In this document: positions 1-64,000 of the stretch, piece by piece | Numbering within the stretch: the first letter of the stretch is position 1 | Layout of the letters: every line of letters begins with the position of its first letter | Assembly (NCBI GenBank): GCA_050013255.1 | Contig: JBEKFP010000002.1 | Coordinates: forward strand, 160,001 to 224,000 | DNA: 64,000 nt | Reading direction: 5' to 3' | Origin: Candidatus Bathyarchaeia archaeon | Lineage (GTDB): Archaea; Thermoproteota; Bathyarchaeia; 40CM-2-53-6 | The notes under the pieces: generated by a model | What the model was told of the DNA's origin: nothing | Databases searched by the model: none | The model's input: the letters and a program-made list of their open reading frames with translations, nothing else | Program-made: the position numbers and the translations under genes

Positions 1-1625
1 TGAACTGGGACAACTACATCTTGCGAACAATGATTCGAATGCTTCTGGCCTACGGGCTATCCGTAGCATTCGCCTTGGTTTACGGGATAACCGCCGCGAT
101 CAGCAGGCGGGCTGAGCAAGTGTTGATACCCATACTGGATGTTCTTCAATCGATTCCAGTATTGGGTTATCTGCCAGGTGCTATTGTTGTCTTTCTGACC
201 CTTTTCAATGGAAGCATTATTGGCCAAGAATTGGCGTCAGTAGTTCTCATTTTCACTGGCATGGTTTGGGCTGTAACCTTTGGTGTTTATGGTGGCGTCA
301 AGACGATTCCGAAAGACATTGTAGAAGCGGCGCGTAGCTTCGGAATCCGTCGATCAAAATACCTTAGGGACGTAGTCTTTCCCGCTCTCTATCCGCCGTT
401 CATTTCAGGTAGCATTCTCGCATGGGGGGGAGGATGGTACTTCCTGATCGCGTGTGAGTATCTTAGCTTCGGAACTACTAGGCCTTACACTCTTCCGGGC
501 TTGGGTTTCTATATTTTCAAAGCCGCTCTTGACGGCAACATTGCTGCGTCTCTTTTCGGGCTCCTCATTCTCATTGCAATTGTGGCACTCATTAATCGGT
601 TCGTCTGGCACCCGTTGATGGACCACGCTGACAAGTACAAGTACGAAAGCACAGCTCTACCCACTCATAGGAAGAGCCAATCACATCTCAGTCAGTGGCT
701 GCTGAGAAAATCGCGGGAGGTTTCCGAAGACCTTGCAAAGGTCGTTGAACCCGTCGTATCCTTAGAACACAAGTACTACGCGCACTCAATTCGTTTTCGG
801 CATGTGAACCTGCTTTCGCATGCGCATATAGGGGCGGCTTGGCACAAGTACAGCCGTTTTGGGCGTATTATCGGTACAGCAATAGGAATATTATTGGTGG
901 TACTATTTTTTGAGCTTCTCGTCCCACCGAAGTTTCCTGAAGCCATTCACCAATTTATGCTACGCCGAGAGCTTGCGATGATTCCGAACTATATGATAGG
1001 TTCAGTGGCACGATTGCTGGTGGGATACTTGATTGCACTCTCATGGACTCTTGTTGCTGGAATTGTCATAGCGAGAAGTGAAAGATTGTTCAACATCATG
1101 CTGCCAATCTTCGACATAGCTCAATCCGTTCCGGCGCTGGCCTTGTTTCCAGTTGTGGTCACGGTCGTGATTGACTATTTCCACGGCTCAGAGTTTGGCC
1201 TGGAATTAGCCTCAACCGTTTTGGTTTTGACTGGAATGCAATGGTATCTTTTGTTCAACATTATAGGCGCAGTCAAAGCTATTCCATCCGACGTGATTGA
1301 AGCCTCACGATGTTTCGGGGTTCGCGGACTCGGGTTCATTAAGAATATTGTAATTCCAGCAATCGTACCCGCAATAATCTTGGGGAGTATTCAGGCTTGG
1401 GGCGGGGGATGGAATGCGACAATAGCCTCGGAATACATCGTGACCTCAACCAAAATCTACCAAGTGCCGGGTCTAGGATACATGCTGGATGTCGCGGTCG
1501 CCAAAGGCGACACCCCCCTCGTGCTGGTCGCGGTCGGTTTGATGGCTGGCGTTGTTTTTCTAATGAACCGCACGGTGTGGCATTATTCGCTGAAACGGGT
1601 TAACAAATACAAGTTTGAGGGGTAG
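1..1625 (+). CDS. ABC transporter permease, NitT/TauT type, with two permease domains; start codon probably cut by the window edge
   Basis: Two hydrophobic halves, each with an EAA motif (IVEAARSFG; VIEASRCFG). Frame is open from nt 3. Followed by an ABC ATPase. Confidence 0.9.
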   Translation, partial: NWDNYILRTMIRMLLAYGLSVAFALVYGITAAISRRAEQVLIPILDVLQSIPVLGYLPGAIVVFLTLFNGSIIGQELASVVLIFTGMVWAVTFGVYGGVKTIPKDIVEAARSFGIRRSKYLRDVVFPALYPPFISGSILAWGGGWYFLIACEYLSFGTTRPYTLPGLGFYIFKAALDGNIAASLFGLLILIAIVALINRFVWHPLMDHADKYKYESTALPTHRKSQSHLSQWLLRKSREVSEDLAKVVEPVVSLEHKYYAHSIRFRHVNLLSHAHIGAAWHKYSRFGRIIGTAIGILLVVLFFELLVPPKFPEAIHQFMLRRELAMIPNYMIGSVARLLVGYLIALSWTLVAGIVIARSERLFNIMLPIFDIAQSVPALALFPVVVTVVIDYFHGSEFGLELASTVLVLTGMQWYLLFNIIGAVKAIPSDVIEASRCFGVRGLGFIKNIVIPAIVPAIILGSIQAWGGGWNATIASEYIVTSTKIYQVPGLGYMLDVAVAKGDTPLVLVAVGLMAGVVFLMNRTVWHYSLKRVNKYKFEG

Positions 1626-1628
1626 ACA

Positions 1629-2417
1629 ATGGCTGCCTCCGCGGTCCTGCAAATTCAAGAAGTTTCAAAGATTTTCGAGGCAGGTGACCATAATGTCCAG
1701 GCGCTAGATTCAGTTTCATTTGATGTTTACCCGCATGAGTTTCTCTGCATTGTCGGACCGTCTGGATGTGGGAAGTCGACACTGCTGAGGATTCTTGACG
1801 GCCTGGATTATGCAACCTCCGGGCGAGTCTTATTCAAGAGCGAACCCATAACGTCACCTTCCCCGAAGCTATCCATGATCTTCCAAACCTTTGCCCTGCT
1901 ACCTTGGAAAAATGTACGAGAAAACATTGAATTGGGATTAGATGCCCAGGGAGTTGGCGCTCAGGAAAGGCGCGAGCGAACGGCCAGGTACATCGAATCA
2001 GTCGGCCTAAGCGGTTTTGAGGGCGCGTATCCTCGCGAGCTATCGGGCGGGATGAAGCAGAGGGTGGGTATCGCCCGAGCACTGGCAGTCGAGCCCGAGG
2101 TTCTCTTGATGGATGAACCCTTCTCATCTCTAGATGAATTGACGGCAGACACATTACGGCGTGAGGTCCTTGAAATTTGGCGCGAACCAACCAAAGTTAC
2201 GGACACATTCATAATGGTGACCCATAATGTTCACGAGGCAGTATTTATGGCGGATAGAGTCATCATCCTGCGTGCAAGGCCAGGAAAGCTTGTTGCGGAC
2301 TTGGTTATTGACTTACCCCGGCCTCGTGAGAAGTATGCCCACACTGAAGGCTTCTACAAATACGAACAGGAAATAATCTCATTAATCGAGAAAAATTCGG
2401 GACCCACACCAACCTAG
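1629..2417 (+). CDS. ABC transporter ATP-binding subunit (TauB/NrtD-like)
   Basis: [26 protein letters not shown] motifs. Confidence 0.95.
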
Positions 2418-2440
2418 CCGAGAAGAAGGTTTCAATTCAG

Positions 2441-3475
2441 TCAATCCGAGGTTGCACCTAGAGCTTTGTACCCGTAATGGTATGCGGCTATTCCTGTTAC
2501 TGGAAGGTCAAGCCAAAAGGTCACAATTCTTGACAGGAGTGCTGCTGAGGCTGCGACGGCAACAGGAACTCCGAACAAAGACAGTGAGGCAGTGATTGCG
2601 GTCTCATAGATCCCAAGCATTCCAGGAACCGCAATAGGCGTCATCTGAATCATTTTACCAATTGCCATGGTAACTAGCACGACCCAAAGGGAAACAGAAG
2701 AGCTGACGGCTACAAGAACAACCCAGAGTATCAACACTGAGCACGCCCAGTCGCCTAGGCTCGCCGCGAACGAAGCCGCAACGTGTGTCCTTGAAGAGAG
2801 CATCCCTCGAAAGGCGATGTGGTAATCATTCAAGAATTGGCCCGCCTTTCCGTTCATCCTTCCCTGTTTTTGCACGATTTTGATTACGGGCTGAACCAGT
2901 CTAAGCGCGCGATCCAAGAGTGGCTGCATTATCTTCGGATTCAGGGAAAGAAAGAGTGAGGCGATTAGCCCTGCCACTGCAAGTACTGGCAATGCAGCTA
3001 GCTGAAAAATCACTGAAGTCGTTACGCGGCCTCCTAAGATGAGGACCACGAAGGCAAGGGATGTGCTTGCTAGAAAACCGACGATGTAGAGAACTCGGTG
3101 CAAGACAACTGTGGCAGTAGATTCTCCCAGCGTCATCCCAGACTCCTTCGAGGCCAGGATGCATCTTACTGCTTCAAGGAAGATGCCGCTCGGCATAGTG
3201 TAGCTCGCGAAAATGCTCGCGAACGTAATTCCCTGGCAAGTGAGAAACGGCAGTCTGGAACCCGTAGACCGGATTAGGGCATACCACGCGGTCGCATAGA
3301 AGGTAAAGCCAAGAAGTTGAATTCCAACCATCGCCAGAATTATGGTAGGGTTAACTTGGAGAAGTACGCGGACAAGGGAGTCGAGACCGACAAAATAAAT
3401 GAAAGCCACCAGAACCGATATCCCTACCGCCAAGCTGGCAAGCCTCGTGATTCTCCCTCTGTTGATGGGCTGCAC
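2441..3475 (-). CDS. Flippase-like membrane protein (UPF0104 / lysylphosphatidylglycerol synthase TM family)
   Basis: Multi-TM protein; 'YTMPSG...E' and 'PIAVPGMLGIYE...LLSRIVTFW' patterns. Confidence 0.8.
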   Translation of the reverse strand: MQPINRGRITRLASLAVGISVLVAFIYFVGLDSLVRVLLQVNPTIILAMVGIQLLGFTFYATAWYALIRSTGSRLPFLTCQGITFASIFASYTMPSGIFLEAVRCILASKESGMTLGESTATVVLHRVLYIVGFLASTSLAFVVLILGGRVTTSVIFQLAALPVLAVAGLIASLFLSLNPKIMQPLLDRALRLVQPVIKIVQKQGRMNGKAGQFLNDYHIAFRGMLSSRTHVAASFAASLGDWACSVLILWVVLVAVSSSVSLWVVLVTMAIGKMIQMTPIAVPGMLGIYETAITASLSLFGVPVAVAASAALLSRIVTFWLDLPVTGIAAYHYGYKALGATSD

Positions 3476-4254
3476 CTCCGATACTGCCTACAAACTACGA
3501 AACAGGCCAGTCGAATCCTGTAAGCATGGAATTCACACTTATATTCAGTCGCAACTGTAGTGCTTCATGTTTAGCTGAAAACGTTTCATTTTGAGCCCAT
3601 TCCACCATTGTCTTCTAGACGAAACAAAAAACGTTGAGTTCACAGAACGGTTCAAGCATCGCGAAAGTTGAAGAGCCATTCTCCGACATCCCTCAACTCC
3701 TCCGATCGGTCGCAACTCTCGTAGCGATACCCTGCCCGCCTCAAGACTTCGGCGAAACTTCGCTTGCTCTCGACGCCGTTTTCGGGTTTATAGTTCACAG
3801 GGCCCCGGATGTTTGCATGTTTCGCTTAGTTCACAGTGCTTTGGCGGCCTGAGCAGGGCCGATCGTACGGGCCTGCTTCATTCCACATACCCGCGGCCCG
3901 GGTGTAGTAGAGTGCCAGTGAATTGTTGCCTTGATTACGTTCTCTTGACGCACTTATGGGAGTAGATTCGCACACTGGATCCAGTTGTTCTGCAGCTTCC
4001 CTACTTCAGACTTAATGACAGACAGACAATGGAACGCCGTGCTTTTCGAACATAGGTTGGTTTCCAAGAAACACGGACACACTCATTATTCAGGCCACGC
4101 AAGAATATGAAACAAAAAGGAAGGCAAGATAGCTAGCGCAAGAGTTGAGGGAATGCTAAGCCTGCACAAGCATTATCGCTACCCGTCTAGCACATTTCTT
4201 AAATTCTTAAGACTGGAACTAACTTCGAAGCTCGCGTCAACGAGGAGTCGAAAA

Positions 4255-5496
4255 ATGGACGATGAGACAATTCAGAGAGAATATGATCGCATTCTGGAAT
4301 ATGCTCGCGCTCATTATGCGAACGAAAGTGATTTGATTTCACAATCAACGGAGTGCCAGAAATCGTCCTACAGAATGATGTTCCAGAACGTCCTCGATCG
4401 GATTCCATTGTCGTTAAAGGAAAAAACGGTTGCAGACTTTGGTTGCAAGTACGGACACCTACTTCCCCTGCTGTTCAAGGTAGGCGTCAGAAAGGTTATC
4501 GGAATAGAAGCCCTGGATCAATTCATACGCATTGCAAGAGATCTGTTCAAAGGATATGGCGAACGTGTGGAATTCGTGAAATGTGAGCGTGGATATATCC
4601 CGCTGCAACCAGAGACCGTAGACGTAGTCATAATGAACGAGGTTATTTCACATGTCAATCCAACGTACATACCGGTTGCATATTCCGAGACTGCGCGGAT
4701 CTTGACTGTCGGGGGCATGCTGTTCGTTTCTGATGGCAACAATTCAGCCTATCCCGAGCGTCAGTCCGCTCTAGTTTCATTGTATGATGCAATTGAAAAT
4801 GGGCCGGAAGGCACACGATTGGATTGCGGAGCGACTGTTCAAGTTTCCTTTGTGAATCAGAGGAAAGCAATGATTCGATCACGTTATCCTAGCATGGAGG
4901 ACAAGAAAGCTGAGTACTTGGCAAAGAATACTTCTGGCCTGTTTGGCGATTACCTCTGTGATGTCATAGACCACTTTGCGCGGACAGGAGAATTGATACG
5001 TCGTCCCCACCGCCGGGGAATCCCGCCTACCTATCCCGATACGGGGCAAGTCGAAGAAAGAGGATTCTACCCTGAACAGGTTGAGTTCGAGTTGATGAAG
5101 TATGGGTTTGAATGCAAGATATTGGATAAGCCCTGCCGGCCCCCCGGTGAGCGAGTTCTTCTGGATAATGCTAGACTAGAACCTGCCAGCGGGTACGGAA
5201 AATATGCGTATCAGCTTCCTATCCCAAATGAGTATCCAATCCAGCAAAAACCTCCCACAATCCTTCTCGAGGGTGGCCATGCTTTACCACATAGCAATGT
5301 CGCAGCTGTGGATATTGCTGAGATGGGAGGTGGGCGCTATTGCATATGGTTCCCCAATGGTTCGATCTACCTCTCAGCTTCGGACAATACAGATCCGCGC
5401 AGGAACGGGCGCAAGTATGAGCTCTATTGGACTACTCAAGATATGTTGCCGTATGCACGTCCAGGATTTCAAATCGCTGCAGTGAAAACACATTAG
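4255..5496 (+). CDS. Class I SAM-dependent methyltransferase with an extra C-terminal domain
   Basis: Motif I VADFGCKYG and VISHV. ATG 4255 preferred over track start 4153. Confidence 0.8.
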   Translation: MDDETIQREYDRILEYARAHYANESDLISQSTECQKSSYRMMFQNVLDRIPLSLKEKTVADFGCKYGHLLPLLFKVGVRKVIGIEALDQFIRIARDLFKGYGERVEFVKCERGYIPLQPETVDVVIMNEVISHVNPTYIPVAYSETARILTVGGMLFVSDGNNSAYPERQSALVSLYDAIENGPEGTRLDCGATVQVSFVNQRKAMIRSRYPSMEDKKAEYLAKNTSGLFGDYLCDVIDHFARTGELIRRPHRRGIPPTYPDTGQVEERGFYPEQVEFELMKYGFECKILDKPCRPPGERVLLDNARLEPASGYGKYAYQLPIPNEYPIQQKPPTILLEGGHALPHSNVAAVDIAEMGGGRYCIWFPNGSIYLSASDNTDPRRNGRKYELYWTTQDMLPYARPGFQIAAVKTH

Positions 5497-5943
5497 CACT
5501 ACGCGTGAAGGTTGTTTTACACCGGTGACACAATTTCTTCTGAGCGGCCTTCTCCCTGCTTTTTCCTAGAGCCCCCTAATTCAATCGAGTCTCTCAAAGA
5601 CTGCTTGAGATCTCTAGGATGGTATCAGATGCTCGTTGACAACAGGTGCGACGAAGTTGACACGAAGTTTGACAAATTGACACTCAGTGTGGCAATCGAC
5701 ACTATGAACCGCATCGCCCGTACCAAGCGCGCCTGATAGGTGAACCCGAACTTGTTGAACATGTGGCGATGGGCTGGGAAGTCGTACGAGAACTACAAAA
5801 CGGACAAGTACTCATTAGAAAACCATCATAACTTTCTCCTAGCCGGTGGAGAAATGCAAGATAATGTGCACTATAGATACGTGTACTTATATTCATGCAA
5901 TACCGCGCATGGCAATCCGTATACCACTTTGGGGTAACGTTGC

Positions 5944-7659
5944 GTGGCAGAAACACTGAGCTATGATGTAGTAATAGTCGGCTCGGGCTTAGCGGGGCTA
6001 CGCGCCGCCATCGAAGCTGCTCGTGTTTCGAAGGGCAGATGTAGTGTGGCTGTGTTAACTAAGGTTCAGGCGATGCGATCCCACTCAGTATCTGCGGAGG
6101 GTGGCACTGCGGCCGTCCTGTACCCGGACAAAGGGGATACATTCGAATCCCACATATACGACACGATAAAGGGCAGCGACTTTCTCGCGGACCAGGATGC
6201 TGTCGAATTCTTCGTGAATGCTATGCCCGCTGAGATCTACATGCTTGAACATTGGGGTATGCCTTGGTCGAGAACCGATGATGGCCGAATAGCCCAACGC
6301 AACTTCGGCGGATACAGCTTTCCGCGCGCTACCTTCGCGGCCGACCGAGTAGGTTTCTTTGAGATGCAGACACTCTACGACACAACTCGCAAGTTCGAAA
6401 GCATCCACTTTTTCCAAGAATGGTACGTGACCTCACTCATTGTGGACAACGGCGTATTCAGGGGTGTCACCGCAATTGATTTGAAGACTGGTGAATTCCA
6501 TGCTTTCAATGCGAAAGCCGGCATTATTGCAACTGGCGGAGCCGGGAGACTCTACAAGTTTGCGACCTATGGATACTCATCTACTCCCGACGGCCTCTCG
6601 CTTGTATACAGGGCCGGTGCGCCGATCGAGGACATGGAGTTCGTCCAGTTTCACCCGACCGGCCTGATCCCTTCAGGTGTTCTAATCACGGAGGGCGCAC
6701 GCGGAGACGGCGCCATCCTCCTCAATGGTAAAGGAGAGCGTTTCATGAAAAAGTACGCACCTGAAAAGATGGACCTGGCTTCCAGGGATGTCGTTTCTAG
6801 GGCAATTATCACTGAAATTCAAGAAGGGCGAGGATTAACGGATCCGGTAAGCGGAATGGATTACTTGCTCCTAGACTTGCGTCACCTGGGGGCTGAGAAA
6901 ATCAAGGAACGACTTTCAGGCATTAGAGAGATTGCCATCAAGTTCAAAGGCATAGACCCAATTGACGAGCCCTTGCCAATCCGCCCGGTTTGCCATTACA
7001 CGATGGGTGGAATCAAAACCGACATGAAAGCTCAAACCCCAATCACTGCCCTCTGGGCCGCAGGGGAAGCCGCTTGTGTAAGCATTAACGGAGCCAACCG
7101 CTTAGGTGCCAATTCAACCGCCGAATGTTTGGTCTTCGGTGCACAGGCTGGCGCAAATGCAGCCCAATACGCTTTGGAACAGCCTTCCCACGACTTGAAT
7201 CAGCAGCCAGTAGCCGCTGAGGAGAAGCGGCTATTTGATGGAATCTTCCATGGCAGCGGAGGCGAAAACCCGTATGAGGTTCACAACGAAGTGCAGGCGA
7301 TCATGGACAAGTATGCATATGTTTACCGAACAGGCGAAGGATTGGGAGAGGGATTGAGGCAACTCCGTGAACTTCACAATAGATCTTTTCGGCACGTCGA
7401 CGACCAGGCGAAGGAGTACAACACCAATTTCATCAACGTCCTCGAACTTGAGGCAATGTTTGAGGTCGCTGAAATCGTCCTCGCTGGAGGCTTGGGGAGG
7501 ACAGAGTCGCGCGGCGCCCATTCGCGAATAGATTATCCCAAGCGGGATGATGCTAATTGGCTCAAGCACAGCTTGTGCTACTACACCCCAGATGGGCCAC
7601 GCATCGATTACGCTCCAGTAACAATTACCAGATACACACCGACGGAACGACATTATTAG
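5944..7659 (+). CDS. sdhA: Succinate dehydrogenase/fumarate reductase flavoprotein
   Basis: GSGLAG, RSHSVSAEGG (covalent FAD His), QFHPT, HYTMGG, GANRLGANS, ESRGAH. Confidence 0.97.
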   Translation: MAETLSYDVVIVGSGLAGLRAAIEAARVSKGRCSVAVLTKVQAMRSHSVSAEGGTAAVLYPDKGDTFESHIYDTIKGSDFLADQDAVEFFVNAMPAEIYMLEHWGMPWSRTDDGRIAQRNFGGYSFPRATFAADRVGFFEMQTLYDTTRKFESIHFFQEWYVTSLIVDNGVFRGVTAIDLKTGEFHAFNAKAGIIATGGAGRLYKFATYGYSSTPDGLSLVYRAGAPIEDMEFVQFHPTGLIPSGVLITEGARGDGAILLNGKGERFMKKYAPEKMDLASRDVVSRAIITEIQEGRGLTDPVSGMDYLLLDLRHLGAEKIKERLSGIREIAIKFKGIDPIDEPLPIRPVCHYTMGGIKTDMKAQTPITALWAAGEAACVSINGANRLGANSTAECLVFGAQAGANAAQYALEQPSHDLNQQPVAAEEKRLFDGIFHGSGGENPYEVHNEVQAIMDKYAYVYRTGEGLGEGLRQLRELHNRSFRHVDDQAKEYNTNFINVLELEAMFEVAEIVLAGGLGRTESRGAHSRIDYPKRDDANWLKHSLCYYTPDGPRIDYAPVTITRYTPTERHY

Positions 7660-7662
7660 AAA

Positions 7663-8451
7663 GTGGTGAGAGGAACGACCACTCAACGAACGGAAAAAAT
7701 AAGCTTACGGGTTCTACGTGCAAACCCGGCGCAGCAAATCCAACGCCACTACGACATGTTTCAAATCCCGCCAGAACCTGGCATGACCGTGCTCGCTGCT
7801 CTTCTATATGCGAAAGAGCAAATGGATCATTCGCTCGCGATTCGTTTCTCTTGCAGGATGGCTTCTTGCGGCTCATGCGGTATGAAAATAAACGGCCTAC
7901 CAAGATTAGCATGCTACACGCAGGTATCTGATTTCGGGAACTCACCAATTACGGTTGAGCCCCTTGACCACTACCCGCTCGTGCGCGACCTTGTTACAGA
8001 CTTTCACGGTTTCTTTTCGACACACCAGTCAGTGAAGCCATTCCTTGTCAGACGAGATGTCGCAGAGCAAGAGACGTATGAATCGGAATATTCGCAAAGT
8101 CAGCGGGAATTGGACAACTTTCTCCAGTTCTCATACTGCATAAAGTGCGGTCTCTGCAACGCCGCATGCCCCACGGTGGCCACAGACCCACTCTTCACGG
8201 GACCACAAGCGTTAGGCCAAGCATACAGGTACACTGCAGATTCCCGAGATGAAGGCGGAAATGCCCGATTGAATGTCATTGACCAGGAGCACGGGGTTTG
8301 GAGATGCCACTTTGCAGGCGCATGCAGCTTCGTATGTCCAAAGGGCGTAGACCCTGCTCTGGCCATTCAGAGGCTAAGAAGACTCGTGGTCACGCCCTCC
8401 GGAGCAAAGAGAGCGGGCGGACCATTGATGCCAAAACACACAGTGCAGTAG
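7663..8451 (+). CDS. sdhB: Succinate dehydrogenase iron-sulfur subunit
   Basis: CRMASCGSC...C; CIKCGLCNAACP; CHFAGACSFVCP. Confidence 0.96.
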   Translation: MVRGTTTQRTEKISLRVLRANPAQQIQRHYDMFQIPPEPGMTVLAALLYAKEQMDHSLAIRFSCRMASCGSCGMKINGLPRLACYTQVSDFGNSPITVEPLDHYPLVRDLVTDFHGFFSTHQSVKPFLVRRDVAEQETYESEYSQSQRELDNFLQFSYCIKCGLCNAACPTVATDPLFTGPQALGQAYRYTADSRDEGGNARLNVIDQEHGVWRCHFAGACSFVCPKGVDPALAIQRLRRLVVTPSGAKRAGGPLMPKHTVQ

Positions 8452-8511
8452 CCGTGAACAGGTTTGGGAATTGATTCGGCATTTCTCAAGAAGGACAACA
8501 GGCTCCTCAGC

Positions 8512-8640
8512 ATGAACCTTAAGTGTGCCACATGCGGCACAAAGGTCGAGGTTTTTGTTAACGCGATCTCTTCAGCGGCCGACGTCTGGCCCTTCTGCGC
8601 GAAATGCGGCACCTACGTAGATGTCATTCCCAACGATTGA
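8512..8640 (+). CDS. Small zinc-ribbon protein (42 aa; 58 aa if TTG 8464); not in ORF track
   Basis: Hand translation MNLKCATCGTKVEVFVNAISSAADVWPFCAKCGTYVDVIPND; two CxxCG knuckles. Confidence 0.6.
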   Translation: MNLKCATCGTKVEVFVNAISSAADVWPFCAKCGTYVDVIPND

Positions 8641-8900
8641 TTATTTTCAGAATTTCTATTCTTTCCCGTTCCCCACTTCGCCTTTCGGCCTTCGCTATGA
8701 ATGCTCATGTATTCGAACATAGCCTCCTCTACCCATTTGTCAGGCCTGTAGACCACGACATTACTGCCGCATCCTCCGCAACGCCACTTCACTTTATCTG
8801 GATACAACGGAAAGTTTGAAACAATCAAGTTATCATGCTGGCATGATATGCAAGTCCAACGCATAATCCGTCCATCAGGAGAGATGGCGAAGTTTTCCAT
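8613..8900 (-). CDS. Small zinc-ribbon protein
   Basis: CISC...CGGCG. Confidence 0.55.
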   Translation of the reverse strand: MENFAISPDGRIMRWTCISCQHDNLIVSNFPLYPDKVKWRCGGCGSNVVVYRPDKWVEEAMFEYMSIHSEGRKAKWGTGKNRNSENNQSLGMTST

Positions 8901-8975
8901 AGCTAATACGGCAACTGAGAGTAACTTTAAGGAAGTGCTGGAAAAGATGTTGAGAGTAGACCGAAAGTAAGTGGA

Positions 8976-10766
8976 GTGTTCCCGAACAAGGCTGGAAGTT
9001 TAGGCTTGGAAGGCATCGACAAATACGAACTTCTATCCGATCTGGCTAAGCGGCGAGGTTTCTTCTGGCCCTCATACGAAATCTATGGTGGCGTAAGCGG
9101 GTATCTTGACCTAGGTCCTTTAGGGGCGAAGCTGAAGAGGCGTATAGAGGACAAGTGGCTGGACCTCTTCGTCTACCAGCACGGATTCGTAGCGATATCC
9201 ACTCCTGTAATAACCCCTGAGAAAGTCTTCGCGGCTTCCGGGCATTTAGAACACTTCAAAGACTTGATGGTCAGTTGCGAGGAATGCAAGAGGCATTTCA
9301 AAGCTGACTACGTTATCACTGAGGCAATGCCCGGGCGGACCGACCTCGCGGTTGAAGCCATGTCAGTAGCAGAGACAGATGCATTCATCGAGGAGAATCA
9401 CATTCGTTGCCCGGAATGCGGCGGAAAGCTGGGCCGAGCGGAATACTTCTCCACCATGTTCAAAACCAATATCGGGCCCTATGGCGATGTACCAGGCTAC
9501 GGTAGGCCAGAGGCCGCGCAAGGAATCTTTGTTGATTTCAAACGCGTCTACGAAACCAGCCGAGAACGGCTACCGCTCGGCATTGCACAGATAGGCACAG
9601 TTATGCGCAATGAAATTTCACCGAGGCAAGGCCCAATAAGGCTACGAGAGTTCACAATTATGGAAATGGAATTTTTCTTCGACCCCGAAGAAAGTGAATG
9701 CAAATACCTGAGTGCTGTAAATGTGGAATTACCGCTCTACCTCGCGAAAACACGCGAGCAACATAGCACCGATCTAACTCGCGTAAACGCCCATGAAGCC
9801 GTAAAACGGGGGTTCGTTCTAACAGAATGGTCCGCCTATTTCATGGCGTTGTCGGTAAAATTTGTGAGTTCACTTGGAATACCGCCGGACAAGCAAAGGT
9901 TCGAAGAAAAGTTACCAGCAGAACGTTCTCACTACTCAAGTCAAACCTTTGACCATCAGATCTGGCTCGACAGGTGGGGCTGGGTGGAAATAGCTGGCCA
10001 CGCATACCGAACAGACTTTGACTTGTCCGCACACACGAAGTCCTCAGGCGTTGACTTGTCAATTTTCAAGCCTTACGCGGCCCCCGTCGAGAAAAAAGCA
10101 ACAGTGATTGTTCCTCTCGAATCAGTTCTAGGCCCGTTGTTGCGGGAGAAAGCGAAGGCGGTGATTAGCGCCTTGATTTCGAGCAAACCAGAAGAAGTGA
10201 AGGCGGCCTTCGAAAAGTCCGGCCACTTTGATGTACAAGGCTTCAAAATCCTGCCGTCACATGTGCGCTTCGAAGAACGTTCATTACGCGAAGCGGGTAG
10301 GAGATTCTTGCCGCACGTTGTCGAACCAAGTTTTGGCGCGGAGAGAGTAGTATACTCAGCTTTGGAATATTCATACAACCGCGTGAAAGATCGCGTGGTT
10401 CTGAAGCTTCCAGTCGACCTTGCTCCCACGCAAATGACCGTATTCCCATTGATGGCGAAAGATGGCCTCGCAGAACTCTCCCAAAGCATAAGGGAGTTCC
10501 TACTCGGGCAGGGATTCGAAGTTGAGTATGATGAAAGCGGAACTATTGGAAGGCGTTACGCCCGGGCCGACGAAGTCGGCGTCCCATTATCAATTACAGT
10601 TGATTATCAGACCAAGGAAAACGGGACAGTTACGCTTAGAGATAGAGATAGCTGGCAACAGGTCCGAATCGAGTGGAGAGCAATACCTGAACTCGGACGA
10701 CAGTTCCTCCGAGGGAAGCTGACTTTCACGGAGCTCGGGACGCCTGTAAAGGTCGCTTACGAGTAA
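8976..10766 (+). CDS. glyS: Glycine--tRNA ligase (archaeal/eukaryotic alpha2 type); real start may be TTG ~9007
   Basis: KRRGFF..SYEIYGG, RPEAAQG, RNEISPR, HVVEPSFG, IGRRYARADE. Confidence 0.97.
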   Translation: MFPNKAGSLGLEGIDKYELLSDLAKRRGFFWPSYEIYGGVSGYLDLGPLGAKLKRRIEDKWLDLFVYQHGFVAISTPVITPEKVFAASGHLEHFKDLMVSCEECKRHFKADYVITEAMPGRTDLAVEAMSVAETDAFIEENHIRCPECGGKLGRAEYFSTMFKTNIGPYGDVPGYGRPEAAQGIFVDFKRVYETSRERLPLGIAQIGTVMRNEISPRQGPIRLREFTIMEMEFFFDPEESECKYLSAVNVELPLYLAKTREQHSTDLTRVNAHEAVKRGFVLTEWSAYFMALSVKFVSSLGIPPDKQRFEEKLPAERSHYSSQTFDHQIWLDRWGWVEIAGHAYRTDFDLSAHTKSSGVDLSIFKPYAAPVEKKATVIVPLESVLGPLLREKAKAVISALISSKPEEVKAAFEKSGHFDVQGFKILPSHVRFEERSLREAGRRFLPHVVEPSFGAERVVYSALEYSYNRVKDRVVLKLPVDLAPTQMTVFPLMAKDGLAELSQSIREFLLGQGFEVEYDESGTIGRRYARADEVGVPLSITVDYQTKENGTVTLRDRDSWQQVRIEWRAIPELGRQFLRGKLTFTELGTPVKVAYE

Positions 10767-10853
10767 TCCGCCCCCAGGCGATGAAGATTGGGCTATGGTT
10801 TAATTCCTCAACCACTCTATTGGTCATAGGAACCTCGCGGAGATGCAATTAGC

Positions 10854-11513
10854 TTGACCTTTCCAATAGAGAATGAAGCGAACATCAGGCGCAGAATGCT
10901 GGAGCTGTGCCAAACTCATGCGAGGAACGTTGTAGAAATCACTAGGCAATTGGTTGTCCTCCTAGACAACCTGGCAGACAAGAAGCCCAAACTTGCGAAA
11001 GAGAACTACGAGAACATGCTCAAGACTCTGGTGGAGAATGAAAAGAACAAAGCAACGTTCCTTAATGAAGTAGCATCAGTAGGTAGCTTACTCATAAGCA
11101 GGGAAGACTTCCTGCGCCTGCTATTTCGACTTGGCGAAGTGGCAAATTACTGCGAAGCTATGGGCTTCCGGCTGATGGGAGTCGTTGACCTGAAATGGAA
11201 GCTAGACAACAAACGCCTCGAAGAAATATCCCACCTGATGAGTTCGGTACTCAAAGAAATCTCGAAGGTAAGAGAGACTCTTCACTCACTATCATTTGAT
11301 GCCGACAAAGCAGTCGAGACCGGTAAGGCTGTGGAGGATTTGGAGCGCCAGATTGACGCTGAATCACGGCAACTCGATCTAGACCTGATTTCGAGCAAAA
11401 TGCCATTACAAACCTTGCTATTCTTTCGCGACTTGGTAGACCGAGCCGAAAAAATAGCCGACATTGGGGTCGACGTAGTCGACCACATAAGAGTACTCGC
11501 CCTTACGGCATAG
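10854..11513 (+). CDS. DUF47 / PhoU-like phosphate transport regulator family protein
   Basis: SREDFLRL and LERQID...AEKIAD patterns. Confidence 0.7.
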   Translation: MTFPIENEANIRRRMLELCQTHARNVVEITRQLVVLLDNLADKKPKLAKENYENMLKTLVENEKNKATFLNEVASVGSLLISREDFLRLLFRLGEVANYCEAMGFRLMGVVDLKWKLDNKRLEEISHLMSSVLKEISKVRETLHSLSFDADKAVETGKAVEDLERQIDAESRQLDLDLISSKMPLQTLLFFRDLVDRAEKIADIGVDVVDHIRVLALTA

Positions 11514-12085
11514 TGTCGCGGCAAATGAAGAAAACCATCACCGCTGAATTGATCGGAACTAGGCTCATAGTATGGGACCATAAAGACGGACTGGCAATTT
11601 ACAGGATGGGTTTCTTCGGTAAGCCCGTAGGTATTCCAAAACCTAAGCCTGAGCAGGAGTTCAAAGCGCCTCTGGTGCTCGACCTGATGGAGGCCTTGTA
11701 CCTCCTCGACAAAAAGATAATTCGAGTAGTTAACGTCAAGTCCTCTAAACCCGTAAGCCGTGCTATGCTCCTCGCCCTAGCGAACAAGACCTACAAGCAG
11801 TTCAATCTTGGATACAGCGCCTACGAGAACCTGCGTGCGAAAGGGCTGATAGTTACCCCGGGGATAAGATTCGGGGCGGACTTTGCAATATACGAGCACG
11901 GTCCGGGAATCGACCACGCCCCATTCATTGTTACCGTAAAGAAGGAGGAGGAGACGATGGGCCCCTTCGAGGTTGTCCTTGCAGGCCGCCTCGCAACAAC
12001 CGTCCGCAAACAGTTCACGATTGCGGTACCTAAGAGTCGCGGAAAAAAAGTAGACTACCTTGTCTTCCGGTGGTTCAAGGCCTAG
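11513..12085 (+). CDS. endA: tRNA-splicing endonuclease, catalytic subunit
   Basis: LDLMEALYL; PGIRFGADFAIY...HAPF...RLATTVRK (Tyr/His/Lys triad). Confidence 0.93.
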   Translation: MSRQMKKTITAELIGTRLIVWDHKDGLAIYRMGFFGKPVGIPKPKPEQEFKAPLVLDLMEALYLLDKKIIRVVNVKSSKPVSRAMLLALANKTYKQFNLGYSAYENLRAKGLIVTPGIRFGADFAIYEHGPGIDHAPFIVTVKKEEETMGPFEVVLAGRLATTVRKQFTIAVPKSRGKKVDYLVFRWFKA

Positions 12086-12099
12086 ATCTTTCGGCGAAC

Positions 12100-12975
12100 C
12101 TACTGAATAACCGTAACCATTTCTGCTAGCTTCCTCTCCTGTTTGAAACCAAGCTTCGCGAAAAGCCGCCCAGCAATTTCGTTTTTCTCACCGAACCGAA
12201 CGGTCAAGGTTTGGACGCCCCGCTTAAGCAACCTGTTCATGGCAGTCGCCAACTCAATCGTGGCAAGCCCTCGTGCCCGGTAGAGCGGGTCCGTGAATAG
12301 TTCTGCAACCAGTGCCTCTCGAGGGGAACGAAGTGCTATGAAACAGGCACTTACCACATTTAGGGTTGTACCACTAATCAACGAGGCCTCAGCCGCGTAA
12401 GCGCCGTGCAGACCACTCATAATCTCATGTAACTTTCGTTCCGCGGAGGAAACGGTAGGCAACCTTGGTTCGGCACCTTTCTCGTAGGATTCATGCATCA
12501 ACTTGGCAAGGGCAGGAATGTCTCGATCAGTTGGGCTGACGAGCGGAAGTATAGGCATAAGCTGTGTTTCAATAACTGGCCCTACGAATTTGACTATAAC
12601 CCTCCGTTTTTCAAATCCGTTCTTCTCCAGCCCTTCAGCCATTTCTTCCGGAACCCGTAGGGTGAGCGATTGAATCTTTGCTTTCTTAAGATCGAGTCGA
12701 AGGTTAGAGACAAACGATTCGTAAGAGGTGGGGGGTGCAGGGTAGATTTTGTCAACAATCGCATCCACATCCGAAAGCTGCAAGGTGAAAAGTGCGACCG
12801 GTCTATCCGTGTGTAGGATATTCCATTGCTCATGGGTTTTCCGCAGTTCTGACAGCAATTCTTCTTTGGTAGAGCATTGGGGAAAAGCTTCTTTCGTGGA
12901 TGCTCCATTTTCAAAAATGAATTCCGCTGTTTGACCTAAGATGTCGGATGAGGCTTTCGAGGTTTTCGTGATCAT
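12100..12975 (-). CDS. GNAT family acetyltransferase
   Basis: C-terminal TDPLYRARGLA and N..A..LFAKLGF. Confidence 0.8.
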   Translation of the reverse strand: MITKTSKASSDILGQTAEFIFENGASTKEAFPQCSTKEELLSELRKTHEQWNILHTDRPVALFTLQLSDVDAIVDKIYPAPPTSYESFVSNLRLDLKKAKIQSLTLRVPEEMAEGLEKNGFEKRRVIVKFVGPVIETQLMPILPLVSPTDRDIPALAKLMHESYEKGAEPRLPTVSSAERKLHEIMSGLHGAYAAEASLISGTTLNVVSACFIALRSPREALVAELFTDPLYRARGLATIELATAMNRLLKRGVQTLTVRFGEKNEIAGRLFAKLGFKQERKLAEMVTVIQ

Positions 12976-13029
12976 GATTTATCCCATTAAAGCGAAAAAG
13001 CCCATATTCTGCCCTATATTCAATCTTGT

Positions 13030-13317
13030 GTGGTCCGAATGTATAGAGGGCTTGTCGCATCAGGAGTTATTTTGGCCTTATTCGGTGGCTTTCTGGTTTT
13101 CACGGACCTTTACGTTCCCCTTGGCGTGTCGATCTTCGGCCTGCCCATCGCGATTGTTGGAGTTCTTATGTTGGTTCTGGGGACCTTTCGACCAGAACCG
13201 TTAGGAATAGAACCGGAGCAGGGAAAGAAGTTCTGTTGGTATTGCATGACACAGATTCCCAAAGACGCGAAAGAATGCCCCAGCTGCAGCCTTCCTCAGC
13301 ACGACGCGGTCGACTAA
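13030..13317 (+). CDS. Small 2-TM protein with C-terminal zinc ribbon
   Basis: Two hydrophobic helices, then CWYC...CPSC. Confidence 0.75.
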   Translation: MVRMYRGLVASGVILALFGGFLVFTDLYVPLGVSIFGLPIAIVGVLMLVLGTFRPEPLGIEPEQGKKFCWYCMTQIPKDAKECPSCSLPQHDAVD

Positions 13318-13655
13318 GCTGTCGGTTGTCCACTGCTCGGCTTTTCCTGCGTGTCGGTTGGTTTTTCTTCGGAGAGTTCAATATGCGCTTGGCCTTCCAT
13401 AATCTTTCGCTGGAGTGCAGTGATTAGTTCGTCAATTGCGACATTATCGAGACCAAGTTGGCTAAGTGATGAGAGAGTTTCATCAGAGAGGGTTGCTCCA
13501 ATATTGGGGCCGCCGTAGCCCTCCATTCCTATCGCATCGAACTTCAGTTTGGTCTTCTTGATTACGAAATGGCCGGAGATGTAGGTCACGCGTCCCTGTT
13601 CGTCCAATTTTTCAATGGAAACCTCAAGGTCCTCGGGAAGTTCTGGCCTGCTCAT
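13314..13655 (-). CDS. Hypothetical protein
   Basis: ATG start, plausible acidic protein, fits the gene packing. Confidence 0.65.
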   Translation of the reverse strand: MSRPELPEDLEVSIEKLDEQGRVTYISGHFVIKKTKLKFDAIGMEGYGGPNIGATLSDETLSSLSQLGLDNVAIDELITALQRKIMEGQAHIELSEEKPTDTQEKPSSGQPTA

Positions 13656-13740
13656 GATGGATTCTCACGTTGGACTCATCAGGCTTTAATCTTACCCATA
13701 TACTAGTTTCGGCCGCTGACCCACAGAGAGAAGTCACCAA

Positions 13741-14640
13741 TTGCTCACACACCTCAAGAACATGGTCTCAATAATTGACACCCGAGCACTGGGTACGCCG
13801 ATGGTTGTTGCCGCGTTTCTTGTTACAGGGAAGGAGACAGCATTGGTTGACATGGGCTACCAATCCTCGGCTGAAACAATCATGGGAGACTTGGCTAAGG
13901 ATGGATTTGATCCGGATCACTTGGATTACCTTCTCCCTACGCACGTTCATCTGGACCATAGCGGCTCCCTGGGGACTCTTGCCAAAACATTCACAAACGC
14001 CTCAATTCGTGTCCACCCTAAAGGTGAACGCCACCTAGCTGATCCTTCGACTCTTTGGAAAGGAGCAGGAGAACTTTTCGGCGAAGAACTAATGCGTAAA
14101 TTTGGGCGACCCCAACCTGTCGATCGGAAGCGCTTGAAGAGTGCGGCTGATGGTGACGTGATTGATTTAGGGGACGGGATTCGCCTTCGGACTATTTGGA
14201 CACCGGGCCATGCATCACATCACTTAAGCTATGAACTGGAAGGGCACCGAGCTTTCTTCACAGGTGACGCTGTGGGGGTTTGCTTCCCTGGTTTCCCATT
14301 ATTGACTCCCACAACGCCCCCAACAAGTTTCAACTTAGAGCAGACGTTACAGTCGCTTGAGCTCATAAGGGCAAGTTCTCCTTTAGACTTCTATACCCCT
14401 CATTATGGCTTCGTTGGAAATGCCACGCAATGGATCAATGAGAATGTCGAATCGTTGCACCGCTGGAAGTCGAGCATCAAAGAAATGATGATGAAGGGAT
14501 TTAGTGCCGAGCAGATATCTAACGCCCTCACCGACGATGTGTGTAGCAAGTTGGGTCGGGCCGGAAGCGATGCGCCAGACTATTTTCGCAGCTTGGTTAA
14601 GACCAGCGTTCTGGGATTCCTTCGATACTTCGAAGAATGA
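13741..14640 (+). CDS. Metallo-beta-lactamase-fold hydrolase
   Basis: THVHLDHSG, TPGHASHH, FTGDA, TPHYG. Confidence 0.92.
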   Translation: MLTHLKNMVSIIDTRALGTPMVVAAFLVTGKETALVDMGYQSSAETIMGDLAKDGFDPDHLDYLLPTHVHLDHSGSLGTLAKTFTNASIRVHPKGERHLADPSTLWKGAGELFGEELMRKFGRPQPVDRKRLKSAADGDVIDLGDGIRLRTIWTPGHASHHLSYELEGHRAFFTGDAVGVCFPGFPLLTPTTPPTSFNLEQTLQSLELIRASSPLDFYTPHYGFVGNATQWINENVESLHRWKSSIKEMMMKGFSAEQISNALTDDVCSKLGRAGSDAPDYFRSLVKTSVLGFLRYFEE

Positions 14641-14959
14641 TCAAGGCCCAACTTGGCCTCATAATGATACCTCCACAAACGTGGAGATCGGCCGATCCGG
14701 AGTGCACACGTTCAAAATGACCCGCATGGCACGAATTGCCCGAGTAATCTGAGGCAGAACTCCTGGCATGTCTTGGAACCTTTACAAAAGTCGAAGTGTT
14801 TCTTTTGGGTACTAGGTCGTGTAATCTTGGCGTGGTTCCATTAATCTTGGTTAAGACCTGCTATGGAAATTCACAGTTATCCGGAACAACAATTTAGAGT
14901 GATGTTCGCTAAATCGGCATTGAGGCATTTGGGTGAAGGATTCTCGCCGTGGAGCATAA

Positions 14960-16114
14960 ATGACCTTGTTACCCGCATGGAAAGGCACTCTCATCGTATT
15001 CATTATGGTGTTCTCTTTTTTCACAGTTGGAGTCTTTGCGGAAGACCAGAGTCTGGGAAGAGTGCGGATTGCGAGCTTCGTCGGACCAAGACAGGTCGCA
15101 CCGGACACCGCCTTCTCGCTCAGCCTAGATGTCGAGTATGAAGTCCGTGCGGCAACAACTATACGTGCAGCCATATTCGAAGGTTTGCTGAGTGTGGGTG
15201 CTCCCCTTTGGCAGAGTGATAATGCAAGCGTTGCTGGAGGCGGTGACAAGGTCTGGACACTCAATCTTACCGCTCCGTCCGTCGAAGGCACCATTCAGTT
15301 TTCTGCGTATGCATATTATCTTGACAACGGGGTGTGGAAGTTTTACAATGATACTGTTCTGGGTCCAGGATATGGGCAAGTCACGATCAAGGTTTCGCGA
15401 TATGCGACTCTCAAAGTTGACCTAGGAGTACCTGGACTCGCCGTTACTCTAGGAAACTCGTCCGAGATGACAACCCAAGCCGGAGACCTAAATGCCACTT
15501 TACTCGTCGGGATGCCATACCAATTATCAGTTCCGTCCGATCAGGAGTATCAGAACTCAACACGAATCATCTTCAGCGGATGGCAGGATGGAACCAATCA
15601 AACCCAGAGACTCATCTCTCTGACCGGAGATACGCAACTAATCGGTTACTATCGAACACAATACTTGCTCAAAGTAACCTCGTCTCAGTCAGGCTATTCT
15701 TACCAGAAGTGGTATGACGCGGGTTCGAATGCGACCCTTCAAGAGGTTAATTTCGTTCCCACATCATGGCCGTTGGCGCTCTTCGGTGGGAAGTACGTCT
15801 TTTCAGGCTGGTCTGGAGATGTCAATTCTCGTTCCAGTGAAATCTCTTTCACAATGAATTCGCCAAAGACAATCTACGCTAACTTTTCCATTGATTATGG
15901 CCTTTTGATATTTCCAATAATCGTAGCTTTAGGCATCATCGGTGAGATTATCCTCTTAGCCCTAAAACGTCGGAAAAGAACCAAGACAACTCTTGGTCCA
16001 TCAACCGAAAGACCCACATGCCCAAATTGCGGTGAGGACGTAGAGAAAGAATGGGTACACTGTATTCATTGCGGAAACAACCTAGGTCCGTCGGAGGATG
16101 CGGATGCTAAATAG
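14960..16114 (+). CDS. Secreted, membrane-anchored protein with B-repeat-like domains, one TM helix and a cytoplasmic zinc ribbon
   Basis: Signal peptide; FSGWQDG/FSGWSGD repeats; TM followed by KRRKR; CPNCG...CIHCG. Confidence 0.8.
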   Translation: MTLLPAWKGTLIVFIMVFSFFTVGVFAEDQSLGRVRIASFVGPRQVAPDTAFSLSLDVEYEVRAATTIRAAIFEGLLSVGAPLWQSDNASVAGGGDKVWTLNLTAPSVEGTIQFSAYAYYLDNGVWKFYNDTVLGPGYGQVTIKVSRYATLKVDLGVPGLAVTLGNSSEMTTQAGDLNATLLVGMPYQLSVPSDQEYQNSTRIIFSGWQDGTNQTQRLISLTGDTQLIGYYRTQYLLKVTSSQSGYSYQKWYDAGSNATLQEVNFVPTSWPLALFGGKYVFSGWSGDVNSRSSEISFTMNSPKTIYANFSIDYGLLIFPIIVALGIIGEIILLALKRRKRTKTTLGPSTERPTCPNCGEDVEKEWVHCIHCGNNLGPSEDADAK

Positions 16115-16419
16115 CGATGGTTCGTAGCCGAACGGACTTGCTCAAAGTGCCGCCGTTAGCTTAAATGGGTAGTAAGCTCGCCTCCTTTTCATGTGACTCA
16201 TTCAGTTCAGCGCATTTATGTGACAAAGAACCTGCGTGGACCCAGGCGTAATTTAGACAATTAAGTTGACACGTTTCACTGCTTTCATCTCAAGATATAC
16301 GTCAGTTATTAGTCTGAATAGGCGGAGCACACTGAAGTCTTAAGTAATGTATCCGCACGTTACGTACCATCCGCCGAATGAAAAAACTGCCTGAATATGA
16401 ATCAAACTGAGGCACTGTA

Positions 16420-18816
16420 ATGAAAATTGCCCGAAATCTAGTACTTTGCCTCATCTTAGCGTTAGTGATTCTTGCACCTGCATTGAGTCCTGCGGAGGCA
16501 GTAATTACTCCTCTGAGTACAGGTATTTTTCCTTCCGGGACAATTGTTGTCCCAATGGACGGAAAGCAAAATGACAGGATTCATGTTTACGGCCTAGTTC
16601 ACGAGTTTCTGAAGTCTACTCCAAACTCACAGATTGCCCGCGTTATTGAGCCCCCTGATGTCACGTTACAGACGCAATTAACTCCGAGCGGGGACGTCTA
16701 TCAGGGTGGGCCGTTCCTTATCGATTCTTCATACGCCGCGGCCATCAATACTTTGTTGGGCAACTCGACTTTCTCTAAAGTGACAGTTACGCGTCTCACC
16801 GCCTCCTTTACGTCGAACAGAATTTTCTTCGTAAGACAGCCAACTAAGATTCTCGTAATCGGTGATGGTTATTGGGGTGAAACATATCTCACACTTTTGA
16901 GGATGGGGATAAGCTTCGATCGGGTGACGACTGACCAAATATTGGCCAACCCATCATTGATCAACCAATACACACTAATCGTACTCGACAGCCCGGGTTG
17001 GTACGGAAATCCGTCAGCCTACGTGCCTGCTCGCCGAGCCCAGATCCAAGCTGTCTATAACACAATTCAAGCTCGCGTCCAGGCTGGAAACGAGGTAATG
17101 TTTACTGACGCTGCACTGTTGGATTTGAACTCGACTTTCCCAGGCTATATTAAATTGGGACAAGGTGGAGAAGCATCTACCCCAACTGTGACTGTCTATA
17201 ATCCATCAAGAGGAGGGTTCACTCCTGAGTTCCCAGGTCAGTACTATAATTCAGGGCCAACCCCGAACAAAGCGAAGATCTTGACCGAGGAGGGAGCGGG
17301 GCAATGGGTGCCCACCGCTGTTCCAGCGGCGCACGCTGGCGATGTTAGAGTAATTATGGATACAACTAACTACGGCTACCCAGCCCCACAGATCCCCTAC
17401 GCGATTCTCGCATTCTACTTCCCGTACGGTAACGGAATAGTCGAAGGCTTGGCATTCCAACCCTACCAGCAACTTTACCCGAACTATGCTGACCAGAACG
17501 GATACTATGCAACCTACGAAATTTACGGGAACAAATTCGTCGAGGGTCCACAATCCGACTTCTTCATCACAGCAACGCCTACGGCAGAAACGGTATCCCA
17601 AGGTCAAACCGCAAGTTACAGTTTGGCTGTGACTTCGGTGGGCAGTTTTAGTTCAGGCATTTCTCTTCAAGTGACTGCTGGCTTACCCCCGGGGGTACAA
17701 GCAAGCATCGTGCCCTCCTCTGTTACACCGAGTTCAGGAGGGACAGTAACTTCTACCCTTACGATTCCGACATCTTTGACTACGCCCACTGGGACGTATA
17801 ACCTCACGATTACAGGAACCTCAACTCTCCCACTCACCACTCGAAGCGTAGTCGTGACTCTTACTATTCAACCAGCGGCATCAGACTTTACGATCACAGC
17901 CAGCCCCCAAGCGCCAATCCCCCTCGTAGTTAACCAGGGCCAGTGTGGAAACATCACCATCACCGTTAGCTCAATTGGTAACTTCAGCTCACCCGTTGCC
18001 TTGACTCTCACGAACCTTCCCGCGCATGTTTCAGCAAGTTTCATACCCACCGCTGCCCCTACCCCACCACCGGGCGGCACAGCGGTCTCCGCTCTGAAAT
18101 TATGCCCAGACTCTTCCTTGACCCCTAACAACTACACGATGACGGTTGTCGGGACGAGCGGGTCACAGGTTCACACGGTCGACGTTATCATAGATGTTCC
18201 GCAACCATCGTTTAATTCCCTCATCTACCTGATCGTGCTAGCGCTTCTTCTCCTATCCATTGGTTTAGGCTTGCTCGCTTTTTACCTCTCGAGAAAAGGT
18301 CCAAGAAGGTTGCTTCGGCCGCGAGCGCGCTACGTTTTGCCTCTTCCGACCATTCGTTGCCGTTATTGTGGAAGGGTCATGCCTATGCAGGCCGTATACT
18401 GCCCCTTCTGCGGAAGAACCCAAGTGATCCTCGCGCGACGGCCTCCTAGAGTGGTCTCGGGTAGGCGCGGGAGGAGTGTTATCGGATTTGCACTTTGCCT
18501 TGTCTCCGGAATCCTCGTTCTCCTCAACAGCGCCGTCCTCCTAGTACCCTCATTCTACGGGCCTCCAGTAAACTGGTCGACAATCTTCTTCTGGTTACCG
18601 GCGATAGGACAAAGCTATGCCTTCGCGCTGGGCGTCATCATCGGCCTTACGCTCATCATGGGCTCGATAATCATGGTCATGGGACACGGAGCGATCGCGG
18701 ATGTCGTCATATTTCCGTTTGCAGTCTTTAGCATCATAATCGGTGGAGGTTTTGTCGCCGGTTTTGTGCTCGGAGTAGTTGGCGGGATCCTTGGGGCCTT
18801 GAGACGTAATTCATGA
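16420..18816 (+). CDS. Large cell-surface protein with Ig-like repeats, TM helix, zinc ribbon and a C-terminal multi-TM block
   Basis: Signal peptide; two 'SDF.ITA.P...SxGxFSS' Thr/Ser-rich repeats; CRYCG...CPFCG. Confidence 0.8.
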   Translation: MKIARNLVLCLILALVILAPALSPAEAVITPLSTGIFPSGTIVVPMDGKQNDRIHVYGLVHEFLKSTPNSQIARVIEPPDVTLQTQLTPSGDVYQGGPFLIDSSYAAAINTLLGNSTFSKVTVTRLTASFTSNRIFFVRQPTKILVIGDGYWGETYLTLLRMGISFDRVTTDQILANPSLINQYTLIVLDSPGWYGNPSAYVPARRAQIQAVYNTIQARVQAGNEVMFTDAALLDLNSTFPGYIKLGQGGEASTPTVTVYNPSRGGFTPEFPGQYYNSGPTPNKAKILTEEGAGQWVPTAVPAAHAGDVRVIMDTTNYGYPAPQIPYAILAFYFPYGNGIVEGLAFQPYQQLYPNYADQNGYYATYEIYGNKFVEGPQSDFFITATPTAETVSQGQTASYSLAVTSVGSFSSGISLQVTAGLPPGVQASIVPSSVTPSSGGTVTSTLTIPTSLTTPTGTYNLTITGTSTLPLTTRSVVVTLTIQPAASDFTITASPQAPIPLVVNQGQCGNITITVSSIGNFSSPVALTLTNLPAHVSASFIPTAAPTPPPGGTAVSALKLCPDSSLTPNNYTMTVVGTSGSQVHTVDVIIDVPQPSFNSLIYLIVLALLLLSIGLGLLAFYLSRKGPRRLLRPRARYVLPLPTIRCRYCGRVMPMQAVYCPFCGRTQVILARRPPRVVSGRRGRSVIGFALCLVSGILVLLNSAVLLVPSFYGPPVNWSTIFFWLPAIGQSYAFALGVIIGLTLIMGSIIMVMGHGAIADVVIFPFAVFSIIIGGGFVAGFVLGVVGGILGALRRNS

Positions 18817-19246
18817 CGAAATATTTCGACGCTTGTCACGAATTTTCTAATCCTGGCCACGGCACCTAGCTTTCGGTAATGTGCCTGCCTTTCTAGAGTT
18901 AGTTTCCATGTCAGAATTTACTTGAACAACACAATGCCTATTGTTGAAGTTGGTCATCCCGCCCCGTAATCTTTAGTTCCTCGAATCAATCGCCAGCTTG
19001 CCGAGCTCAATGTCTTGCGTGGATTTTGCAGCTCGCGGTATCATTTTCTTGCTTTCGAGCCAGAATCTGCACGTGAGTCATGGTGAAATCCCTATGTCAC
19101 AAATGGCACCACAATCTGGGTTGTGGTGCAATGCAAAATGGAAGTCATGGAATATTATCGCGATTCAAGTGGATTCTGGCGAATCAAAAACTTCCGAAGA
19201 CGCCGGCGCGCTAGAATCTAATTCTTCACCGGCCGATGCCTTTCGC

Positions 19247-20422
19247 TTAGGCCGTGTGAATTTCCACTATGTCTTTGTCGTCGAGTACATGATCGGGGCC
19301 CACACGCTCGCCCGCGAACTTGCTAGTCGGACCCCAAATTCGTGAGTACCGATACTTATTCGCCAAATCTGAATGGATGCTTCGAGCTAACTCCCTGACC
19401 GTTGTCCCGGCCTGGATGACAAAAGGGAACTGCGAGGCTCTGGCCTCGTTGGGTTCCTTAGTGTACACCCTGATTATCCCCAAGGTGCGAAAGAAGTTGT
19501 CGGCTACATCTTTCAAACCTTGCCCGGTCAGGCATGAAGTAAAGATGTAAGGCAAGGATTGAGGAAGAGTTCGTGGAAAGTCAAGAGAAGCCTGACGCGC
19601 CTCCGGGAGGTCAAATTTGTTCCCGACTACAATCGTTGGCTTATACAAAGTCACGTTTTCAAATATCGCGTCCTCCACATCTTCCACCGATGCATCGCCG
19701 TATATTCTGACAAGTGCATTCCTAATTCCGTAGCTGTGTAGTATTCCCCGAATTTCTGCTGGGGTACAGGACTTTTGTTGGGCGGAGGAAGCAATGCGGA
19801 TTTCGCCTGAACCTTTCTCTTGGATTATATCTACTTTCGACAGCGTTTTCTGAGAAGAAACGTGAATCTCTTCGAGGGAAGTCATAATGGAGAGCAGATG
19901 GCTTGAGGGATCGGATGCGAGATCCACAACAAGCACAAGGCCGTCTGAAGATCTAATCAGGTCCAGGGCCTCCGGCTGTATGTGATATTTGTTGTCGCGA
20001 CCGAGCTGAAGAGCGGGTAACTCAACTAATTGAAGTTGAATATCTTCGTATTGCAGCATTCCTGGAATTGGTCGTTGAGTTGCATAATCGTACGAAGCTA
20101 CTGCCACCTGGGCATGAGTAAGTGACCGGAGCAGGCTGCTACGTCCTGCTTTGGTCGGGCCAATCAAAGTGAGCTGGGCGGCTCCCTCGCGCTCAACAAA
20201 CCAGGCCGAATGGCTACTGCCACGTTTGCCCCGCTGAGTTGTGAGGTCCTCTTTGAGATCGGCGATTTTAGTTTTGATCTGCGCCCTAAGTCGCTCGTTC
20301 CCCTTATGTTTAGGTATGGCCGAATAAAATTCTTGATAGGCCTGGAGTTTCTCTCTGAGGTTCTTTGCTAGCTGAGCTTCCTGCCACTTCGCCTGTGCTT
20401 CAGCTGTGAGGTTTGCTGGCAA
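19247..20422 (-). CDS. DRG/OBG-family GTPase with TGS domain
   Basis: MPANL...IPKHKG N-terminus; G1 GPTKAGRSS; NKFD; C-terminal GERVGPDHVLDDKDIVEIH. Confidence 0.9.
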   Translation of the reverse strand: MPANLTAEAQAKWQEAQLAKNLREKLQAYQEFYSAIPKHKGNERLRAQIKTKIADLKEDLTTQRGKRGSSHSAWFVEREGAAQLTLIGPTKAGRSSLLRSLTHAQVAVASYDYATQRPIPGMLQYEDIQLQLVELPALQLGRDNKYHIQPEALDLIRSSDGLVLVVDLASDPSSHLLSIMTSLEEIHVSSQKTLSKVDIIQEKGSGEIRIASSAQQKSCTPAEIRGILHSYGIRNALVRIYGDASVEDVEDAIFENVTLYKPTIVVGNKFDLPEARQASLDFPRTLPQSLPYIFTSCLTGQGLKDVADNFFRTLGIIRVYTKEPNEARASQFPFVIQAGTTVRELARSIHSDLANKYRYSRIWGPTSKFAGERVGPDHVLDDKDIVEIHTA

Positions 20423-20443
20423 CGCCTCTCGTCTGCTTAGCGT

Positions 20444-20977
20444 TTAGTGGAAGAGGAACGGTGCAGAAGGCGGATTTATGTCCTTTTCTGGAACCTTCGT
20501 CACCATGGTTGACGCAACCCTATCGCCGAGCCGCTGGCGATCATGAGATGCGAGTATGCAAAGAGCAGCAACGATGTAGAACAGTGGCAACCAATCTAGA
20601 AATCGAAACAGGTTCCGTTTGAGTGAAGCGCCTAGTGAACATGGGTCCCCGTCTTTCCCCACCACACGCAATCTCAAAAGCCACTTTCCGATCGTCGAAG
20701 CGAAGATCCATTCTAGCACAAAGTAGTAGACGAACGTAGTACCGACGAGGGAAGCCAGAGTTGTCGGGGGCACTGACCCGACACCCGCCGTCGTCCAAGA
20801 AGAGAGGAATTTGTTCCATCCACCAATGAAGGTGAGCCATATCAAGAAAACGACGAATGAGTCGATTGCTCCAGCCGCGATTCGCCTCGTTAACGGCGCT
20901 GGGTAAATTCGAATTGGAGGTGTTGATAATGTCTCGATGCTAATTTCTTCGTGCTCGTGCTGATGAGACATTGTCAT
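20444..20977 (-). CDS. RDD family membrane protein
   Basis: RRIAAGAIDS, TIGKWLLRLRVV, QRLGDRVAST. Confidence 0.9.
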   Translation of the reverse strand: MTMSHQHEHEEISIETLSTPPIRIYPAPLTRRIAAGAIDSFVVFLIWLTFIGGWNKFLSSWTTAGVGSVPPTTLASLVGTTFVYYFVLEWIFASTIGKWLLRLRVVGKDGDPCSLGASLKRNLFRFLDWLPLFYIVAALCILASHDRQRLGDRVASTMVTKVPEKDINPPSAPFLFH

Positions 20978-21120
20978 CTATACCCTGTCGATCTTGACTT
21001 GTTAGTAAGGCCTGCTGTGGGACAATTTTCGGTTGATGAAAATTCATGGGTTCAGACATACGCTTAAATACAATCCGAAGAGTAAATCCATTTATCAAAA
21101 AGGAGCAATCGAACGGAATA

Positions 21121-21429
21121 ATGCCGGAAGTGTGCCCCACTTGTGGGCTTCCTAAAGATCTCTGCGTCTGCGGAACCATTAGCATGGAACAGCAGCTTGT
21201 AAAGGTCCGCTTAGAAACGAGGAAATGGGGTAAAGCAACAACAATTATCGAGGGCATAAACTCGAAGAGTGTTAACCTCGGGGACCTCGGTGCCAAGTTG
21301 AAGACTAATTGTGCCTGTGGTGGCACCACCAAAGATGGCCTCATAATCCTTCAAGGCGATCACAGGAATAAAGTCAAGAAACTGCTTGTTCAAACTGGCT
21401 TTCCGGAAGGCTCAATTGAAATTCATTGA
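21121..21429 (+). CDS. Translation initiation factor SUI1/aIF1 (YciH)
   Basis: MPEVCPTCGLPKDLCVC, LKTNCACGGT, LQGDHR. ATG 21121 preferred. Confidence 0.93.
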   Translation: MPEVCPTCGLPKDLCVCGTISMEQQLVKVRLETRKWGKATTIIEGINSKSVNLGDLGAKLKTNCACGGTTKDGLIILQGDHRNKVKKLLVQTGFPEGSIEIH

Positions 21430-21453
21430 CCCTATTAGACCAGGGTATTTGTA

Positions 21454-21663
21454 ATGGGCGCTTTCTTCGACACCATGAAGAACCTCAAACATTCTGGGCC
21501 TGCGCCGAAGATCTGCCCAGAGTGTGGGAGCATGAAGGTGAAGCAGCAGGGCTCGTTGAATGGCTGGTTGATGCCGGCAGTCTATGCATGTGAGGAATGC
21601 GGTTATGTTGGCGGCATTGTTCTTGAGCTTGATGAAGAGAACGATGACCAAAAGAAAACATGA
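21454..21663 (+). CDS. Small zinc-ribbon protein
   Basis: CPECGS...YACEECGYVG. Confidence 0.75.
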   Translation: MGAFFDTMKNLKHSGPAPKICPECGSMKVKQQGSLNGWLMPAVYACEECGYVGGIVLELDEENDDQKKT

Positions 21664-21665
21664 GA

Positions 21666-21700
21666 CGTTAATGTTCCATTAACGGTACATTAATATACCG
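21666..21700 (+). promoter_or_regulatory. Putative promoter with inverted repeats upstream of the membrane protein/AAA-Lon pair
   Basis: CGTTAATG-ttc-CATTAACG (21666-21684). TATA-like TTAATATA (21690-21697) is bracketed by CGGTA/TACCG. Confidence 0.45.
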
Positions 21701-21730
21701 CTCACGCCTGAGGACGAGCCGTAGACCTAA

Positions 21731-22633
21731 TTGGAGCGGCTGGACTCACTGGACTCAAGAAACGAACTTCACCTCATTCCGTGGGTCGCCGTAGTTCTTC
21801 TGGTTTCTCTCACATTCGGTGGGTTGCAAACCGCATCGGCCGATCAAATTCTCACGCGCACACTGAGCGTGCAGCTAAGCACAGGCGACTACTTGGTGGT
21901 TCAAAGTGATAGGGCAAGCATACAGCAGGTGTTCGTTCAGGGCAACTTCTCAGCGACCAACATGACACGACTCGCCCATTATCCTGCGGGCGACTACGAG
22001 ATTCAAGCATTCAATCCAGGCAGTTTCGAGTTGAGATTCATTTTCGATTACCCTAGTGAGTATCAGATCAACTTGCTCACTAGGTCCTCAAATTCAAGTT
22101 CGCCCGGGAATAGTACAACTTACTACTTGTCGGGCGGTTCGTTTGAGCTTGACGTAACTGCGATCTTCAACGCGCGGCCTAACACTCCCCCAATTGCCGT
22201 CCCATCCCTGTCGCCTTGGGACAGCTTTCTTCAGTGGATTGGAAAGTTTGGGGAGGCGTTTCCGTTATGGGTGAAGGGGCTCTATCTTGCGCTCGGCCTC
22301 CAATTCTTTGGTGTGGGTGGCTTATGGATCGCGCGTGAGTCCAAGAGGAAGGAAACAGCAGGGCAGCGACTTGACCTGGGCGATAAGGCATACCTCTGGT
22401 TAGGTGTCGTCTACAAGTTCCTGGTGGTCTCTTTTGCTGCAATCATTGCCATTATGGGCGGTGAACTTCTCTTACTGTTTGTACTTCGTTTCATGTTCCT
22501 TGCCTCTCTAGACCTTCTGTCTTTGTGGGATCTTTTTGTCGTTGGCTTTGCGGCAGGAGCGATCATAATGGTCTACCTAATTCGGTTTAGCCTTGAGAAG
22601 GTTTTCGACCTCAAACCTGTGGAAGGTGAGTAG
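21731..22633 (+). CDS. Membrane protein: N-terminal signal/anchor, extracellular beta-rich domain, ~3 C-terminal TM helices
   Basis: Hydropathy pattern; ends 2 nt before the AAA-Lon start. Confidence 0.75.
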   Translation: MERLDSLDSRNELHLIPWVAVVLLVSLTFGGLQTASADQILTRTLSVQLSTGDYLVVQSDRASIQQVFVQGNFSATNMTRLAHYPAGDYEIQAFNPGSFELRFIFDYPSEYQINLLTRSSNSSSPGNSTTYYLSGGSFELDVTAIFNARPNTPPIAVPSLSPWDSFLQWIGKFGEAFPLWVKGLYLALGLQFFGVGGLWIARESKRKETAGQRLDLGDKAYLWLGVVYKFLVVSFAAIIAIMGGELLLLFVLRFMFLASLDLLSLWDLFVVGFAAGAIIMVYLIRFSLEKVFDLKPVEGE

Positions 22634-22635
22634 TT

Positions 22636-25389
22636 ATGTCAAGTCAACTTGATGATTTGGAACGATATGTGCAGGCGCCTTCAGAACCTGAAGAGAACCT
22701 GGAGTGGTGGCGCAGGTTCAGAATATTGCGTTGGTTGAACTACGTACCGCTTCGTGCTGTCGATAAGGATTACGCGAAATGGCGGAAATCGCGAATATCG
22801 CCGAGGAAGTTCAGAAAAATACAGCAGCGCTTGGATAAGCTCTACCCGCCAGACAAATTCTCCTCAGTCAAACTCATCGGGCGCGAAAAAGAATACAACC
22901 TCCTGTTGGATTCTTTCAGGCTCCACGTCCTAAAGCACCCAATGCTTCGAAAATGGTTCGATAAAGACGAACTTCCGAAGGCCATCTGCCTAACCGGGGA
23001 AAGTGGAACCGGTAAGACTTTCCTCACGATGGTTTCTCTAAAGCAGATGCTACTTGAAGCCCACTCAAATGGCGTACTGCTCTCACCAATAATCATCAAA
23101 GGATCCGATGTCTTCTCAGAATACTACGGGCGGAGCACCAAGCAATTGAGTCGATTATTGGAGCGTGCTGCTTCAGCCCCTTCAGTGATCTACATAGATG
23201 AGTTCCAGAGTTTTGGAAAGAAGGTGAGAGGTGATTCTGGCACAGAACTGGAAGACACACGAGTTCAGGACGAGATAAACAGATGGCTCGATAAGATCCT
23301 AAGCAACGACGCACGCACCTTGGTAATTGTCGCTACAAATTCCTATGAACAAACGCGAGAAGACATTCGCCGCCGACTATCGCGGGTCGACCTTGACTCA
23401 GGAGTCACCCACGAGATGCTGCTGGCGATCATAAAGGACAGATTGTCAAGCGAAAGTTGGCGCGGAATTTCATCAGGTGAGATATTAGAGGTCTTGGAAA
23501 GAGAAGCGTCAATGCGCCGGCACGGTTCCATCACCCCAAATGATGTCCTAAGCGTTTTTAGAGAAGTGAAACGCGCGAAAGAGGTTCCACTGCTCGAGGC
23601 AATTCGAAGGTCTGTGCCTGGTCCGTTGTCCAAGTGGACCAAACCTAGGTACAGGGTAAGCCTCGAGGATTTTGCTCAGGCAGCGCACACGATGAAGTTC
23701 TATTCTGAGCGTGAAAAGTCGCAGGAAATTAGGGACGCGGTTTACATCGTCACCCCGAAGGATTCCAGAGAAGACATCGGCGGCCTTCATGACCTTAGGG
23801 ACAAAGTACTGAACCACATATCGCTCGCCTTCAACCGGAAAATGTCGGAGCTCGGATACGCCTCCAATTGTAGGTTCTTGCTGTTTGGGCCGCCAGGTAC
23901 CGGGAAGACGCTCCTCGCATTGGTTGCTGCAGCTGAGAATCGAGTTGCCTTCATCAAAGTCAGGGGAGGTGAACTGATGAGCGGTGCAAGTTACATAGGT
24001 GAACCCGAGAAACGGATTAAGGATCTATTTGCACTGGCCAGGCAGAGAACTCCGTGCATTCTTTTCCTCGACGAAGCCGACGCGATTTTCTGGGGAGCTG
24101 ACCCAACAGGTAACAAGATTCTTGCGCAAATAAAGGCCGAGTTGAGCGAGATTAAACCTGACGAAGGAATTGTGGTTATCGCCGCATCCAACAAGGAAAA
24201 TCTGATTGACCAAGCTACTAGGGATCGGTTCGAACCAAACGTATACTACGTACATCCACCGTTGAACGATGGTGAATGGAACGAGGTTGTGGAGATCCAC
24301 CTCAGAAAGTTCAGAAGGTTTCTACATCAGGAGATTGACCCGGCAAAAATCACACGGCTATTTAGAATGCAACGAATCTTGAGCCCGAGAGCTGCAGCCG
24401 AAACCATCTCCGAGGCACACAGGTTATGGGCTTCAGAATTGAGTGCGGTGGATGAGATTCGGACAGCTAAGGATGAGCAGGAGAAGCTCTTCGTCAAGAA
24501 GCGATACGAAGCGGACCTGAAACGGCTCCAATCCGTGATTGAAATGGAAGGCCACAAGTTATCGATGGAAAAAGTCGACGAGACTTGTTACCCAATCCGC
24601 CTGTACCACTTCGAAAGGGCAATTCAAGCGCTGGAGTCTAGCCAAGACAAACAGCGAAGAGAAATGGAAGAAGCCCTCATTCTGACCACGCCCACACCTG
24701 GAGCTTCATTCGGCCTCTACGCTGCTGATGATGGAACCGGTGGAATAATCACCGTAGAATGTTCAAGTAGACCGATAATCCCGGGAGAGAGACTCGTCTC
24801 CATAACAGGCAATTCCACTTCGATGATTGTAGGTCAGTCCGTCGTTCCGGACGAATCGGTTCTACAGAGCGCGCAAAACGCCGTAGAAGCGGTTAGGTCC
24901 TGGCTTTGGACGGCGTGCAACATGGACCTCAGCCGTTTGCATGTGCATTTCCAAGTTAGAAGCCTATTAGAAGGTGCCCCGGGGCAGGGAGTATCAGGGC
25001 CGAGTGCCGGTTTGGCGATGGTCCTAGCACTTTTCTCGGAACTTTCAGGCGTTCCGATTTCGCCTTCAATTGTTGCTACAGGAACAATCGGAGTTAAGCA
25101 TGACGTTGGCCCCGTAGGCGGACTAGGAGGGTACGGAACTCAGACTGGGAAGATTGTTGGAATCCTGAAGTCGAGACGTATACGTGTCACAGATTTGGTG
25201 TTGCCCATTGCAAACTTCGAAGCGGCGAGAGATGAAATGAGGATTCTGCAAGAAGAGGGGGTTTGCGTTCATCCTATACGTAACGTAGCAGAATGCTTGG
25301 AAGTTGTGTTCGGTGTTAGCGAACAGGGATTGATTGGAGAGATAAAAGAAAGGTACGAGACAGCTGCGATGCTAACTCAGCGGGCTTAG
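22636..25389 (+). CDS. Tandem AAA-AAA ATPase fused to a Lon (S16) protease domain
   Basis: D1 GESGTGKT/IYIDE; D2 GPPGTGKT/LFLDEAD; Lon motifs SGPSAG, ATGTI, PVGG...K. Confidence 0.85.
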   Translation: MSSQLDDLERYVQAPSEPEENLEWWRRFRILRWLNYVPLRAVDKDYAKWRKSRISPRKFRKIQQRLDKLYPPDKFSSVKLIGREKEYNLLLDSFRLHVLKHPMLRKWFDKDELPKAICLTGESGTGKTFLTMVSLKQMLLEAHSNGVLLSPIIIKGSDVFSEYYGRSTKQLSRLLERAASAPSVIYIDEFQSFGKKVRGDSGTELEDTRVQDEINRWLDKILSNDARTLVIVATNSYEQTREDIRRRLSRVDLDSGVTHEMLLAIIKDRLSSESWRGISSGEILEVLEREASMRRHGSITPNDVLSVFREVKRAKEVPLLEAIRRSVPGPLSKWTKPRYRVSLEDFAQAAHTMKFYSEREKSQEIRDAVYIVTPKDSREDIGGLHDLRDKVLNHISLAFNRKMSELGYASNCRFLLFGPPGTGKTLLALVAAAENRVAFIKVRGGELMSGASYIGEPEKRIKDLFALARQRTPCILFLDEADAIFWGADPTGNKILAQIKAELSEIKPDEGIVVIAASNKENLIDQATRDRFEPNVYYVHPPLNDGEWNEVVEIHLRKFRRFLHQEIDPAKITRLFRMQRILSPRAAAETISEAHRLWASELSAVDEIRTAKDEQEKLFVKKRYEADLKRLQSVIEMEGHKLSMEKVDETCYPIRLYHFERAIQALESSQDKQRREMEEALILTTPTPGASFGLYAADDGTGGIITVECSSRPIIPGERLVSITGNSTSMIVGQSVVPDESVLQSAQNAVEAVRSWLWTACNMDLSRLHVHFQVRSLLEGAPGQGVSGPSAGLAMVLALFSELSGVPISPSIVATGTIGVKHDVGPVGGLGGYGTQTGKIVGILKSRRIRVTDLVLPIANFEAARDEMRILQEEGVCVHPIRNVAECLEVVFGVSEQGLIGEIKERYETAAMLTQRA

Positions 25390-26318
25390 ATATCCAGTTT
25401 CAGTGATTCTTTGAGGCCCTTGTACCTGTTCCGGACAGTAACTTCAGTAACGTTAGCTACCTCAGCTATCTCCTTCTGGGTCTTCTTTTCCCCTTCTAGG
25501 ACGCACGCTACGTAGAGTGACGCTGCCGCAAGCCCCATGGGGTCTTTTCCGGCAACAATTCCCTTCATCTTTGCCTCGTTGATTATCTTAATCGCACGTT
25601 GCTGTGTGGGCATTGAAATTTCGACTTTCGTGGCAATCTTCGAAATGCATTTAACCGGATCTTCGACTGGCATTCGGAGGTCTAATTCGCGGACGAGTAG
25701 TCTATAACACCTTGCAACATCTTTCTTTCGAATCCTACTCGCAGCGGACACGTCTTTCAGTGTTCTCGGGGTTTCGGAAATCCTACAAGCTGCATAGAGT
25801 GATGCTGCGGCAATTGCAGCTATCGAACGACCTCTGACAAGTCCGTTGTCGAGGGCTTTTCTGTAGACTATGGCAGCTCGTTCCTTTATGGAGGCTGGTA
25901 TGTGCAACATGTCTGTTAGGCGGTCAAGTTCGGCCATTGCTTGAGCAAGATTCCTATCGGCCGAGGAGTGTACACGTGTTCTGATTTGCCACTTCCTTAG
26001 GCGAAGCATTTCAAGCCTGGTTGCTAGCGGAAGTTGACGACCGTACGCGTCTCGGTTGACGCGGTCGATGACCGTTGAAAGGCCCTTATCATGAATAGAG
26101 AATGACGTTGGGATACCCACGCGCCCGCGTTCATCCTTCTCTTCCTTCGTGAAGGCACGCCATTCGGGCCCTTGGTTCAGGGAATGTTCGCTGATAACCA
26201 AACCGCAATTCTGGCAGATTATCTCGCCTTGATCATAGTCCTCTACTAAGTTCGTGCTCCCACATTCGGGGCAGTTGGTTAGTTTTCCAACTTTCTTCGT
26301 TGTCGTGCTCGCACTCAA
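25386..26318 (-). CDS. tfb: Transcription initiation factor IIB
   Basis: CPECGS...CQNCG, GPEWRAF, HDKGLST, VRGRS, GKDPMGLAAA, VTEVTVRNRY. Confidence 0.98.
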   Translation of the reverse strand: MSASTTTKKVGKLTNCPECGSTNLVEDYDQGEIICQNCGLVISEHSLNQGPEWRAFTKEEKDERGRVGIPTSFSIHDKGLSTVIDRVNRDAYGRQLPLATRLEMLRLRKWQIRTRVHSSADRNLAQAMAELDRLTDMLHIPASIKERAAIVYRKALDNGLVRGRSIAAIAAASLYAACRISETPRTLKDVSAASRIRKKDVARCYRLLVRELDLRMPVEDPVKCISKIATKVEISMPTQQRAIKIINEAKMKGIVAGKDPMGLAAASLYVACVLEGEKKTQKEIAEVANVTEVTVRNRYKGLKESLKLDI

Positions 26319-26604
26319 TTTCTTTCAACCTTTTCGATGCTTTACGCTCGGACCATCTCTCCTTAGTAGAACAACGCGGCGTCGTTCTGCTTCAGAACTT
26401 CGTCATCCGGCCCGAAAGCTATAATAACCACGCCTGCACACTATTTAAAGCTTGTGTCGAATTTCGCTGTTTCTACTCCAGTCGTTGAATTTCGCCACGT
26501 TTTCACGCAATATGTGTCAAGTTATGTGGATTAATGCTTTATCATTTGATAATGGCCTTTAATGTTGCTTCACGAGCCCATTTGGGGTGATTTAAAGCCA
26601 GAAT

Positions 26605-26856
26605 TCAATCAAGCGCCTTCCGGAAGTATACGTGATCAGATTCTCTACGCAAGAAACGTGCGTACCTTCCACATTCCGATACGAGCATGGGTTGCAAGTC
26701 GTCGGGGGATGTGATGACTTCGATATTCAAGACTCTAAAACGGTTCTGTTCCGGATCTTTGCCGAACAGCTTTCGGAAATCGTCGAGGGCGAGTTCAGGT
26801 GACAGCGGATCCTTCATGTCAATGACCACTGGGATCCTTCTGATTGGTACTTTCAC
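26605..26856 (-). CDS. Small protein, last gene of the crenactin operon (arcadin-3-like by position)
   Basis: GTG 26856 lies 8 nt after the upstream stop and gives 83 aa (MKVPIRRIPVVID...), avoiding the 50-nt overlap of the track call. Confidence 0.6.
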   Translation of the reverse strand: MKVPIRRIPVVIDMKDPLSPELALDDFRKLFGKDPEQNRFRVLNIEVITSPDDLQPMLVSECGRYARFLRRESDHVYFRKALD

Positions 26857-26863
26857 GACTACT

Positions 26864-27529
26864 TCAACCGGCAATAGGCTCGTCTCCAGATCTGCCGCGT
26901 TTGGAAAGAACATCTAACCAGGGGTTATTCGAAAAGAAAGCCGGAAGTTGTGACCCAGAAATACTGGGGCTGGGAAATATAGGTTCGTGTCGAGCAATCC
27001 GAGAAAGCGTGGGTTCTCTTGTATCTGTTTGCGTCTCGGAATTGCGCCTTAAGGTTTTCAGGTCGTCGCGAAGTGTGGCTATGGTTCTCTCCATTTCCGT
27101 GTACATTGATTTCAAGCTGGCCAGTTCAGTGAATAGACCTGGGTCGGGAGTCTGAGATGTTTGTGCCATCAGCTTTGTGGGTTGCACTAGTTGCGGAGCA
27201 ACGACTTCGTCGATCCTGCGTTCGTCGAAAAGGAGCAAGCCTATTCCATAAGGCTTGAAGACTGCGGCGTCAATGGAAGCTCCCAGTAATCGTGGTGCGG
27301 CCAAATAGAGGAATTGAGATGAATTCCGAAGGGACGTCAGGCTGAGTATGGCCTCAATAACCCTGTTTCTCTCAACGAAATCCTCGCTCCTCAAAATGAC
27401 GACATGAACTTTCTCGGAACCTGAAATGAATGCGAGGTTATTTTGCGGTATTTCGGACTTTTCGGTCTGATGCATGCCCATTGCTAGAAAGTAGTGAAGC
27501 AACCTGTCCTCGATAGGTAAGTCAGCCAC
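26864..27529 (-). CDS. Arcadin-2-like crenactin partner
   Basis: Overlaps the crenactin stop; alpha/beta N-domain, coiled coil, and C-terminal amphipathic NNPWLDVLSKRG. Confidence 0.65.
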   Translation of the reverse strand: MADLPIEDRLLHYFLAMGMHQTEKSEIPQNNLAFISGSEKVHVVILRSEDFVERNRVIEAILSLTSLRNSSQFLYLAAPRLLGASIDAAVFKPYGIGLLLFDERRIDEVVAPQLVQPTKLMAQTSQTPDPGLFTELASLKSMYTEMERTIATLRDDLKTLRRNSETQTDTREPTLSRIARHEPIFPSPSISGSQLPAFFSNNPWLDVLSKRGRSGDEPIAG

Positions 27530-28799
27530 TGAGCTTCATCCACCCCTCGAGGCGTTGCCAATCCCACCCGTAGTTATCAGGGACAGCGAAGCCATAGATT
27601 ATGCAGCCATGCCAGACCGAAAATTGAGGTGATTTTGTCATCTTGACGGAGACATTCTTGATTCCCTTCTGTCGAAGTAGCAACTTGATTTTTGTGGGGG
27701 CGTCGACCGCAGTATCTTCGAGGCGTTCAGGAACGATCCAGCTGAAGTTCCCGCCAGACAACAACACCTCACGGTAGAGCATCGGTTGGAGTTCAACTGG
27801 GCAGCGCTCTACTGAGGCAACAATGGCATCGCCGAAGTCTAGCATCCCGCGGAATATGGTATCGCCCATCTTAACGTCCCTAGGTCTCGGCATGCCGCGC
27901 CCGAAGTAGCTCTCGAAAATTTCGTGGTTCGGGTTAAACACGTATTCGCCAATCAGGAACCTACTCCACGAGTCTTTTTCTAAGTCAATCTCGACCCTGG
28001 TTCCTGGTACTTTGTACTTGGCCCTGAATTTTCGTGGCGACCTCTTCGCTTCATCTACGGCAGCGTCGAGGTCTGCCGGTACAAGCCCTATGTTTTCCTT
28101 GACTTTACGAACAAAAGCCTCTTCGTTGGCAAGGTCTCCGTATCCCGCGTCTTTCAATATCTCAGACGTAATTGCGTTTGCGTCGCCACCGCCTCGGTTG
28201 AGAACAACTTGCGCTGCGCGGATGGGGTACTTAGAGATAGGGCAGACTTGACTATTGCCATGCCCGGATTCGATCACGACGCAAGTTGTCACACCATGAC
28301 CGATTGCGACGGCGAACGGCTGAGGTATGACTGTTATCGCCTTGACATTTCCATTAGCGTTGTTTTGTCCGAAGAGTTCTAGGAGCCGTTCGTACATGTA
28401 GCGTGGTGATACTGACGAGAGTGACGCTACGACGTAGTATCCTTGGAAGCCATTGTTTGGTTCGGGTTTGAAGCTATTCAACCCGAAGTTAGTTAGGGCG
28501 CTTACCACTCGCCATGCAGTGTCATCGGCCCTGTCGATCATGCCGTTACGCATGGGATAAACTAAGCGACTTGATAGGTCATCGGCTGACTGTAGGTAGA
28601 GTGGAACGTCTTCTCCCACAATGATTTCATCTGTCGATTCAAAAGCCTTGTACACAACAGAGTTCTTGTCGGGAAAGTAACCTCGGTTGTTGACGATTCT
28701 CGGCGTCTCGCCGCATGTTATTGGACCAAACTTGAAGTCGCTTGTCCCGAAGTCCATAGCGAAAGTGTAGTGGCTTCGATAGTCGGTTTCTGCGGTCAT
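27522..28799 (-). CDS. Crenactin (archaeal actin)
   Basis: YTFAMDFGTS, PQPFAVAI, ESGHGN.QV.PI, LNRGG..ANAIT.EILKD.GY, RFLIGE.VF.PNHE, LSGG.FSW, SVW.G.IIYG, EGW; these match crenactin as I recall it. Confidence 0.92.
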   Translation of the reverse strand: MTAETDYRSHYTFAMDFGTSDFKFGPITCGETPRIVNNRGYFPDKNSVVYKAFESTDEIIVGEDVPLYLQSADDLSSRLVYPMRNGMIDRADDTAWRVVSALTNFGLNSFKPEPNNGFQGYYVVASLSSVSPRYMYERLLELFGQNNANGNVKAITVIPQPFAVAIGHGVTTCVVIESGHGNSQVCPISKYPIRAAQVVLNRGGGDANAITSEILKDAGYGDLANEEAFVRKVKENIGLVPADLDAAVDEAKRSPRKFRAKYKVPGTRVEIDLEKDSWSRFLIGEYVFNPNHEIFESYFGRGMPRPRDVKMGDTIFRGMLDFGDAIVASVERCPVELQPMLYREVLLSGGNFSWIVPERLEDTAVDAPTKIKLLLRQKGIKNVSVKMTKSPQFSVWHGCIIYGFAVPDNYGWDWQRLEGWMKLSG

Positions 28800-28987
28800 G
28801 CTCTCGACTCCTCTACAACCAAGCGATTGCCATCGATCCGCACTACGACCTCTTGATCTGGGCTGAACGGGAATGATGAATCTTTGACAATATCGGCTGG
28901 GATGTACAGAATCCCTGTTTTACTTCGATTGCTGCGGGTTGGTAGGATCATTTTTGCATAGCCTTCGAGCATCAGGTATTTCACCAT
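28796..28987 (-). CDS. AbrB/SpoVT/MazE-fold small DNA-binding protein
   Basis: LYIPADIVKDSSFPF...EVVVRID...LVVE; ATGA overlap with crenactin. Confidence 0.7.
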   Translation of the reverse strand: MVKYLMLEGYAKMILPTRSNRSKTGILYIPADIVKDSSFPFSPDQEVVVRIDGNRLVVEESRA

Positions 28988-29117
28988 GCAATCAACAATG
29001 CAAACTAGCTGCCCTTGAGTTGGAGATTTAACGGCGCCAGGGAAGGCTGGGGGTAGTGAGTCGAGTAAAACTAAAGCGCACTCCTAGGATAGGAACGTTG
29101 GATGAGGGCCCACCTAA

Positions 29118-29543
29118 ATGGTCACCTACATAACGCGGGACCAACTGCAATTCATAATGAACCATGCTCGTTCGACGTATCCTGAGGAGTGCTGCGGCTT
29201 TCTCTTGGGCAGTGATTCTGACCCTCGAATAATAGGGCGCGCGCTATCGGCCCAGAACACCAATCGAGGTTCGCGCAAAAATCGATTCAACATTGATCCG
29301 ATGGAACTCGTACGGGCGGACGAAGAAGCACATAGGGCCAACCTCGATTTGATAGGAATCTATCACTCACACCCTGACGGACCTCCTCAGCCTTCGCAGG
29401 TCGATCTAGAGAACGCGTGGCCATGGTATACCTATTTGGTTGTATGTGTGGAAAACGGAGAACCAAAGGGCGTGGCAGCATGGATCCTCAGTGAAGACCG
29501 CTCGACGTTTCATCTTGAAGATATGAGAGTCATGGCTGATTAA
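29118..29543 (+). CDS. JAMM/MPN+ (M67) metallopeptidase
   Basis: YPEECCGFL; YHSHP...PSQVD. Confidence 0.92.
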   Translation: MVTYITRDQLQFIMNHARSTYPEECCGFLLGSDSDPRIIGRALSAQNTNRGSRKNRFNIDPMELVRADEEAHRANLDLIGIYHSHPDGPPQPSQVDLENAWPWYTYLVVCVENGEPKGVAAWILSEDRSTFHLEDMRVMAD

Positions 29544-29548
29544 GCGGA

Positions 29549-29806
29549 TCAAGGGAATCTTACAGATTCCTCTACCTCAACAGAAAAGCCAATTTGGTTT
29601 TGTTCTGCCACGGGCTTCAATATTTCTTCAATTCGATTCCTCTGCATGCTAGGGCCCTCATAGGTGAGCGAGAACTCTTTTCCAGGTACTACGACCGAGT
29701 GAACTTCTTTTTTGAACCCAGCGGTGGCCAATGCTGTGTCGACTTCCTTTAGAGCTTGAATCGGGAAAGCTTCGCCCTTCGAAGAGAGGTTTACTAATAG
29801 TAGCAT
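29549..29806 (-). CDS. Hypothetical protein
   Basis: ATG start, plausible alpha/beta protein. Confidence 0.6.
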   Translation of the reverse strand: MLLLVNLSSKGEAFPIQALKEVDTALATAGFKKEVHSVVVPGKEFSLTYEGPSMQRNRIEEILKPVAEQNQIGFSVEVEESVRFP

Positions 29807-29913
29807 GGGCTCTCACTTTGCGTGTGCTGCCACGGAATGATAAACGCTGCTACGCGAAGGCTACAGGCTATTCCTTAAGAAATGACAAATGAGATAGCAA
29901 ATCCAGTGAAGGA

Positions 29914-30270
29914 ATGACTATGTTCGAGCATCGTAAAGACCCACTAATCTCACGGGCAGCGTTCTTGAAACGCGTAGTTCGCTATGCGCTAATCGCCTTT
30001 GCAATCGATGCCGGTTCCTTGGCGGTCGGCGTAATAGGCTACCATGTCTTCGAAGGCCTTAGTTGGGTTGATTCGCTTCTTAATGCTGCGATGCTGCTTG
30101 GAGGTATGGGTCCGGTGAATGAATTGCATACAACTTCTGGAAAGTTGTTCGCTTCATTCTACGCAATTTACTGTGGCGTGATATTCCTGGTCGTCGCGGG
30201 AATCCTGCTTGCCCCAATAATTCATCGTTTCATTCACCACTTTCACCTTGAAGCGGACAGCTCGACCTGA
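29914..30270 (+). CDS. Small two-TM ion-channel-like protein
   Basis: EGLSWVDSLLNAAMLLGGMG pore-like segment; GKLFASFY. Confidence 0.7.
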   Translation: MTMFEHRKDPLISRAAFLKRVVRYALIAFAIDAGSLAVGVIGYHVFEGLSWVDSLLNAAMLLGGMGPVNELHTTSGKLFASFYAIYCGVIFLVVAGILLAPIIHRFIHHFHLEADSST

Positions 30271-30298
30271 AACGAGAGCGTGCTCGCGGACGCTTCTC

Positions 30299-31147
30299 TC
30301 AAGGCTTGCTGTACCGTTTCTTCATGGCTACTATTACAGTGAACACGATAACGAGGCCGAAGATCGATAGAAATACGGGCAGGAATGCTTCGGATGTATT
30401 CTGGGTTGACCCTGTAGTAGTCAGACTCGAAACGACCGTCCCAATATTCTGAAGCCTTTGGAATGATGTCGTCGTGTATGAGAGGGTTGTGCTCTGGACT
30501 GTTGTATTGTAGGTGTATGCGATGAAGGAAATGGGGTTGTATGCACCGTAGGGTCTTTGTGTAGTAAACAGGAATGCGTACACTCCTGTCTTGGGCGGGG
30601 TCCATTCGAAGTCGTACGAGGAGGCGAATTCCTTCACGATCGAAGGCCCAAAGTTATTTCCACAAAAGTAACCGTTGAACGTATTCAGCTGGTTCAAGTC
30701 TAAGAGATAGAAATTAACCGGGCTTGCAGTCGCAAGATGGACTCTGATTTCCTGTGACGCCATCGCGTTGAACACAAAGTAATCGTAATAGAGGCATATG
30801 TGTTCCGGCGCTTCAAATGAAGGAAGTATCATGAGCCCACTTATCTCTTCATACTGCCCGAGGGTGAATGAGCCTGTTCGGTAATCGTAGTCATATGGCC
30901 TCTGCAGGTAGGCTATCATTCCTGTATTGGTTGCTGTAGAATAGGCCGTTGATGATACAGTCGTGACGATTGTAGATGTGTAGTACTCGGTTATGGTCTG
31001 TGTCATCGAAACTAGCTGGCTACTAGCCGGTTGGTAAGCCAATGGAACGAGAATTCCCGAAATGATCAACATTGCGAGTATCTGTATACGCATCCAATAT
31101 CGCCGACAATCATTTCTTTGATTCTTGTCCGTGCGTGCGAGCGGCAA
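30299..31147 (-). CDS. Secreted Thr-rich protein with C-terminal anchor
   Basis: Signal peptide, Thr-rich linkers, TM followed by KKR. Confidence 0.7.
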   Translation of the reverse strand: MPLARTDKNQRNDCRRYWMRIQILAMLIISGILVPLAYQPASSQLVSMTQTITEYYTSTIVTTVSSTAYSTATNTGMIAYLQRPYDYDYRTGSFTLGQYEEISGLMILPSFEAPEHICLYYDYFVFNAMASQEIRVHLATASPVNFYLLDLNQLNTFNGYFCGNNFGPSIVKEFASSYDFEWTPPKTGVYAFLFTTQRPYGAYNPISFIAYTYNTTVQSTTLSYTTTSFQRLQNIGTVVSSLTTTGSTQNTSEAFLPVFLSIFGLVIVFTVIVAMKKRYSKP

Positions 31148-31271
31148 TTTCGCTCAATTAGCATCGATCGAGCGGCCTCTTAAGCAACATGAAAGTCACC
31201 TTAGCACACTTTTCTTTCGACTCTAGCGAGCTTCGCCGAACGGCTTTGACAAAGAACTCTTTTCACACATT

Positions 31272-31820
31272 TCAAATGATGACACGACGTCGAGTGCGTA
31301 CGATTATGATTCCCGCACTCAACGCGGCGAAAACGATGATTCCCAAGCCAAGATTGAACTCTGGCACTGGCGTAGCGCTACCTACTTGAATGGTCGCATT
31401 ACTTACCCTCTGGTAATCGAACAAGTAAAATCCGTTTGTTCCTCCTGCGCGGATAACATACACGTGAATCCCTAGTGGCCATGTTCCGTTGGATGAAGGG
31501 GTTGTTACAGAATTGATTGCCACGACGGTGAAGTTCGTAGCGCTGTAGCCTATAGGCGTGCTGCTAGATGATACGTAGTTGGAATTCATATCTACTAGGT
31601 CGACTCGAACTGAGTAGTAGTCAAGTCCAGTTGAGGCACATGAACCGGCCACGGTTGTATCCACCTGAATCTCCTCGTTAGGGTTAGCTTGGCGAGGGTA
31701 CGCATATGATACGTTACTGATCTGGCAGCGCGCTGCTGCTACGCTTGAACTTACCAGGAGGCCCAAAAGAAGGCCAGTCAGTAGAATAGAAGCAAACCAA
31801 ACTACATTCTTCATGTTCAA
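31272..31820 (-). CDS. Secreted protein with PEF-CTERM-like sorting signal
   Basis: Signal peptide; C-terminal PVPEF-TM-RTRRR. Confidence 0.75.
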   Translation of the reverse strand: MNMKNVVWFASILLTGLLLGLLVSSSVAAARCQISNVSYAYPRQANPNEEIQVDTTVAGSCASTGLDYYSVRVDLVDMNSNYVSSSSTPIGYSATNFTVVAINSVTTPSSNGTWPLGIHVYVIRAGGTNGFYLFDYQRVSNATIQVGSATPVPEFNLGLGIIVFAALSAGIIIVRTRRRVII

Positions 31821-32215
31821 TCGCCTTCCGTTCTTCGGATGCAGTTGGTAGGCCGAGGGAAAAACTGTTGTGTACCGTGGGTTTCACGGTGTGATTTTTG
31901 GTGGGTAGTTAAACATATTCTGGTTGACTAGATTGGACACACCCAAGCGTCAGGTGTGTCCATTTCCAAAAAGAGGGACAGAGAGCCCCAACCGCCCCAT
32001 AATCCGCGCTGAGGGTACATATGCCTATCAGCTCAGATACCCCAGGTATTATGCACAAGAATGACGGATACCTTTTGACTGCTTGCATCAGCATATCCAC
32101 CTCCCAAGAAAAAACACGAACGGTTGACGGTTTGGCGATTCGCGGTTTTGCTGTTAGGTGGTTAGTTTAGTAGTGGTTTGGTGGTTAGTGGTCCGCGCAT
32201 ACACACGCCTGACAC

Positions 32216-33061
32216 CTAGGTGACGTCTCCCCTCGCTTGACTCTCATCCTGCAGTTTGGCAAGAATCGTTGCAGCGAGATCAAGTGCAACCCTAGCATCT
32301 CGTGAGGAGACGTCACCTGAACCGTGTGCGACCATGTTTCTGATTCGCCAGACAAAAGCTAGCGAATCCGCTGTCATGGGGTCTATAATTGTCTTTGACT
32401 CTAGAAAGCGGTCTAGGTCAAGCACACTGACCCTTTGTTGTGAGTACCCATGCCTCATGGCTAAATCACGCAGGGTTTGTTCCAAATCAATCATCACTCG
32501 CAGGAAAGCCATTTTGGGGTCATCGAGCGACAGAGCCGATTCAACTATGGAATCTACCTTGGCTCGGTTCGCAGGTATTTCCTTAATTTCCTTGGAGAGT
32601 TTGCCTATGTTTATTCTTGATTTCTGGACAATCACAACTGTAAAGAGAAAGCCAATGAGACCCATGACCCAAGAAAACACTGTCTGAATATCCAGACTTG
32701 GAAAATTCGGGATTTTGAATTTCAGAATTTGAGTACCCCAGGCGAAGCCTAACAGGAGAAGACACAAGAACAATCCCGCAGAAACCCACCCCATCATATA
32801 GAGAAACTGTGCAGCTTTGAAAATTCCTCGACTATGTCGTAAAGAAGCAACGCATGTTACAAAAGCTGCTCCGACGAATAATATTACGATTGACAGCAAT
32901 CCCAACGAAAGTGTTCGCAATACATCTGAGACTCCTGCAACAGTTGCAGATAGTCCTATTGCTGCTGCGACGAAACCTATGAGCGTCGCGACTGGTGTTA
33001 AAATGTCACGTGGATGTATCCAGGGGTCTGAATCTGATCCAATGTCTTCTTCGTTACTCAA
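32216..33061 (-). CDS. Multi-TM protein with C-terminal HEPN-like domain
   Basis: 4-5 TM helices, then LEQTLR...RIRNMVAHG (Rx4H). Confidence 0.7.
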   Translation of the reverse strand: MSNEEDIGSDSDPWIHPRDILTPVATLIGFVAAAIGLSATVAGVSDVLRTLSLGLLSIVILFVGAAFVTCVASLRHSRGIFKAAQFLYMMGWVSAGLFLCLLLLGFAWGTQILKFKIPNFPSLDIQTVFSWVMGLIGFLFTVVIVQKSRINIGKLSKEIKEIPANRAKVDSIVESALSLDDPKMAFLRVMIDLEQTLRDLAMRHGYSQQRVSVLDLDRFLESKTIIDPMTADSLAFVWRIRNMVAHGSGDVSSRDARVALDLAATILAKLQDESQARGDVT

Positions 33062-33342
33062 TTCACTCCCCCAAAACCCCTCTCTACTGGACGTCGATTT
33101 CGAAGTCGCAGCAGAAGCTGCAATCCGGAAATGAAGAGGCTTTCCCGCGTTGAAAGCGTTGAATGCGAGGGGGCCCTCCCGCTATCCTTTGCTATGCGCG
33201 GCGTCAATAGCCTAAACATCACAAATCGGCGATAGCCCAATCCTAAGCTTTGAAGCTTGAGCGCGTGTTGTATTTCGTGGACTGACCTGCCAACTCTATT
33301 AGCAAGTTCCTCAAGGTCCTTGTCAAGCACGCTTCGCTTCAT
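33058..33342 (-). CDS. Hypothetical protein, possibly a gene fragment
   Basis: Overlaps both neighbours in the same orientation. Confidence 0.4.
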   Translation of the reverse strand: MKRSVLDKDLEELANRVGRSVHEIQHALKLQSLGLGYRRFVMFRLLTPRIAKDSGRAPSHSTLSTRESLFISGLQLLLRLRNRRPVERGFGGVN

Positions 33343-34621
33343 CTGAACTTGTCTCCATAAGACAGTACACCATTTCTAAGAGAAGCTGTCGTCCTATTGC
33401 GAACGTAGATAGCACTCGGGCTCTAGTATTGATATTCTTCCAATCTTCATCACTTGGGAAGTTGCCGTGCGATGCAATATTGGCAAAAGAAGTGAACGCT
33501 TCAAACCACGCGCGAAGTCGATTGTCGAGGACTTTTTCGTCACAAAGCTTCTTGGCTATATTGTTGATATTTGGTTTCTCAAGCCTTGTAAGGTCAATTG
33601 ACCGTGCTTTCGCTACAACTACCAGGGAATCCTGCACAACAGCACGCAGATCTCTAAGCGCTCCAGCGTAGTCTCTATTCCAAAAAGATTGTTCGGACTT
33701 ACCAAATGAGTCTGATACCTTCGGACCGAAAATTTCGCCAAGGGAGGTCAGCTCTAATCGGTGTAATGCTTCCAAGCCGAAATTATCATCATCTGTATTG
33801 AAGTTTCTAGCCTTTCGAAGCAAGAAACTCTCCAAGGCAGCGTATTCTACGTCATAAGTCTTGACAGTGGTCTTCTCGCCAAGATCGACAATCAATTGCT
33901 CGATGCGTCTATAGTGTTTGTAAGCTCCACCACTGTCTAACCCCGATGAATCGCAAAAGAATATCCATAATCCCTGGGACGCTATACTATCCGCAAGGAT
34001 TGCATAACTATATGATCTATCCCAGAAGTCATCGCTTACGTGTCTGAGCTTTAGAATCGTGACTGGCCCTGAATTTTGAAGACCTCTCATCAGTAATTTG
34101 AACTCGCTCATAGTGGGCCAAGGTTCGAGAGGCGCTCCCCAAACGCGGATGTAATCGTCTCCAAACAAATTCTCAAGGTTTATTGGCTTATGCCGCAGAT
34201 GGAATGTGTAAACAGCCCACGCCGCCCACCGCTCCAAGAATTTCGGGTGCCCACACATCGACGCGATATCTTGCTCAAAATGAAATGGTGGTGCATACTC
34301 TTCGTATGTGATTTCCAGATACGCATGAACCTCTGGATTGATCCTTGCTGCCGAGCCTTCATATTCTAAATCAACGTTGAAGATGAAGCTTGGCCCTGAA
34401 GGGGAGGTTCCAGAAGCTCTAAAGAAGAAGTCTGCTTGACCTTCATACTCTTTCTTAGCGAGTTCTAACGTTTCGGTGTCGATTCCTAGATCTAGAGCTA
34501 TCTGTCGCGCTGCAGGGTCGAACTGTGACTTTAGTCCTTCAACATTGAGACGGACCCTCATTCCAACGTCGCGAAGACTCGTAGTAAACACCTTGGCGAC
34601 ACGAGCATGAACAAGTTCCAC
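33323..34621 (-). CDS. Hypothetical protein with C-terminal HEPN/DUF4145-like helical domain
   Basis: YAGALRDLRAVVQ...FANIASHG. Confidence 0.65.
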   Translation of the reverse strand: MELVHARVAKVFTTSLRDVGMRVRLNVEGLKSQFDPAARQIALDLGIDTETLELAKKEYEGQADFFFRASGTSPSGPSFIFNVDLEYEGSAARINPEVHAYLEITYEEYAPPFHFEQDIASMCGHPKFLERWAAWAVYTFHLRHKPINLENLFGDDYIRVWGAPLEPWPTMSEFKLLMRGLQNSGPVTILKLRHVSDDFWDRSYSYAILADSIASQGLWIFFCDSSGLDSGGAYKHYRRIEQLIVDLGEKTTVKTYDVEYAALESFLLRKARNFNTDDDNFGLEALHRLELTSLGEIFGPKVSDSFGKSEQSFWNRDYAGALRDLRAVVQDSLVVVAKARSIDLTRLEKPNINNIAKKLCDEKVLDNRLRAWFEAFTSFANIASHGNFPSDEDWKNINTRARVLSTFAIGRQLLLEMVYCLMETSSDEAKRA

Positions 34622-34652
34622 AACTAGTATTTTACCCCAACTAGTATTTTAC
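34621..34652. repeat. Tandem direct repeat CAACTAGTATTTTAC x2
   Basis: Identical 15-mers at 34621-34635 and 34638-34652. Confidence 0.9.
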
Positions 34653-34795
34653 TTTCTTTGAGCTCTCGGAGTGGCTGGTTTTCGTCTGCGTGGTTTTATG
34701 GTTGCATTGGATGTGTGAATTTCTTGTGTGGTTTGAGTTTGAGGCCTGATGAGGATACTGTGTTGGATTCTATGTTGACGGTTGCTGGGAAGTTG

Positions 34796-35098
34796 CTACT
34801 CCTGGTTGAAGCGGCGCCCGGATGCAAGTGTGGTGGTAACTGCGGGTTTTGCTGTTTCAGGTTCGTTCCGTTCGTAGGCTCTCACCTTGGCCTCTAGGGC
34901 GAGCTTGGTGATCGTCCAATCTTCCACCTGCTCCTGCGTCGACTTCAACTGATCCTTAAAGCGAATCGCATCCTCAGCATTGCCCGGCAGCGATCGCCTC
35001 ATCCTCTTCCGCGCCAAATTTGCAAGTTCCGAGTTAGCGTTCCTGATCTTCAACTTCGCATCATCCAGGCGCCTCTGACATTCTTGTCTTACAGGCAT
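34796..35098 (-). CDS. Coiled-coil hypothetical protein
   Basis: ATG start, heptad-like charged sequence. Confidence 0.5.
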   Translation of the reverse strand: MPVRQECQRRLDDAKLKIRNANSELANLARKRMRRSLPGNAEDAIRFKDQLKSTQEQVEDWTITKLALEAKVRAYERNEPETAKPAVTTTLASGRRFNQE

Positions 35099-35300
35099 GG
35101 TTCACAAACAATGGTATGGGGATGTCACGCGTGACAGGAGGGCGATCACACGCAGGTGCATTCGAAGTGTTCCACGTTCAACTCGTTGCAGAGGTCAACG
35201 ACCATGTAGTTGGTCCCCGGCGACTAACTACATGGTCAGGAGGCATGACGGCCGGGAGGCCCTACCCCCCCAGGGGGGGTGTCAGACATCCAAATATTAG

Positions 35301-35450
35301 GTGTCGGACAGGCAGCTCCCTGGGCGTAACCCGCTCCCACCCCTGCTGTTTATGCTGCCACCACATTCACCGGTTGAAGTGGGACCGGTTCACCTTCCGC
35401 GTATCAATATCCAAACGACCAAGCCAAAACCCCACAGGATCCTCAGGAAC
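35301..35450 (-). pseudogene. Fragment resembling the N-terminus of an archaeal tyrosine integrase
   Basis: Hand translation VPEDPVGFWLGRLDIDTRKVNRSHFNR*MWWQHKQQGWERVTPREL; in-frame TGA; ~100 nt downstream of the tRNA CCA. Confidence 0.4.
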
Positions 35451-35547
35451 CCGCCCCCCACACGCCGCACAAGACGCAACGAAGCAGGCTGGGACATGTT
35501 CGTTATCCCACGCGGGTAACCAAGTCCAAGTAATTAACAAGGACCGT

Positions 35548-35707
35548 TGGTAGCCCGGGGGAGATTCGAATTCGGGGTTGTGTCCACCTCTCCCGTCGGC
35601 AGGTCTCTCCTCTGGTGGAGGGATCCAGAGCCTTCTATTGGCTGATATCTGGCGCCAATGCTATGCATAGTCCCACGTGTGTGGATTGACCACTACACCA
35701 CCGGGCT
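35548..35707 (-). tRNA. tRNA-Gln(CUG) with four introns (21/22, 29/30, 37/38, 53/54); CCA encoded
   Basis: Exons 35707-35686, 35666-35659, 35632-35625, 35604-35590 and 35570-35548 join into a 76-nt cloverleaf AGCCCGG TG GTGT AGTGGTCAA GCAT A GCAGG CT CTG GA CCTGC CGAC GGGAG TTCGAAT CTCCC CCGGGCT A CCA. Confidence 0.9.
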
Positions 35708-35732
35708 ACCGGGTGCCACCCAGCTGAATTGG

Positions 35733-35749
35733 CTTATCTTAAGATTTCG
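35733..35749 (-). promoter_or_regulatory. Putative BRE/TATA promoter of the tRNA
   Basis: CGAAATCTTAAGATAAG on the - strand, ~30 nt upstream of tRNA position 1. Confidence 0.5.
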
Positions 35750-35814
35750 TTGGATTAAGCAAAGCGTAGCATGTCCAAACTGCATTGAAGATAACTTAGA
35801 ATAGGTAGACCTGT

Positions 35815-36618
35815 TTGAATGAAGAGAGAGTAACCTTGAGCCGTAAGGGGTCCCCAATGTCCCTTCAGCTTGTAATGACCGCCATGAACGCGGCCGTTTA
35901 CGCTGGCATTGGAGCCCTATGGACCGCTTTCCCCCTGCTAATCTTCGGAGTGAGATTCTGGCCCCAAGTGTTCGTGCCCGCCACTTTCAGCGTGCTCTTT
36001 GGCCCTTGGGTAGGCGGGGTCGGCGCGGCAATCGGTATTTTCCTCGCAGACGTGATCTATGGTCATCACGACGCCCTCCTAAGTTTCCTAGTTGGGGTTC
36101 CATCAAATTTCATTGGATTTTTCGTCATCGGTTGGTTAACTCGGAGGAGTTATCGAGGAATAGCAAAACGCCTTCTCATCACCGCCAGTCTGGTCGTTCA
36201 ACCAGTCTATGCATTGGCGTTAGCTTATGGCCTATACGTGCTCCTTGGAGCCGCCAGTCTTGGCTCACCCAACTCTTACCTGGGATTAGCGGGATTATTC
36301 GTCGTATTTGTCTTACTTGCCTTATTCCTCCTTCGCAACAAGTGGGCTGATTTTGAAGTTGCAGCGTCGATCGGCCTTGCGATTGGGACTGGGATTATTG
36401 GAGTAGGAATTGTTGTGTACAGCGCGATTTTCGGTCTGCCTTTAGCCGTTGGGCTTGGCACGAAACCGCTGAGTAACATTTTCGTCTACGTCGTGGCGTC
36501 ATCAAATTATTTTTCGGAGATTCCTTTCATGGTCATACTTACTCCACCTGTTGTGGCGGCATGTCGGGCAGCCTTTCCGAGTTTGCGCGGCCTCGTTCCT
36601 AACCCGCCAAAGAAATAA
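35815..36618 (+). CDS. ECF transporter S component (QueT-like)
   Basis: GVRFWPQVFVPA.F..LFGPWVGGVGAAIG.FL.D. Confidence 0.8.
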   Translation: MNEERVTLSRKGSPMSLQLVMTAMNAAVYAGIGALWTAFPLLIFGVRFWPQVFVPATFSVLFGPWVGGVGAAIGIFLADVIYGHHDALLSFLVGVPSNFIGFFVIGWLTRRSYRGIAKRLLITASLVVQPVYALALAYGLYVLLGAASLGSPNSYLGLAGLFVVFVLLALFLLRNKWADFEVAASIGLAIGTGIIGVGIVVYSAIFGLPLAVGLGTKPLSNIFVYVVASSNYFSEIPFMVILTPPVVAACRAAFPSLRGLVPNPPKK

Positions 36619-36631
36619 CGGGCTCTAATCA

Positions 36632-37579
36632 TTGCCAGCCTCCGAAGCAACATGCCCGGCTGGCATTTCGAGTTTCTTCGAAGTATGTGAAACGGACCAC
36701 GCCGGAAACTCGATCATCGATCCCGCTCGAATCGGTGCCAGGGGCGGAGGCTTCGCAATCGCCAACGGAGTAACATCAAAGGTAACAACTAGAAAGGCAT
36801 CGAAGTCCCGGGTCAACATCCGTATCAATTCAAAACCTGCACCAGAGGCACAAACCACTCGATGGGCCATTAATAAAATCCTGAGAACAGGAGGAGCCGT
36901 CGTGGAGGTTCATGTGGATTTGAGGCTCAGAGTACCAATCGGAGCCGGTTTCGGAACTAGTGCCGCAGGCACTTTAGCAAGCTGCTTAGCCTTGGCGGAC
37001 GCGCTTAATTTTCCGATGACCCTGAACGATTTGGGGCGGATAACGCATATCGCTGAAGTTGTAAACAAGACGGGCCTGGGAACTGCGTCGGCGATGTTGA
37101 CCGGCGGTTTTGTTCTAGTTACAGAACCTGGGGCGCCCGGCATCGGTTCAGTGGATCGGTTGTTGTACCCTGAAGACCATGTGGTACTGTGTGCTTACCT
37201 AGGCCCTATCTCAACCCGCGATGTCCTCTCTCGGTCGGACTTGGCCAACAGGGTCAATCCTGCGGCGCGCAGAGCGATGGCCAGTATCCGCCAGAAACCG
37301 GAATTGCACACGTTTCTGAGCGAGGCACGGCAATTCGGTGAAACGGTCGGTTTCCAATCCCCCAATGTTGCACGTCTGATTGAAGCAACGGTCTCGGCAG
37401 GGGCTGTTGGCGCAGCACAGAATATGATCGGCGAAGCAGTCCACGGGGTGATTCATAGTGACAAAGCTAACCGGGCGCTCGTCAAACTTCGAAAAGAATT
37501 CCCCTCAGCTACGATATTTGTTAGCAATCTAGATACGAGGGGCGTTCGCCTGGTAGAGCGAGCCAATCCAAAGCACTAA
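36632..37579 (+). CDS. Pantoate kinase (GHMP family)
   Basis: CPAGISSFF, PIGAGFGTSAA, HIAEV..KTGLG, QNMIGEAV. Confidence 0.85.
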   Translation: MPASEATCPAGISSFFEVCETDHAGNSIIDPARIGARGGGFAIANGVTSKVTTRKASKSRVNIRINSKPAPEAQTTRWAINKILRTGGAVVEVHVDLRLRVPIGAGFGTSAAGTLASCLALADALNFPMTLNDLGRITHIAEVVNKTGLGTASAMLTGGFVLVTEPGAPGIGSVDRLLYPEDHVVLCAYLGPISTRDVLSRSDLANRVNPAARRAMASIRQKPELHTFLSEARQFGETVGFQSPNVARLIEATVSAGAVGAAQNMIGEAVHGVIHSDKANRALVKLRKEFPSATIFVSNLDTRGVRLVERANPKH

Positions 37580-37617
37580 ATGCGTTCTACCACCAGCACC
37601 GAGAGCGTTGCATTGCG

Positions 37618-38136
37618 ATGGTGCGGCAGGTAAGTCAAAAGCGTAAGCAAGTCGGATCAAAGCCGCAGGAGAGATACCGCGTCGTCGCTATGGGCGGTAC
37701 CTTTGATGTCCTGCACAGAGGTCACAGGAGGCTCCTAAAGCAAGCCTTCAGTATCGGGCGGAGGGTTATGATCGGAATCACTAGCGATGAGTTTGCGAGG
37801 ACACTGCATAAGCCTCACAGATTTGACGCCTACGCGAAAAGGAAGAGAGACGTTGAGCGTCTACTCTCGCGGTGGGGCGTGTTGTCAAGAGCGGAAATTG
37901 TTCCGTTAACCGATCGTTATGGGCCTACGGTTCGTGAATCAAAAATCCAAGCGCTTGTTGTGAGTCGACGTACGCTCCAAACAGCGTACGAGATAAATGC
38001 TCGAAGGAAAGCCCACGGCCTGAAACCACTAATCCTCGATCCGATCGATTTGATTATGGCGGAGGACAGGCGCCCGATATCATCGACGCGAATTCGTCGT
38101 GGGCGTATAGACCGCGAGGGCCGTCTGCTCCAATAA
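37618..38136 (+). CDS. coaD: Phosphopantetheine adenylyltransferase (archaeal)
   Basis: GGTFDVLHRGH, GITSDEF, DRYGP, ISSTRIR. Confidence 0.9.
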   Translation: MVRQVSQKRKQVGSKPQERYRVVAMGGTFDVLHRGHRRLLKQAFSIGRRVMIGITSDEFARTLHKPHRFDAYAKRKRDVERLLSRWGVLSRAEIVPLTDRYGPTVRESKIQALVVSRRTLQTAYEINARRKAHGLKPLILDPIDLIMAEDRRPISSTRIRRGRIDREGRLLQ

Positions 38137-38255
38137 GCCCCTCAAAGAGAATTCAAAATTCTTTGAACAAACGAGCTAGTTCAGAAAACTCACTGCCGCA
38201 GAAACCCTGCCTAGAACTTCACATAATACACGCTTTGGTGGGCAGAAAGTCCCTA

Positions 38256-38675
38256 CTACACATACGCCCATAGCTTGTACGCAGGTGACTGCTTGCAGAT
38301 CCGGGTGCAAGTGCAGACTGGTTTCGGGGCAAATTCGGCGGGGACCCACGTTTCTAACGAGAACAGGACTTCCTGCTGCCCGCACTTTAGGCAGAAAACG
38401 CCCTCCATGGTCCATGCGAAGTGGTCGCTCCCGCAGGTGCATATAGGTTCGGCGTACTCGAAGTCAGCGCTCGAAAGGCGACGGCTATGGGCAATCAGTT
38501 GGAGGTTCGAATATCGGCGTCTCTTCCATTCCAAGTAGCAAGATTTGTTTCCACAAAGCTTGCGAGGCCTTCCGAAGAGATACTGCATCTGCTGGCCACA
38601 GATGATGCAGCGGCTGGTTTGCTCCAAGAATCCTGACTCCGGTCTTATTCTCTCGTCAGTTTTTTCATCTGTCAC
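38256..38675 (-). CDS. Cys-rich multi-zinc-finger protein
   Basis: CIICG...LCGNKSC; CTCG...CLKCG; CTC...C. Confidence 0.6.
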   Translation of the reverse strand: MTDEKTDERIRPESGFLEQTSRCIICGQQMQYLFGRPRKLCGNKSCYLEWKRRRYSNLQLIAHSRRLSSADFEYAEPICTCGSDHFAWTMEGVFCLKCGQQEVLFSLETWVPAEFAPKPVCTCTRICKQSPAYKLWAYV

Positions 38676-40188
38676 TCTTGCTAAGCGACTTCTTCAAGCT
38701 TACTGCCGCCCAACGTAATATTCCTTGCCCGCTTTTCCTAGCAGCTAGCTCTCACCCCTAAATCCCTTAGAGGCTTTCAGTAGGCACACTGGGGACTGAA
38801 AGGTGCCCCTCCTGGGCACCGACGGCCAACCGGCCGTTTGGCTCTCCAAGCGGCTCTTCCAAGGCTCTTTCGCCATTCCTTCTCGGCGGACGCTTTTCAG
38901 CCGCCGCCCATCATTTCGTCTTCTTTTCCTAATTTCTCAAATTTCTCAAATTTCATGCCGTGCAAATTCAATTCCGTCCCAATTTCCAAAGGAATTTGAA
39001 CCCGAATTTACGTCACCATAGATTTCTCGCAACTGAACCAAGTGATTTGGACATTCACCTCTATGTGGCAACTCTACATCCTTCGATTTATTGGAGAGTA
39101 ACCTGACGAAGAACACCTTCGATACTTCTTGGATGAATAATGTGAAGAGAATTCACGCGGCCCGAAATCAAAGAAGTCTGAGCGACCTCGCATTTTTCAC
39201 TGGGGCCAACGCATATGGCGCACCAAGATCTCTACGAAGTTTTTAGGCAGGAATTGTGGCAAAGGGAACTGGCAATCCCACATGAGTGTTGTAGCAAGAG
39301 CGCCTCTGTCCGGTGGTAATTACCGCGGTTATTGTACCCTTTTCTGAGTTTTCTTTTCCTGTTGAACCTCCCAGACTGTTTCGCGGTGCGATTTTCTTTC
39401 ATCAAGAAGAGCTGACGATTCGTACAGAACCTATACTGGTTGCTTATTTTCGGGCCACGTCTGCAACAGGTCATAATTTGCAATTATGCTAACTTCATTC
39501 CGAGATGCGTTTGTATTGTGCCCATCCATTTGCTGCTGCCTTGAACCTCGATTCCTGCGGCTTCTGCTGGACTTGCTCAGAGCCTTGTGCGTTTTACAAA
39601 GTATTGGTAGATTTGAACACCAATTCGGATTGGGCTATCCTTTCGTTTTAGTCCTCGCATTACCCCTCCTCGATCACGGATTTCGTCGCTGATTGGCATG
39701 AGAAGGTTGGTTCTTTATTCGTCGGCATGTTCGACATGCTGGGTTTAGGTTTCTTGTTGTGTAAGTCACGCCACTGTATACCGTGTTGGTGGGGGCAACG
39801 GTCTCATACTTTTGTTCATCATCTACGCCGTTGTTTTCCCTCATCTCCTACCTTGGAGTGGTTTGCGAAAAGGCGTCTAGGGAAAACCAACAGGACGAAA
39901 ATCCGTTTCAATGAATCGTAGAGGCGAATTTTCTCCTAATTCTTATGCTATGTAGAATTCAGCTCTTGTCAAAGCTATTCCGTGCGCAACCTTGATTCTT
40001 TACCGCAGGGAGGTGCCAATTCTGAGAGGGTTCAGAGATTGGTTAGGGCGGCGAGAAATTCGCCTAACCCAATATGTATCAGAATTGAGCCGTTTGAGCG
40101 AATTCCATAGATCAATCATCCTGCTTCTGCCACGCTTTGTGTTCTGAACTGCTTTCTTCTCCGGGGGACGTGGGCACTTTGATTTCCC

Positions 40189-40647
40189 ATGGCCAATCGC
40201 CTAAAACAATTCGATGTTCTCGAGCGCCCGCGAATTGGAAGAATCGCTAGGGAGGATTACTATGCTGAACGGCAAAAGCGTTGGGTATGGATCTTCCCCA
40301 AGATCGATAAGCATTCTACGTTAAACCAAATTGTCGACCTCGACAGCTTCTGCACAATACTCTTCCCCCACAGCATCAAAAAGCAAGGCGTTGCAAAAGC
40401 GATAATTCAGATCCTAATTGAAGAGAAAAGGGCGATGTACCTGAGAGATCTGCACCATAAAGTATTGGAACGAATCAAGATCAGCGCTCAGACGCTTAGC
40501 GACACCTACAAGGCGATGCTCAGAAGCGGTCTCCTTGAGAAGAAATACCGGAATGAACCGACAAAACTCAGTGTGCAATTCGCAAATCGACTACGGGACC
40601 TTGCCTCATACTGGGACAATTACTTGGTCGCGAAACAAGCGAACTAG
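40189..40647 (+). CDS. Winged-helix-like DNA-binding protein
   Basis: Basic protein; MYLRDLHHKV...SAQTLSDTYKAMLRSGLLEK pattern. Confidence 0.6.
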   Translation: MANRLKQFDVLERPRIGRIAREDYYAERQKRWVWIFPKIDKHSTLNQIVDLDSFCTILFPHSIKKQGVAKAIIQILIEEKRAMYLRDLHHKVLERIKISAQTLSDTYKAMLRSGLLEKKYRNEPTKLSVQFANRLRDLASYWDNYLVAKQAN

Positions 40648-40670
40648 GCCCTCCAGTTTTCTGGAGGGTC
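40647..40670. terminator. Hairpin between convergent genes
   Basis: CCCTCCAG-tttt-CTGGAGGG. Confidence 0.45.
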
Positions 40671-40693
40671 TCGTGATGCTCCAATTTTTTGGA

Positions 40694-41122
40694 TTACGCT
40701 GTGTACCTCGTGTCTCCCTTGCTCGGTTGAGGGGGCGCAACTTGTGGCTGCGGAATCGGCGGTAACGGCGGTGGAATATTCAGGCTCCTCGAAATCAGAA
40801 TTGCATCCGCAATTGCTGCGTTTGAAACTGCTTGTACTAATTGAACGGGAGGCGGTTTCTGCGCCTTATGATCCTCAATGATCTTCTTCGTATCCTCGGT
40901 GCCACCCGAAATTCTCGCTTTTCCCTTGATGCTGATTTGCGCGATTGAAGGGGTGAAACTTATGGTAAAAAGGAAAGGGGCATCAAGTGTGCCATCGGGG
41001 CGTTGGTCAATGTCTAGCATGTTTATGTTGACCCCAATCTGGACCTGAGGGGGCATTGGTCTATCAATCTCCCAGAAACGTTCCGCCGACATACTCGTCA
41101 CAAAAATGGTAACATGTATCAA
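40694..41122 (-). CDS. Archaeal SecB-like-fold protein
   Basis: Beta-rich N-half (F.F.ISFTPSIAQISIKGKA), helix, then LNIPPPLP. Confidence 0.6.
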   Translation of the reverse strand: MIHVTIFVTSMSAERFWEIDRPMPPQVQIGVNINMLDIDQRPDGTLDAPFLFTISFTPSIAQISIKGKARISGGTEDTKKIIEDHKAQKPPPVQLVQAVSNAAIADAILISRSLNIPPPLPPIPQPQVAPPQPSKGDTRYTA

Positions 41123-41223
41123 GGTTCGAGCACGACAAATTTCATTCGGACTGTCATTTCCTCTTTAAACATTGTCACCAGAAGGCCGTAGAACGTGTCA
41201 CACGCGCGGCCAAAATTGACTGG

Positions 41224-41556
41224 TTGATGCCTGTAACTACTATAGGTACTTTCCGTCAGAAAACACATCCGAATTTGAACCCGAAGTGGTCGCAAGTGAA
41301 AGAAGCTGTAGCAAGTTTCGTCGTAACGAAAAAAAGGATGCAGAATGGGCGAATTTACGAGTCGCCGCGAATTTACCTGCCCACGAAGCTGACAACGGAC
41401 TCGAACTTTCCGTTCGCGAAGGGTTCATTGAAGCTGTACGTGAGAGTCGCCGGTAAGAGGCTAGTACTCGAACGGGCGCCTACTGCAGTTCTAAGGCGGT
41501 TTGGGCGATTCCCCGTTCGTCATCGCCGCGCCAAATTACGTAAACGTAGACACTAG
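41224..41556 (+). CDS. AbrB/SpoVT-fold protein
   Basis: IYLPTKLTTDSNFPF...VRVAGKRLVLE; resembles 28796-28987. Confidence 0.6.
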   Translation: MMPVTTIGTFRQKTHPNLNPKWSQVKEAVASFVVTKKRMQNGRIYESPRIYLPTKLTTDSNFPFAKGSLKLYVRVAGKRLVLERAPTAVLRRFGRFPVRHRRAKLRKRRH

Positions 41557-42314
41557 ACTGAAAAGTGTAAGCGGAAAGTGAGGCTTGGCATCGGTTCCGC
41601 CCGAATTATCGAAATTCTGCCAATCTGTGCGATGTCCGCGACGTGCGTGCCACCACATGGGATTGGGGCACACCCTCTTATCGTCACCGTCCTGATCTCA
41701 TCGAGTTCAGGAAGTCTTTCAAAATTCGGCGCCTCTTGAAGAAGCGCTCTTCCTTGTTCTGCTGTTAGGTAATCGATTCTCACTTCGCCTCCGAGCGAAA
41801 CCATCCTATTTGCGTGAGTCTCAACCCGGCGCAGGGTGTCTTCGTTGGGGGCATTTCCGCCGTAACCAACGTAACAGGGTTCGTCCAGCCAAGAGTCTGT
41901 GGTTTCAACTCGGCTCGAGGTTTCTAATGCCAAGCAGTGGTCGAGCAAATGAGCTGCAGTATGCCTCCGCATAACCAGCTGCCTGAACGGCCAGTCTATC
42001 TCGCAGGTGACTGGTCCGATCAAGGGTTCTCCGCTAATGATCTTCGCCCAATGGACAACGACACCCTGGTAGTAGAGCGCTTTCTTTACGTTTAGTTCAA
42101 AACTGTCGGAGCGAATGGTGCCGCGGTCTGACGGCTGTCCACCACCTTTAGGGTGAAAAATAGTTCGGTCGAGAATCAGATACACGTGGGTGCCTTTTTC
42201 GGGGACAATCTTAATCATCTGAGCGTCGTCGCGACCCTTATCCATCTCCCTCAAGTAGGTGAGCTCGGTCCTCTCGAGTCCCGAAGCTATTTCCTTTAGG
42301 TTCAAGTTGGGCAC
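41553..42314 (-). CDS. alaX: Free-standing alanyl-tRNA editing protein (AlaX-M type)
   Basis: TIFHPKGGGQPSD, MRRHTAAHLL, CGGTH. Confidence 0.9.
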   Translation of the reverse strand: MPNLNLKEIASGLERTELTYLREMDKGRDDAQMIKIVPEKGTHVYLILDRTIFHPKGGGQPSDRGTIRSDSFELNVKKALYYQGVVVHWAKIISGEPLIGPVTCEIDWPFRQLVMRRHTAAHLLDHCLALETSSRVETTDSWLDEPCYVGYGGNAPNEDTLRRVETHANRMVSLGGEVRIDYLTAEQGRALLQEAPNFERLPELDEIRTVTIRGCAPIPCGGTHVADIAQIGRISIIRAEPMPSLTFRLHFSV

Positions 42315-42391
42315 CTAAAATGGCAATATACTTTCCCTTCAGTCATGAGGCTTTTAAGGAAACGTTGGGTATAGCGCGGCGCTGATAGGCT

Positions 42392-42901
42392 GTGAATTCG
42401 AAACAGGTCGTTGCCGCGCTTTCTGTGGTTCTCTTATTGGTCATTCTGATCTATCCTGCGGTCGCAAGTGGAAATATTTCAGTAACTATGGGTGGGCTAA
42501 AGATCGATAAGGCAGATCATGTCTACGTTACAGTTGGCGGAGTATGGGTTCACGAGAGAGGCCAGTCAAATGCGACCGGATGGGAGTCAGTGTCCAACCA
42601 GTCACAAACCGTCGACCTAATCTCCCTTGAGAATTTAACAAAGCCACTGGCAACAAGTCAGATTTCCGTAGCACGTTATGATTCTGTCCGCCTCAGCCTA
42701 TCGAACGTTACCTGGGTGTTCAACAAGACAACTACCAGCTTGCTAATCGCTTCGTCTAACTTGGATGCGAACCTCGAATTCACGCTGGTGGCCGGCAGAC
42801 AGCTAACGATCACCATCCTTCTTGGGGGTCACCAAGAAGTGATTGGGGCATCGAAGTTTTTCCAAGCCACCATGACCGTAACAGTAACCGAAGTCTCCTA
42901 A
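42392..42901 (+). CDS. Secreted DUF4382-like protein
   Basis: Signal peptide; HVYVTV..VWVH, TVDLISL, YDSVRL. Confidence 0.65.
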   Translation: MNSKQVVAALSVVLLLVILIYPAVASGNISVTMGGLKIDKADHVYVTVGGVWVHERGQSNATGWESVSNQSQTVDLISLENLTKPLATSQISVARYDSVRLSLSNVTWVFNKTTTSLLIASSNLDANLEFTLVAGRQLTITILLGGHQEVIGASKFFQATMTVTVTEVS

Positions 42902-42959
42902 CCATAGGAATGCCAACTCAAAAATAGTGAGCGTAGCGTTAGAGTGTTGGGATTGAATA

Positions 42960-43484
42960 TTGGCAGTCGCTGGAAGAGATCAAATCACCAAATTGATCTC
43001 CGCTTACAAATGCATACATCCATTTGATTACGCATTTCTGGACGGTGATGGCTACGTCCTTACTGTGCGGGATGAAACGACTCTCCATTATCTTGAGCAT
43101 CGAAACGTCGTATCATACGAAGTAGTGTTCACGCCTCCAAACTACGTTTCACATCTGACCGCGAAGAGTAAGTATGGGAGAATGGGCCTATCTTTTCTGA
43201 ACGCTGCTAAGGTCCACAGCGGCTTTGTGGGGCGGCTTGCGTTGGAACTTGTCAACTTGAACAACACACGGCAGACTATAACCATCAAACGCGGGGACCC
43301 CTTGATGCACATCGAATACATAACAAGGGAAGGCGAAGCGTCTCCCTATCGCGGCGACTACATGTTCCAATACATGAGTGACGATGAAGTTGCGTTATAT
43401 TCAGGAATACTGAAAGAACATTTCAAGGGGATTTTTGATTCCGCTGAACTAGAGAAGATGGCGAAGGAAAGAATTCGAGGTTGA
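42960..43484 (+). CDS. dCTP deaminase/dUTPase family protein
   Basis: KSKYGRMGL, VHSGFVGRLALEL, YRGDYMFQ. Confidence 0.75.
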   Translation: MAVAGRDQITKLISAYKCIHPFDYAFLDGDGYVLTVRDETTLHYLEHRNVVSYEVVFTPPNYVSHLTAKSKYGRMGLSFLNAAKVHSGFVGRLALELVNLNNTRQTITIKRGDPLMHIEYITREGEASPYRGDYMFQYMSDDEVALYSGILKEHFKGIFDSAELEKMAKERIRG

Positions 43485-43487
43485 AGA

Positions 43488-44411
43488 CTACCATCGCCCT
43501 AACTTGACGCTCTTCTTCTTTGCTCTAAACGACAATTGCGTAACAATGGCGAGAACGATTGTTAAGGCAATTAGGCCCGCCATAACCCATTCCTTTTGGC
43601 CTGTGCCTACGTCCAGAAGCAGAGTATCCCCGTGGGCTCGTGCTATCCCTTGAACAGTAATTTCAGCATCGTACCCATAACGTGCGAAAAAGTTCGTGGT
43701 CACATTCAACCGCTGAACGCCGATTGAAATGTCTAGGAGCTGAGGCGGGGTATATTGCCATGTTGTCGTGTTGTTGTTCAATGTATATGTACGTGTCCAA
43801 TCTTCAATGGGGACGCTTAGAGCCCTGAAATCGAAAACTGTAAAGTTCCCCAGATAGTTTTCCGCCACTGGTCCGCTGACGCTTGTATTGTTAACGAGAA
43901 AATTCACGCCAGTAATTGTTGAGTTTGGTCGACCCACGAACCTGCTGGCGTTTGAGTAGATTGCTGCAACGGGCCTGAGGTACTGGTTTCCTACAGCGTT
44001 GTAGCTGAGGTTGCCAGCGCGCAGGTTTGAAGAGATGTCGAAATCTTTCCATGTCATATTGGCCGACAATACGTCCCCTTTTCGCACTGAAACGCCTGAG
44101 ACTGTCATTGTTGCGCTAATGTTTAACCACATTCCAGCTGAGTTAAGGTTCAGCGTCAGGCCGGCTGGGGCGGCACCTGGAAAGGCGTCCGTCAAAGCTT
44201 TTGTGAAGGCAGATGACAGCTCGTCGTTCGAGCCCGTGCTCAATGTGTTTGACTGGACGGGTAGCTGCGTAATGTTCTGCTGAAGTGAAAGTGAGAGCCT
44301 TGCCTGCACTTGTTGGTTCTCGATGGTTATCGTAACATCAGACGCATAGGCTGGGACAACGAACAGGGAAGCCATTATTACGAATAAGATTAGGATTGCC
44401 GCGGGCCGCAA
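43488..44411 (-). CDS. Secreted protein with C-terminal membrane anchor
   Basis: Signal peptide, many N-x-S/T sequons, TM followed by RAKKK. Confidence 0.75.
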   Translation of the reverse strand: MRPAAILILFVIMASLFVVPAYASDVTITIENQQVQARLSLSLQQNITQLPVQSNTLSTGSNDELSSAFTKALTDAFPGAAPAGLTLNLNSAGMWLNISATMTVSGVSVRKGDVLSANMTWKDFDISSNLRAGNLSYNAVGNQYLRPVAAIYSNASRFVGRPNSTITGVNFLVNNTSVSGPVAENYLGNFTVFDFRALSVPIEDWTRTYTLNNNTTTWQYTPPQLLDISIGVQRLNVTTNFFARYGYDAEITVQGIARAHGDTLLLDVGTGQKEWVMAGLIALTIVLAIVTQLSFRAKKKSVKLGRW

Positions 44412-44539
44412 TATTCAGCACTGCTCGTCTCATTATTACGCGTTGGCGAAACCAGAACTACCCTCACTATTTAAGTCTCCAGAATTACTGACATAATGCT
44501 GGTGACTAAGCTACACAATTCAGGAAGGCAAAAGCCTAG

Positions 44540-44902
44540 AAGAAACGACTGAGACCTGATTGGATCAGGGGGTTTCTCGAAGGCGAAGGTTCTTTTTGTG
44601 TTTCACGTAATGATGGCGGTTACCCTAGATTTGTAGCCGTGCAAAAGTCTCCGAAAATCTTGTTTACGATTCGTGATCAGCTACAAATAGGAGCAGTGTA
44701 TCCGAACAATAATCCAAAATACCCTTGCTGGATATGGCAAGTCGCTAATCTTGATGACCTCGTCACCCTGATAGATTTCTTCGACTACAAAATTGAAGAA
44801 CCGACAAAAAGAAAGCAATTCGAGAAGTGGTTGAAGGCCTTTAGCGTTTATCGAAACGGCTCCGAATCATCTCAAAGAAAGGTAAGACGCCTTCGCAAAT
44901 AG
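44540..44902 (+). pseudogene. Single-motif LAGLIDADG homing endonuclease-like ORF lacking a canonical in-frame start
   Basis: The frame of track ORF 44639 extends upstream to DWIRGFLEGEGSF. TAG at 44537; ATG 44496 is in another frame. Confidence 0.7.
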
Positions 44903-44920
44903 ATTTGGCGCGCGGGAGCA

Positions 44921-46129
44921 TTAGTGGTGGGCTATGAAGTCCTTCCCTAGCAATTCTCGTGCAACGATGATCTTCATTATTTCAGTAGATCCTTCTGCCA
45001 GCATATATGAGCGCACGCCGCGTAGGCCCATTTCGATCGGGCAATCTAAGGTGTAGCCGAAGGCTCCAAACCATTGTAATACGTCATTTATTGTTTCGAA
45101 TGCAACCACTGGTGCCAGCATTTTTGCTTCTGCAATTGTTCTACTAACTTCAAATCGATTGATTGCGTGGTTTCGTTGCTCCTGTTCGTACATCCAAAGT
45201 GCCTTGTAAGACAATAACCGGACCGCGTCAACTCGTGCGTAATCTTCTGCGAGTTTGAATTGCACCCCCTCGTATCGGCCGATTGGTTGGGTGAACGCTT
45301 TGCGTTGCTTTATGTACTCAATGCCTGTTTCGAGCGATGCTTGGGCTGCTCCCATGCAGACCACGGCGATTATTGCACGAGCATAATCAAACCCTTCCAT
45401 CGCGTAGTAGAATCCCTTGTTCTCTTCCCCTAGCAAATACTCAGCAGGGACGTGAACATCCTTCATTAGGAAGCCGCCAGCTGACATGCCTCTCCTCCCC
45501 ATTTCCTCCAAGTAGCTCGGTGTGAGACCTTTTGTGTTATTGAACGGCACATAGAAGAACGACATTCCCCTAGTTCCCTTTGCAGGATCCGTTTTAGCCA
45601 GCACCAAGTATCCGCTCTTGTCCGGCATCTGTTCTGCAGCCTCGCGAATGCCGCTAATGTACATCTTCTCGCCGTTCAAAACATAATCGTTACCCACCCG
45701 CTTCGCGGTGGTAGTCATGTTGGCTAGGTCTGACCCCACTCCGGCTTCAGTTGTGGCGATGCCGAGAAAGCCTTGTCCTGCAGCAATCCGTGGTAGCGTC
45801 TCTTTCTTCAAACTTGTTGAACCGTACTTTGTTAAGACGTGGCTCCAGGAAACCGGAACCAAGTACAACACGGCTGTCGCGCAACTTAGGTCAGCGCGGC
45901 CTATTTCTTCCCCTGCGATACCTGCTGAAACAGCATCCGCATCGGAACCACCGTACTCAAGAGGAATCGAGAGCCCAAACAGACCCATCTTACCCAGGCC
46001 TTGAATTATGGAATCTGGCATGTGGGCTTTACGTTCCATCTCTCTGGAGTATGGCGCAATTTCTCTGCGACAAAATTCCCTGACGGTTTTCCGGAATAAC
46101 TCGTGCTCCGGGCTGAAGTTAAAGTCCAC
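44921..46129 (-). CDS. Acyl-CoA dehydrogenase
   Basis: TEAGVGSDL, LNGEKMYIS, RKAFTQPI, FGAFGY, EGSTEI. Confidence 0.95.
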   Translation of the reverse strand: MDFNFSPEHELFRKTVREFCRREIAPYSREMERKAHMPDSIIQGLGKMGLFGLSIPLEYGGSDADAVSAGIAGEEIGRADLSCATAVLYLVPVSWSHVLTKYGSTSLKKETLPRIAAGQGFLGIATTEAGVGSDLANMTTTAKRVGNDYVLNGEKMYISGIREAAEQMPDKSGYLVLAKTDPAKGTRGMSFFYVPFNNTKGLTPSYLEEMGRRGMSAGGFLMKDVHVPAEYLLGEENKGFYYAMEGFDYARAIIAVVCMGAAQASLETGIEYIKQRKAFTQPIGRYEGVQFKLAEDYARVDAVRLLSYKALWMYEQEQRNHAINRFEVSRTIAEAKMLAPVVAFETINDVLQWFGAFGYTLDCPIEMGLRGVRSYMLAEGSTEIMKIIVARELLGKDFIAHH

Positions 46130-46277
46130 CTATGGTACCTCTGTGGCCAAAGGGCGGACGAGGGGAATATGGAGCCTTAGTTCATAGAGTAGCGAGATTA
46201 ATGTGTGCCCTTCTTGTGAGGCAAAGAAGATTCTCTCAGGTAATGAGAGTTCTGGCCGCGAGAAATAGGACTAGTTC

Positions 46278-46628
46278 TTAGCGAACTTTTGTTCCAGCCG
46301 GAACATCGGCCTCCACCGTCGCCCAAATTGGTTTGCCTTGCAAATCTGCTGCTAGTAACATGACCTCGGATTTTATACCGGCTATAGTCTTTGGCTCCAT
46401 GTTGGTTAGAACGATGACTCGCTTTCCGATGAAGCTGCTTGGTTCGTAGAACTCGGCTCCGCCTGCAATTGCCTGTGCAACGCTATCACCTATGTCCACC
46501 TGCACTTTGAGAATTTTCCTCATTCCAGGGATTCTTTCCGCGGCGGTAATCTTTCCGACTTTCAAGGCAAGTTTCTCGAAGTCTTTGAATGATACGCTCA
46601 TATGACTGGGCCTTTGTGCAGCTTCCAT
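46278..46628 (-). CDS. tRNA-binding OB-fold protein (Trbp111/CsaA/MetG C-terminal-like); likely start 46601
   Basis: SFKDFEKL.LKVGKI, TNMEPKTIAGIKSEVMLLA. Confidence 0.9.
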   Translation of the reverse strand: MEAAQRPSHMSVSFKDFEKLALKVGKITAAERIPGMRKILKVQVDIGDSVAQAIAGGAEFYEPSSFIGKRVIVLTNMEPKTIAGIKSEVMLLAADLQGKPIWATVEADVPAGTKVR

Positions 46629-46638
46629 TTAGAAGTCG

Positions 46639-47604
46639 TTACTTGCCTCTGAATGTACGTATTAGTTCTTCAGCGACGATGGTGCTCTCCAGTCGTTGAG
46701 TTTCCACTGTCTGAGCACCTACATGCGATGTGCAAACGACATTCGGTAGTCGGACTAATTCCTTCTCCCAATCATCAACCGGGGGCTCCTTGTGAAACAC
46801 ATCTAATCCAGCACCTCCAAGATTTCCTGATTTCAGGGCTGCAAGCAGAGACTGCCCATCGACAATATCTCCTCGAGAAGTGTTGATCAGTATGGAGCCT
46901 TTCTTCATGCTGCTGATTGCCTTTTGGTCAATCAGATGATGCGTCGATGGTAGGTATGGGACGTGGATGGAGACAATGTCGGATTGCGAGAGAAGCTCTG
47001 ACAGTTGACCGACCGCGCGAAACCCCACTTGACGAGCTTTCTCGGTAACATCGATCACATCGTAACCGATCGCTTTGGCGCCGAACCCTTCCACTACAAT
47101 CCGGGCCACTTCTAGGCCGATGCGCCCGGCTGCGCCGACCACTCCGACCGTTTGCGATTTCAACTCGGAGCCGATCAACTCCGCTTTAGCCCACCGTCCT
47201 TCTTTCATCGCTCGGTCAGCAAATGATATCTTCCGAAGCACCGCCAGCATAAGAGCAATTGCTAATTCCGTCACGCTCGTTGTAGGTGCTGCCGGTGTCG
47301 AGATCACTTGGATCGATTTCTTTTTGGCCGTCTCCAAGTCTATATTATCCAATCCCACTCCGGAGCGCGCAACGGCTTTCAGCTTGACGCCGGCATTCAG
47401 AACTGCACTCGTAATCTTGGTTCGGCCGCGCACAATCACAGCATCAAATTCGACTATTCTCTTCTCCAATTGATCATTCGTCAGGTTAGGGTTCTCCTCA
47501 ACAGTAAAACCAGCCTTCTTCAGCATGGCAAGACCGTCTTGAGCAATGGGGTCGCAGACGAGTACTCTTGGCATCGGAAATCGAAAGGGCTTCGTGTTGA
47601 ACAC
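46639..47604 (-). CDS. D-2-hydroxyacid/3-phosphoglycerate dehydrogenase (short form); likely start 47574
   Basis: RSGVGLDNID, GAAGRIG, INTSRG, GLDVF..EP, HVGAQT. Confidence 0.9.
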   Translation of the reverse strand: MFNTKPFRFPMPRVLVCDPIAQDGLAMLKKAGFTVEENPNLTNDQLEKRIVEFDAVIVRGRTKITSAVLNAGVKLKAVARSGVGLDNIDLETAKKKSIQVISTPAAPTTSVTELAIALMLAVLRKISFADRAMKEGRWAKAELIGSELKSQTVGVVGAAGRIGLEVARIVVEGFGAKAIGYDVIDVTEKARQVGFRAVGQLSELLSQSDIVSIHVPYLPSTHHLIDQKAISSMKKGSILINTSRGDIVDGQSLLAALKSGNLGGAGLDVFHKEPPVDDWEKELVRLPNVVCTSHVGAQTVETQRLESTIVAEELIRTFRGK

Positions 47605-47618
47605 TAATATGAACTTCT

Positions 47619-48161
47619 ATGAAGGCGCTAGGATATTCAGTACCACAAGTTTCCTCACTCGTCAGTCGGTTCAACGATGAATTAATCAGTCAGGTCTCAC
47701 CCTTGCCCCAGGGGCCCATGTCACCCGAAACCGTCGGACTAATCGCTAAGATTCTGAAATTGAAGACAATCGCTGTTGTAGGCCTATCGAAAGACCCATC
47801 GAGGCCAAGCCACGACGTTGCCAGCTACTTGAAGTCTCATGGTTACAGGATTGTGCCTGTCAATCCTATGGTGAACGAGGTCCTTGGCGAAAGATCGTAC
47901 AAGTCCTTACTCGACCTTCCAGAGCAACTGAAACTCGAGATTGATATTGTCGACATCTTTAGGCGCACGGAAGATGTGCCACCGATAGTGGATGAGGCGA
48001 TTCAGCTCTACAAGAGCTTAGGCAGACCAAGCGCTGTGTGGATGCAGCTCGGGATTGTGAACGAGGAGGCCGCCTCAAAGGCGAAAGAGGCAGGCCTGAG
48101 TGTGGTCATGGATCGCTGTATGAAGATCGAGCACGCACGGCTCGCTGAGTTGCCCTCCTAA
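47619..48161 (+). CDS. CoA-binding protein (YccU-like)
   Basis: IAVVGLS, PVNP, VDIFR, WMQLGI, MDRCMKIEH. Confidence 0.9.
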   Translation: MKALGYSVPQVSSLVSRFNDELISQVSPLPQGPMSPETVGLIAKILKLKTIAVVGLSKDPSRPSHDVASYLKSHGYRIVPVNPMVNEVLGERSYKSLLDLPEQLKLEIDIVDIFRRTEDVPPIVDEAIQLYKSLGRPSAVWMQLGIVNEEAASKAKEAGLSVVMDRCMKIEHARLAELPS

Positions 48162-48356
48162 GCGGATGCGGTTACACCCGCTTCCTACTTGATATCGTTC
48201 TTGATCCACGCCGCTAGTTACACAAAGATCCAAGAAGTTTTGTGAGGTAGGCATCGGAGCCGAAGGCCTTTACCCACGCAGTTTTGTGAATCAAAAATCG
48301 GTTTAAGGTAATTTGAAGGGAAGTTTTTATTCAAAGGCATGAGATGAATTCGTTGA

Positions 48357-49148
48357 TTGCAGATGAAGCCTTCAATGCTGCCTTTCTTACGGAAGGGAAA
48401 AGGCATCCTACTAGCTTATGACCAAGGTTTGGAGCACGGGCCATCCAAAGACTTCAACGAGAAAAGTGTCGATCCCGCTTACATTCTAGAGATTGCTGAG
48501 AAGGGAAAGTTCACGGGCATCATCTTCCAGAAAGGAGTCGCTGAGAAATACTACGATGGAAAGGTACCGCTCGTTATCAAGGTCAACGGCAAAACAAGTC
48601 TACCGAAAGGAGAACCTATGGCAAGTCAGATTTGTAGTGTCAAGCAGGCAAGAGCTCTAGGAGCCAAAGCCGTAGGGTACACGATTTACTTGGGAAGTGC
48701 CCACGAGAATCTCATGTTAAGTGAGTTTGGAAGGATTCAACAGGAAGCGCACGAATTGGGCTTGGCTGCAATTGCATGGATCTACCCAAGAGGCGAAGCG
48801 GTGACTAACGACACAGCACCTGAAATAGTTGCATACGCGGCTAGAGCTGGCCTAGAGGCCGGCGCCGACGCGGTGAAGATCAAATACACAGGCGATTCCG
48901 ATAGCTTCAGGTGGGCCGTGAGATCGGCTGGCGCGGCTAGAGTCTTCATGTCGGGGGGACCAAAAGCTCCAACTGATGAAGCGTTCCTGAGGCAAGTGAA
49001 GGGTGCTGTCGATGCAGGTGCCTCCGGTCTGGCAGTTGGGAGAAATGTTTGGCAACACGAACGTCCTCTAGAAATGGCGGCAGCATTGAGAGAGATAATA
49101 TTCAACGGCCAAAGCGTTGAGACAGCACTTGGGAAACTTGCCCGGTAG
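48357..49148 (+). CDS. fba: Class I fructose-bisphosphate aldolase (DhnA type)
   Basis: LAYDQGLEHGP, WIYPRG, GADAVKIKY (Schiff-base Lys), GRNVWQ. Confidence 0.9.
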   Translation: MQMKPSMLPFLRKGKGILLAYDQGLEHGPSKDFNEKSVDPAYILEIAEKGKFTGIIFQKGVAEKYYDGKVPLVIKVNGKTSLPKGEPMASQICSVKQARALGAKAVGYTIYLGSAHENLMLSEFGRIQQEAHELGLAAIAWIYPRGEAVTNDTAPEIVAYAARAGLEAGADAVKIKYTGDSDSFRWAVRSAGAARVFMSGGPKAPTDEAFLRQVKGAVDAGASGLAVGRNVWQHERPLEMAAALREIIFNGQSVETALGKLAR

Positions 49149-49155
49149 CGAACCA

Positions 49156-50061
49156 ATGCCCCAAACGAGCATGCTCGAACTACTGCAGAAGGAGGACCGA
49201 AGCCTTCGCAAACTTGTCCTTCTTCTTGCTGAGCTCAGCCTGTCGATTGCAGCACAAATCCCAAAGAGCTTAGGCGGGACCAATCAATACAATGTATACG
49301 GTGAGAAACAAGCAGAAATGGACGTCCGGACTAACGACCTAGTTACCAAGAAACTAGCCAAAAGCCACTTAGTGAGACAGGTCGCATCAGAAGAAACCCC
49401 GGAGCCACTAAATTTCAAACAAGGCGAGTTCTCCGTAACGCTAGATCCTCTGGATGGTTCCTCAAATATAACAAGCAACAACCTGATGGGAACTATAGTC
49501 GGTATTTACCGCGAGACCAGTCTTCCAGCGAAGGGTAGAGATCAAATCGCGGCAATGTACTTCCTCTATGGACCATACACGCAGGCAGTCGTCGCACTCA
49601 AAGACGGAGTCTACATCTTCGTGCCTTCCGGAAAAGCATCCGCATCTAGGCGATACGTTTCCAACGGGACACCCCATATACTTCCTGAGAAGGGAAGCGT
49701 CTACGGAATCGGAGGCCTAAAGCAGAAATGGACGCCCAAAGTTCAGGATTTCGTTCATTCGCTCGAAAAGCGGGCACTGAAACTCCGGTACGGCGGGTCG
49801 TTCGTGGGTGATTTCAATCAGGTACTCTACTACGGAGGAGTCTTTGCTTATCCTGAGCTCGTCGACGCACCTAATGGTAAACTTAGGCTGCAGTTCGAAT
49901 CGAATCCAGTTGCTTTCATAACTGAAAAGGCCGGCGGCAAAGGAAGCACTGGCAGAGCATCTATCCTTGATGTTGAACCAACAAGCAATGACGAGAGAGT
50001 CCCAACATACGTAGGCAATCGTGATCTAATTAACGAATTCGAACAGTCAATGAAAACTTAG
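49156..50061 (+). CDS. fbp: Class I fructose-1,6-bisphosphatase
   Basis: NVYGEKQ, ASEE, DPLDGSSN, RYGGSFVGD, GKLRL.FE.NP. Confidence 0.92.
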   Translation: MPQTSMLELLQKEDRSLRKLVLLLAELSLSIAAQIPKSLGGTNQYNVYGEKQAEMDVRTNDLVTKKLAKSHLVRQVASEETPEPLNFKQGEFSVTLDPLDGSSNITSNNLMGTIVGIYRETSLPAKGRDQIAAMYFLYGPYTQAVVALKDGVYIFVPSGKASASRRYVSNGTPHILPEKGSVYGIGGLKQKWTPKVQDFVHSLEKRALKLRYGGSFVGDFNQVLYYGGVFAYPELVDAPNGKLRLQFESNPVAFITEKAGGKGSTGRASILDVEPTSNDERVPTYVGNRDLINEFEQSMKT

Positions 50062-50233
50062 AGATTAATCGCCCTCTCTCAACTAGGCTGAACCAAGTGA
50101 ATAAGGCACCTCATCAGGCCATTATTCAACTATGCCGCAGCAATACCCTCGTGCTCTTCATCTCGTGCCACCCTCTCCAGGTTGACTCCCAAAGTTTCTT
50201 ACATGTGCCTTACCATTAGACAAGCGACACAGC

Positions 50234-50923
50234 ATGACAACTCGGATCGAACCTTTCTTGCTCGTCAACTTCAAGACCTATCTTGAGGCGACCGGGAAGA
50301 AGGCGATTGAACTCGCCCTCAAATTGGAGAAAGTCGGAGCAGAGACGGGCGTCAAAGTAGGAGTGGCCCCTCAATTTTGTGACATCGAGCAGGTTGCAGC
50401 CAATGTTGAGATGCCTGTCTTCGCGCAGCACATAGACCCAGTCCCCCCTGGCGCTTTCACCGGCCACGTACTCGCAGAGTCTGTTAGTGCGGCAGGAGCG
50501 TCAGGAACGCTCATCAATCATTCTGAAAGAAACTTGAAACTTCCGGAAATCGAGAAATCAGTTGAACACGCTCGAGAAGTTGGGTTGACAACAGTGGTCT
50601 GTGCTGGAACTGCTAGGTTGGGTGCTGCAGTCGCACTTTTGGAACCGGATATGGTGGCCATCGAACCACCCGAACTGATCGGTTCAGGACGTGCTGTTTC
50701 AAAAGAGAGACCTGAGATCATCATCGAATCCGTGAGGAGAATCCGCACCGTGAATGGCAAAGTCAAGATCTTGTGCGGTGCTGGAATAACGACGGGGGAA
50801 GACGTTCACGCGGCGTTGAAGCTTGGGACACAGGGCGTTCTAGTTGCGAGTGGCATAGTTAAGGCACCTGCGCCAGAACGTGTGTTGCGTGATTTCTGCG
50901 AGGCCGTTCAGAAGTACCTTTAG
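50234..50923 (+). CDS. tpiA: Triosephosphate isomerase (archaeal type)
   Basis: NFKTY, INHSE, EPPELIG, CGAGI, LVASG. Confidence 0.95.
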   Translation: MTTRIEPFLLVNFKTYLEATGKKAIELALKLEKVGAETGVKVGVAPQFCDIEQVAANVEMPVFAQHIDPVPPGAFTGHVLAESVSAAGASGTLINHSERNLKLPEIEKSVEHAREVGLTTVVCAGTARLGAAVALLEPDMVAIEPPELIGSGRAVSKERPEIIIESVRRIRTVNGKVKILCGAGITTGEDVHAALKLGTQGVLVASGIVKAPAPERVLRDFCEAVQKYL

Positions 50924-51023
50924 AGGTCGCACTCCAAGGTGTTTGATCCTTAGCTAGCATTCATAGCTAGCATTTATAACGGGTACCGCACTCTCTCGCG
51001 CAAAAACAGACTCGTGGAGCCGG

Positions 51024-51944
51024 ATGAACGACTTCCAAAGACTGCTCGATGAAAAGCGGGCTGTCGTCAACAAGCGACTCGACGAGCTGCTCTCAACTGG
51101 TTTTGAGCAAAGCGAAGCAAATGAGCTTGTGAAGTATACCTTTAGAACCGGCGGCAAAAGGCTCCGACCAATATTGGTCTTATTGGCTTCCGAGAGTGTT
51201 GGCGGAAAGACGGAACATGCTCTCGACGCCGCTGTCGCGATGGAATTTCTCCATGCGGCATCGTTGATTTTTGATGACCTTATCGATAAGCACAGGTTAC
51301 GGCGGAGTCTTCCCACGACCCAGCATGCCTTCGCTGATGATAAGGCGATTAGCTCTGGGCTGTTTCTCGCATCCAAAGGCGTGCAAATTCTCTCCGAGTA
51401 CAAGGAACCTAAGATAACTCGGCTCGTGGGTTGGGGGCTTGTTGACCTTAGCAAGGGAGAAATCTTGGATACCCTAACGGAGCTTGCAATTGACATCGAC
51501 CATTACCTAAACATCGCTGACCTCAAGACAGGTTCACTATTCAGCGCTGCTGCTGGAATTGGCGGAGTGCTTGGCGGTGCGAATGCGGATGAGGTTAACT
51601 GTTTGTATAATTACGGTAGAGCTGTGGGAATAGCCTTCCAAATCAAAGATGACATCCTAGACCAGTCGGGCGATCCCGAGAGGCAGGAGCGCGTAAACCT
51701 AGTAGTCATGCACTATCTGGACGAAGCGATGAAGCGGGAGCGAGTAAGCAACCTTCTAGACGACAAGGATAAGTCCGACAAAGTTGCGATTGCAGCACTG
51801 TACGAAAAGGCTATGCAGTTTGCTCTAAAGAAATCACGTGAACAAGTCGAGAAAGCAAAAAAAGAATTAAAGGGACTTCGCGATCCGGGCAAGAGCAAGC
51901 TACTGGAAGATTTCGCTGACTACTCGCTTGAGAGGTCTTTCTAG
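51024..51944 (+). CDS. trans-Polyprenyl diphosphate synthase
   Basis: GGKRLRP, DDLID...RR, KTG.LF, FQIKDDILD. Confidence 0.9.
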   Translation: MNDFQRLLDEKRAVVNKRLDELLSTGFEQSEANELVKYTFRTGGKRLRPILVLLASESVGGKTEHALDAAVAMEFLHAASLIFDDLIDKHRLRRSLPTTQHAFADDKAISSGLFLASKGVQILSEYKEPKITRLVGWGLVDLSKGEILDTLTELAIDIDHYLNIADLKTGSLFSAAAGIGGVLGGANADEVNCLYNYGRAVGIAFQIKDDILDQSGDPERQERVNLVVMHYLDEAMKRERVSNLLDDKDKSDKVAIAALYEKAMQFALKKSREQVEKAKKELKGLRDPGKSKLLEDFADYSLERSF

Positions 51945-51951
51945 CCTTAGC

Positions 51952-52104
51952 TTATGCTTCAGTCAGGTAGTCGGTCCCGCATGAACTGCATTTCCATTTC
52001 CACAAAACTTTCCCTTCTTTGAAGACCAATTCAGACTGTGCGGGAACCTGTTTCATGCATTTGGCACACCAGAAATGAGTAGTTCCTGCAGAATGCCAAG
52101 CCAT
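51952..52104 (-). CDS. Small zinc-ribbon protein (50 aa); not in ORF track
   Basis: Hand translation MAWHSAGTTHFWCAKCMKQVPAQSELVFKEGKVLWKWKCSSCGTDYLTEA. Confidence 0.65.
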   Translation of the reverse strand: MAWHSAGTTHFWCAKCMKQVPAQSELVFKEGKVLWKWKCSSCGTDYLTEA

Positions 52105-52307
52105 TTTTCAATTCCTTCGTGTCGTTGCGTTTCAGGCGGGTCTCTTATGGTCGAAGATTCGAGACGCCGAGTAATATTTCTGGTTGCTTAAGAAAATACC
52201 TACGCTGAAATTAGCTGAGCGAGCGCGATTCCGCGCGAAGTATTAGCATTATTTATATTCGGTTGGTTTAGTCAGGAACCCGTTCACCTCTCGTGCGGGT
52301 ACCAACA

Positions 52308-52670
52308 ATGGCGCTAAACCCCTGGCTGGCAATTATCATCTGGGCCGTCCTCATCGTTCTCCTCACCGGCCCGTTGTTGACATTGCCAATGTTTTGGTCC
52401 CGTCGAAAGCCTGACCCTTTTCGAGACATGCCGTTCGAATCAGGACAGGTTCCGCAAGGCGAGGCGAGAACTCGATTGGTCATGCAATACTATCCATACT
52501 TGCTAATGTTTGTTGTTTTTGACGTCGTCGGGATGTTCCTGTTTGCATGGGGAATAAGCTACAGGACGATCCCTCTGAATGCTTCGTTTCTGGTGTTACT
52601 CTTTCTGTTTCTGCTAGCGGCGCCCTTAGGCTATGCGCTCCATCTGGCGCTTCACAGGGAGAATTGGTAG
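52308..52670 (+). CDS. nuoA: Complex I-like subunit A
   Basis: PFESGQ.P.G, QYY.YLLMFVVFDV. Confidence 0.9.
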   Translation: MALNPWLAIIIWAVLIVLLTGPLLTLPMFWSRRKPDPFRDMPFESGQVPQGEARTRLVMQYYPYLLMFVVFDVVGMFLFAWGISYRTIPLNASFLVLLFLFLLAAPLGYALHLALHRENW

Positions 52671-52671
52671 T

Positions 52672-53703
52672 TTGGTAAATCTCCCCGCTACACCTGCCGA
52701 CCTAATCCCCTTCATTATCGCCGTAATCACATCGCATACTTTCATCACAATCGTCTTCTTTCCAGGCTTCATACACCTGATGTTAGTTGTCATGTTCCTG
52801 ACTTGGTATGAGCGAAAAGTCTTGGCGAGAATTCAGCTCAGGATCGGCCCGCTATACGCCGGCGGGCCAGGAGGAATACTGCAGCCGATTGCAGACGGCG
52901 TGAAGTTGATCTTCAAAGAAGTCATGATCCCGTACAAAGCGAACAAGCCTCTTTTCATTTGGATGCCACTTGCGATGGTCTTCTCTGCCGCTGTACCGTT
53001 CGCAGTGATCCCCTTTGGGCAACATTGGGTAATCGCGAACTTGGATGTAGGATTGGTGTTTGTCTTCGCGATGACCTCGCTATTTCCTAGCATGATTCTG
53101 ATTTTTGCGTGGGCGAGCAATAGCAAGTACCCATTCTTGGGGGGCTTGCGTTCACTATTTCAGCAGGTCGCCTATGAGATTCCGATGTGGATCTCCGCCC
53201 TTAGCGTTGTCATGTTAGCGGGTTCACTTAGCTTGGTTGACATAGTCAACGCTCAACAGAAGATCTGGTTCATCGTTCCCGCGTTTCTGTCCTTTGTCGT
53301 TTTCTTCATAGCTGTCATGGCTGAGCTCGAAAGGCTTCCATTCGATTTGCCGGAAGCCGAGCCTGAACTCGTTGCGGGGTGGTACACAGAATCGAGCGGA
53401 GCAATTTTCATGGTGTTATTCTTGGCGCTCTACATGAAACTGTATTTGATGTCTTCTCTCATCACTGTCCTTTTTCTTGGTGGTTGGTATGGGCCTGCGT
53501 TCCTTCCCCAACCGGTCTGGTTCATAATGAAGACCTTACTCGTTGCAACGTTCATAATCATGCCTCGTGGAGTCTACCCGAGGATTAGGGTTGACATGCT
53601 CATCAGAATTGGGTGGACGCGGTTGCTCATCATCGCCATAGCTAACGTCTTCCTGACCGTCCTTATGCTTAGCTCAGGAATACTCTCTACGTGGGGGCTT
53701 TGA
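52672..53703 (+). CDS. nuoH: Complex I-like subunit H
   Basis: ERKVLARIQLRIGP, QPIADGVKL, PFDLPEAEPELVAG. TTG 52672 preferred. Confidence 0.95.
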   Translation: MVNLPATPADLIPFIIAVITSHTFITIVFFPGFIHLMLVVMFLTWYERKVLARIQLRIGPLYAGGPGGILQPIADGVKLIFKEVMIPYKANKPLFIWMPLAMVFSAAVPFAVIPFGQHWVIANLDVGLVFVFAMTSLFPSMILIFAWASNSKYPFLGGLRSLFQQVAYEIPMWISALSVVMLAGSLSLVDIVNAQQKIWFIVPAFLSFVVFFIAVMAELERLPFDLPEAEPELVAGWYTESSGAIFMVLFLALYMKLYLMSSLITVLFLGGWYGPAFLPQPVWFIMKTLLVATFIIMPRGVYPRIRVDMLIRIGWTRLLIIAIANVFLTVLMLSSGILSTWGL

Positions 53704-53707
53704 ACTA

Positions 53708-54226
53708 GTGGACTTGGGCATTCCACCTGACGTTCCGTTTATCATACTTGCCACAGTAACCGTCGTTGCTGCGATTATGGCTCTTCAAGCAAAGGAGCTC
53801 ATCTATGGAGCCATCTCACTCGCGATCAGTTTCATCGGGGTTGCAGGCTTCTTCGTTTTTCTGGACGCACCTTATCTCGCGATGCTTCAAATCGCGGTTT
53901 ACGTTGGCGCTGTCGTAGTCCTAATTCTCTTTACGATCATGCTTGTACGACGCGAAGTTGTGGGAGAGATAGCAGAGCGTGAAGAAGGCGGCGAGGGTTC
54001 AATGGGCCTGTGGATCGCAGGCCTACTCGCGGTCTCAATCGCTGGCGTCGCGGCCCTAGCAGGTTCTAACCTCCCGGAAACGGCTCCACCTGCTAATTTG
54101 CCGGTTTCCGAATTGGGGCCTGTGCTTGCCATAAGCTACCCCGTTCCGCTCGTCATACTTGCGTTACTCCTGTCCGCCGCACTTCTCGGAGCACTGGTCT
54201 TAGCGAAACTGGAGAGGGAACAGTAA
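53708..54226 (+). CDS. nuoJ: Complex I-like subunit J
   Basis: QIAVYVGAVVVLILF.IML. Confidence 0.92.
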   Translation: MDLGIPPDVPFIILATVTVVAAIMALQAKELIYGAISLAISFIGVAGFFVFLDAPYLAMLQIAVYVGAVVVLILFTIMLVRREVVGEIAEREEGGEGSMGLWIAGLLAVSIAGVAALAGSNLPETAPPANLPVSELGPVLAISYPVPLVILALLLSAALLGALVLAKLEREQ

Positions 54227-54535
54227 ATGGTCGCCTTAACCAGTTACATCATAGTCTCAGCTGCGCTACTCGGAATTGGTGTCTATGGGCTTAGCGTGAA
54301 GAAAAATGCGATGCGCCTCCTGTTCGCTATTGAAATCATCGTTAACGCAGCTAACCTGAACTTCGCAGCATTCACACGGTACATGAGTCCCCCCCAGGTA
54401 TCCGGACAGGTTATCGTATTCTACTCTATCGCAGCTGCTGCCATGGAGGCGGCGGTCGGTTTAGCCCTCATTCTCGTCGCTTTCAGACTTAACGGCAGCA
54501 TAGACGTTAGGAAACTGAACAAACTGAAGGGATGA
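54227..54535 (+). CDS. nuoK: Complex I-like subunit K
   Basis: IEIIVNAANL, AAMEAAVGLA, LKG. Confidence 0.95.
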   Translation: MVALTSYIIVSAALLGIGVYGLSVKKNAMRLLFAIEIIVNAANLNFAAFTRYMSPPQVSGQVIVFYSIAAAAMEAAVGLALILVAFRLNGSIDVRKLNKLKG

Positions 54536-54541
54536 ACCACA

Positions 54542-56014
54542 TTGTACATGCAGCTCCTCCAAATTCTTCTAGTCCCACTTCTCTTCGTTTTCATCACTTA
54601 TGCAGCTGGCATTAGATGGGGAGCGAAAGCGGGTTGGCTCGCCTTCGCAGCGCTCGCCTACTCGACTTTCTTGACTCTTCTCGCGGGCTCGCAGGGTGGG
54701 GTTCAAGAATACTATAACTGGAGCCCCATCGGGCTATTCGGCTTCAACGCCGACGGATTGAGTGTCCCAATTCTCTTCACAATCGCACTACTGTGCACCT
54801 TGATGTCCATCTACTCAATACCCTACATGCAGCACATCATTGGCGACGATAAGAAACAGTTCGGCCTCTTCTACGTCCTCTTCATGCTGTATTCAGTGGG
54901 AATGATGGGAGCAGTACTGGCAACGAACCTCATAGAATTCTACTTGTTCTTCGAGCTTATGCTCATACCATCTTATTTCTTGATAGCAAAATGGGGGTAC
55001 GGCGACAGGGATAGAATCTCTTTCATGTACTTCATGTGGACGCATATCGGCGCATTGTCTTTCCTTGCTGGAATCCTCTCGGTCGGCTATCTGAGTGGAT
55101 TTCAATTCGACCTAGCAAAAATCGTGGCCTCAGCTATCCCAGCGAACCTTCGGATTTGGATTGTCAGCTTAATGGTTGTGGGACTCTTGGTCAAGATGGC
55201 TGCATTTGGGTTGCACATTTGGTTGCCCCACGCCCACGCAGAAGCACCGACACCTATCAGCGCTCTCCTATCACCGGCAATGATCGGGATAGGCGGTTAC
55301 GCGATCGTACGGCTAGTCATGACAATTCTTCCTACCGCATTCTTTGAAATTTCCACAGCCCTCGCCATCTGGGCTGTAGTTACGATGTTTTACGGCGGAG
55401 CCATGGCGCTGGTGCAAGACGACATCAAGCGTCTCCTGGCCTATTCGAGTGTAAGTCAGATGGGATACATTCTGCTCGGCATTTCATCGGTTCAAGTTCT
55501 AGGAGTATCTGGTAGCATGTTTCAATATGTCACCCATGGGCTTGGAAAGGGGATTCTCTTCATGGTGGCCGGGGCGATAATCCTGCAGGCTCACGGCCTG
55601 CGAAGCATCGGTAAAATGGGCGGGCTCGCCTCCAAGATGCCCATCACAACTACCGCTGCGATAATTGGTTTCCTCACGATAATGGGCATCCCGCCAACAA
55701 CTGGCTTTATTTCTGAATTCCTGATCTTTGCGGGGAGCTTCAACGAAGCATTCGCGTTAAACTCAATGTTGCGGATTGGGCTTTCGTTCTTGGGTGTGGT
55801 CTCAACAGCGCTAACTGCAGGCTACTCACTTTGGGCTGTGAAGCGCATTTTCTTTGGCAAATTGCCTGATGAGCTGAGCAATGTTACCGAGGCTCCCTGG
55901 ACCGTTACCGGGCCGCTCCTTGTACTCGCCGCAATATCACTTGTCCTCGGCATATACCCAGACCTCGTTGAGAAACTGCTCTTACCCGTCGTGAAAATGA
56001 TCTTGGGAGGTTAG
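54542..56014 (+). CDS. nuoM: Complex I antiporter-like subunit, M-type (copy 1)
   Basis: FYLFFELMLIP, LHIWLPHAHAEAP, DDIKRLLAYSS. Confidence 0.8.
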   Translation: MYMQLLQILLVPLLFVFITYAAGIRWGAKAGWLAFAALAYSTFLTLLAGSQGGVQEYYNWSPIGLFGFNADGLSVPILFTIALLCTLMSIYSIPYMQHIIGDDKKQFGLFYVLFMLYSVGMMGAVLATNLIEFYLFFELMLIPSYFLIAKWGYGDRDRISFMYFMWTHIGALSFLAGILSVGYLSGFQFDLAKIVASAIPANLRIWIVSLMVVGLLVKMAAFGLHIWLPHAHAEAPTPISALLSPAMIGIGGYAIVRLVMTILPTAFFEISTALAIWAVVTMFYGGAMALVQDDIKRLLAYSSVSQMGYILLGISSVQVLGVSGSMFQYVTHGLGKGILFMVAGAIILQAHGLRSIGKMGGLASKMPITTTAAIIGFLTIMGIPPTTGFISEFLIFAGSFNEAFALNSMLRIGLSFLGVVSTALTAGYSLWAVKRIFFGKLPDELSNVTEAPWTVTGPLLVLAAISLVLGIYPDLVEKLLLPVVKMILGG

Positions 56015-56017
56015 AAC

Positions 56018-58114
56018 GTGAACGAAATCTTTGGTTGGCTAACTTGGATACTGCCATTCGTTGGCGCGCTCTTAACCCCAGTAATGGCTCGCATACATCC
56101 CAAGGTCAGAGACTTCAATTCGGTCGCATTCGCATTACTTGGAGCAATCTCGGCGGCACTATTGATTCCCTCAGTCATGTCCGGGTCGGTGCAAGATGTT
56201 CAAGTTAATTGGATAACGAGCTTGAACATCAAAGCAGGAGTCCTTCTTGACCCACTTAGCATAATCCTAGCGAACGTTGTCTCGTGGGTTAGCTTTCTCA
56301 TAATGGTCTACAGCCTCGCCTACATGAAAGGCGACGACGGCTTAACCCGATATTGGTTCTTCATGAACTTCTTCATAGGCAGCATGTTACTCCTAGTAAT
56401 GTCCGACAACCTTCTCCAGCTCTTCTTCGGGTGGGAAGGGGTAGGCCTCTGCTCGTACGCGCTCATAGGACACTGGTACAAGGATCCACTTGACAAATGG
56501 GTCGGAACCATAGGGGACAAATCGCTTAACGTACCGATGGCCTACTCACCAAGCCATGCAGGCATGAAGGCCCTTATTGTAACAAGAATCGGGGACATTG
56601 GCCTTCTAATTGCAATTTTCATGATCTATAGCTACTCGGGCACTTTGAACTTCGTCGACCTATCCCAGAATGTCTCTTGGGCGCTACCACTCAGCCGAGT
56701 AGGTTTGCTGATTCCCGTGGCCCTGCTCTTCTTCTGGGGGCCAATCGGTAAGTCGGCGCAGTTCCCACTTCATGAATGGCTTCCGGACGCGATGGCAGGC
56801 CCAACCTCAGTTTCAGCACTCATTCATGCGGCAACCATGGTCACGGCAGGTGTCTATTTGGCTGGAAGGGCGGGTCCCATGTTCTACAACTCAGTTTTGC
56901 AATACGCTCAGCCCACGTTCTTCTTTGAGGCAGTTGCCTGGGTTGGCGCCTTCACATGTTTCATGGCGGCAACTCAAGCATTGGTATCGAAGGAATTGAA
57001 GAAGCTCCTCGCATACTCCACAATCTCCCAAATCGGCTATATGATGCTCGGCATTGGAGCGGGAGGCCTGGCATCAGAATTTGTCACAGGGCTAACGGCC
57101 GGAATCTTCCACCTTATGACCCACGCGCTCTTCAAAGCCGCCGCATTTCTCGCAGCGGGAGCAATACTTCACGCCGTGGAATCAAGGTACATGTATGATA
57201 TGGGCGGGCTACGGAAATCGATGAAAATCACCTTTGCTTCAATGCTGATTGCCTTGCTTGCACTTTCGGGAGTGCCCCCGCTGAGCGGATTCTGGAGCAA
57301 AGACGCAGTAATCGCAGTAACCGTCTTGACCGGGCAATTGCCACTCATGCTACTGGCCTGGGGTACCGTAGCGCTGACTTTCCTTTATAGCCTGAAAGTA
57401 ATCGGGTTAGTCTTCATGGCGCCAAAGAGTGAGAATGTCAAAAAGTTGGAGGAAGAGGGGCATCAGATTCATGAGGCGCCGAAGTTAATGTGGGTGCCAT
57501 ACCTAATTCTAGCGCTCGCAACTGTCGCCATCGGTTTGGCTGGGCCTTTTGTGGAATCCGCATTTACCCACGCCCTGGACTTAACGACGACCCCCTTGGC
57601 GGCGTCGGGCCCTGAGCTTAACCCTGCTGTTGAACAGACTGCCGCATTAACAGCAACGATCGGGTCCCTGATCATGCTCGCCATAGGTGGGACGTTGGGT
57701 TACCTAATCTATATTTCAGGCCGGCTGAAGCCCGCAGCGATTGTGGGTGAGACGGGTTTCGGGCGCACGGTCTATAACTTTCTCTGGAACCGCTGGTACA
57801 TCAACCCGTTATACTACCGCGCATTCGTTTACGGAACCATATCAGCTGCAACGGCCGTGAAGGATACGATTGAGACCGGGTTCTTCGACAAGATCAGCGG
57901 CGTTGTGGCCCTAGCTTCCATCGACGTATCCAGAGGCGGACAAGGAATTGACCTGCGTTTTATTGACGGTTATATCAACGGAATTGCTTTAACAGGCCGG
58001 AAGTTCTCCTCCGCACTGAGAAGACTCCAAACCGGAATACCGCAAGAGTACGTAGCAGTCTTCGCCCTCGGATTATTCGCTTTAGTTGTGGCGATCCTGT
58101 TCTTCTTAACATGA
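56018..58114 (+). CDS. nuoL: Complex I-like subunit L
   Basis: WEGVGLCSY, GKSAQFPLHEWLPDAMAGPT.VSALIHAATMV. Confidence 0.95.
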   Translation: MNEIFGWLTWILPFVGALLTPVMARIHPKVRDFNSVAFALLGAISAALLIPSVMSGSVQDVQVNWITSLNIKAGVLLDPLSIILANVVSWVSFLIMVYSLAYMKGDDGLTRYWFFMNFFIGSMLLLVMSDNLLQLFFGWEGVGLCSYALIGHWYKDPLDKWVGTIGDKSLNVPMAYSPSHAGMKALIVTRIGDIGLLIAIFMIYSYSGTLNFVDLSQNVSWALPLSRVGLLIPVALLFFWGPIGKSAQFPLHEWLPDAMAGPTSVSALIHAATMVTAGVYLAGRAGPMFYNSVLQYAQPTFFFEAVAWVGAFTCFMAATQALVSKELKKLLAYSTISQIGYMMLGIGAGGLASEFVTGLTAGIFHLMTHALFKAAAFLAAGAILHAVESRYMYDMGGLRKSMKITFASMLIALLALSGVPPLSGFWSKDAVIAVTVLTGQLPLMLLAWGTVALTFLYSLKVIGLVFMAPKSENVKKLEEEGHQIHEAPKLMWVPYLILALATVAIGLAGPFVESAFTHALDLTTTPLAASGPELNPAVEQTAALTATIGSLIMLAIGGTLGYLIYISGRLKPAAIVGETGFGRTVYNFLWNRWYINPLYYRAFVYGTISAATAVKDTIETGFFDKISGVVALASIDVSRGGQGIDLRFIDGYINGIALTGRKFSSALRRLQTGIPQEYVAVFALGLFALVVAILFFLT

Positions 58115-58124
58115 GGGCGAAAAC

Positions 58125-59567
58125 TTGTACTTACTCTCCCTACTAATCTTCATGCCCTTCATCGGCGCAATTGTCGTATACCTAGCGGGATATATAGGGG
58201 ATAAAGTCTCCAAAGCCCTGACGATTCTGATTTCCGCTACCACGATTGCAGTAGTGCTATTCATCTACTTTGCATTCAATTGGAGCAAGCCAGGGTTCCA
58301 ACTTGTCGAAACCTACGATTGGGCGCAGAGTTTCGGCCTGACCTACGTTGTAGGAATAGACGGCATCAGCCTACCCCTCCTGATTATCTCAACACTCCTG
58401 ACGACCTTGTCCGCTGCCGGGTCGTGGGAGCAGATCACTTCAAAGGTGAAAGAGTACAACGCATTACTCCTTCTCTTTCAAGGCGCAATAATCGGGGTGT
58501 TTACGTCCCTGAATCTTGTGGCCTTCTACGTATTCTGGGAACTTGTTCTAATCCCGATGTTCTTCTTCATCGGCGTGTGGGGTGGGCCACGCAAGAAATA
58601 TGCCGCAATGAAATTCCTCATAATGACACATGTGGGAAGCATTTTGCTACTCCTGAGCTTCATAGCACTCTATGTTGTCTCAACCCCCCACACTTTCAAC
58701 TTCATGGATCTCATGAATCTGCATCTTCCTCTACCTATGCAAATCCTGATTTCGCTTGGCTTTTTCATTGGGTTCGGCGTCAAGCTCCCCATAGTTCCGT
58801 TTCACACTTGGTTACCTGACGCCCACGTCGAAGCCCCTGCCCCCATTAGTGTCCTACTCGCAGGTTTGCTCCTGAAAATGGGAGCGTATGGTTTCATCCG
58901 GATGAATCTCTTCCTTATGCCCGAAGCCTCCAAGTTCCTCGCCCCGGTATTCATCGGTTTCGCACTTCTCACGATGTTCTATGGGGCTATCGTAGCGCTG
59001 GTTCAGCAGGACTTCAAGCGAATGGTCGCTTTGACGAGCATAAATCACATGGGCTACGTCCTCCTCGGAGCTTTCACGCTGACCACGGCGGGAATTAGCG
59101 GCGCTGTCTTCCAAATGTTCAACCATGCCTTGGCGATCGGAGCATTGTTCCTGATGTCGGGAGTAATTCACGAACACATGGGAACACGTACTATCAAGGA
59201 ATTGGGTGGCCTCGGAAGCGCGATGCCTAAGACGAGTTTTCTGCTTGTACTCGCTTCCCTAGGTGCTATGGGCTTTCCGAGCTTCAGCAACTTCATCAGT
59301 GAATACACAATAATCATGGCTGGCATTTCCGTTAACCCCTTTTACGCGATAGCAGTGCTTGTTCCAGGAATTACGGCAGGTTACTTTGTGTGGATGCTGC
59401 GGCGGGTTCTGTTTGCGCCGCTAGCCAAGCCTATGGGATCAAGGGAGGCTCCGTACTATACTCTGATAACCCTAGCCGCATTCCTCATTCCCTTGATATT
59501 TCTTGGACTCTACCCGGCACCGCTGCTTGGTGTAATTCTTCCCGCCATCCAGTCCATACCGCATTAG
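58125..59567 (+). CDS. nuoM: Complex I-like subunit M (copy 2)
   Basis: FYVFWELVLIPM, PFHTWLPDAHVEAP...LLKMG. Confidence 0.92.
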   Translation: MYLLSLLIFMPFIGAIVVYLAGYIGDKVSKALTILISATTIAVVLFIYFAFNWSKPGFQLVETYDWAQSFGLTYVVGIDGISLPLLIISTLLTTLSAAGSWEQITSKVKEYNALLLLFQGAIIGVFTSLNLVAFYVFWELVLIPMFFFIGVWGGPRKKYAAMKFLIMTHVGSILLLLSFIALYVVSTPHTFNFMDLMNLHLPLPMQILISLGFFIGFGVKLPIVPFHTWLPDAHVEAPAPISVLLAGLLLKMGAYGFIRMNLFLMPEASKFLAPVFIGFALLTMFYGAIVALVQQDFKRMVALTSINHMGYVLLGAFTLTTAGISGAVFQMFNHALAIGALFLMSGVIHEHMGTRTIKELGGLGSAMPKTSFLLVLASLGAMGFPSFSNFISEYTIIMAGISVNPFYAIAVLVPGITAGYFVWMLRRVLFAPLAKPMGSREAPYYTLITLAAFLIPLIFLGLYPAPLLGVILPAIQSIPH

Positions 59568-59568
59568 A

Positions 59569-60024
59569 CTACATCCTTTGCAACTGCTGAACGAATCGGT
59601 CAACGTCGATATCGGCGAGCACTTTCGACGGGACTTCCAGGTTCTTCGCGACTTCCTGGCTCACGGTTATGGTCGGGCCAATCCACTTGGAACCGTATGC
59701 GTGAACTCTGAAGGATTCCACCATCCCAGCGTAGAAAAGTTCGTCGGATGGCGGTGTGGGAGTATCTGATAGGGCGTCTCCACCGAACTGGATTATGAAA
59801 AGGAGACCCCCCACTTGGCTTGCGAGGCTGTAATGGAGATACAGTTTCGCACGGAAGTGGACGCTGAAACGACCGGACTGTTCCCTCGCTCTGAAATCAA
59901 GGATTTCAGTGTAAGGTGGCTTCAGCTGGTAAGCCAGTTGGTCCGCAATATCCCTTAGAGCCGTAGTTAAGGCTGTAAGAGATTTGCTTTCCAGGGCTTC
60001 CTTGAATTCCGTGACGCCCTGCAT
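59569..60024 (-). CDS. Hypothetical protein downstream of atpK
   Basis: ATG 12 nt after the atpK stop, same strand. Confidence 0.6.
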   Translation of the reverse strand: MQGVTEFKEALESKSLTALTTALRDIADQLAYQLKPPYTEILDFRAREQSGRFSVHFRAKLYLHYSLASQVGGLLFIIQFGGDALSDTPTPPSDELFYAGMVESFRVHAYGSKWIGPTITVSQEVAKNLEVPSKVLADIDVDRFVQQLQRM

Positions 60025-60035
60025 AACGTCGAGGC

Positions 60036-60374
60036 CTAGATCCTCGAATAGATGATGAAGAACATCGCGAGGCCGTATATCGCGATTGCTTCAATCAAGA
60101 CGACGAACAATAGGGTTCTGCCGAGCATTTCCGGTTTCTCTGCTATGGCTCCAATAGCTGCTGCGCTTGCGGTACCTAGGCCAATTCCTGCACCGCAGGA
60201 CGCTAAGCCAGCAGCAATCCCCGCGCCGACTAGGAATAGTCCTTTCTCGCTCGCGAGTGCTTGGTCAGTCTGTGCGGGGCTTTGGGAGAATGCTACAACT
60301 ACCATCGAGGAAATCGCAATTACACCCACTAACATCAACAGGAAGCTCAACATAAGTTGGCGTTTGGGCTTCAC
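60036..60374 (-). CDS. atpK: A/V-type ATP synthase subunit K (c): single hairpin with N-terminal leader
   Basis: GAGIGLG, AEKPE, IEAIAIYG. Confidence 0.93.
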   Translation of the reverse strand: MKPKRQLMLSFLLMLVGVIAISSMVVVAFSQSPAQTDQALASEKGLFLVGAGIAAGLASCGAGIGLGTASAAAIGAIAEKPEMLGRTLLFVVLIEAIAIYGLAMFFIIYSRI

Positions 60375-60436
60375 TACTGCTCAGCACCTATCGATTCCGC
60401 TAAGAACTTGCATCGCATTATAATCCTTTGCTTAAC

Positions 60437-61462
60437 TCAACCAGTACGTAGAATCAAGGATTCCAACACTCGATCCGCGGGCACATTGTTTGCTTTGCCG
60501 TTTAGTATGCTAAAGAAGTCGTGCAGCTCGTAATTTTTGAGAAAGAGAAAGGCCAATGCTAGTCCAACGTTGAAAGGTGACCCCGCGAAAGCGTTTAGGC
60601 AGGTATTTGCGTGGCTTCGATTAAGTGCGCGTTCAACACCCACAGCAGCACCATCCATGGGCCCTAGCCCCTGTGCGGAATGGGCGTACGGCGTCTTGTC
60701 AAGCACCCGGATCAAGTTCTGTGCATTCGTGGCCTCGCTAAGTTCGGCATATGCGTGGCCCAGTCCGTAGTTCACAGGGATCATCATATCTAAAGTGGAC
60801 CTCGCATCGAGACCTATCAATCGAGCCCGAAAGGACAGGAGAATGTTCAGATGGTCAATCACTTCTCCCACCAATCCTCTCGCAGATTGGGCGTCCAATG
60901 GGTCGGGTAGATTTGATGCCGCCCACAATCTGCTGTAGTAATATTGGTCCACTGTCGCTACTGCGAGCATTCCTCCCCTTTCGCCTGTTAGCTTTGGGAT
61001 TATGAAGCGTTTGAGGCCTTCGTCATCAAGAGTTTCGATGACCCTGCTTGGGTTATGTGATTCGATGAGCTCTTTGCACTTATCAAGTGTGAACTTTCCC
61101 GCAGGCACAATATGTCGAATTGCCTCTTCAGGGTCAATTTGATCAGCAATCGACTTGAGTATGTCCTTGACGCAAGTTAATTCGTGTGAAGCCGCGAATA
61201 ATTTGATTAGGCCGCGCGAGTCGTGAGGGGCGTACGCCGTCAACCTATGCGTAATTTCGATGATGTTCTGAATTAGGTAAGACTCTATTGAGGTTAGGTC
61301 AGAGGTGTCGGCACTCGTCACATTCCCGCGGGTAAGCACGTTAACGGTTTCGGAAAGGGAACCAGCTTCCATAAGCCGATCGATTTGGCTTGGACGTATG
61401 AGTTCAGCTTTGAAGGAACGGACAGCGGCCGCTAGCTCGGCGTACCTTCCAGCTGCTGTCAT
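60437..61462 (-). CDS. atpC: A/V-type ATP synthase subunit C
   Basis: Y....VRSFKAELI; ID..NILL.FRA; operon context. Confidence 0.8.
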   Translation of the reverse strand: MTAAGRYAELAAAVRSFKAELIRPSQIDRLMEAGSLSETVNVLTRGNVTSADTSDLTSIESYLIQNIIEITHRLTAYAPHDSRGLIKLFAASHELTCVKDILKSIADQIDPEEAIRHIVPAGKFTLDKCKELIESHNPSRVIETLDDEGLKRFIIPKLTGERGGMLAVATVDQYYYSRLWAASNLPDPLDAQSARGLVGEVIDHLNILLSFRARLIGLDARSTLDMMIPVNYGLGHAYAELSEATNAQNLIRVLDKTPYAHSAQGLGPMDGAAVGVERALNRSHANTCLNAFAGSPFNVGLALAFLFLKNYELHDFFSILNGKANNVPADRVLESLILRTG

Positions 61463-61489
61463 GTCTACTTTTAGCTCGCTGGGGCGCGC

Positions 61490-62107
61490 TCATTCCCCGA
61501 AGAGTAGCTTTCCTGCTTCCATAAGGAGCTTCGACTCCAAAGCCTCAAAGCGTTCGTCAAAAGTGTTTACTATTCGCGTTTTACCGTCGTTGCTGGAAAT
61601 GACCGCACCGCCCAGGGCTTCAATTGGCTCTTTTGACCATTCAATTCGGACTGGCTTTTGCATCCGTTTGGCGAGCTCACGTTCAAGCTTGCTAGCATCA
61701 ATTCGCTTCAGGTCAGCGGCATTCAGGTGCACGGTGACGTTCTCAAGGCCGAGTTCACGAATCCCAATTTCAACGTAACCTGCCAAGTAGGGCAAGTACT
61801 TGCCCTCATCGTTCACAACCTCAGTAACGCGTTTCCTTGTCGACTCAAGGACCTCTGACAATATCTTACTTTTTTCCACTTGCTCCTGAAGATTCAATCG
61901 ATGCCGTACTTCACTCATCTCTCGCCGTCTGACCGCCTCCGCCTCCGTTTGCGCATTATGAATTATGTCGTCAGCTTCCCTCGACATGTGGGATTTGGCT
62001 TCCTCGAAGGCATGTTGCGTCTCGGTCTCTGCTTCCTTGACTACCTGGTCTGACCTTTCCTTGGCGACTGTTAGAATGTCCTCTGTGAACTTTCTGGTCT
62101 CGGACAC
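61490..62107 (-). CDS. atpE: A/V-type ATP synthase subunit E
   Basis: N-terminal coiled coil; LGGAVISSNDG...NTFDERF. Confidence 0.88.
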   Translation of the reverse strand: MSETRKFTEDILTVAKERSDQVVKEAETETQHAFEEAKSHMSREADDIIHNAQTEAEAVRRREMSEVRHRLNLQEQVEKSKILSEVLESTRKRVTEVVNDEGKYLPYLAGYVEIGIRELGLENVTVHLNAADLKRIDASKLERELAKRMQKPVRIEWSKEPIEALGGAVISSNDGKTRIVNTFDERFEALESKLLMEAGKLLFGE

Positions 62108-62430
62108 TATGTCTGACCCTCCAAAACCAAACTAACGAGTTTGTCGACAGCAGGGCCCTTCTTTGCCGAAGCTTTCGAAACGACCTGCCTTGTTTTCTGT
62201 CCTGCTTCTTTTTCATAAACCGCCGCCTGGAGTTTCCCATCATGCTGTGCATGTTCAATAATGGCCGCGGCCTCCTTCCTAGCTGACTTCAGAATCTCCT
62301 CCCTCTCCCGCTTGATACGCGTATCCAGCTCCTTGCGTATCTCCGTCGCCTTCGCATGGGCTTTCTGTAGCATTTCCGCCGCTTCTTTCTCGGCGTTGAC
62401 TATTATTTTGACCGTCTCGATCCCTGACAT
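62107..62430 (-). CDS. A/V-type ATP synthase subunit H/G
   Basis: Ala/Glu/Lys-rich coiled coil (IVNAEKEA) directly upstream of atpE. Confidence 0.75.
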   Translation of the reverse strand: MSGIETVKIIVNAEKEAAEMLQKAHAKATEIRKELDTRIKREREEILKSARKEAAAIIEHAQHDGKLQAAVYEKEAGQKTRQVVSKASAKKGPAVDKLVSLVLEGQT

Positions 62431-62560
62431 CGATTATTCACGCGTTTCTGGAAGTCGCCATGAAACACGGAGTCAATAAGAAAAACGTTTGCTATCTCAC
62501 TGCGAAACGTTATTTACGTGAAGGAAATTCACCTATGACGTTCTTGGAAAGGCGAAACTG

Positions 62561-64000
62561 ATGCAGCTGACGACGGCCCTCCTACTCTTTACACTCCCCT
62601 TCTTCAGCATCCTTGTCCCGCTAATCCAGGGGCTGTCGAACAAAATTCATGTCCGCTCTCTTGTTCCCTACTGGTCAATCGCAGGGTTGCTCCTAACCCT
62701 TGGTGCAATAGCAGTCATCCTCACACAAGGCTTCCCGCAGGCTCAGTTAATTCTTAACGTTCTCTCCATAGACGGGTTTTCTGTTTACTTCTCTGCCATC
62801 TTTGTCGGTATCACGTTGCTCATTGGGGTCGCTTCAATCTACTACATGCGTGGAAACAAGAACCTCGACACATACTTTGCGCTGCTCCTACTCGCCACCT
62901 TTGGCATGATTTTAGTCTCCCTCTCGGTTGATCTGATCGCCTTGTTTCTTGCTTGGGAGTTAATGAACATCCCAAGCTACGTGCTAACAGGAATCCAGAA
63001 AGATGACCCGATTTCGAACGAAGCCGCCCTGAAGTTCTTCATACTCAGCGCGTTATCATCAGCGCTAATCGTATACGCGATTTCCTTAACCTTTGGTATA
63101 ACCGGCACCACGAACATGTACCTTGTTGCACAGGGTATGGGGACCGCCCTTCCGAAGCTTGACCCCCTGGCGCTTCTCGCGATGGTCTTGTTCGTGGCAG
63201 GATTTGGTATGAAGGTCGCAGCTGTGCCCTTCCACATGTGGATTCCTGACGCTTACGAAGGAGCACCGATTACTATCGGTGCGTTCCTTGCCGCGGGAAC
63301 GAAGAACGGCGGTTTCGCGGCTCTCATCAGGGTTTTCACAGTTGCATTATTTGTGCTGCGCTTGGATTGGTCAGGTACGTTTGCGATAATAGCGATCTTG
63401 ACAATGACCCTCGGCAACGTCGCAGCCCTAATGCAGAAGAGTTTCACGAGAATGCTAGCGTACTCAAGCATTGCCCAGGCCGGTTACATACTCATAGGCT
63501 TAGCTGCGCCCAACCCGATCGGGATTGCGGGAGCGTTGTTTCATGTTTTGAACCATGGTGTAATGAAAACGGCTGCATTCATTGCGGCGGCCTCGGTCTA
63601 CAGCCGCCTCTCGACTACCTCACTTGATTCATACTCTGGTTTAGGAAAGAGGATGCCGATCACAGCCTTCACGCTTACGATTTCACTATTTGCCCTAGCC
63701 GGGGTTCCACCCCTAAGTGGTTTCATGAGTAAACTCGTCCTGTTCACAGCGGCTGTAGACGGCCAGCTGTGGTGGCTAGCTTTGGCCGGCGTCCTGAATA
63801 GCGCATTCTCAATGGCCTATTATGGCTGGGTGGTGAAGCGCATGTACTTCGACGAACCCACTGCAAGTAGTAGGTTGAAAGAGCCAACTTTGCTCGTCGC
63901 TGTGCTTGTTGTGTGTGTCATAATTATTGTCGCAGTGGGCGTGTACCCGGGCCCCATTCTGAACTACCTGTTCCAAGTGGCAAAGTACCTTGTGCCCACC
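62561..64000 (+). CDS. nuoN: Complex I-like subunit N (runs off the window end; not in ORF track)
   Basis: Frame from ATG 62561 contains SNEAALKFF, PFHMWIPDAYEGAP, RMLAYSSIAQAGY, LAGVPPLSGF. Confidence 0.9.
   Translation, partial: MQLTTALLLFTLPFFSILVPLIQGLSNKIHVRSLVPYWSIAGLLLTLGAIAVILTQGFPQAQLILNVLSIDGFSVYFSAIFVGITLLIGVASIYYMRGNKNLDTYFALLLLATFGMILVSLSVDLIALFLAWELMNIPSYVLTGIQKDDPISNEAALKFFILSALSSALIVYAISLTFGITGTTNMYLVAQGMGTALPKLDPLALLAMVLFVAGFGMKVAAVPFHMWIPDAYEGAPITIGAFLAAGTKNGGFAALIRVFTVALFVLRLDWSGTFAIIAILTMTLGNVAALMQKSFTRMLAYSSIAQAGYILIGLAAPNPIGIAGALFHVLNHGVMKTAAFIAAASVYSRLSTTSLDSYSGLGKRMPITAFTLTISLFALAGVPPLSGFMSKLVLFTAAVDGQLWWLALAGVLNSAFSMAYYGWVVKRMYFDEPTASSRLKEPTLLVAVLVVCVIIIVAVGVYPGPILNYLFQVAKYLVPT

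Follow-up and report, generated by a model that had tools for sequence, protein, structure and literature searches.

A double-AAA Lon-type protease gene paired with a membrane-protein gene in Bathyarchaeia: a probable operon for a membrane-tethered archaeal protease

The window analysed in our study, a stretch of 64,000 nucleotides from a Candidatus Bathyarchaeia archaeon, contains two co-directional genes which encode a small membrane protein and, directly downstream, a protease with two AAA modules (Table 1). The first gene ends with the stop codon TAG (22631-22633), followed by 'TT' and the ATG of the protease gene. This 2-nt spacer, which the preliminary description had already pointed out, suggests that partner and protease may be translationally coupled. 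A TATA-like box located 34 nt upstream of the TTG start codon is a candidate archaeal promoter for the two-gene operon. The neighbourhood of the pair is of a housekeeping type and comprises SUI1, a DRG-type GTPase, TFB and an actin-family protein. Elsewhere the same genome encodes two true Cdc48 proteins (each >1000 bits) and a soluble LonC-like protease; a TM-bearing LonB was not found in it.

Table 1. Features of the two-gene locus, with positions in the window.
Feature	Position	Strand	Basis or remark
TATA-like box TTAATATA	21690..21697	+	read from sequence
Membrane partner gene	21731..22633	+	ORF call; 300 aa, TTG start
Conserved partner core, 3-TM module and acidic C-terminal tail, aa 179-300	22265..22630	+	hhalign
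GGTGA, Shine-Dalgarno-like	22625..22629	+	within the 3' end of the partner gene, 6 nt 5' of the protease ATG
Double-AAA Lon-type protease gene	22636..25389	+	ORF call; 917 aa, ATG start
N-terminal helical, basic region, aa 19-75	22690..22860	+	family motif WWxRxxxLRxxxxxPLxxxxxxYxxWRxxxxxPxK
D1 classical AAA module, aa ~84-340	22885..23655	+	Pfam and motif alignment
D2 classical AAA module, aa ~375-640	23758..24555	+	Pfam and motif alignment
Lon S16 peptidase domain, aa 684-895	24685..25320	+	Pfam Lon_C and AfLonB alignment

Profile searches of the 917-aa protein gave the domains that had been predicted for it, namely Pfam AAA (PF00004) in two stretches (E 3.9e-49) and Lon_C (PF05362) at residues 684-891 (E 5.7e-11, 42.8 bits against a cut-off of 21.1). 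D1 carries the Walker A motif GESGTGKT (K127), the Walker B residues DE (188-189), the pore loop YYG (163-165) and RRR (245-247). The corresponding motifs of D2 are GPPGTGKT (K424), DE (479-480) and YIG (452-454), together with the sensor-1 residue N519 and R531. All segments quoted in the preliminary description were recovered (SEYYG at 161-165, SYIGE at 451-455, IRRRL at 244-248, TRDRF at 527-531 and GPSAG). The best solved relative of the AAA part is VAT (5g4g, E 4.6e-49, two stretches). Moreover, Foldseek aligned about 630 columns to p97, Cdc48 and Rix7 (E ~1e-27), and the NCBIfam CDC48 model TIGR01243 is colinear over both modules (protein residues 99-560 to profile positions 198-639). 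The linker that follows D2 contains an invariant H658 in the motif YxxxLxHFE.

In the peptidase domain the predicted catalytic codons are those of Ser790 (25003-25005) and Lys839 (25150-25152), which fall on the catalytic Ser and Lys of the Archaeoglobus fulgidus LonB protease domain (1z0b, E 2.4e-8). LonB and LonA P-domains in the PDB matched the chain at E 2e-8 to 1e-5. Ser790 is the serine of GPSAG and Lys839 lies at +49, as had been proposed; relative to A. fulgidus LonB the query has 6 additional residues, located within PVGGLGGYGTQTGK. A hydrophobic TM segment was not found in the 917-aa protein, in line with the earlier reading. N-terminal to D1 the chain has a basic region with helices at residues 24-69 predicted by AF2 (pLDDT 63-74), and we propose that it is a docking or membrane-proximal element. 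Its motif is kept in every partner-linked member. It is missing in six representatives, and the three of them whose loci were inspected have no upstream partner.

Conservation of single residues was scored on 48 family members with identities down to 25%. K127, D188, K424, D479, E480, N519, R531 and S790 are invariant in 48/48 members, E189 is present in 45/48, and K839 is kept in 47/48 with an Arg in the remaining one. With these catalytic and ATPase residues invariant or nearly so in 48 members, the domain architecture is not a chance resemblance. Pro789 and the Gly-rich motifs around the active site are also kept down to 25% identity which, together with Ser790 and Lys839, argues for selection on catalysis. 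The pore-loop aromatics and the Arg fingers of D1 and D2 are likewise conserved fully or almost fully in these members. Judged by their motifs, the two rings seem to be active, and the predicted Ser-Lys dyad is retained. The Ser-to-Lys offset varies between 44 and 55 across the family and is mostly 47-49; in the protein of the window 48 residues lie between the two.

The membrane partner starts with a signal peptide or anchor (aa 11-34, TASA/DQ), continues with a beta-sandwich ectodomain (aa ~41-147, 4 NxS/T sequons) and a juxtamembrane helix, and ends with three TM helices (aa 179-292) and the acidic cytoplasmic tail LEKVFDLKPVEGE. This confirmed the previous outline of an extracellular domain followed by about three TM helices. 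The AF2 model of the partner has a pLDDT of 76. The signal peptide and the three TM helices fit a topology in which the tail and the basic TM1-TM2 loop would face the cytoplasm. The TM part and the tail are the most conserved portions of the partner, and the tail motif aromatic-[DE]-x-x-[DP]-x-E is common to the partner types. Partners of most clades have a sequon-rich and, as predicted, well-folded beta-sandwich ectodomain, which changes fast whereas the TM part stays conserved. The small partners (116-127 aa) of a paralogous clade lack this domain, as do all three of the Asgard fusions described below. Since the ectodomain can be missing in this way, anchoring rather than external sensing seems to be the core role of the partner, and an external signal as the trigger of the system, which the preliminary description had suggested, could not be upheld as a core feature.

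Comparison of partner types by hhalign revealed graded similarities. The core of the window partner (type I) was weakly similar to the C-terminal module of type II partners (65%, E 5.8e-5). The type II module matched the 125-aa stand-alone 3-TM partners (99.8%) as well as the N-terminal extension of the Asgard fusions (99.1%). Type I and the stand-alone 3-TM partners were related at E 1e-3 by hhalign and at E 3e-5 by hmmsearch when locus L105, probably a truncated type I orthologue, was left out. No family in Pfam, NCBIfam or PADLOC matched the partner, and Foldseek against the PDB gave no match to its fold at E <= 0.001. The wide VIA-align search returned only generic helical-bundle matches to the TM part (Z <= 8.8). 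In these whole-partner searches, where helices filled the match lists, the fold of the ectodomain had no informative match.

To describe the linkage of the two genes we used 67 full-length protease genes that were gathered by Lon-domain patterns only. An upstream co-directional membrane ORF, overlapping or adjacent, was present at 63/67 of them; three of the other four are fused to a homologous 3-TM module and one lacks upstream DNA. The protease is linked or fused to a partner in 66/66 informative loci across phylum-level distances, and apart from the gene without upstream DNA none of the 67 stands without a partner. Similarly, partner orthologues were found directly 5' of the protease in 14/14 related loci fetched. 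With 63 adjacent and three fused loci, the possibility that the pair is not conserved together, named beforehand as an argument against the proposal, therefore falls away, and the upstream protein is, to judge from this linkage, most probably a dedicated partner of the protease, as had been suggested.

The fusions occur in MAGs of Odin-, Prometh- and Hodarchaeota, where the 3-TM module is joined directly to the N-terminal motif of the protease with about 6 residues between partner tail and motif (hhalign probability of homology 99.0-99.1%). Furthermore, single MAGs contain paralogous pairs with their own partner types (L057 and L091, L056 and L088, L049 and L093). In the distant clades P0141, P0148 and P0189 the N-terminus differs and a partner gene upstream is missing, which indicates that the protease is able to exist without this anchor. 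A complex prediction with protease residues 1-345 and partner residues 165-300 had a score of 0.10 (mark 0.32) and speaks neither for nor against binding. The family is defined by an AAA-AAA-Lon_C chain of ~900-930 aa, the N-terminal WWxR...YRxW and an adjacent or fused 3-TM (or 2-TM) module, all of which are present in the window.

Members of the family were identified in Bathyarchaeia, Methanomethylicia, Nezhaarchaeota, Nitrososphaerota, Sulfolobales/Desulfurococcales MAGs, Marsarchaeota and Asgard archaea. In the phylum sample 21/101 genomes were positive, each of the 21 with a single match, and a member was lacking from every single-contig genome that is listed individually in this sample; every member found comes from a MAG. 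The distribution is wide but patchy, and therefore the family is not an essential universal system. A replacement of LonB by the family was considered and dropped, since a simple complementary pattern is absent: the LonB model TIGR00764 was above its cut-off in 0/101 genomes of the phylum and the family is present in just 21/101. Public records label the proteins as 'AAA family ATPase', 'SpoVK/Ycf46/Vps4 family AAA+-type ATPase' or 'transitional endoplasmic reticulum ATPase' and do not mention the protease domain. A description of the AAA-AAA-Lon architecture was not found in the full-text literature searched, which covered sources other than subscription journals.

We consider it probable, at roughly 0.62, that the gene pair is an operon for a membrane-tethered, ATP-dependent protease. 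According to our best reading this protease is analogous to FtsH and archaeal LonB and a member of neither. Of the original interpretation the tandem AAA-Lon architecture and the dedicated membrane partner stand, and triggering by an external signal is not supported as a core feature. The 917-aa subunit would most likely assemble into a hexamer built as a stack of three rings, with D1 first, D2 next and the Lon-type Ser-Lys chamber last. We infer that its N-terminal basic helical motif docks on the 3-TM partner at the cytoplasmic face of the membrane, where the TM bundle, the cytoplasmic loop and the acidic tail may offer the docking surfaces. Damaged or unassembled membrane proteins are the probable substrates, possibly together with cytosolic proteins. 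In both AAA rings the aromatic pore loops would grip the substrate and ATP hydrolysis would extract or unfold it, so that the unfolded chain could pass into the Lon chamber and be cleaved there. The beta-sandwich ectodomain would be an optional accessory which might aid substrate selection or regulation on the outer face.

Several other explanations have to be weighed against the membrane-tethered protease. The well-folded, sequon-rich beta-sandwich predicted on the partners of most clades might sense an external or envelope cue and switch the protease onto a specific regulator, similar to the regulated proteolysis of anti-sigma factors, and its fast divergence next to a conserved TM part is what would be expected of a ligand- or substrate-facing portion. 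However, the protease is fully conserved where small partners and the three Asgard fusions lack this domain, no regulator gene conserved beside the pair was seen at the related loci examined, and the ectodomain fold had no informative match in the whole-partner searches. We therefore regard signal gating as unlikely. It is quite improbable, in our view, that the system is mainly an extractase or segregase for membrane proteins, in which the AAA motor dominates as in Cdc48 or Msp1 and the Lon domain serves self-processing or assembly or degrades little. Such a role would agree with the full set of ATPase and pore-loop motifs in both rings and with a Ser-Lys spacing unlike that of LonA and LonB, for which a constant 42 residues has been reported (PMC9569914), but the selection on catalysis indicated by the active-site residues, with a single Arg for Lys among 48 members, argues against it.

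The membrane protein could also be a substrate or an unrelated neighbour of a soluble protease, which would be in keeping with a 917-aa chain without TM segment and with the partner-free distant clades. The linkage or fusion in every informative locus makes this very improbable, and stable end-to-end fusion is hard to square with a partner that is degraded as a substrate. Finally, AAA ATPases and proteases are combined in anti-phage defence modules such as IetAS or BrxL-containing systems, and PADLOC IetA models (E 7.9e-33) and NCBIfam IteA (E 7e-31) matched the protein, the former in D2. These matches span the generic classical AAA core only and are weaker than the match to VAT; besides, neither the Lon domain nor the partner was hit by a PADLOC model, and the pair has a housekeeping neighbourhood rather than a defence island and gave a single match in each of the 21 positive genomes of the phylum sample. 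Accordingly, the defence reading was rejected, and we give it a close to negligible probability.

Whether the membrane-tethered protease represents a distinct, undescribed archaeal class of energy-dependent proteases, with a Cdc48-like double ring, a Lon chamber and a dedicated 3-TM subunit that is fused in Asgard archaea, is in our estimate an even bet. The textbook ATP-dependent proteases are Lon, FtsH, Clp, HslUV and the proteasome with its ATPases, and to our knowledge LonB is the only known ATP-dependent protease of the archaeal membrane. A widely distributed machine in which a Cdc48-type double motor feeds a Lon chamber and which has its own membrane subunit would add an entry to this list. 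As a one-chain extract-and-degrade machine it would be the archaeal counterpart of FtsH, and of Cdc48 plus proteasome in ERAD, and its presence in Asgard and TACK archaea would bear on how the Cdc48-driven extraction of membrane proteins evolved before the eukaryotes. A 917-aa chain with a small partner would also offer a compact model of membrane-protein extraction coupled to degradation and a route into the proteostasis of uncultured soil and sediment archaea and of Asgard archaea.

Comparison of defining features supports a position of the chain outside LonA, LonB, LonC and Cdc48, and the earlier claim of an architecture distinct from LonA, LonB and Cdc48 held, as features that define each of them are lacking here. 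The Lon_C profile and the predicted Ser-Lys dyad are shared with the Lon family (MEROPS S16). That family has a single Lon-type AAA+ module before the P domain, whereas two classical PF00004 modules are found here, and AAA_32, LonB_AAA-LID and Lon lid gave no Pfam match in the 917-aa protein, unlike in the LonC-like protein of the same genome. The best-scoring Lon model, NCBIfam spore_lonB, reached 50 bits, far under its cut-off of 723. The N-terminal LON substrate-binding domain of LonA has no Pfam match here (TIGR00763, 37 bits against 608). Archaeal LonB (S16.005) is a membrane-associated ATP-dependent protease which also has a Lon S16 domain, and the A. fulgidus P-domain is the best solved relative of the Lon domain found here. 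LonB has one AAA+ module of another clade with inserted TM helices, whereas the present chain has two classical modules and no TM segment; TIGR00764 scored 33 bits against a cut-off of 517. Exactly 42 residues lie between Ser and Lys in LonA and LonB and an Asp precedes the catalytic Ser in archaeal LonB (PMC9569914), in contrast to 48 residues and a Pro (GPSAG) in our protein. LonBA of Bacillus subtilis, a proposed subfamily with an A-type (Pro-Ser) site and a presumed N-terminal membrane attachment (PMC9569914), is similar in this site and in an attachment that is not inside the AAA module, but differs in its single Lon-type AAA+ module, its in-chain anchor and its restriction to Firmicutes.

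Cdc48, VAT and p97 share the tandem D1-D2 classical AAA modules, colinear in sequence and fold, and archaeal VAT also has aromatic pore loops in both rings. Cdc48 has its own N-domain, in contrast to the short basic helical motif here, where CDC48_N and CDC48_2 gave no Pfam match and TIGR01243 scored 160 bits over its full length (cut-off 803). Moreover, the 20S proteasome is a separate particle for Cdc48 and VAT, whereas here the Lon domain is fused at the C-terminus. FtsH is held in the membrane by an N-terminal TM element and an extracytoplasmic domain, and membrane proteins are extracted and degraded by it. Like FtsH and the m-AAA and i-AAA proteases, the chain combines a classical-clade AAA motor with a protease C-terminal to it. 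Peptidase_M41 had no Pfam match in the 917-aa protein (TIGR01241, 105 bits against 600); FtsH has one AAA ring and an M41 zinc metalloprotease, in contrast to two rings and a predicted Ser-Lys Lon peptidase here. Its TM helices are part of the chain, whereas the putative anchor of the present system is, except in the Asgard fusions, a separate subunit.

In the Pfam search, the protease was found to contain two AAA modules (PF00004), here D1 and D2, and a C-terminal Lon_C domain (residues 684-891, E 5.7e-11), as the preliminary description had expected from a profile scan. All motifs cited there were located at their positions and, as it also held, no TM segment was present in the chain. The NCBIfam CDC48 model was colinear over both AAA modules (residues 99-560 versus profile positions 198-639) and scored 160 bits versus a cut-off of 803. 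Among solved structures, VAT, p97, Cdc48 and Rix7 are most closely related to the ATPase part (E down to 4.6e-49), and the AlphaFold2 model (mean pLDDT 81.6) matched p97, Cdc48 and Rix7 over ~630 columns (Foldseek E ~1e-27). The closest solved match to the Lon part was the protease domain of A. fulgidus LonB (E 2.4e-8). Ser790 and Lys839 fall on its catalytic Ser and Lys, with six additional residues before the Lys in our query. The first 75 residues are very basic and predicted by AlphaFold2 to form four short helices; they matched no known domain.

Metagenomes hold more than 120 near-full-length relatives of the protease with 60-97% identity, and an exhaustive profile-free search revealed about 25 additional clusters, 25-37% identical, in which this architecture is retained from end to end. 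Conservation was counted on an alignment of 48 family members, in which K127, D188, K424, D479, E480, N519, R531 and S790 are invariant, E189, R245-R247, Pro789 and K839 are at least 94% conserved, and the aromatic-hydrophobic-Gly pattern is kept in both pore loops. The offset between Ser and Lys ranges from 44 to 55 across the family and is mostly 47-49; in LonA and LonB the separation is reported as fixed at 42 residues (PMC9569914). A Pro precedes the catalytic Ser as in the A-type, yet the closest solved domain is B-type. In marine Nitrososphaerales the protease (locus L031; proteins P0284/P0137) has 1120 aa and was found on 19 contigs including Tara samples. Its residues ~960-1120 form an extra PF04450 'BSP' peptidase-like domain beyond the Lon domain (E 9e-16), possibly a second protease.

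The partner starts with a signal-peptide-like N-terminus (TASA/DQ), and its residues 41-147 form a nine-strand beta-sandwich (pLDDT 80-90) that carries four NxS/T sequons. A juxtamembrane helix precedes three long TM helices (179-292), after which comes the conserved tail LEKxFDLKPxExE. Since the N-terminus is outside and three TM helices follow, the tail and the basic loop between TM1 and TM2 are predicted to be cytoplasmic. Searches of Pfam, NCBIfam and PADLOC gave no family for the partner, which also showed no clear match to any solved fold.

The window belongs to a Bathyarchaeia genome of 2.46 Mb in three contigs. The co-directional ORFs of partner and protease are separated by 2 nt between the partner stop TAG (22631-22633) and the protease ATG. 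A GGTGA lies 6 nt ahead of this ATG and a TATA-like TTAATATA 34 nt ahead of the partner gene. This arrangement suggests one operon with coupled translation. By tblastn, at least 15 related loci of Bathyarchaeia have the zinc-ribbon ORF (see table) beside the pair (33-90% identity), some of them on the opposite strand, and it was not detected in the other clades; it may reflect local synteny or be a clade-specific accessory.

Coordinates of features in the window and at other loci
Feature	Coordinates	Strand	Description
798-aa ORF	window 16420-18816	+	no Pfam family at E <= 0.001
Zinc-ribbon ORF	window 21454-21663	+	69 aa, CPxC...CxxC and acidic tail, between SUI1 and partner genes
Partner ORF	window 21731-22633	+	300 aa, TTG start
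Protease ORF	window 22636-25389	+	917 aa, ATG start
TFB (TFIIB) gene	window 25386-26318	-	converges on protease gene, overlapping its final 4 nt
Actin-family (crenactin-like) gene	window 27522-28799	-	425 aa, near protease gene
LonC-like gene, source genome	G000:C3:3007-4347 (locus L037 1369-3759)	-	AAA_32, LonC_helical, LonB_AAA-LID, Lon_C
HNH-motif protein gene	L034 3417-4004		195 aa, between partner and protease genes
Downstream membrane protein gene	L035 6355-6969		directly downstream of protease gene
Downstream membrane protein gene	L036 7088-7780		directly downstream of protease gene

A partner orthologue is located directly upstream of the protease in 14 related genomes (33-90% identity). 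The wider set, gathered with two Lon-region peptide patterns only and with one genome per species, comprised 79 loci from Bathyarchaeia, Methanomethylicia, Nezhaarchaeota, Nitrososphaerota, Hecatellales, Sulfolobales and Desulfurococcaceae MAGs, Marsarchaeota, and Odin-, Prometh- and Hodarchaeota. The gene pair proved to be conserved together: among 67 full-length protease genes, 63 are preceded by a co-directional membrane-protein ORF that adjoins or overlaps them, three, all Asgard, encode proteins of ~1010 aa that are extended N-terminally by a 3-TM module and have no upstream membrane ORF, and one is without upstream DNA; no partnerless protease was found among the 67. Two paralogous pairs coexist in several MAGs, where each of the two proteases has a partner type of its own. 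At one metagenomic locus (L034) the HNH-motif gene resembles a mobile element inserted between the two genes of the operon.

The partner of the window represents type I. Type II has an ectodomain, three TM helices and the tail WY[DE]xxDEE, and also occurs in an ectodomain-less version of 116-127 aa; type III has an ectodomain and two TM helices and is without a tail. Profile comparison by hhalign links these forms to one another: stand-alone 3-TM proteins match the type II C-terminus (99.8%) and the Asgard N-terminal extension (99.0%), the latter two match each other (99.1%), and type I matches type II at 65% (E 5.8e-5). In the Asgard fusions, ~6 residues separate the end of the partner tail (...Y[ED]xxDE[EQ]) from the protease motif PWWxRH, which is conserved in every partner-linked protease. 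Six distant representatives align without this motif, and no upstream partner was present at the three of their loci inspected. Distant members L035 and L036, without motif and upstream partner, have a membrane protein of 204 or 230 aa directly downstream, which may be an alternative arrangement.

The best-supported reading of these sequences is that the pair would act as a membrane-tethered, processive ATP-dependent protease. The protease would form a hexamer with the D1 ring nearest the membrane, because in the Asgard fusions the TM module is linked to the protease N-terminus. The D2 ring would lie below D1 and the Lon chamber distal to the membrane, and substrates would be threaded through two aromatic pore-loop rings. 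Given the conserved motif residues and pore loops, both AAA rings appear to be functional ATPases whose loops grip substrate, and the peptidase domain appears catalytic. One rival reading, rated as unlikely, is an extractase with a vestigial peptidase. Another unlikely alternative is that the membrane protein is a substrate or mere neighbour of the protease. Here, the conserved neighbourhood and the fusions provide the classic gene-neighbourhood and gene-fusion argument for a physical complex of the two.

A defence module would be the least likely of the rivals; the genes around the pair in the window are housekeeping genes (SUI1, DRG-type GTPase, RDD protein, TFB, actin-family protein). A further rival, also rated as unlikely, is a signalling protease. 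As whole clades are without the partner ectodomain, this domain cannot be essential to the proposed core mechanism. Therefore, the external trigger considered in the preliminary description was not borne out as a core feature and would be at most a clade-specific add-on.

The source genome encodes two bona fide Cdc48 genes elsewhere. The other Lon encoded there, LonC-like and soluble, is 796 aa long and has a B-type site (EGDSAS), Walker A and no TM; a TM-bearing LonB was not found in this genome. The double-AAA Lon-type family occurs in 21 of 101 evenly sampled genomes of the phylum (10 of 57 genera) and is thus widespread yet patchy, and the LonB equivalog model exceeded its cut-off in none of the 101; we do not claim that the family replaces LonB. 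Clear pair orthologues were also seen on contigs (L047, L049, L093; proteins P0047, P0053, P0054, P0069) under the bacterial bin names Acidiferrales/Acidoferrales, Methylomirabilota, Dormibacteraeota and Terriglobales, probably because contigs in soil MAG sets were misbinned.

No description of the AAA-AAA-Lon architecture emerged from full-text searches or targeted reading, in line with the view that it is not an already characterised family. It is not among the Lon domain architectures listed in a 2008 census, and a 2022 classification is limited to the subfamilies A, B, C and BA, each with one AAA+ module (PMC9569914). Where public records name the proteins at all, they carry generic ATPase names and the protease domain is unmentioned. 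Judged by the defining features in its sequence, the protease is none of LonA, LonB, LonC, LonBA, Cdc48 and FtsH, and we rate its family as putatively belonging among the energy-dependent AAA proteases. FtsH shares the proposed build but has one ring and a metalloprotease, whereas Cdc48 with the 20S proteasome performs the same task as proposed here, split over two particles.

Follow-up and report, generated by a model that had tools for sequence, protein, structure and literature searches.

How does an archaeal cell obtain a functional tRNA from a gene that is interrupted at four positions and contains two exons of only 8 nt? This question is raised by a locus in a 64,000-nt stretch of the genome of an uncultured Candidatus Bathyarchaeia archaeon, hereafter called the window. 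Proteins with at least 90% identity to the products of neighboring genes carry the label Candidatus Bathyarchaeia archaeon. In a preliminary description, a tRNA-Gln(CUG) gene of 160 nt was placed at positions 35707-35548 on the minus strand, and all coordinates given there proved correct. As discussed below, this is very probably a functional single-copy gene, whose promoter-driven precursor would be cut by the endonuclease EndA and joined by the ligase RtcB, intron by intron.

Architecture of the gene and identity of its product

The gene consists of exons of 22, 8, 8, 15, and 23 nt and introns of 19, 26, 20, and 19 nt, arranged in transcriptional order as follows, with the supporting sources in brackets:

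35686-35707, minus strand: exon 1, 22 nt, tRNA positions 1-21, starting with A1 (ARAGORN, parser, relatives)
35667-35685, minus strand: intron 1, at 21/22, 19 nt, HBh' motif, central helix 4/4, intron helix of 4 bp (parser, shuffles)
35659-35666, minus strand: exon 2, 8 nt, tRNA positions 22-29 (ARAGORN, parser, intronless orthologues)
35633-35658, minus strand: intron 2, at 29/30, 26 nt, central helix 2/4, intron helix of 4 bp (relatives mostly 3/4 or 4/4)
35625-35632, minus strand: exon 3, 8 nt, tRNA positions 30-37, anticodon CTG at 35628-35626 (ARAGORN, parser)
35605-35624, minus strand: intron 3, at the canonical site 37/38, 20 nt, hBHBh' motif, central helix 4/4, intron helix of 2 bp, exon helix of 5 bp post-splicing (parser, shuffles)
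35590-35604, minus strand: exon 4, 15 nt, tRNA positions 38-53 (ARAGORN, parser)
35571-35589, minus strand: intron 4, at 53/54, 19 nt, central helix 4/4, the fastest-diverging intron (12 relatives)
35548-35570, minus strand: exon 5, 23 nt, tRNA positions 54-76, CCA encoded (ARAGORN, parser)

Removal of the four introns yields a 76-nt product, which ARAGORN identifies as tRNA-Gln(CUG); its four stems are all paired, and it contains canonical D- and T-loops, the discriminator, and CCA. Besides the anticodon CUG, the spliced product has the A1-U72 first pair that is typical of archaeal tRNA-Gln, and both features are shared by the intronless Gln genes of the class. The unspliced gene gives no ARAGORN call and no Rfam match at E-values up to 1, which bears out the expectation that standard finders miss it.

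When the ARAGORN threshold is lowered, unspliced or partly spliced sequence is called Gly, Ala, or Asp. Such calls could mean that the true parse has fewer or different introns, e.g., a tRNA-Gly or tRNA-Ala read from intron sequence, or that the Gln match is due to chance. However, a purpose-written parser, which combines alignment of the DNA to an archaeal tRNA profile set by hand with scores for stem pairs and with intron jumps weighted by the quality of the BHB motif, arrived at introns at 21/22, 29/30, 37/38, and 53/54 without having been given the previously proposed junctions. This parse scored 73.3, i.e., 5.6 points ahead of the next one (67.7), whilst 25 interior shuffles of the gene scored at most 18.9. 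Furthermore, two genomes of the same class contain an intronless gene (L271 and L272) that departs from the predicted product at only 2 of 76 positions, with all four junctions joined exactly as predicted, and the L271 gene scores 61.6 bits on RF00005. The match at 74 of 76 positions refutes a different parse, the probability of which is negligible. Thus, the proposal that a cloverleaf of 76 nt is obtained only after the removal of four introns is upheld by ARAGORN on the spliced product and by the junction-blind parser, and the intronless orthologues place the junctions at the same positions.

The quality of the BHB-type junctions differs between the introns. The central helices pair at 4 of 4 positions in intron 1 (GGTC/GACT), intron 3 (CTCT/GGAG), and intron 4 (CGGG/CCCG) and at 2 of 4 in intron 2 (ATAG/ATAG), and the BHB scores of introns 1 to 4 are matched by shuffled introns at frequencies of 0.0002, 0.025, 0.0006, and 0.001, respectively. 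In introns 1, 3, and 4, the 4-bp central helix is flanked by 3-nt bulges and accompanied by one or more outer helices (shuffle P 0.0002-0.001), and the central helices are kept across 20-36 distinct orthologous introns. Intron 2 has both outer helices (4 bp and 3 bp), and in 27 of 32 distinct orthologous introns its central helix has 3/4 or 4/4 pairs.

Two other kinds of interrupted gene were considered and rejected. The five exons are collinear within 160 nt, which excludes a split (trans-spliced) or permuted tRNA gene. Group I and group II self-splicing introns are excluded by the size of the introns, 19-26 nt as opposed to a core of hundreds of nt, and by the lack of an Rfam match.

Upstream region

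A putative promoter is located upstream of the gene:

35735-35750, minus strand: BRE-like CGAAA followed by the TATA box TTAAGATA (TATA at 35742-35735), a motif kept in the genus

We take this combination to be a promoter from general knowledge of archaeal promoters. The TATA box ends 27 nt before the tRNA, implying a leader of ~5 nt, and the BRE/TATA-like motif ends 26-28 nt upstream of the gene in all 17 members of the genus. A single precursor of ~165 nt would thus be transcribed. A scan for sigma-70 promoters found none, but such a scan is not applicable here. A mimic of the acceptor strand at approximately -18 was considered as part of the leader and rejected, given that the TATA box would place the transcription start downstream of it. 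The acceptor 5' strand is also found as near-exact copies 12-25 nt upstream of several tRNA genes with an intron at 8/9 or 10/11, including those for Glu-CUC (C1:26576), Asn (C1:66517), Trp (C2:632631), and Cys (C2:242760), where C1, C2, and C3 are contigs of the genome.

The region upstream of the tRNA-Gln(CUG) gene is common to the relatives in the genus. At 35815-38136 on the plus strand of the window, divergent from the tRNA, it encodes an ECF S-component-like membrane protein, a pantoate kinase, and a phosphopantetheine adenylyltransferase.

Copy number and the tRNA set of the genome

The preliminary description had suggested looking for another tRNA-Gln(CUG) gene. The genome-wide parse revealed no second one in the genome, and the joined sequence of exons 1, 2, and 3 is found neither in this genome nor in the 58 other genomes of the family that were searched. 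ARAGORN reports a "Gln(ctg)" gene at C1:1132371-1132501 (+), but the parser assigns this gene to Gly(GCC), with one intron at 45/46 and another at 29/30 that likewise has only 2 of 4 central pairs. The codon CAG accounts for 6488 of the 14436 Gln codons (45%) in long open reading frames. Gln(UUG) is encoded by a separate gene with two introns at C1:1380967.

The parse of the whole genome, which is heuristic in that the weights were set by hand, the boundaries in other tRNAs are approximate, and some long variable arms are read as introns, gave ~45 distinct tRNA genes, to which ARAGORN adds Asp and Val-GAC. By this census, ~45 of the ~47 genes are interrupted, and only those for Arg-CCG and Asp appear to be intronless. 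Seven genes parse with four introns, i.e., those for Glu-CUC, Lys-UUU, Leu-CAG, initiator Met, Pro-CGG, Pro-GGG, and Gln-CUG, and that for Trp-CCA parses with five, so that about eight genes would have at least four introns. Examples of multi-intron loci, as heuristically parsed, are the following:

C2:632656-632884, plus strand: multi-intron tRNA locus
C1:291457-291268, minus strand: multi-intron tRNA locus
C1:26560-26410, minus strand: multi-intron tRNA locus
C3:122293-122472, plus strand: multi-intron tRNA locus

With so many genes interrupted, and about eight of them at least four times, standard annotation misses or mislabels much of the tRNA set; in the present case, ARAGORN overlooks the Gln(CUG) gene and assigns its identity to the Gly(GCC) gene. 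By eye, the four introns of the Gln(CUG) gene do not resemble copies of other introns in the genome.

Several tRNA-like remnants were observed as well. An Ile2-like tRNA copy at C1:12752-12622 (-) has a damaged T-loop, and its anticodon could not be parsed with certainty; it is possibly a pseudogene or a duplicate. In the window, a weak 14/17 copy of the 3' end of tRNA-Gln(CUG) is found at 31846-31862 (-), 3.7 kb downstream of the gene, with 0.15 such matches expected by chance. The open reading frames in the intervening segment (31900-35500) have no match in Pfam or NCBIfam, and the copy and these frames may represent a decayed element integrated at exon 5. At C3:~190-234 (+), near the contig end, a degenerate tRNA-Gln 3' end (19/23) follows a sequence ending in CCGAA like intron 4; possibly, it is a displaced fragment of an attachment site.

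Conservation among Bathyarchaeia

The layout of the gene varies within the class. Among the distinct Gln(CUG) genes recovered from it, 13 have the present layout (21/22, 29/30, 37/38, and 53/54), three have introns at 21/22, 29/30, 37/38, and 59/60, four at 10/11, 29/30, 37/38, and 53/54, and 12 at 29/30 and 37/38 only; others contain one or three introns, and 22 are intronless. Intron 1 is missing from related genes, e.g., L024 and L153. In the 12 relatives with the same layout, the introns are 47-96% identical to those described here, whilst the exons are unchanged in 11 and carry one change in the other. Intron 4 diverges fastest (47-79% identity), but its central helix is never lost, and the intron bases that form the central helices are kept even in the most diverged introns. 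The occurrence of zero to four introns on a nearly unchanged tRNA body in relatives may help to trace intron gain.

Intron 2 has 2/4 central pairs in five, 3/4 in 23, and 4/4 in four of the 32 distinct introns. Because relatives have 3/4 (CTAG) or 4/4 (CTAT, CTGT) pairs at the same site, the state of intron 2 looks, in this sequence comparison, like decay of an ordinary motif.

In three members of the same genus (L017, L018, and L019), the T-arm intron is located at 59/60 rather than at 53/54 (window 35589-35571). Introns at both sites end near CCCGAA, which suggests either a slide over 6 nt or replacement of the 3' part of the gene. Another orthologue (L012) has a garbled T-loop with CCCGAA present twice and no clean parse (score 51.8), which may point to misassembly, to a pseudogene, or to a stage midway through the intron slide.

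Putative splicing enzymes

Cutting by EndA and joining by RtcB constitute an established pathway (PMC4090602). The genome contains two EndA genes, one of which is located in the window:

11513-12085, plus strand: catalytic alpha subunit (190 aa) of the splicing endonuclease that probably acts on the tRNA-Gln(CUG) precursor; has a Crenarchaea-specific-type loop (CSL) and scores above the endA cut-off

This subunit is closest to structures from Aeropyrum and Sulfolobus, including the loop region with its conserved lysine, a loop reported to allow cleavage of relaxed motifs (PMC6379350). The second gene, on contig C1 near 302 kb, matches beta-subunit models below their cut-offs and is classified as beta-like. 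RtcB is encoded in the genome as well. Hence, as judged from the predicted proteins, the genome encodes a broad-specificity alpha/beta EndA, i.e., the type that acts on relaxed, non-canonical motifs, together with the ligase. The RtcB matches (L261 and L262; C1:110968-113778, minus strand) fall into two pieces within a single open frame of 1039 aa, as would be seen if the tRNA ligase carried an intein-like insertion.

Predicted order of splicing

The alpha/beta-type EndA would cut each intron at its BHB-like junctions, and RtcB would join the exons, one intron at a time. In a nearest-neighbor model that treats the RNA without modifications, pseudoknots, or protein, the ensemble cost of forming the strict motif in the full precursor amounts to 4.6, 11.0, 11.4, and 5.7 kcal/mol for introns 1 to 4, respectively. 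Upon removal of intron 1, the cost for intron 2 becomes 9.3 kcal/mol, and upon removal of intron 2, that for intron 3 becomes ~8.7 kcal/mol; removal of intron 3 does not help intron 2. In 34 of 37 orthologues, the 37/38 motif likewise becomes cheaper once intron 2 has been removed. Introns 1 and 4, which have the cheapest motifs, would therefore be removed first, followed by intron 2 and finally the canonical intron 3. In this exact form, the order is predicted with little more than even confidence.

The preliminary description had proposed ordered splicing on the grounds that the outer helices of introns 2 and 3 are complete only after upstream splicing. The direction of this effect is right, but the helices are lengthened rather than created, from 2 to 3 bp for intron 2 and from 3 to 5 bp for intron 3. 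A stronger argument for an order is the overlap between the two motifs: G31 and C32, which form part of the exon helix of intron 2, are also needed for the helices of intron 3. The motif of intron 2 also requires the D-stem to be opened. Because the motifs share bases, introns 2 and 3 would not be cut simultaneously, and the 8-nt exon with the anticodon would be kept from loss. The shared bases and the trend among the 37 orthologues lend modest support to ordered splicing, which is plausible in the model; such ordering is already known from another system (see below). The gene offers a compact natural substrate to study how the two enzymes deal with splice motifs that overlap around an 8-nt exon and yet retain this exon.

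Two points count against the model. First, 9-12 kcal/mol are needed to form the strict motifs of introns 2 and 3, whose equilibrium probability is near zero; these values mark the limits of the folding model, and protein binding or non-canonical pairs must be invoked. Second, the 2/4 central pairs of intron 2 fall below the relaxed class defined in a recent preprint (Goswami et al., 2026, bioRxiv 10.64898/2026.10.13.758758). An exact search of JGI metagenome contigs found neither the fully joined form nor a form that retains intron 2 and lacks intron 3, which says nothing on expression. An overly loose pattern scan of genome contigs gave chance matches, and matches in viral contigs were likewise attributed to chance.

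The poor central helix and the high folding cost of intron 2 could also indicate that the gene is a decaying pseudogene, or that intron 2 is no longer removable in this lineage, in which case CAG would be read by another tRNA, such as tRNA-Gln(UUG). UUG isoacceptors are often able to read CAG by wobble, and the genome has the separate gene for this tRNA mentioned above. However, the exons of 11 of the 12 same-layout relatives are unchanged whilst the introns drift, the same 2/4 helix occurs in five distinct introns flanked by intact exons, and the promoter is conserved. This alternative is, hence, very improbable. The tRNA-Gln(CUG) gene is real, conserved, and probably essential.

A conserved hexamer in intron 2

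Within intron 2, one segment stands out by its conservation:

35648-35653, minus strand: loop hexamer GCCAGA of intron 2, invariant in the family

It is present in all 46 genomes of the family, from four genera, in which intron 2 was found, whereas the intron otherwise varies in length from 26 to ~42 nt and differs in its stem; GCCAGA is the only 6-mer common to 27 distinct introns. Its last five bases, CCAGA, are perfectly complementary to U33-G37 in the tRNA itself. In two other families, TCAGA or CTAGA is found, which preserves the pairing by wobble, whilst seven genes from three further families contain both introns but not the motif.

Perhaps, intron 2 is not merely passive. The hexamer together with an upstream GG can pair with bases 33-37 and across the junction of intron 3. 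It might thereby serve as an internal splint or guide, holding the 8-nt exon in place or timing the removal of introns 2 and 3, perhaps even once intron 2 has been cut out. Besides the conservation of the hexamer despite the differences in length and stem and its wobble-compatible variants, the predicted duplexes with the exon 3 region (-8 to -10 kcal/mol) are in favor of such a role, as is the pairing probability of 0.6-0.99 in 13 of 15 genes of one genus (g1) once only intron 2 remains. In the genera g2 and g3, however, pairing in cis is mostly not predicted, and upon in silico mutation of CCAGA, the median shift in the cost of forming the intron 3 motif is only 0.0-0.3 kcal/mol, which gave no support to the idea that CCAGA blocks this motif in the intact precursor. 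The motif-free genes retain both introns, and the partner bases are invariant, so that covariation cannot reveal the pairing. By eye, no such complement is present in the other tRNAs of the genome with introns at 28-31, so that no general anti-anticodon rule was seen for anticodon-stem introns. For any given hexamer, complementarity to five bases of the anticodon loop is expected with a probability of roughly 6/1024, a figure to be read with the post hoc choice of the partner in mind. The intron lacks a C box and is too short for a C/D-box guide, a role that was therefore rejected.

Taken together, an active role of intron 2 of this kind is unlikely, albeit not far-fetched, and it is more doubtful still that the 29/30 intron carries a selected anti-anticodon guide that splints or shields the 8-nt exon during the processing of two competing introns. 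The folding models point to no clear role of GCCAGA in cis. Its conservation is real, and the candidate causes are a guide or splint, a protein-binding site, or a relic of an inverted duplication. If a guide role were true, a short, protein-spliced tRNA intron would act on the splicing of its neighbor, and no such case was found in the literature searched. The conserved anti-anticodon hexamer is a specific, testable feature.

Comparison with known multi-intron tRNA genes

In older papers, three introns per tRNA gene was the maximum. An example is found in the Thermoproteales, where the tRNA-Pro(UGG) gene of Pyrobaculum islandicum contains introns at 25/26, 37/38, and 56/57; also, 29/30 and 53/54 are listed as known intron positions (PMC4090602). 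As in the Thermoproteales, the introns in the tRNA-Gln(CUG) gene are cis-spliced BHB introns at canonical and non-canonical sites, and the alpha2-beta2 EndA of that order resembles the alpha/beta-type enzyme predicted here. In contrast, near-identical intron copies are common in the Thermoproteales, whereas the introns described here, judged by eye, are not copy-like.

Ordered removal has been described for the tRNA-Ile(UAU) of Cyanidioschyzon merolae, which has three introns: RT-PCR showed that the 37/38 intron is removed last and that the order follows the stability of the motifs (PMC3728597). The order predicted by the model for tRNA-Gln(CUG) would also end with 37/38. However, a eukaryotic enzyme is involved in C. 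merolae, and the motifs fold independently there, whereas introns 2 and 3 of tRNA-Gln(CUG) would compete for the same exon bases.

The number of four introns, the novelty of which was implied in the preliminary description, is no record. A search for catalogued cases returned four introns in the Arg-TCT, Ile2-CAT, and Leu-GAG genes of Freyarchaeia and in the Trp-CCA gene of Atabeyarchaeia-2 (Valentin-Alvarado et al., 2024, PMC11291895, Supplementary Data 4), and up to five introns per tRNA gene, with 30% missed by tRNAscan-SE, have been reported in Asgard archaea (Goswami et al., 2026). These cases remove the novelty of the number and leave the other claims about the gene untouched. The literature search, the coverage of which was incomplete, yielded no paper on multi-intron tRNAs in Bathyarchaeia, and the text of the 2026 preprint never mentions this lineage. 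Like the Asgard genes, those of the present genome include cases with four short introns per gene, many introns lie at non-canonical positions, and many genes are missed by standard annotators; the proportion of interrupted tRNA genes, more than 90% in Asgard genomes, is similar as well. In contrast, the Asgard Gln-CTG genes in the 2024 table contain zero to two introns, as opposed to the four described here. With the tRNA-Gln(CUG) gene, a phenomenon already described elsewhere is thus seen in Bathyarchaeia as well, a lineage outside both Asgard papers.
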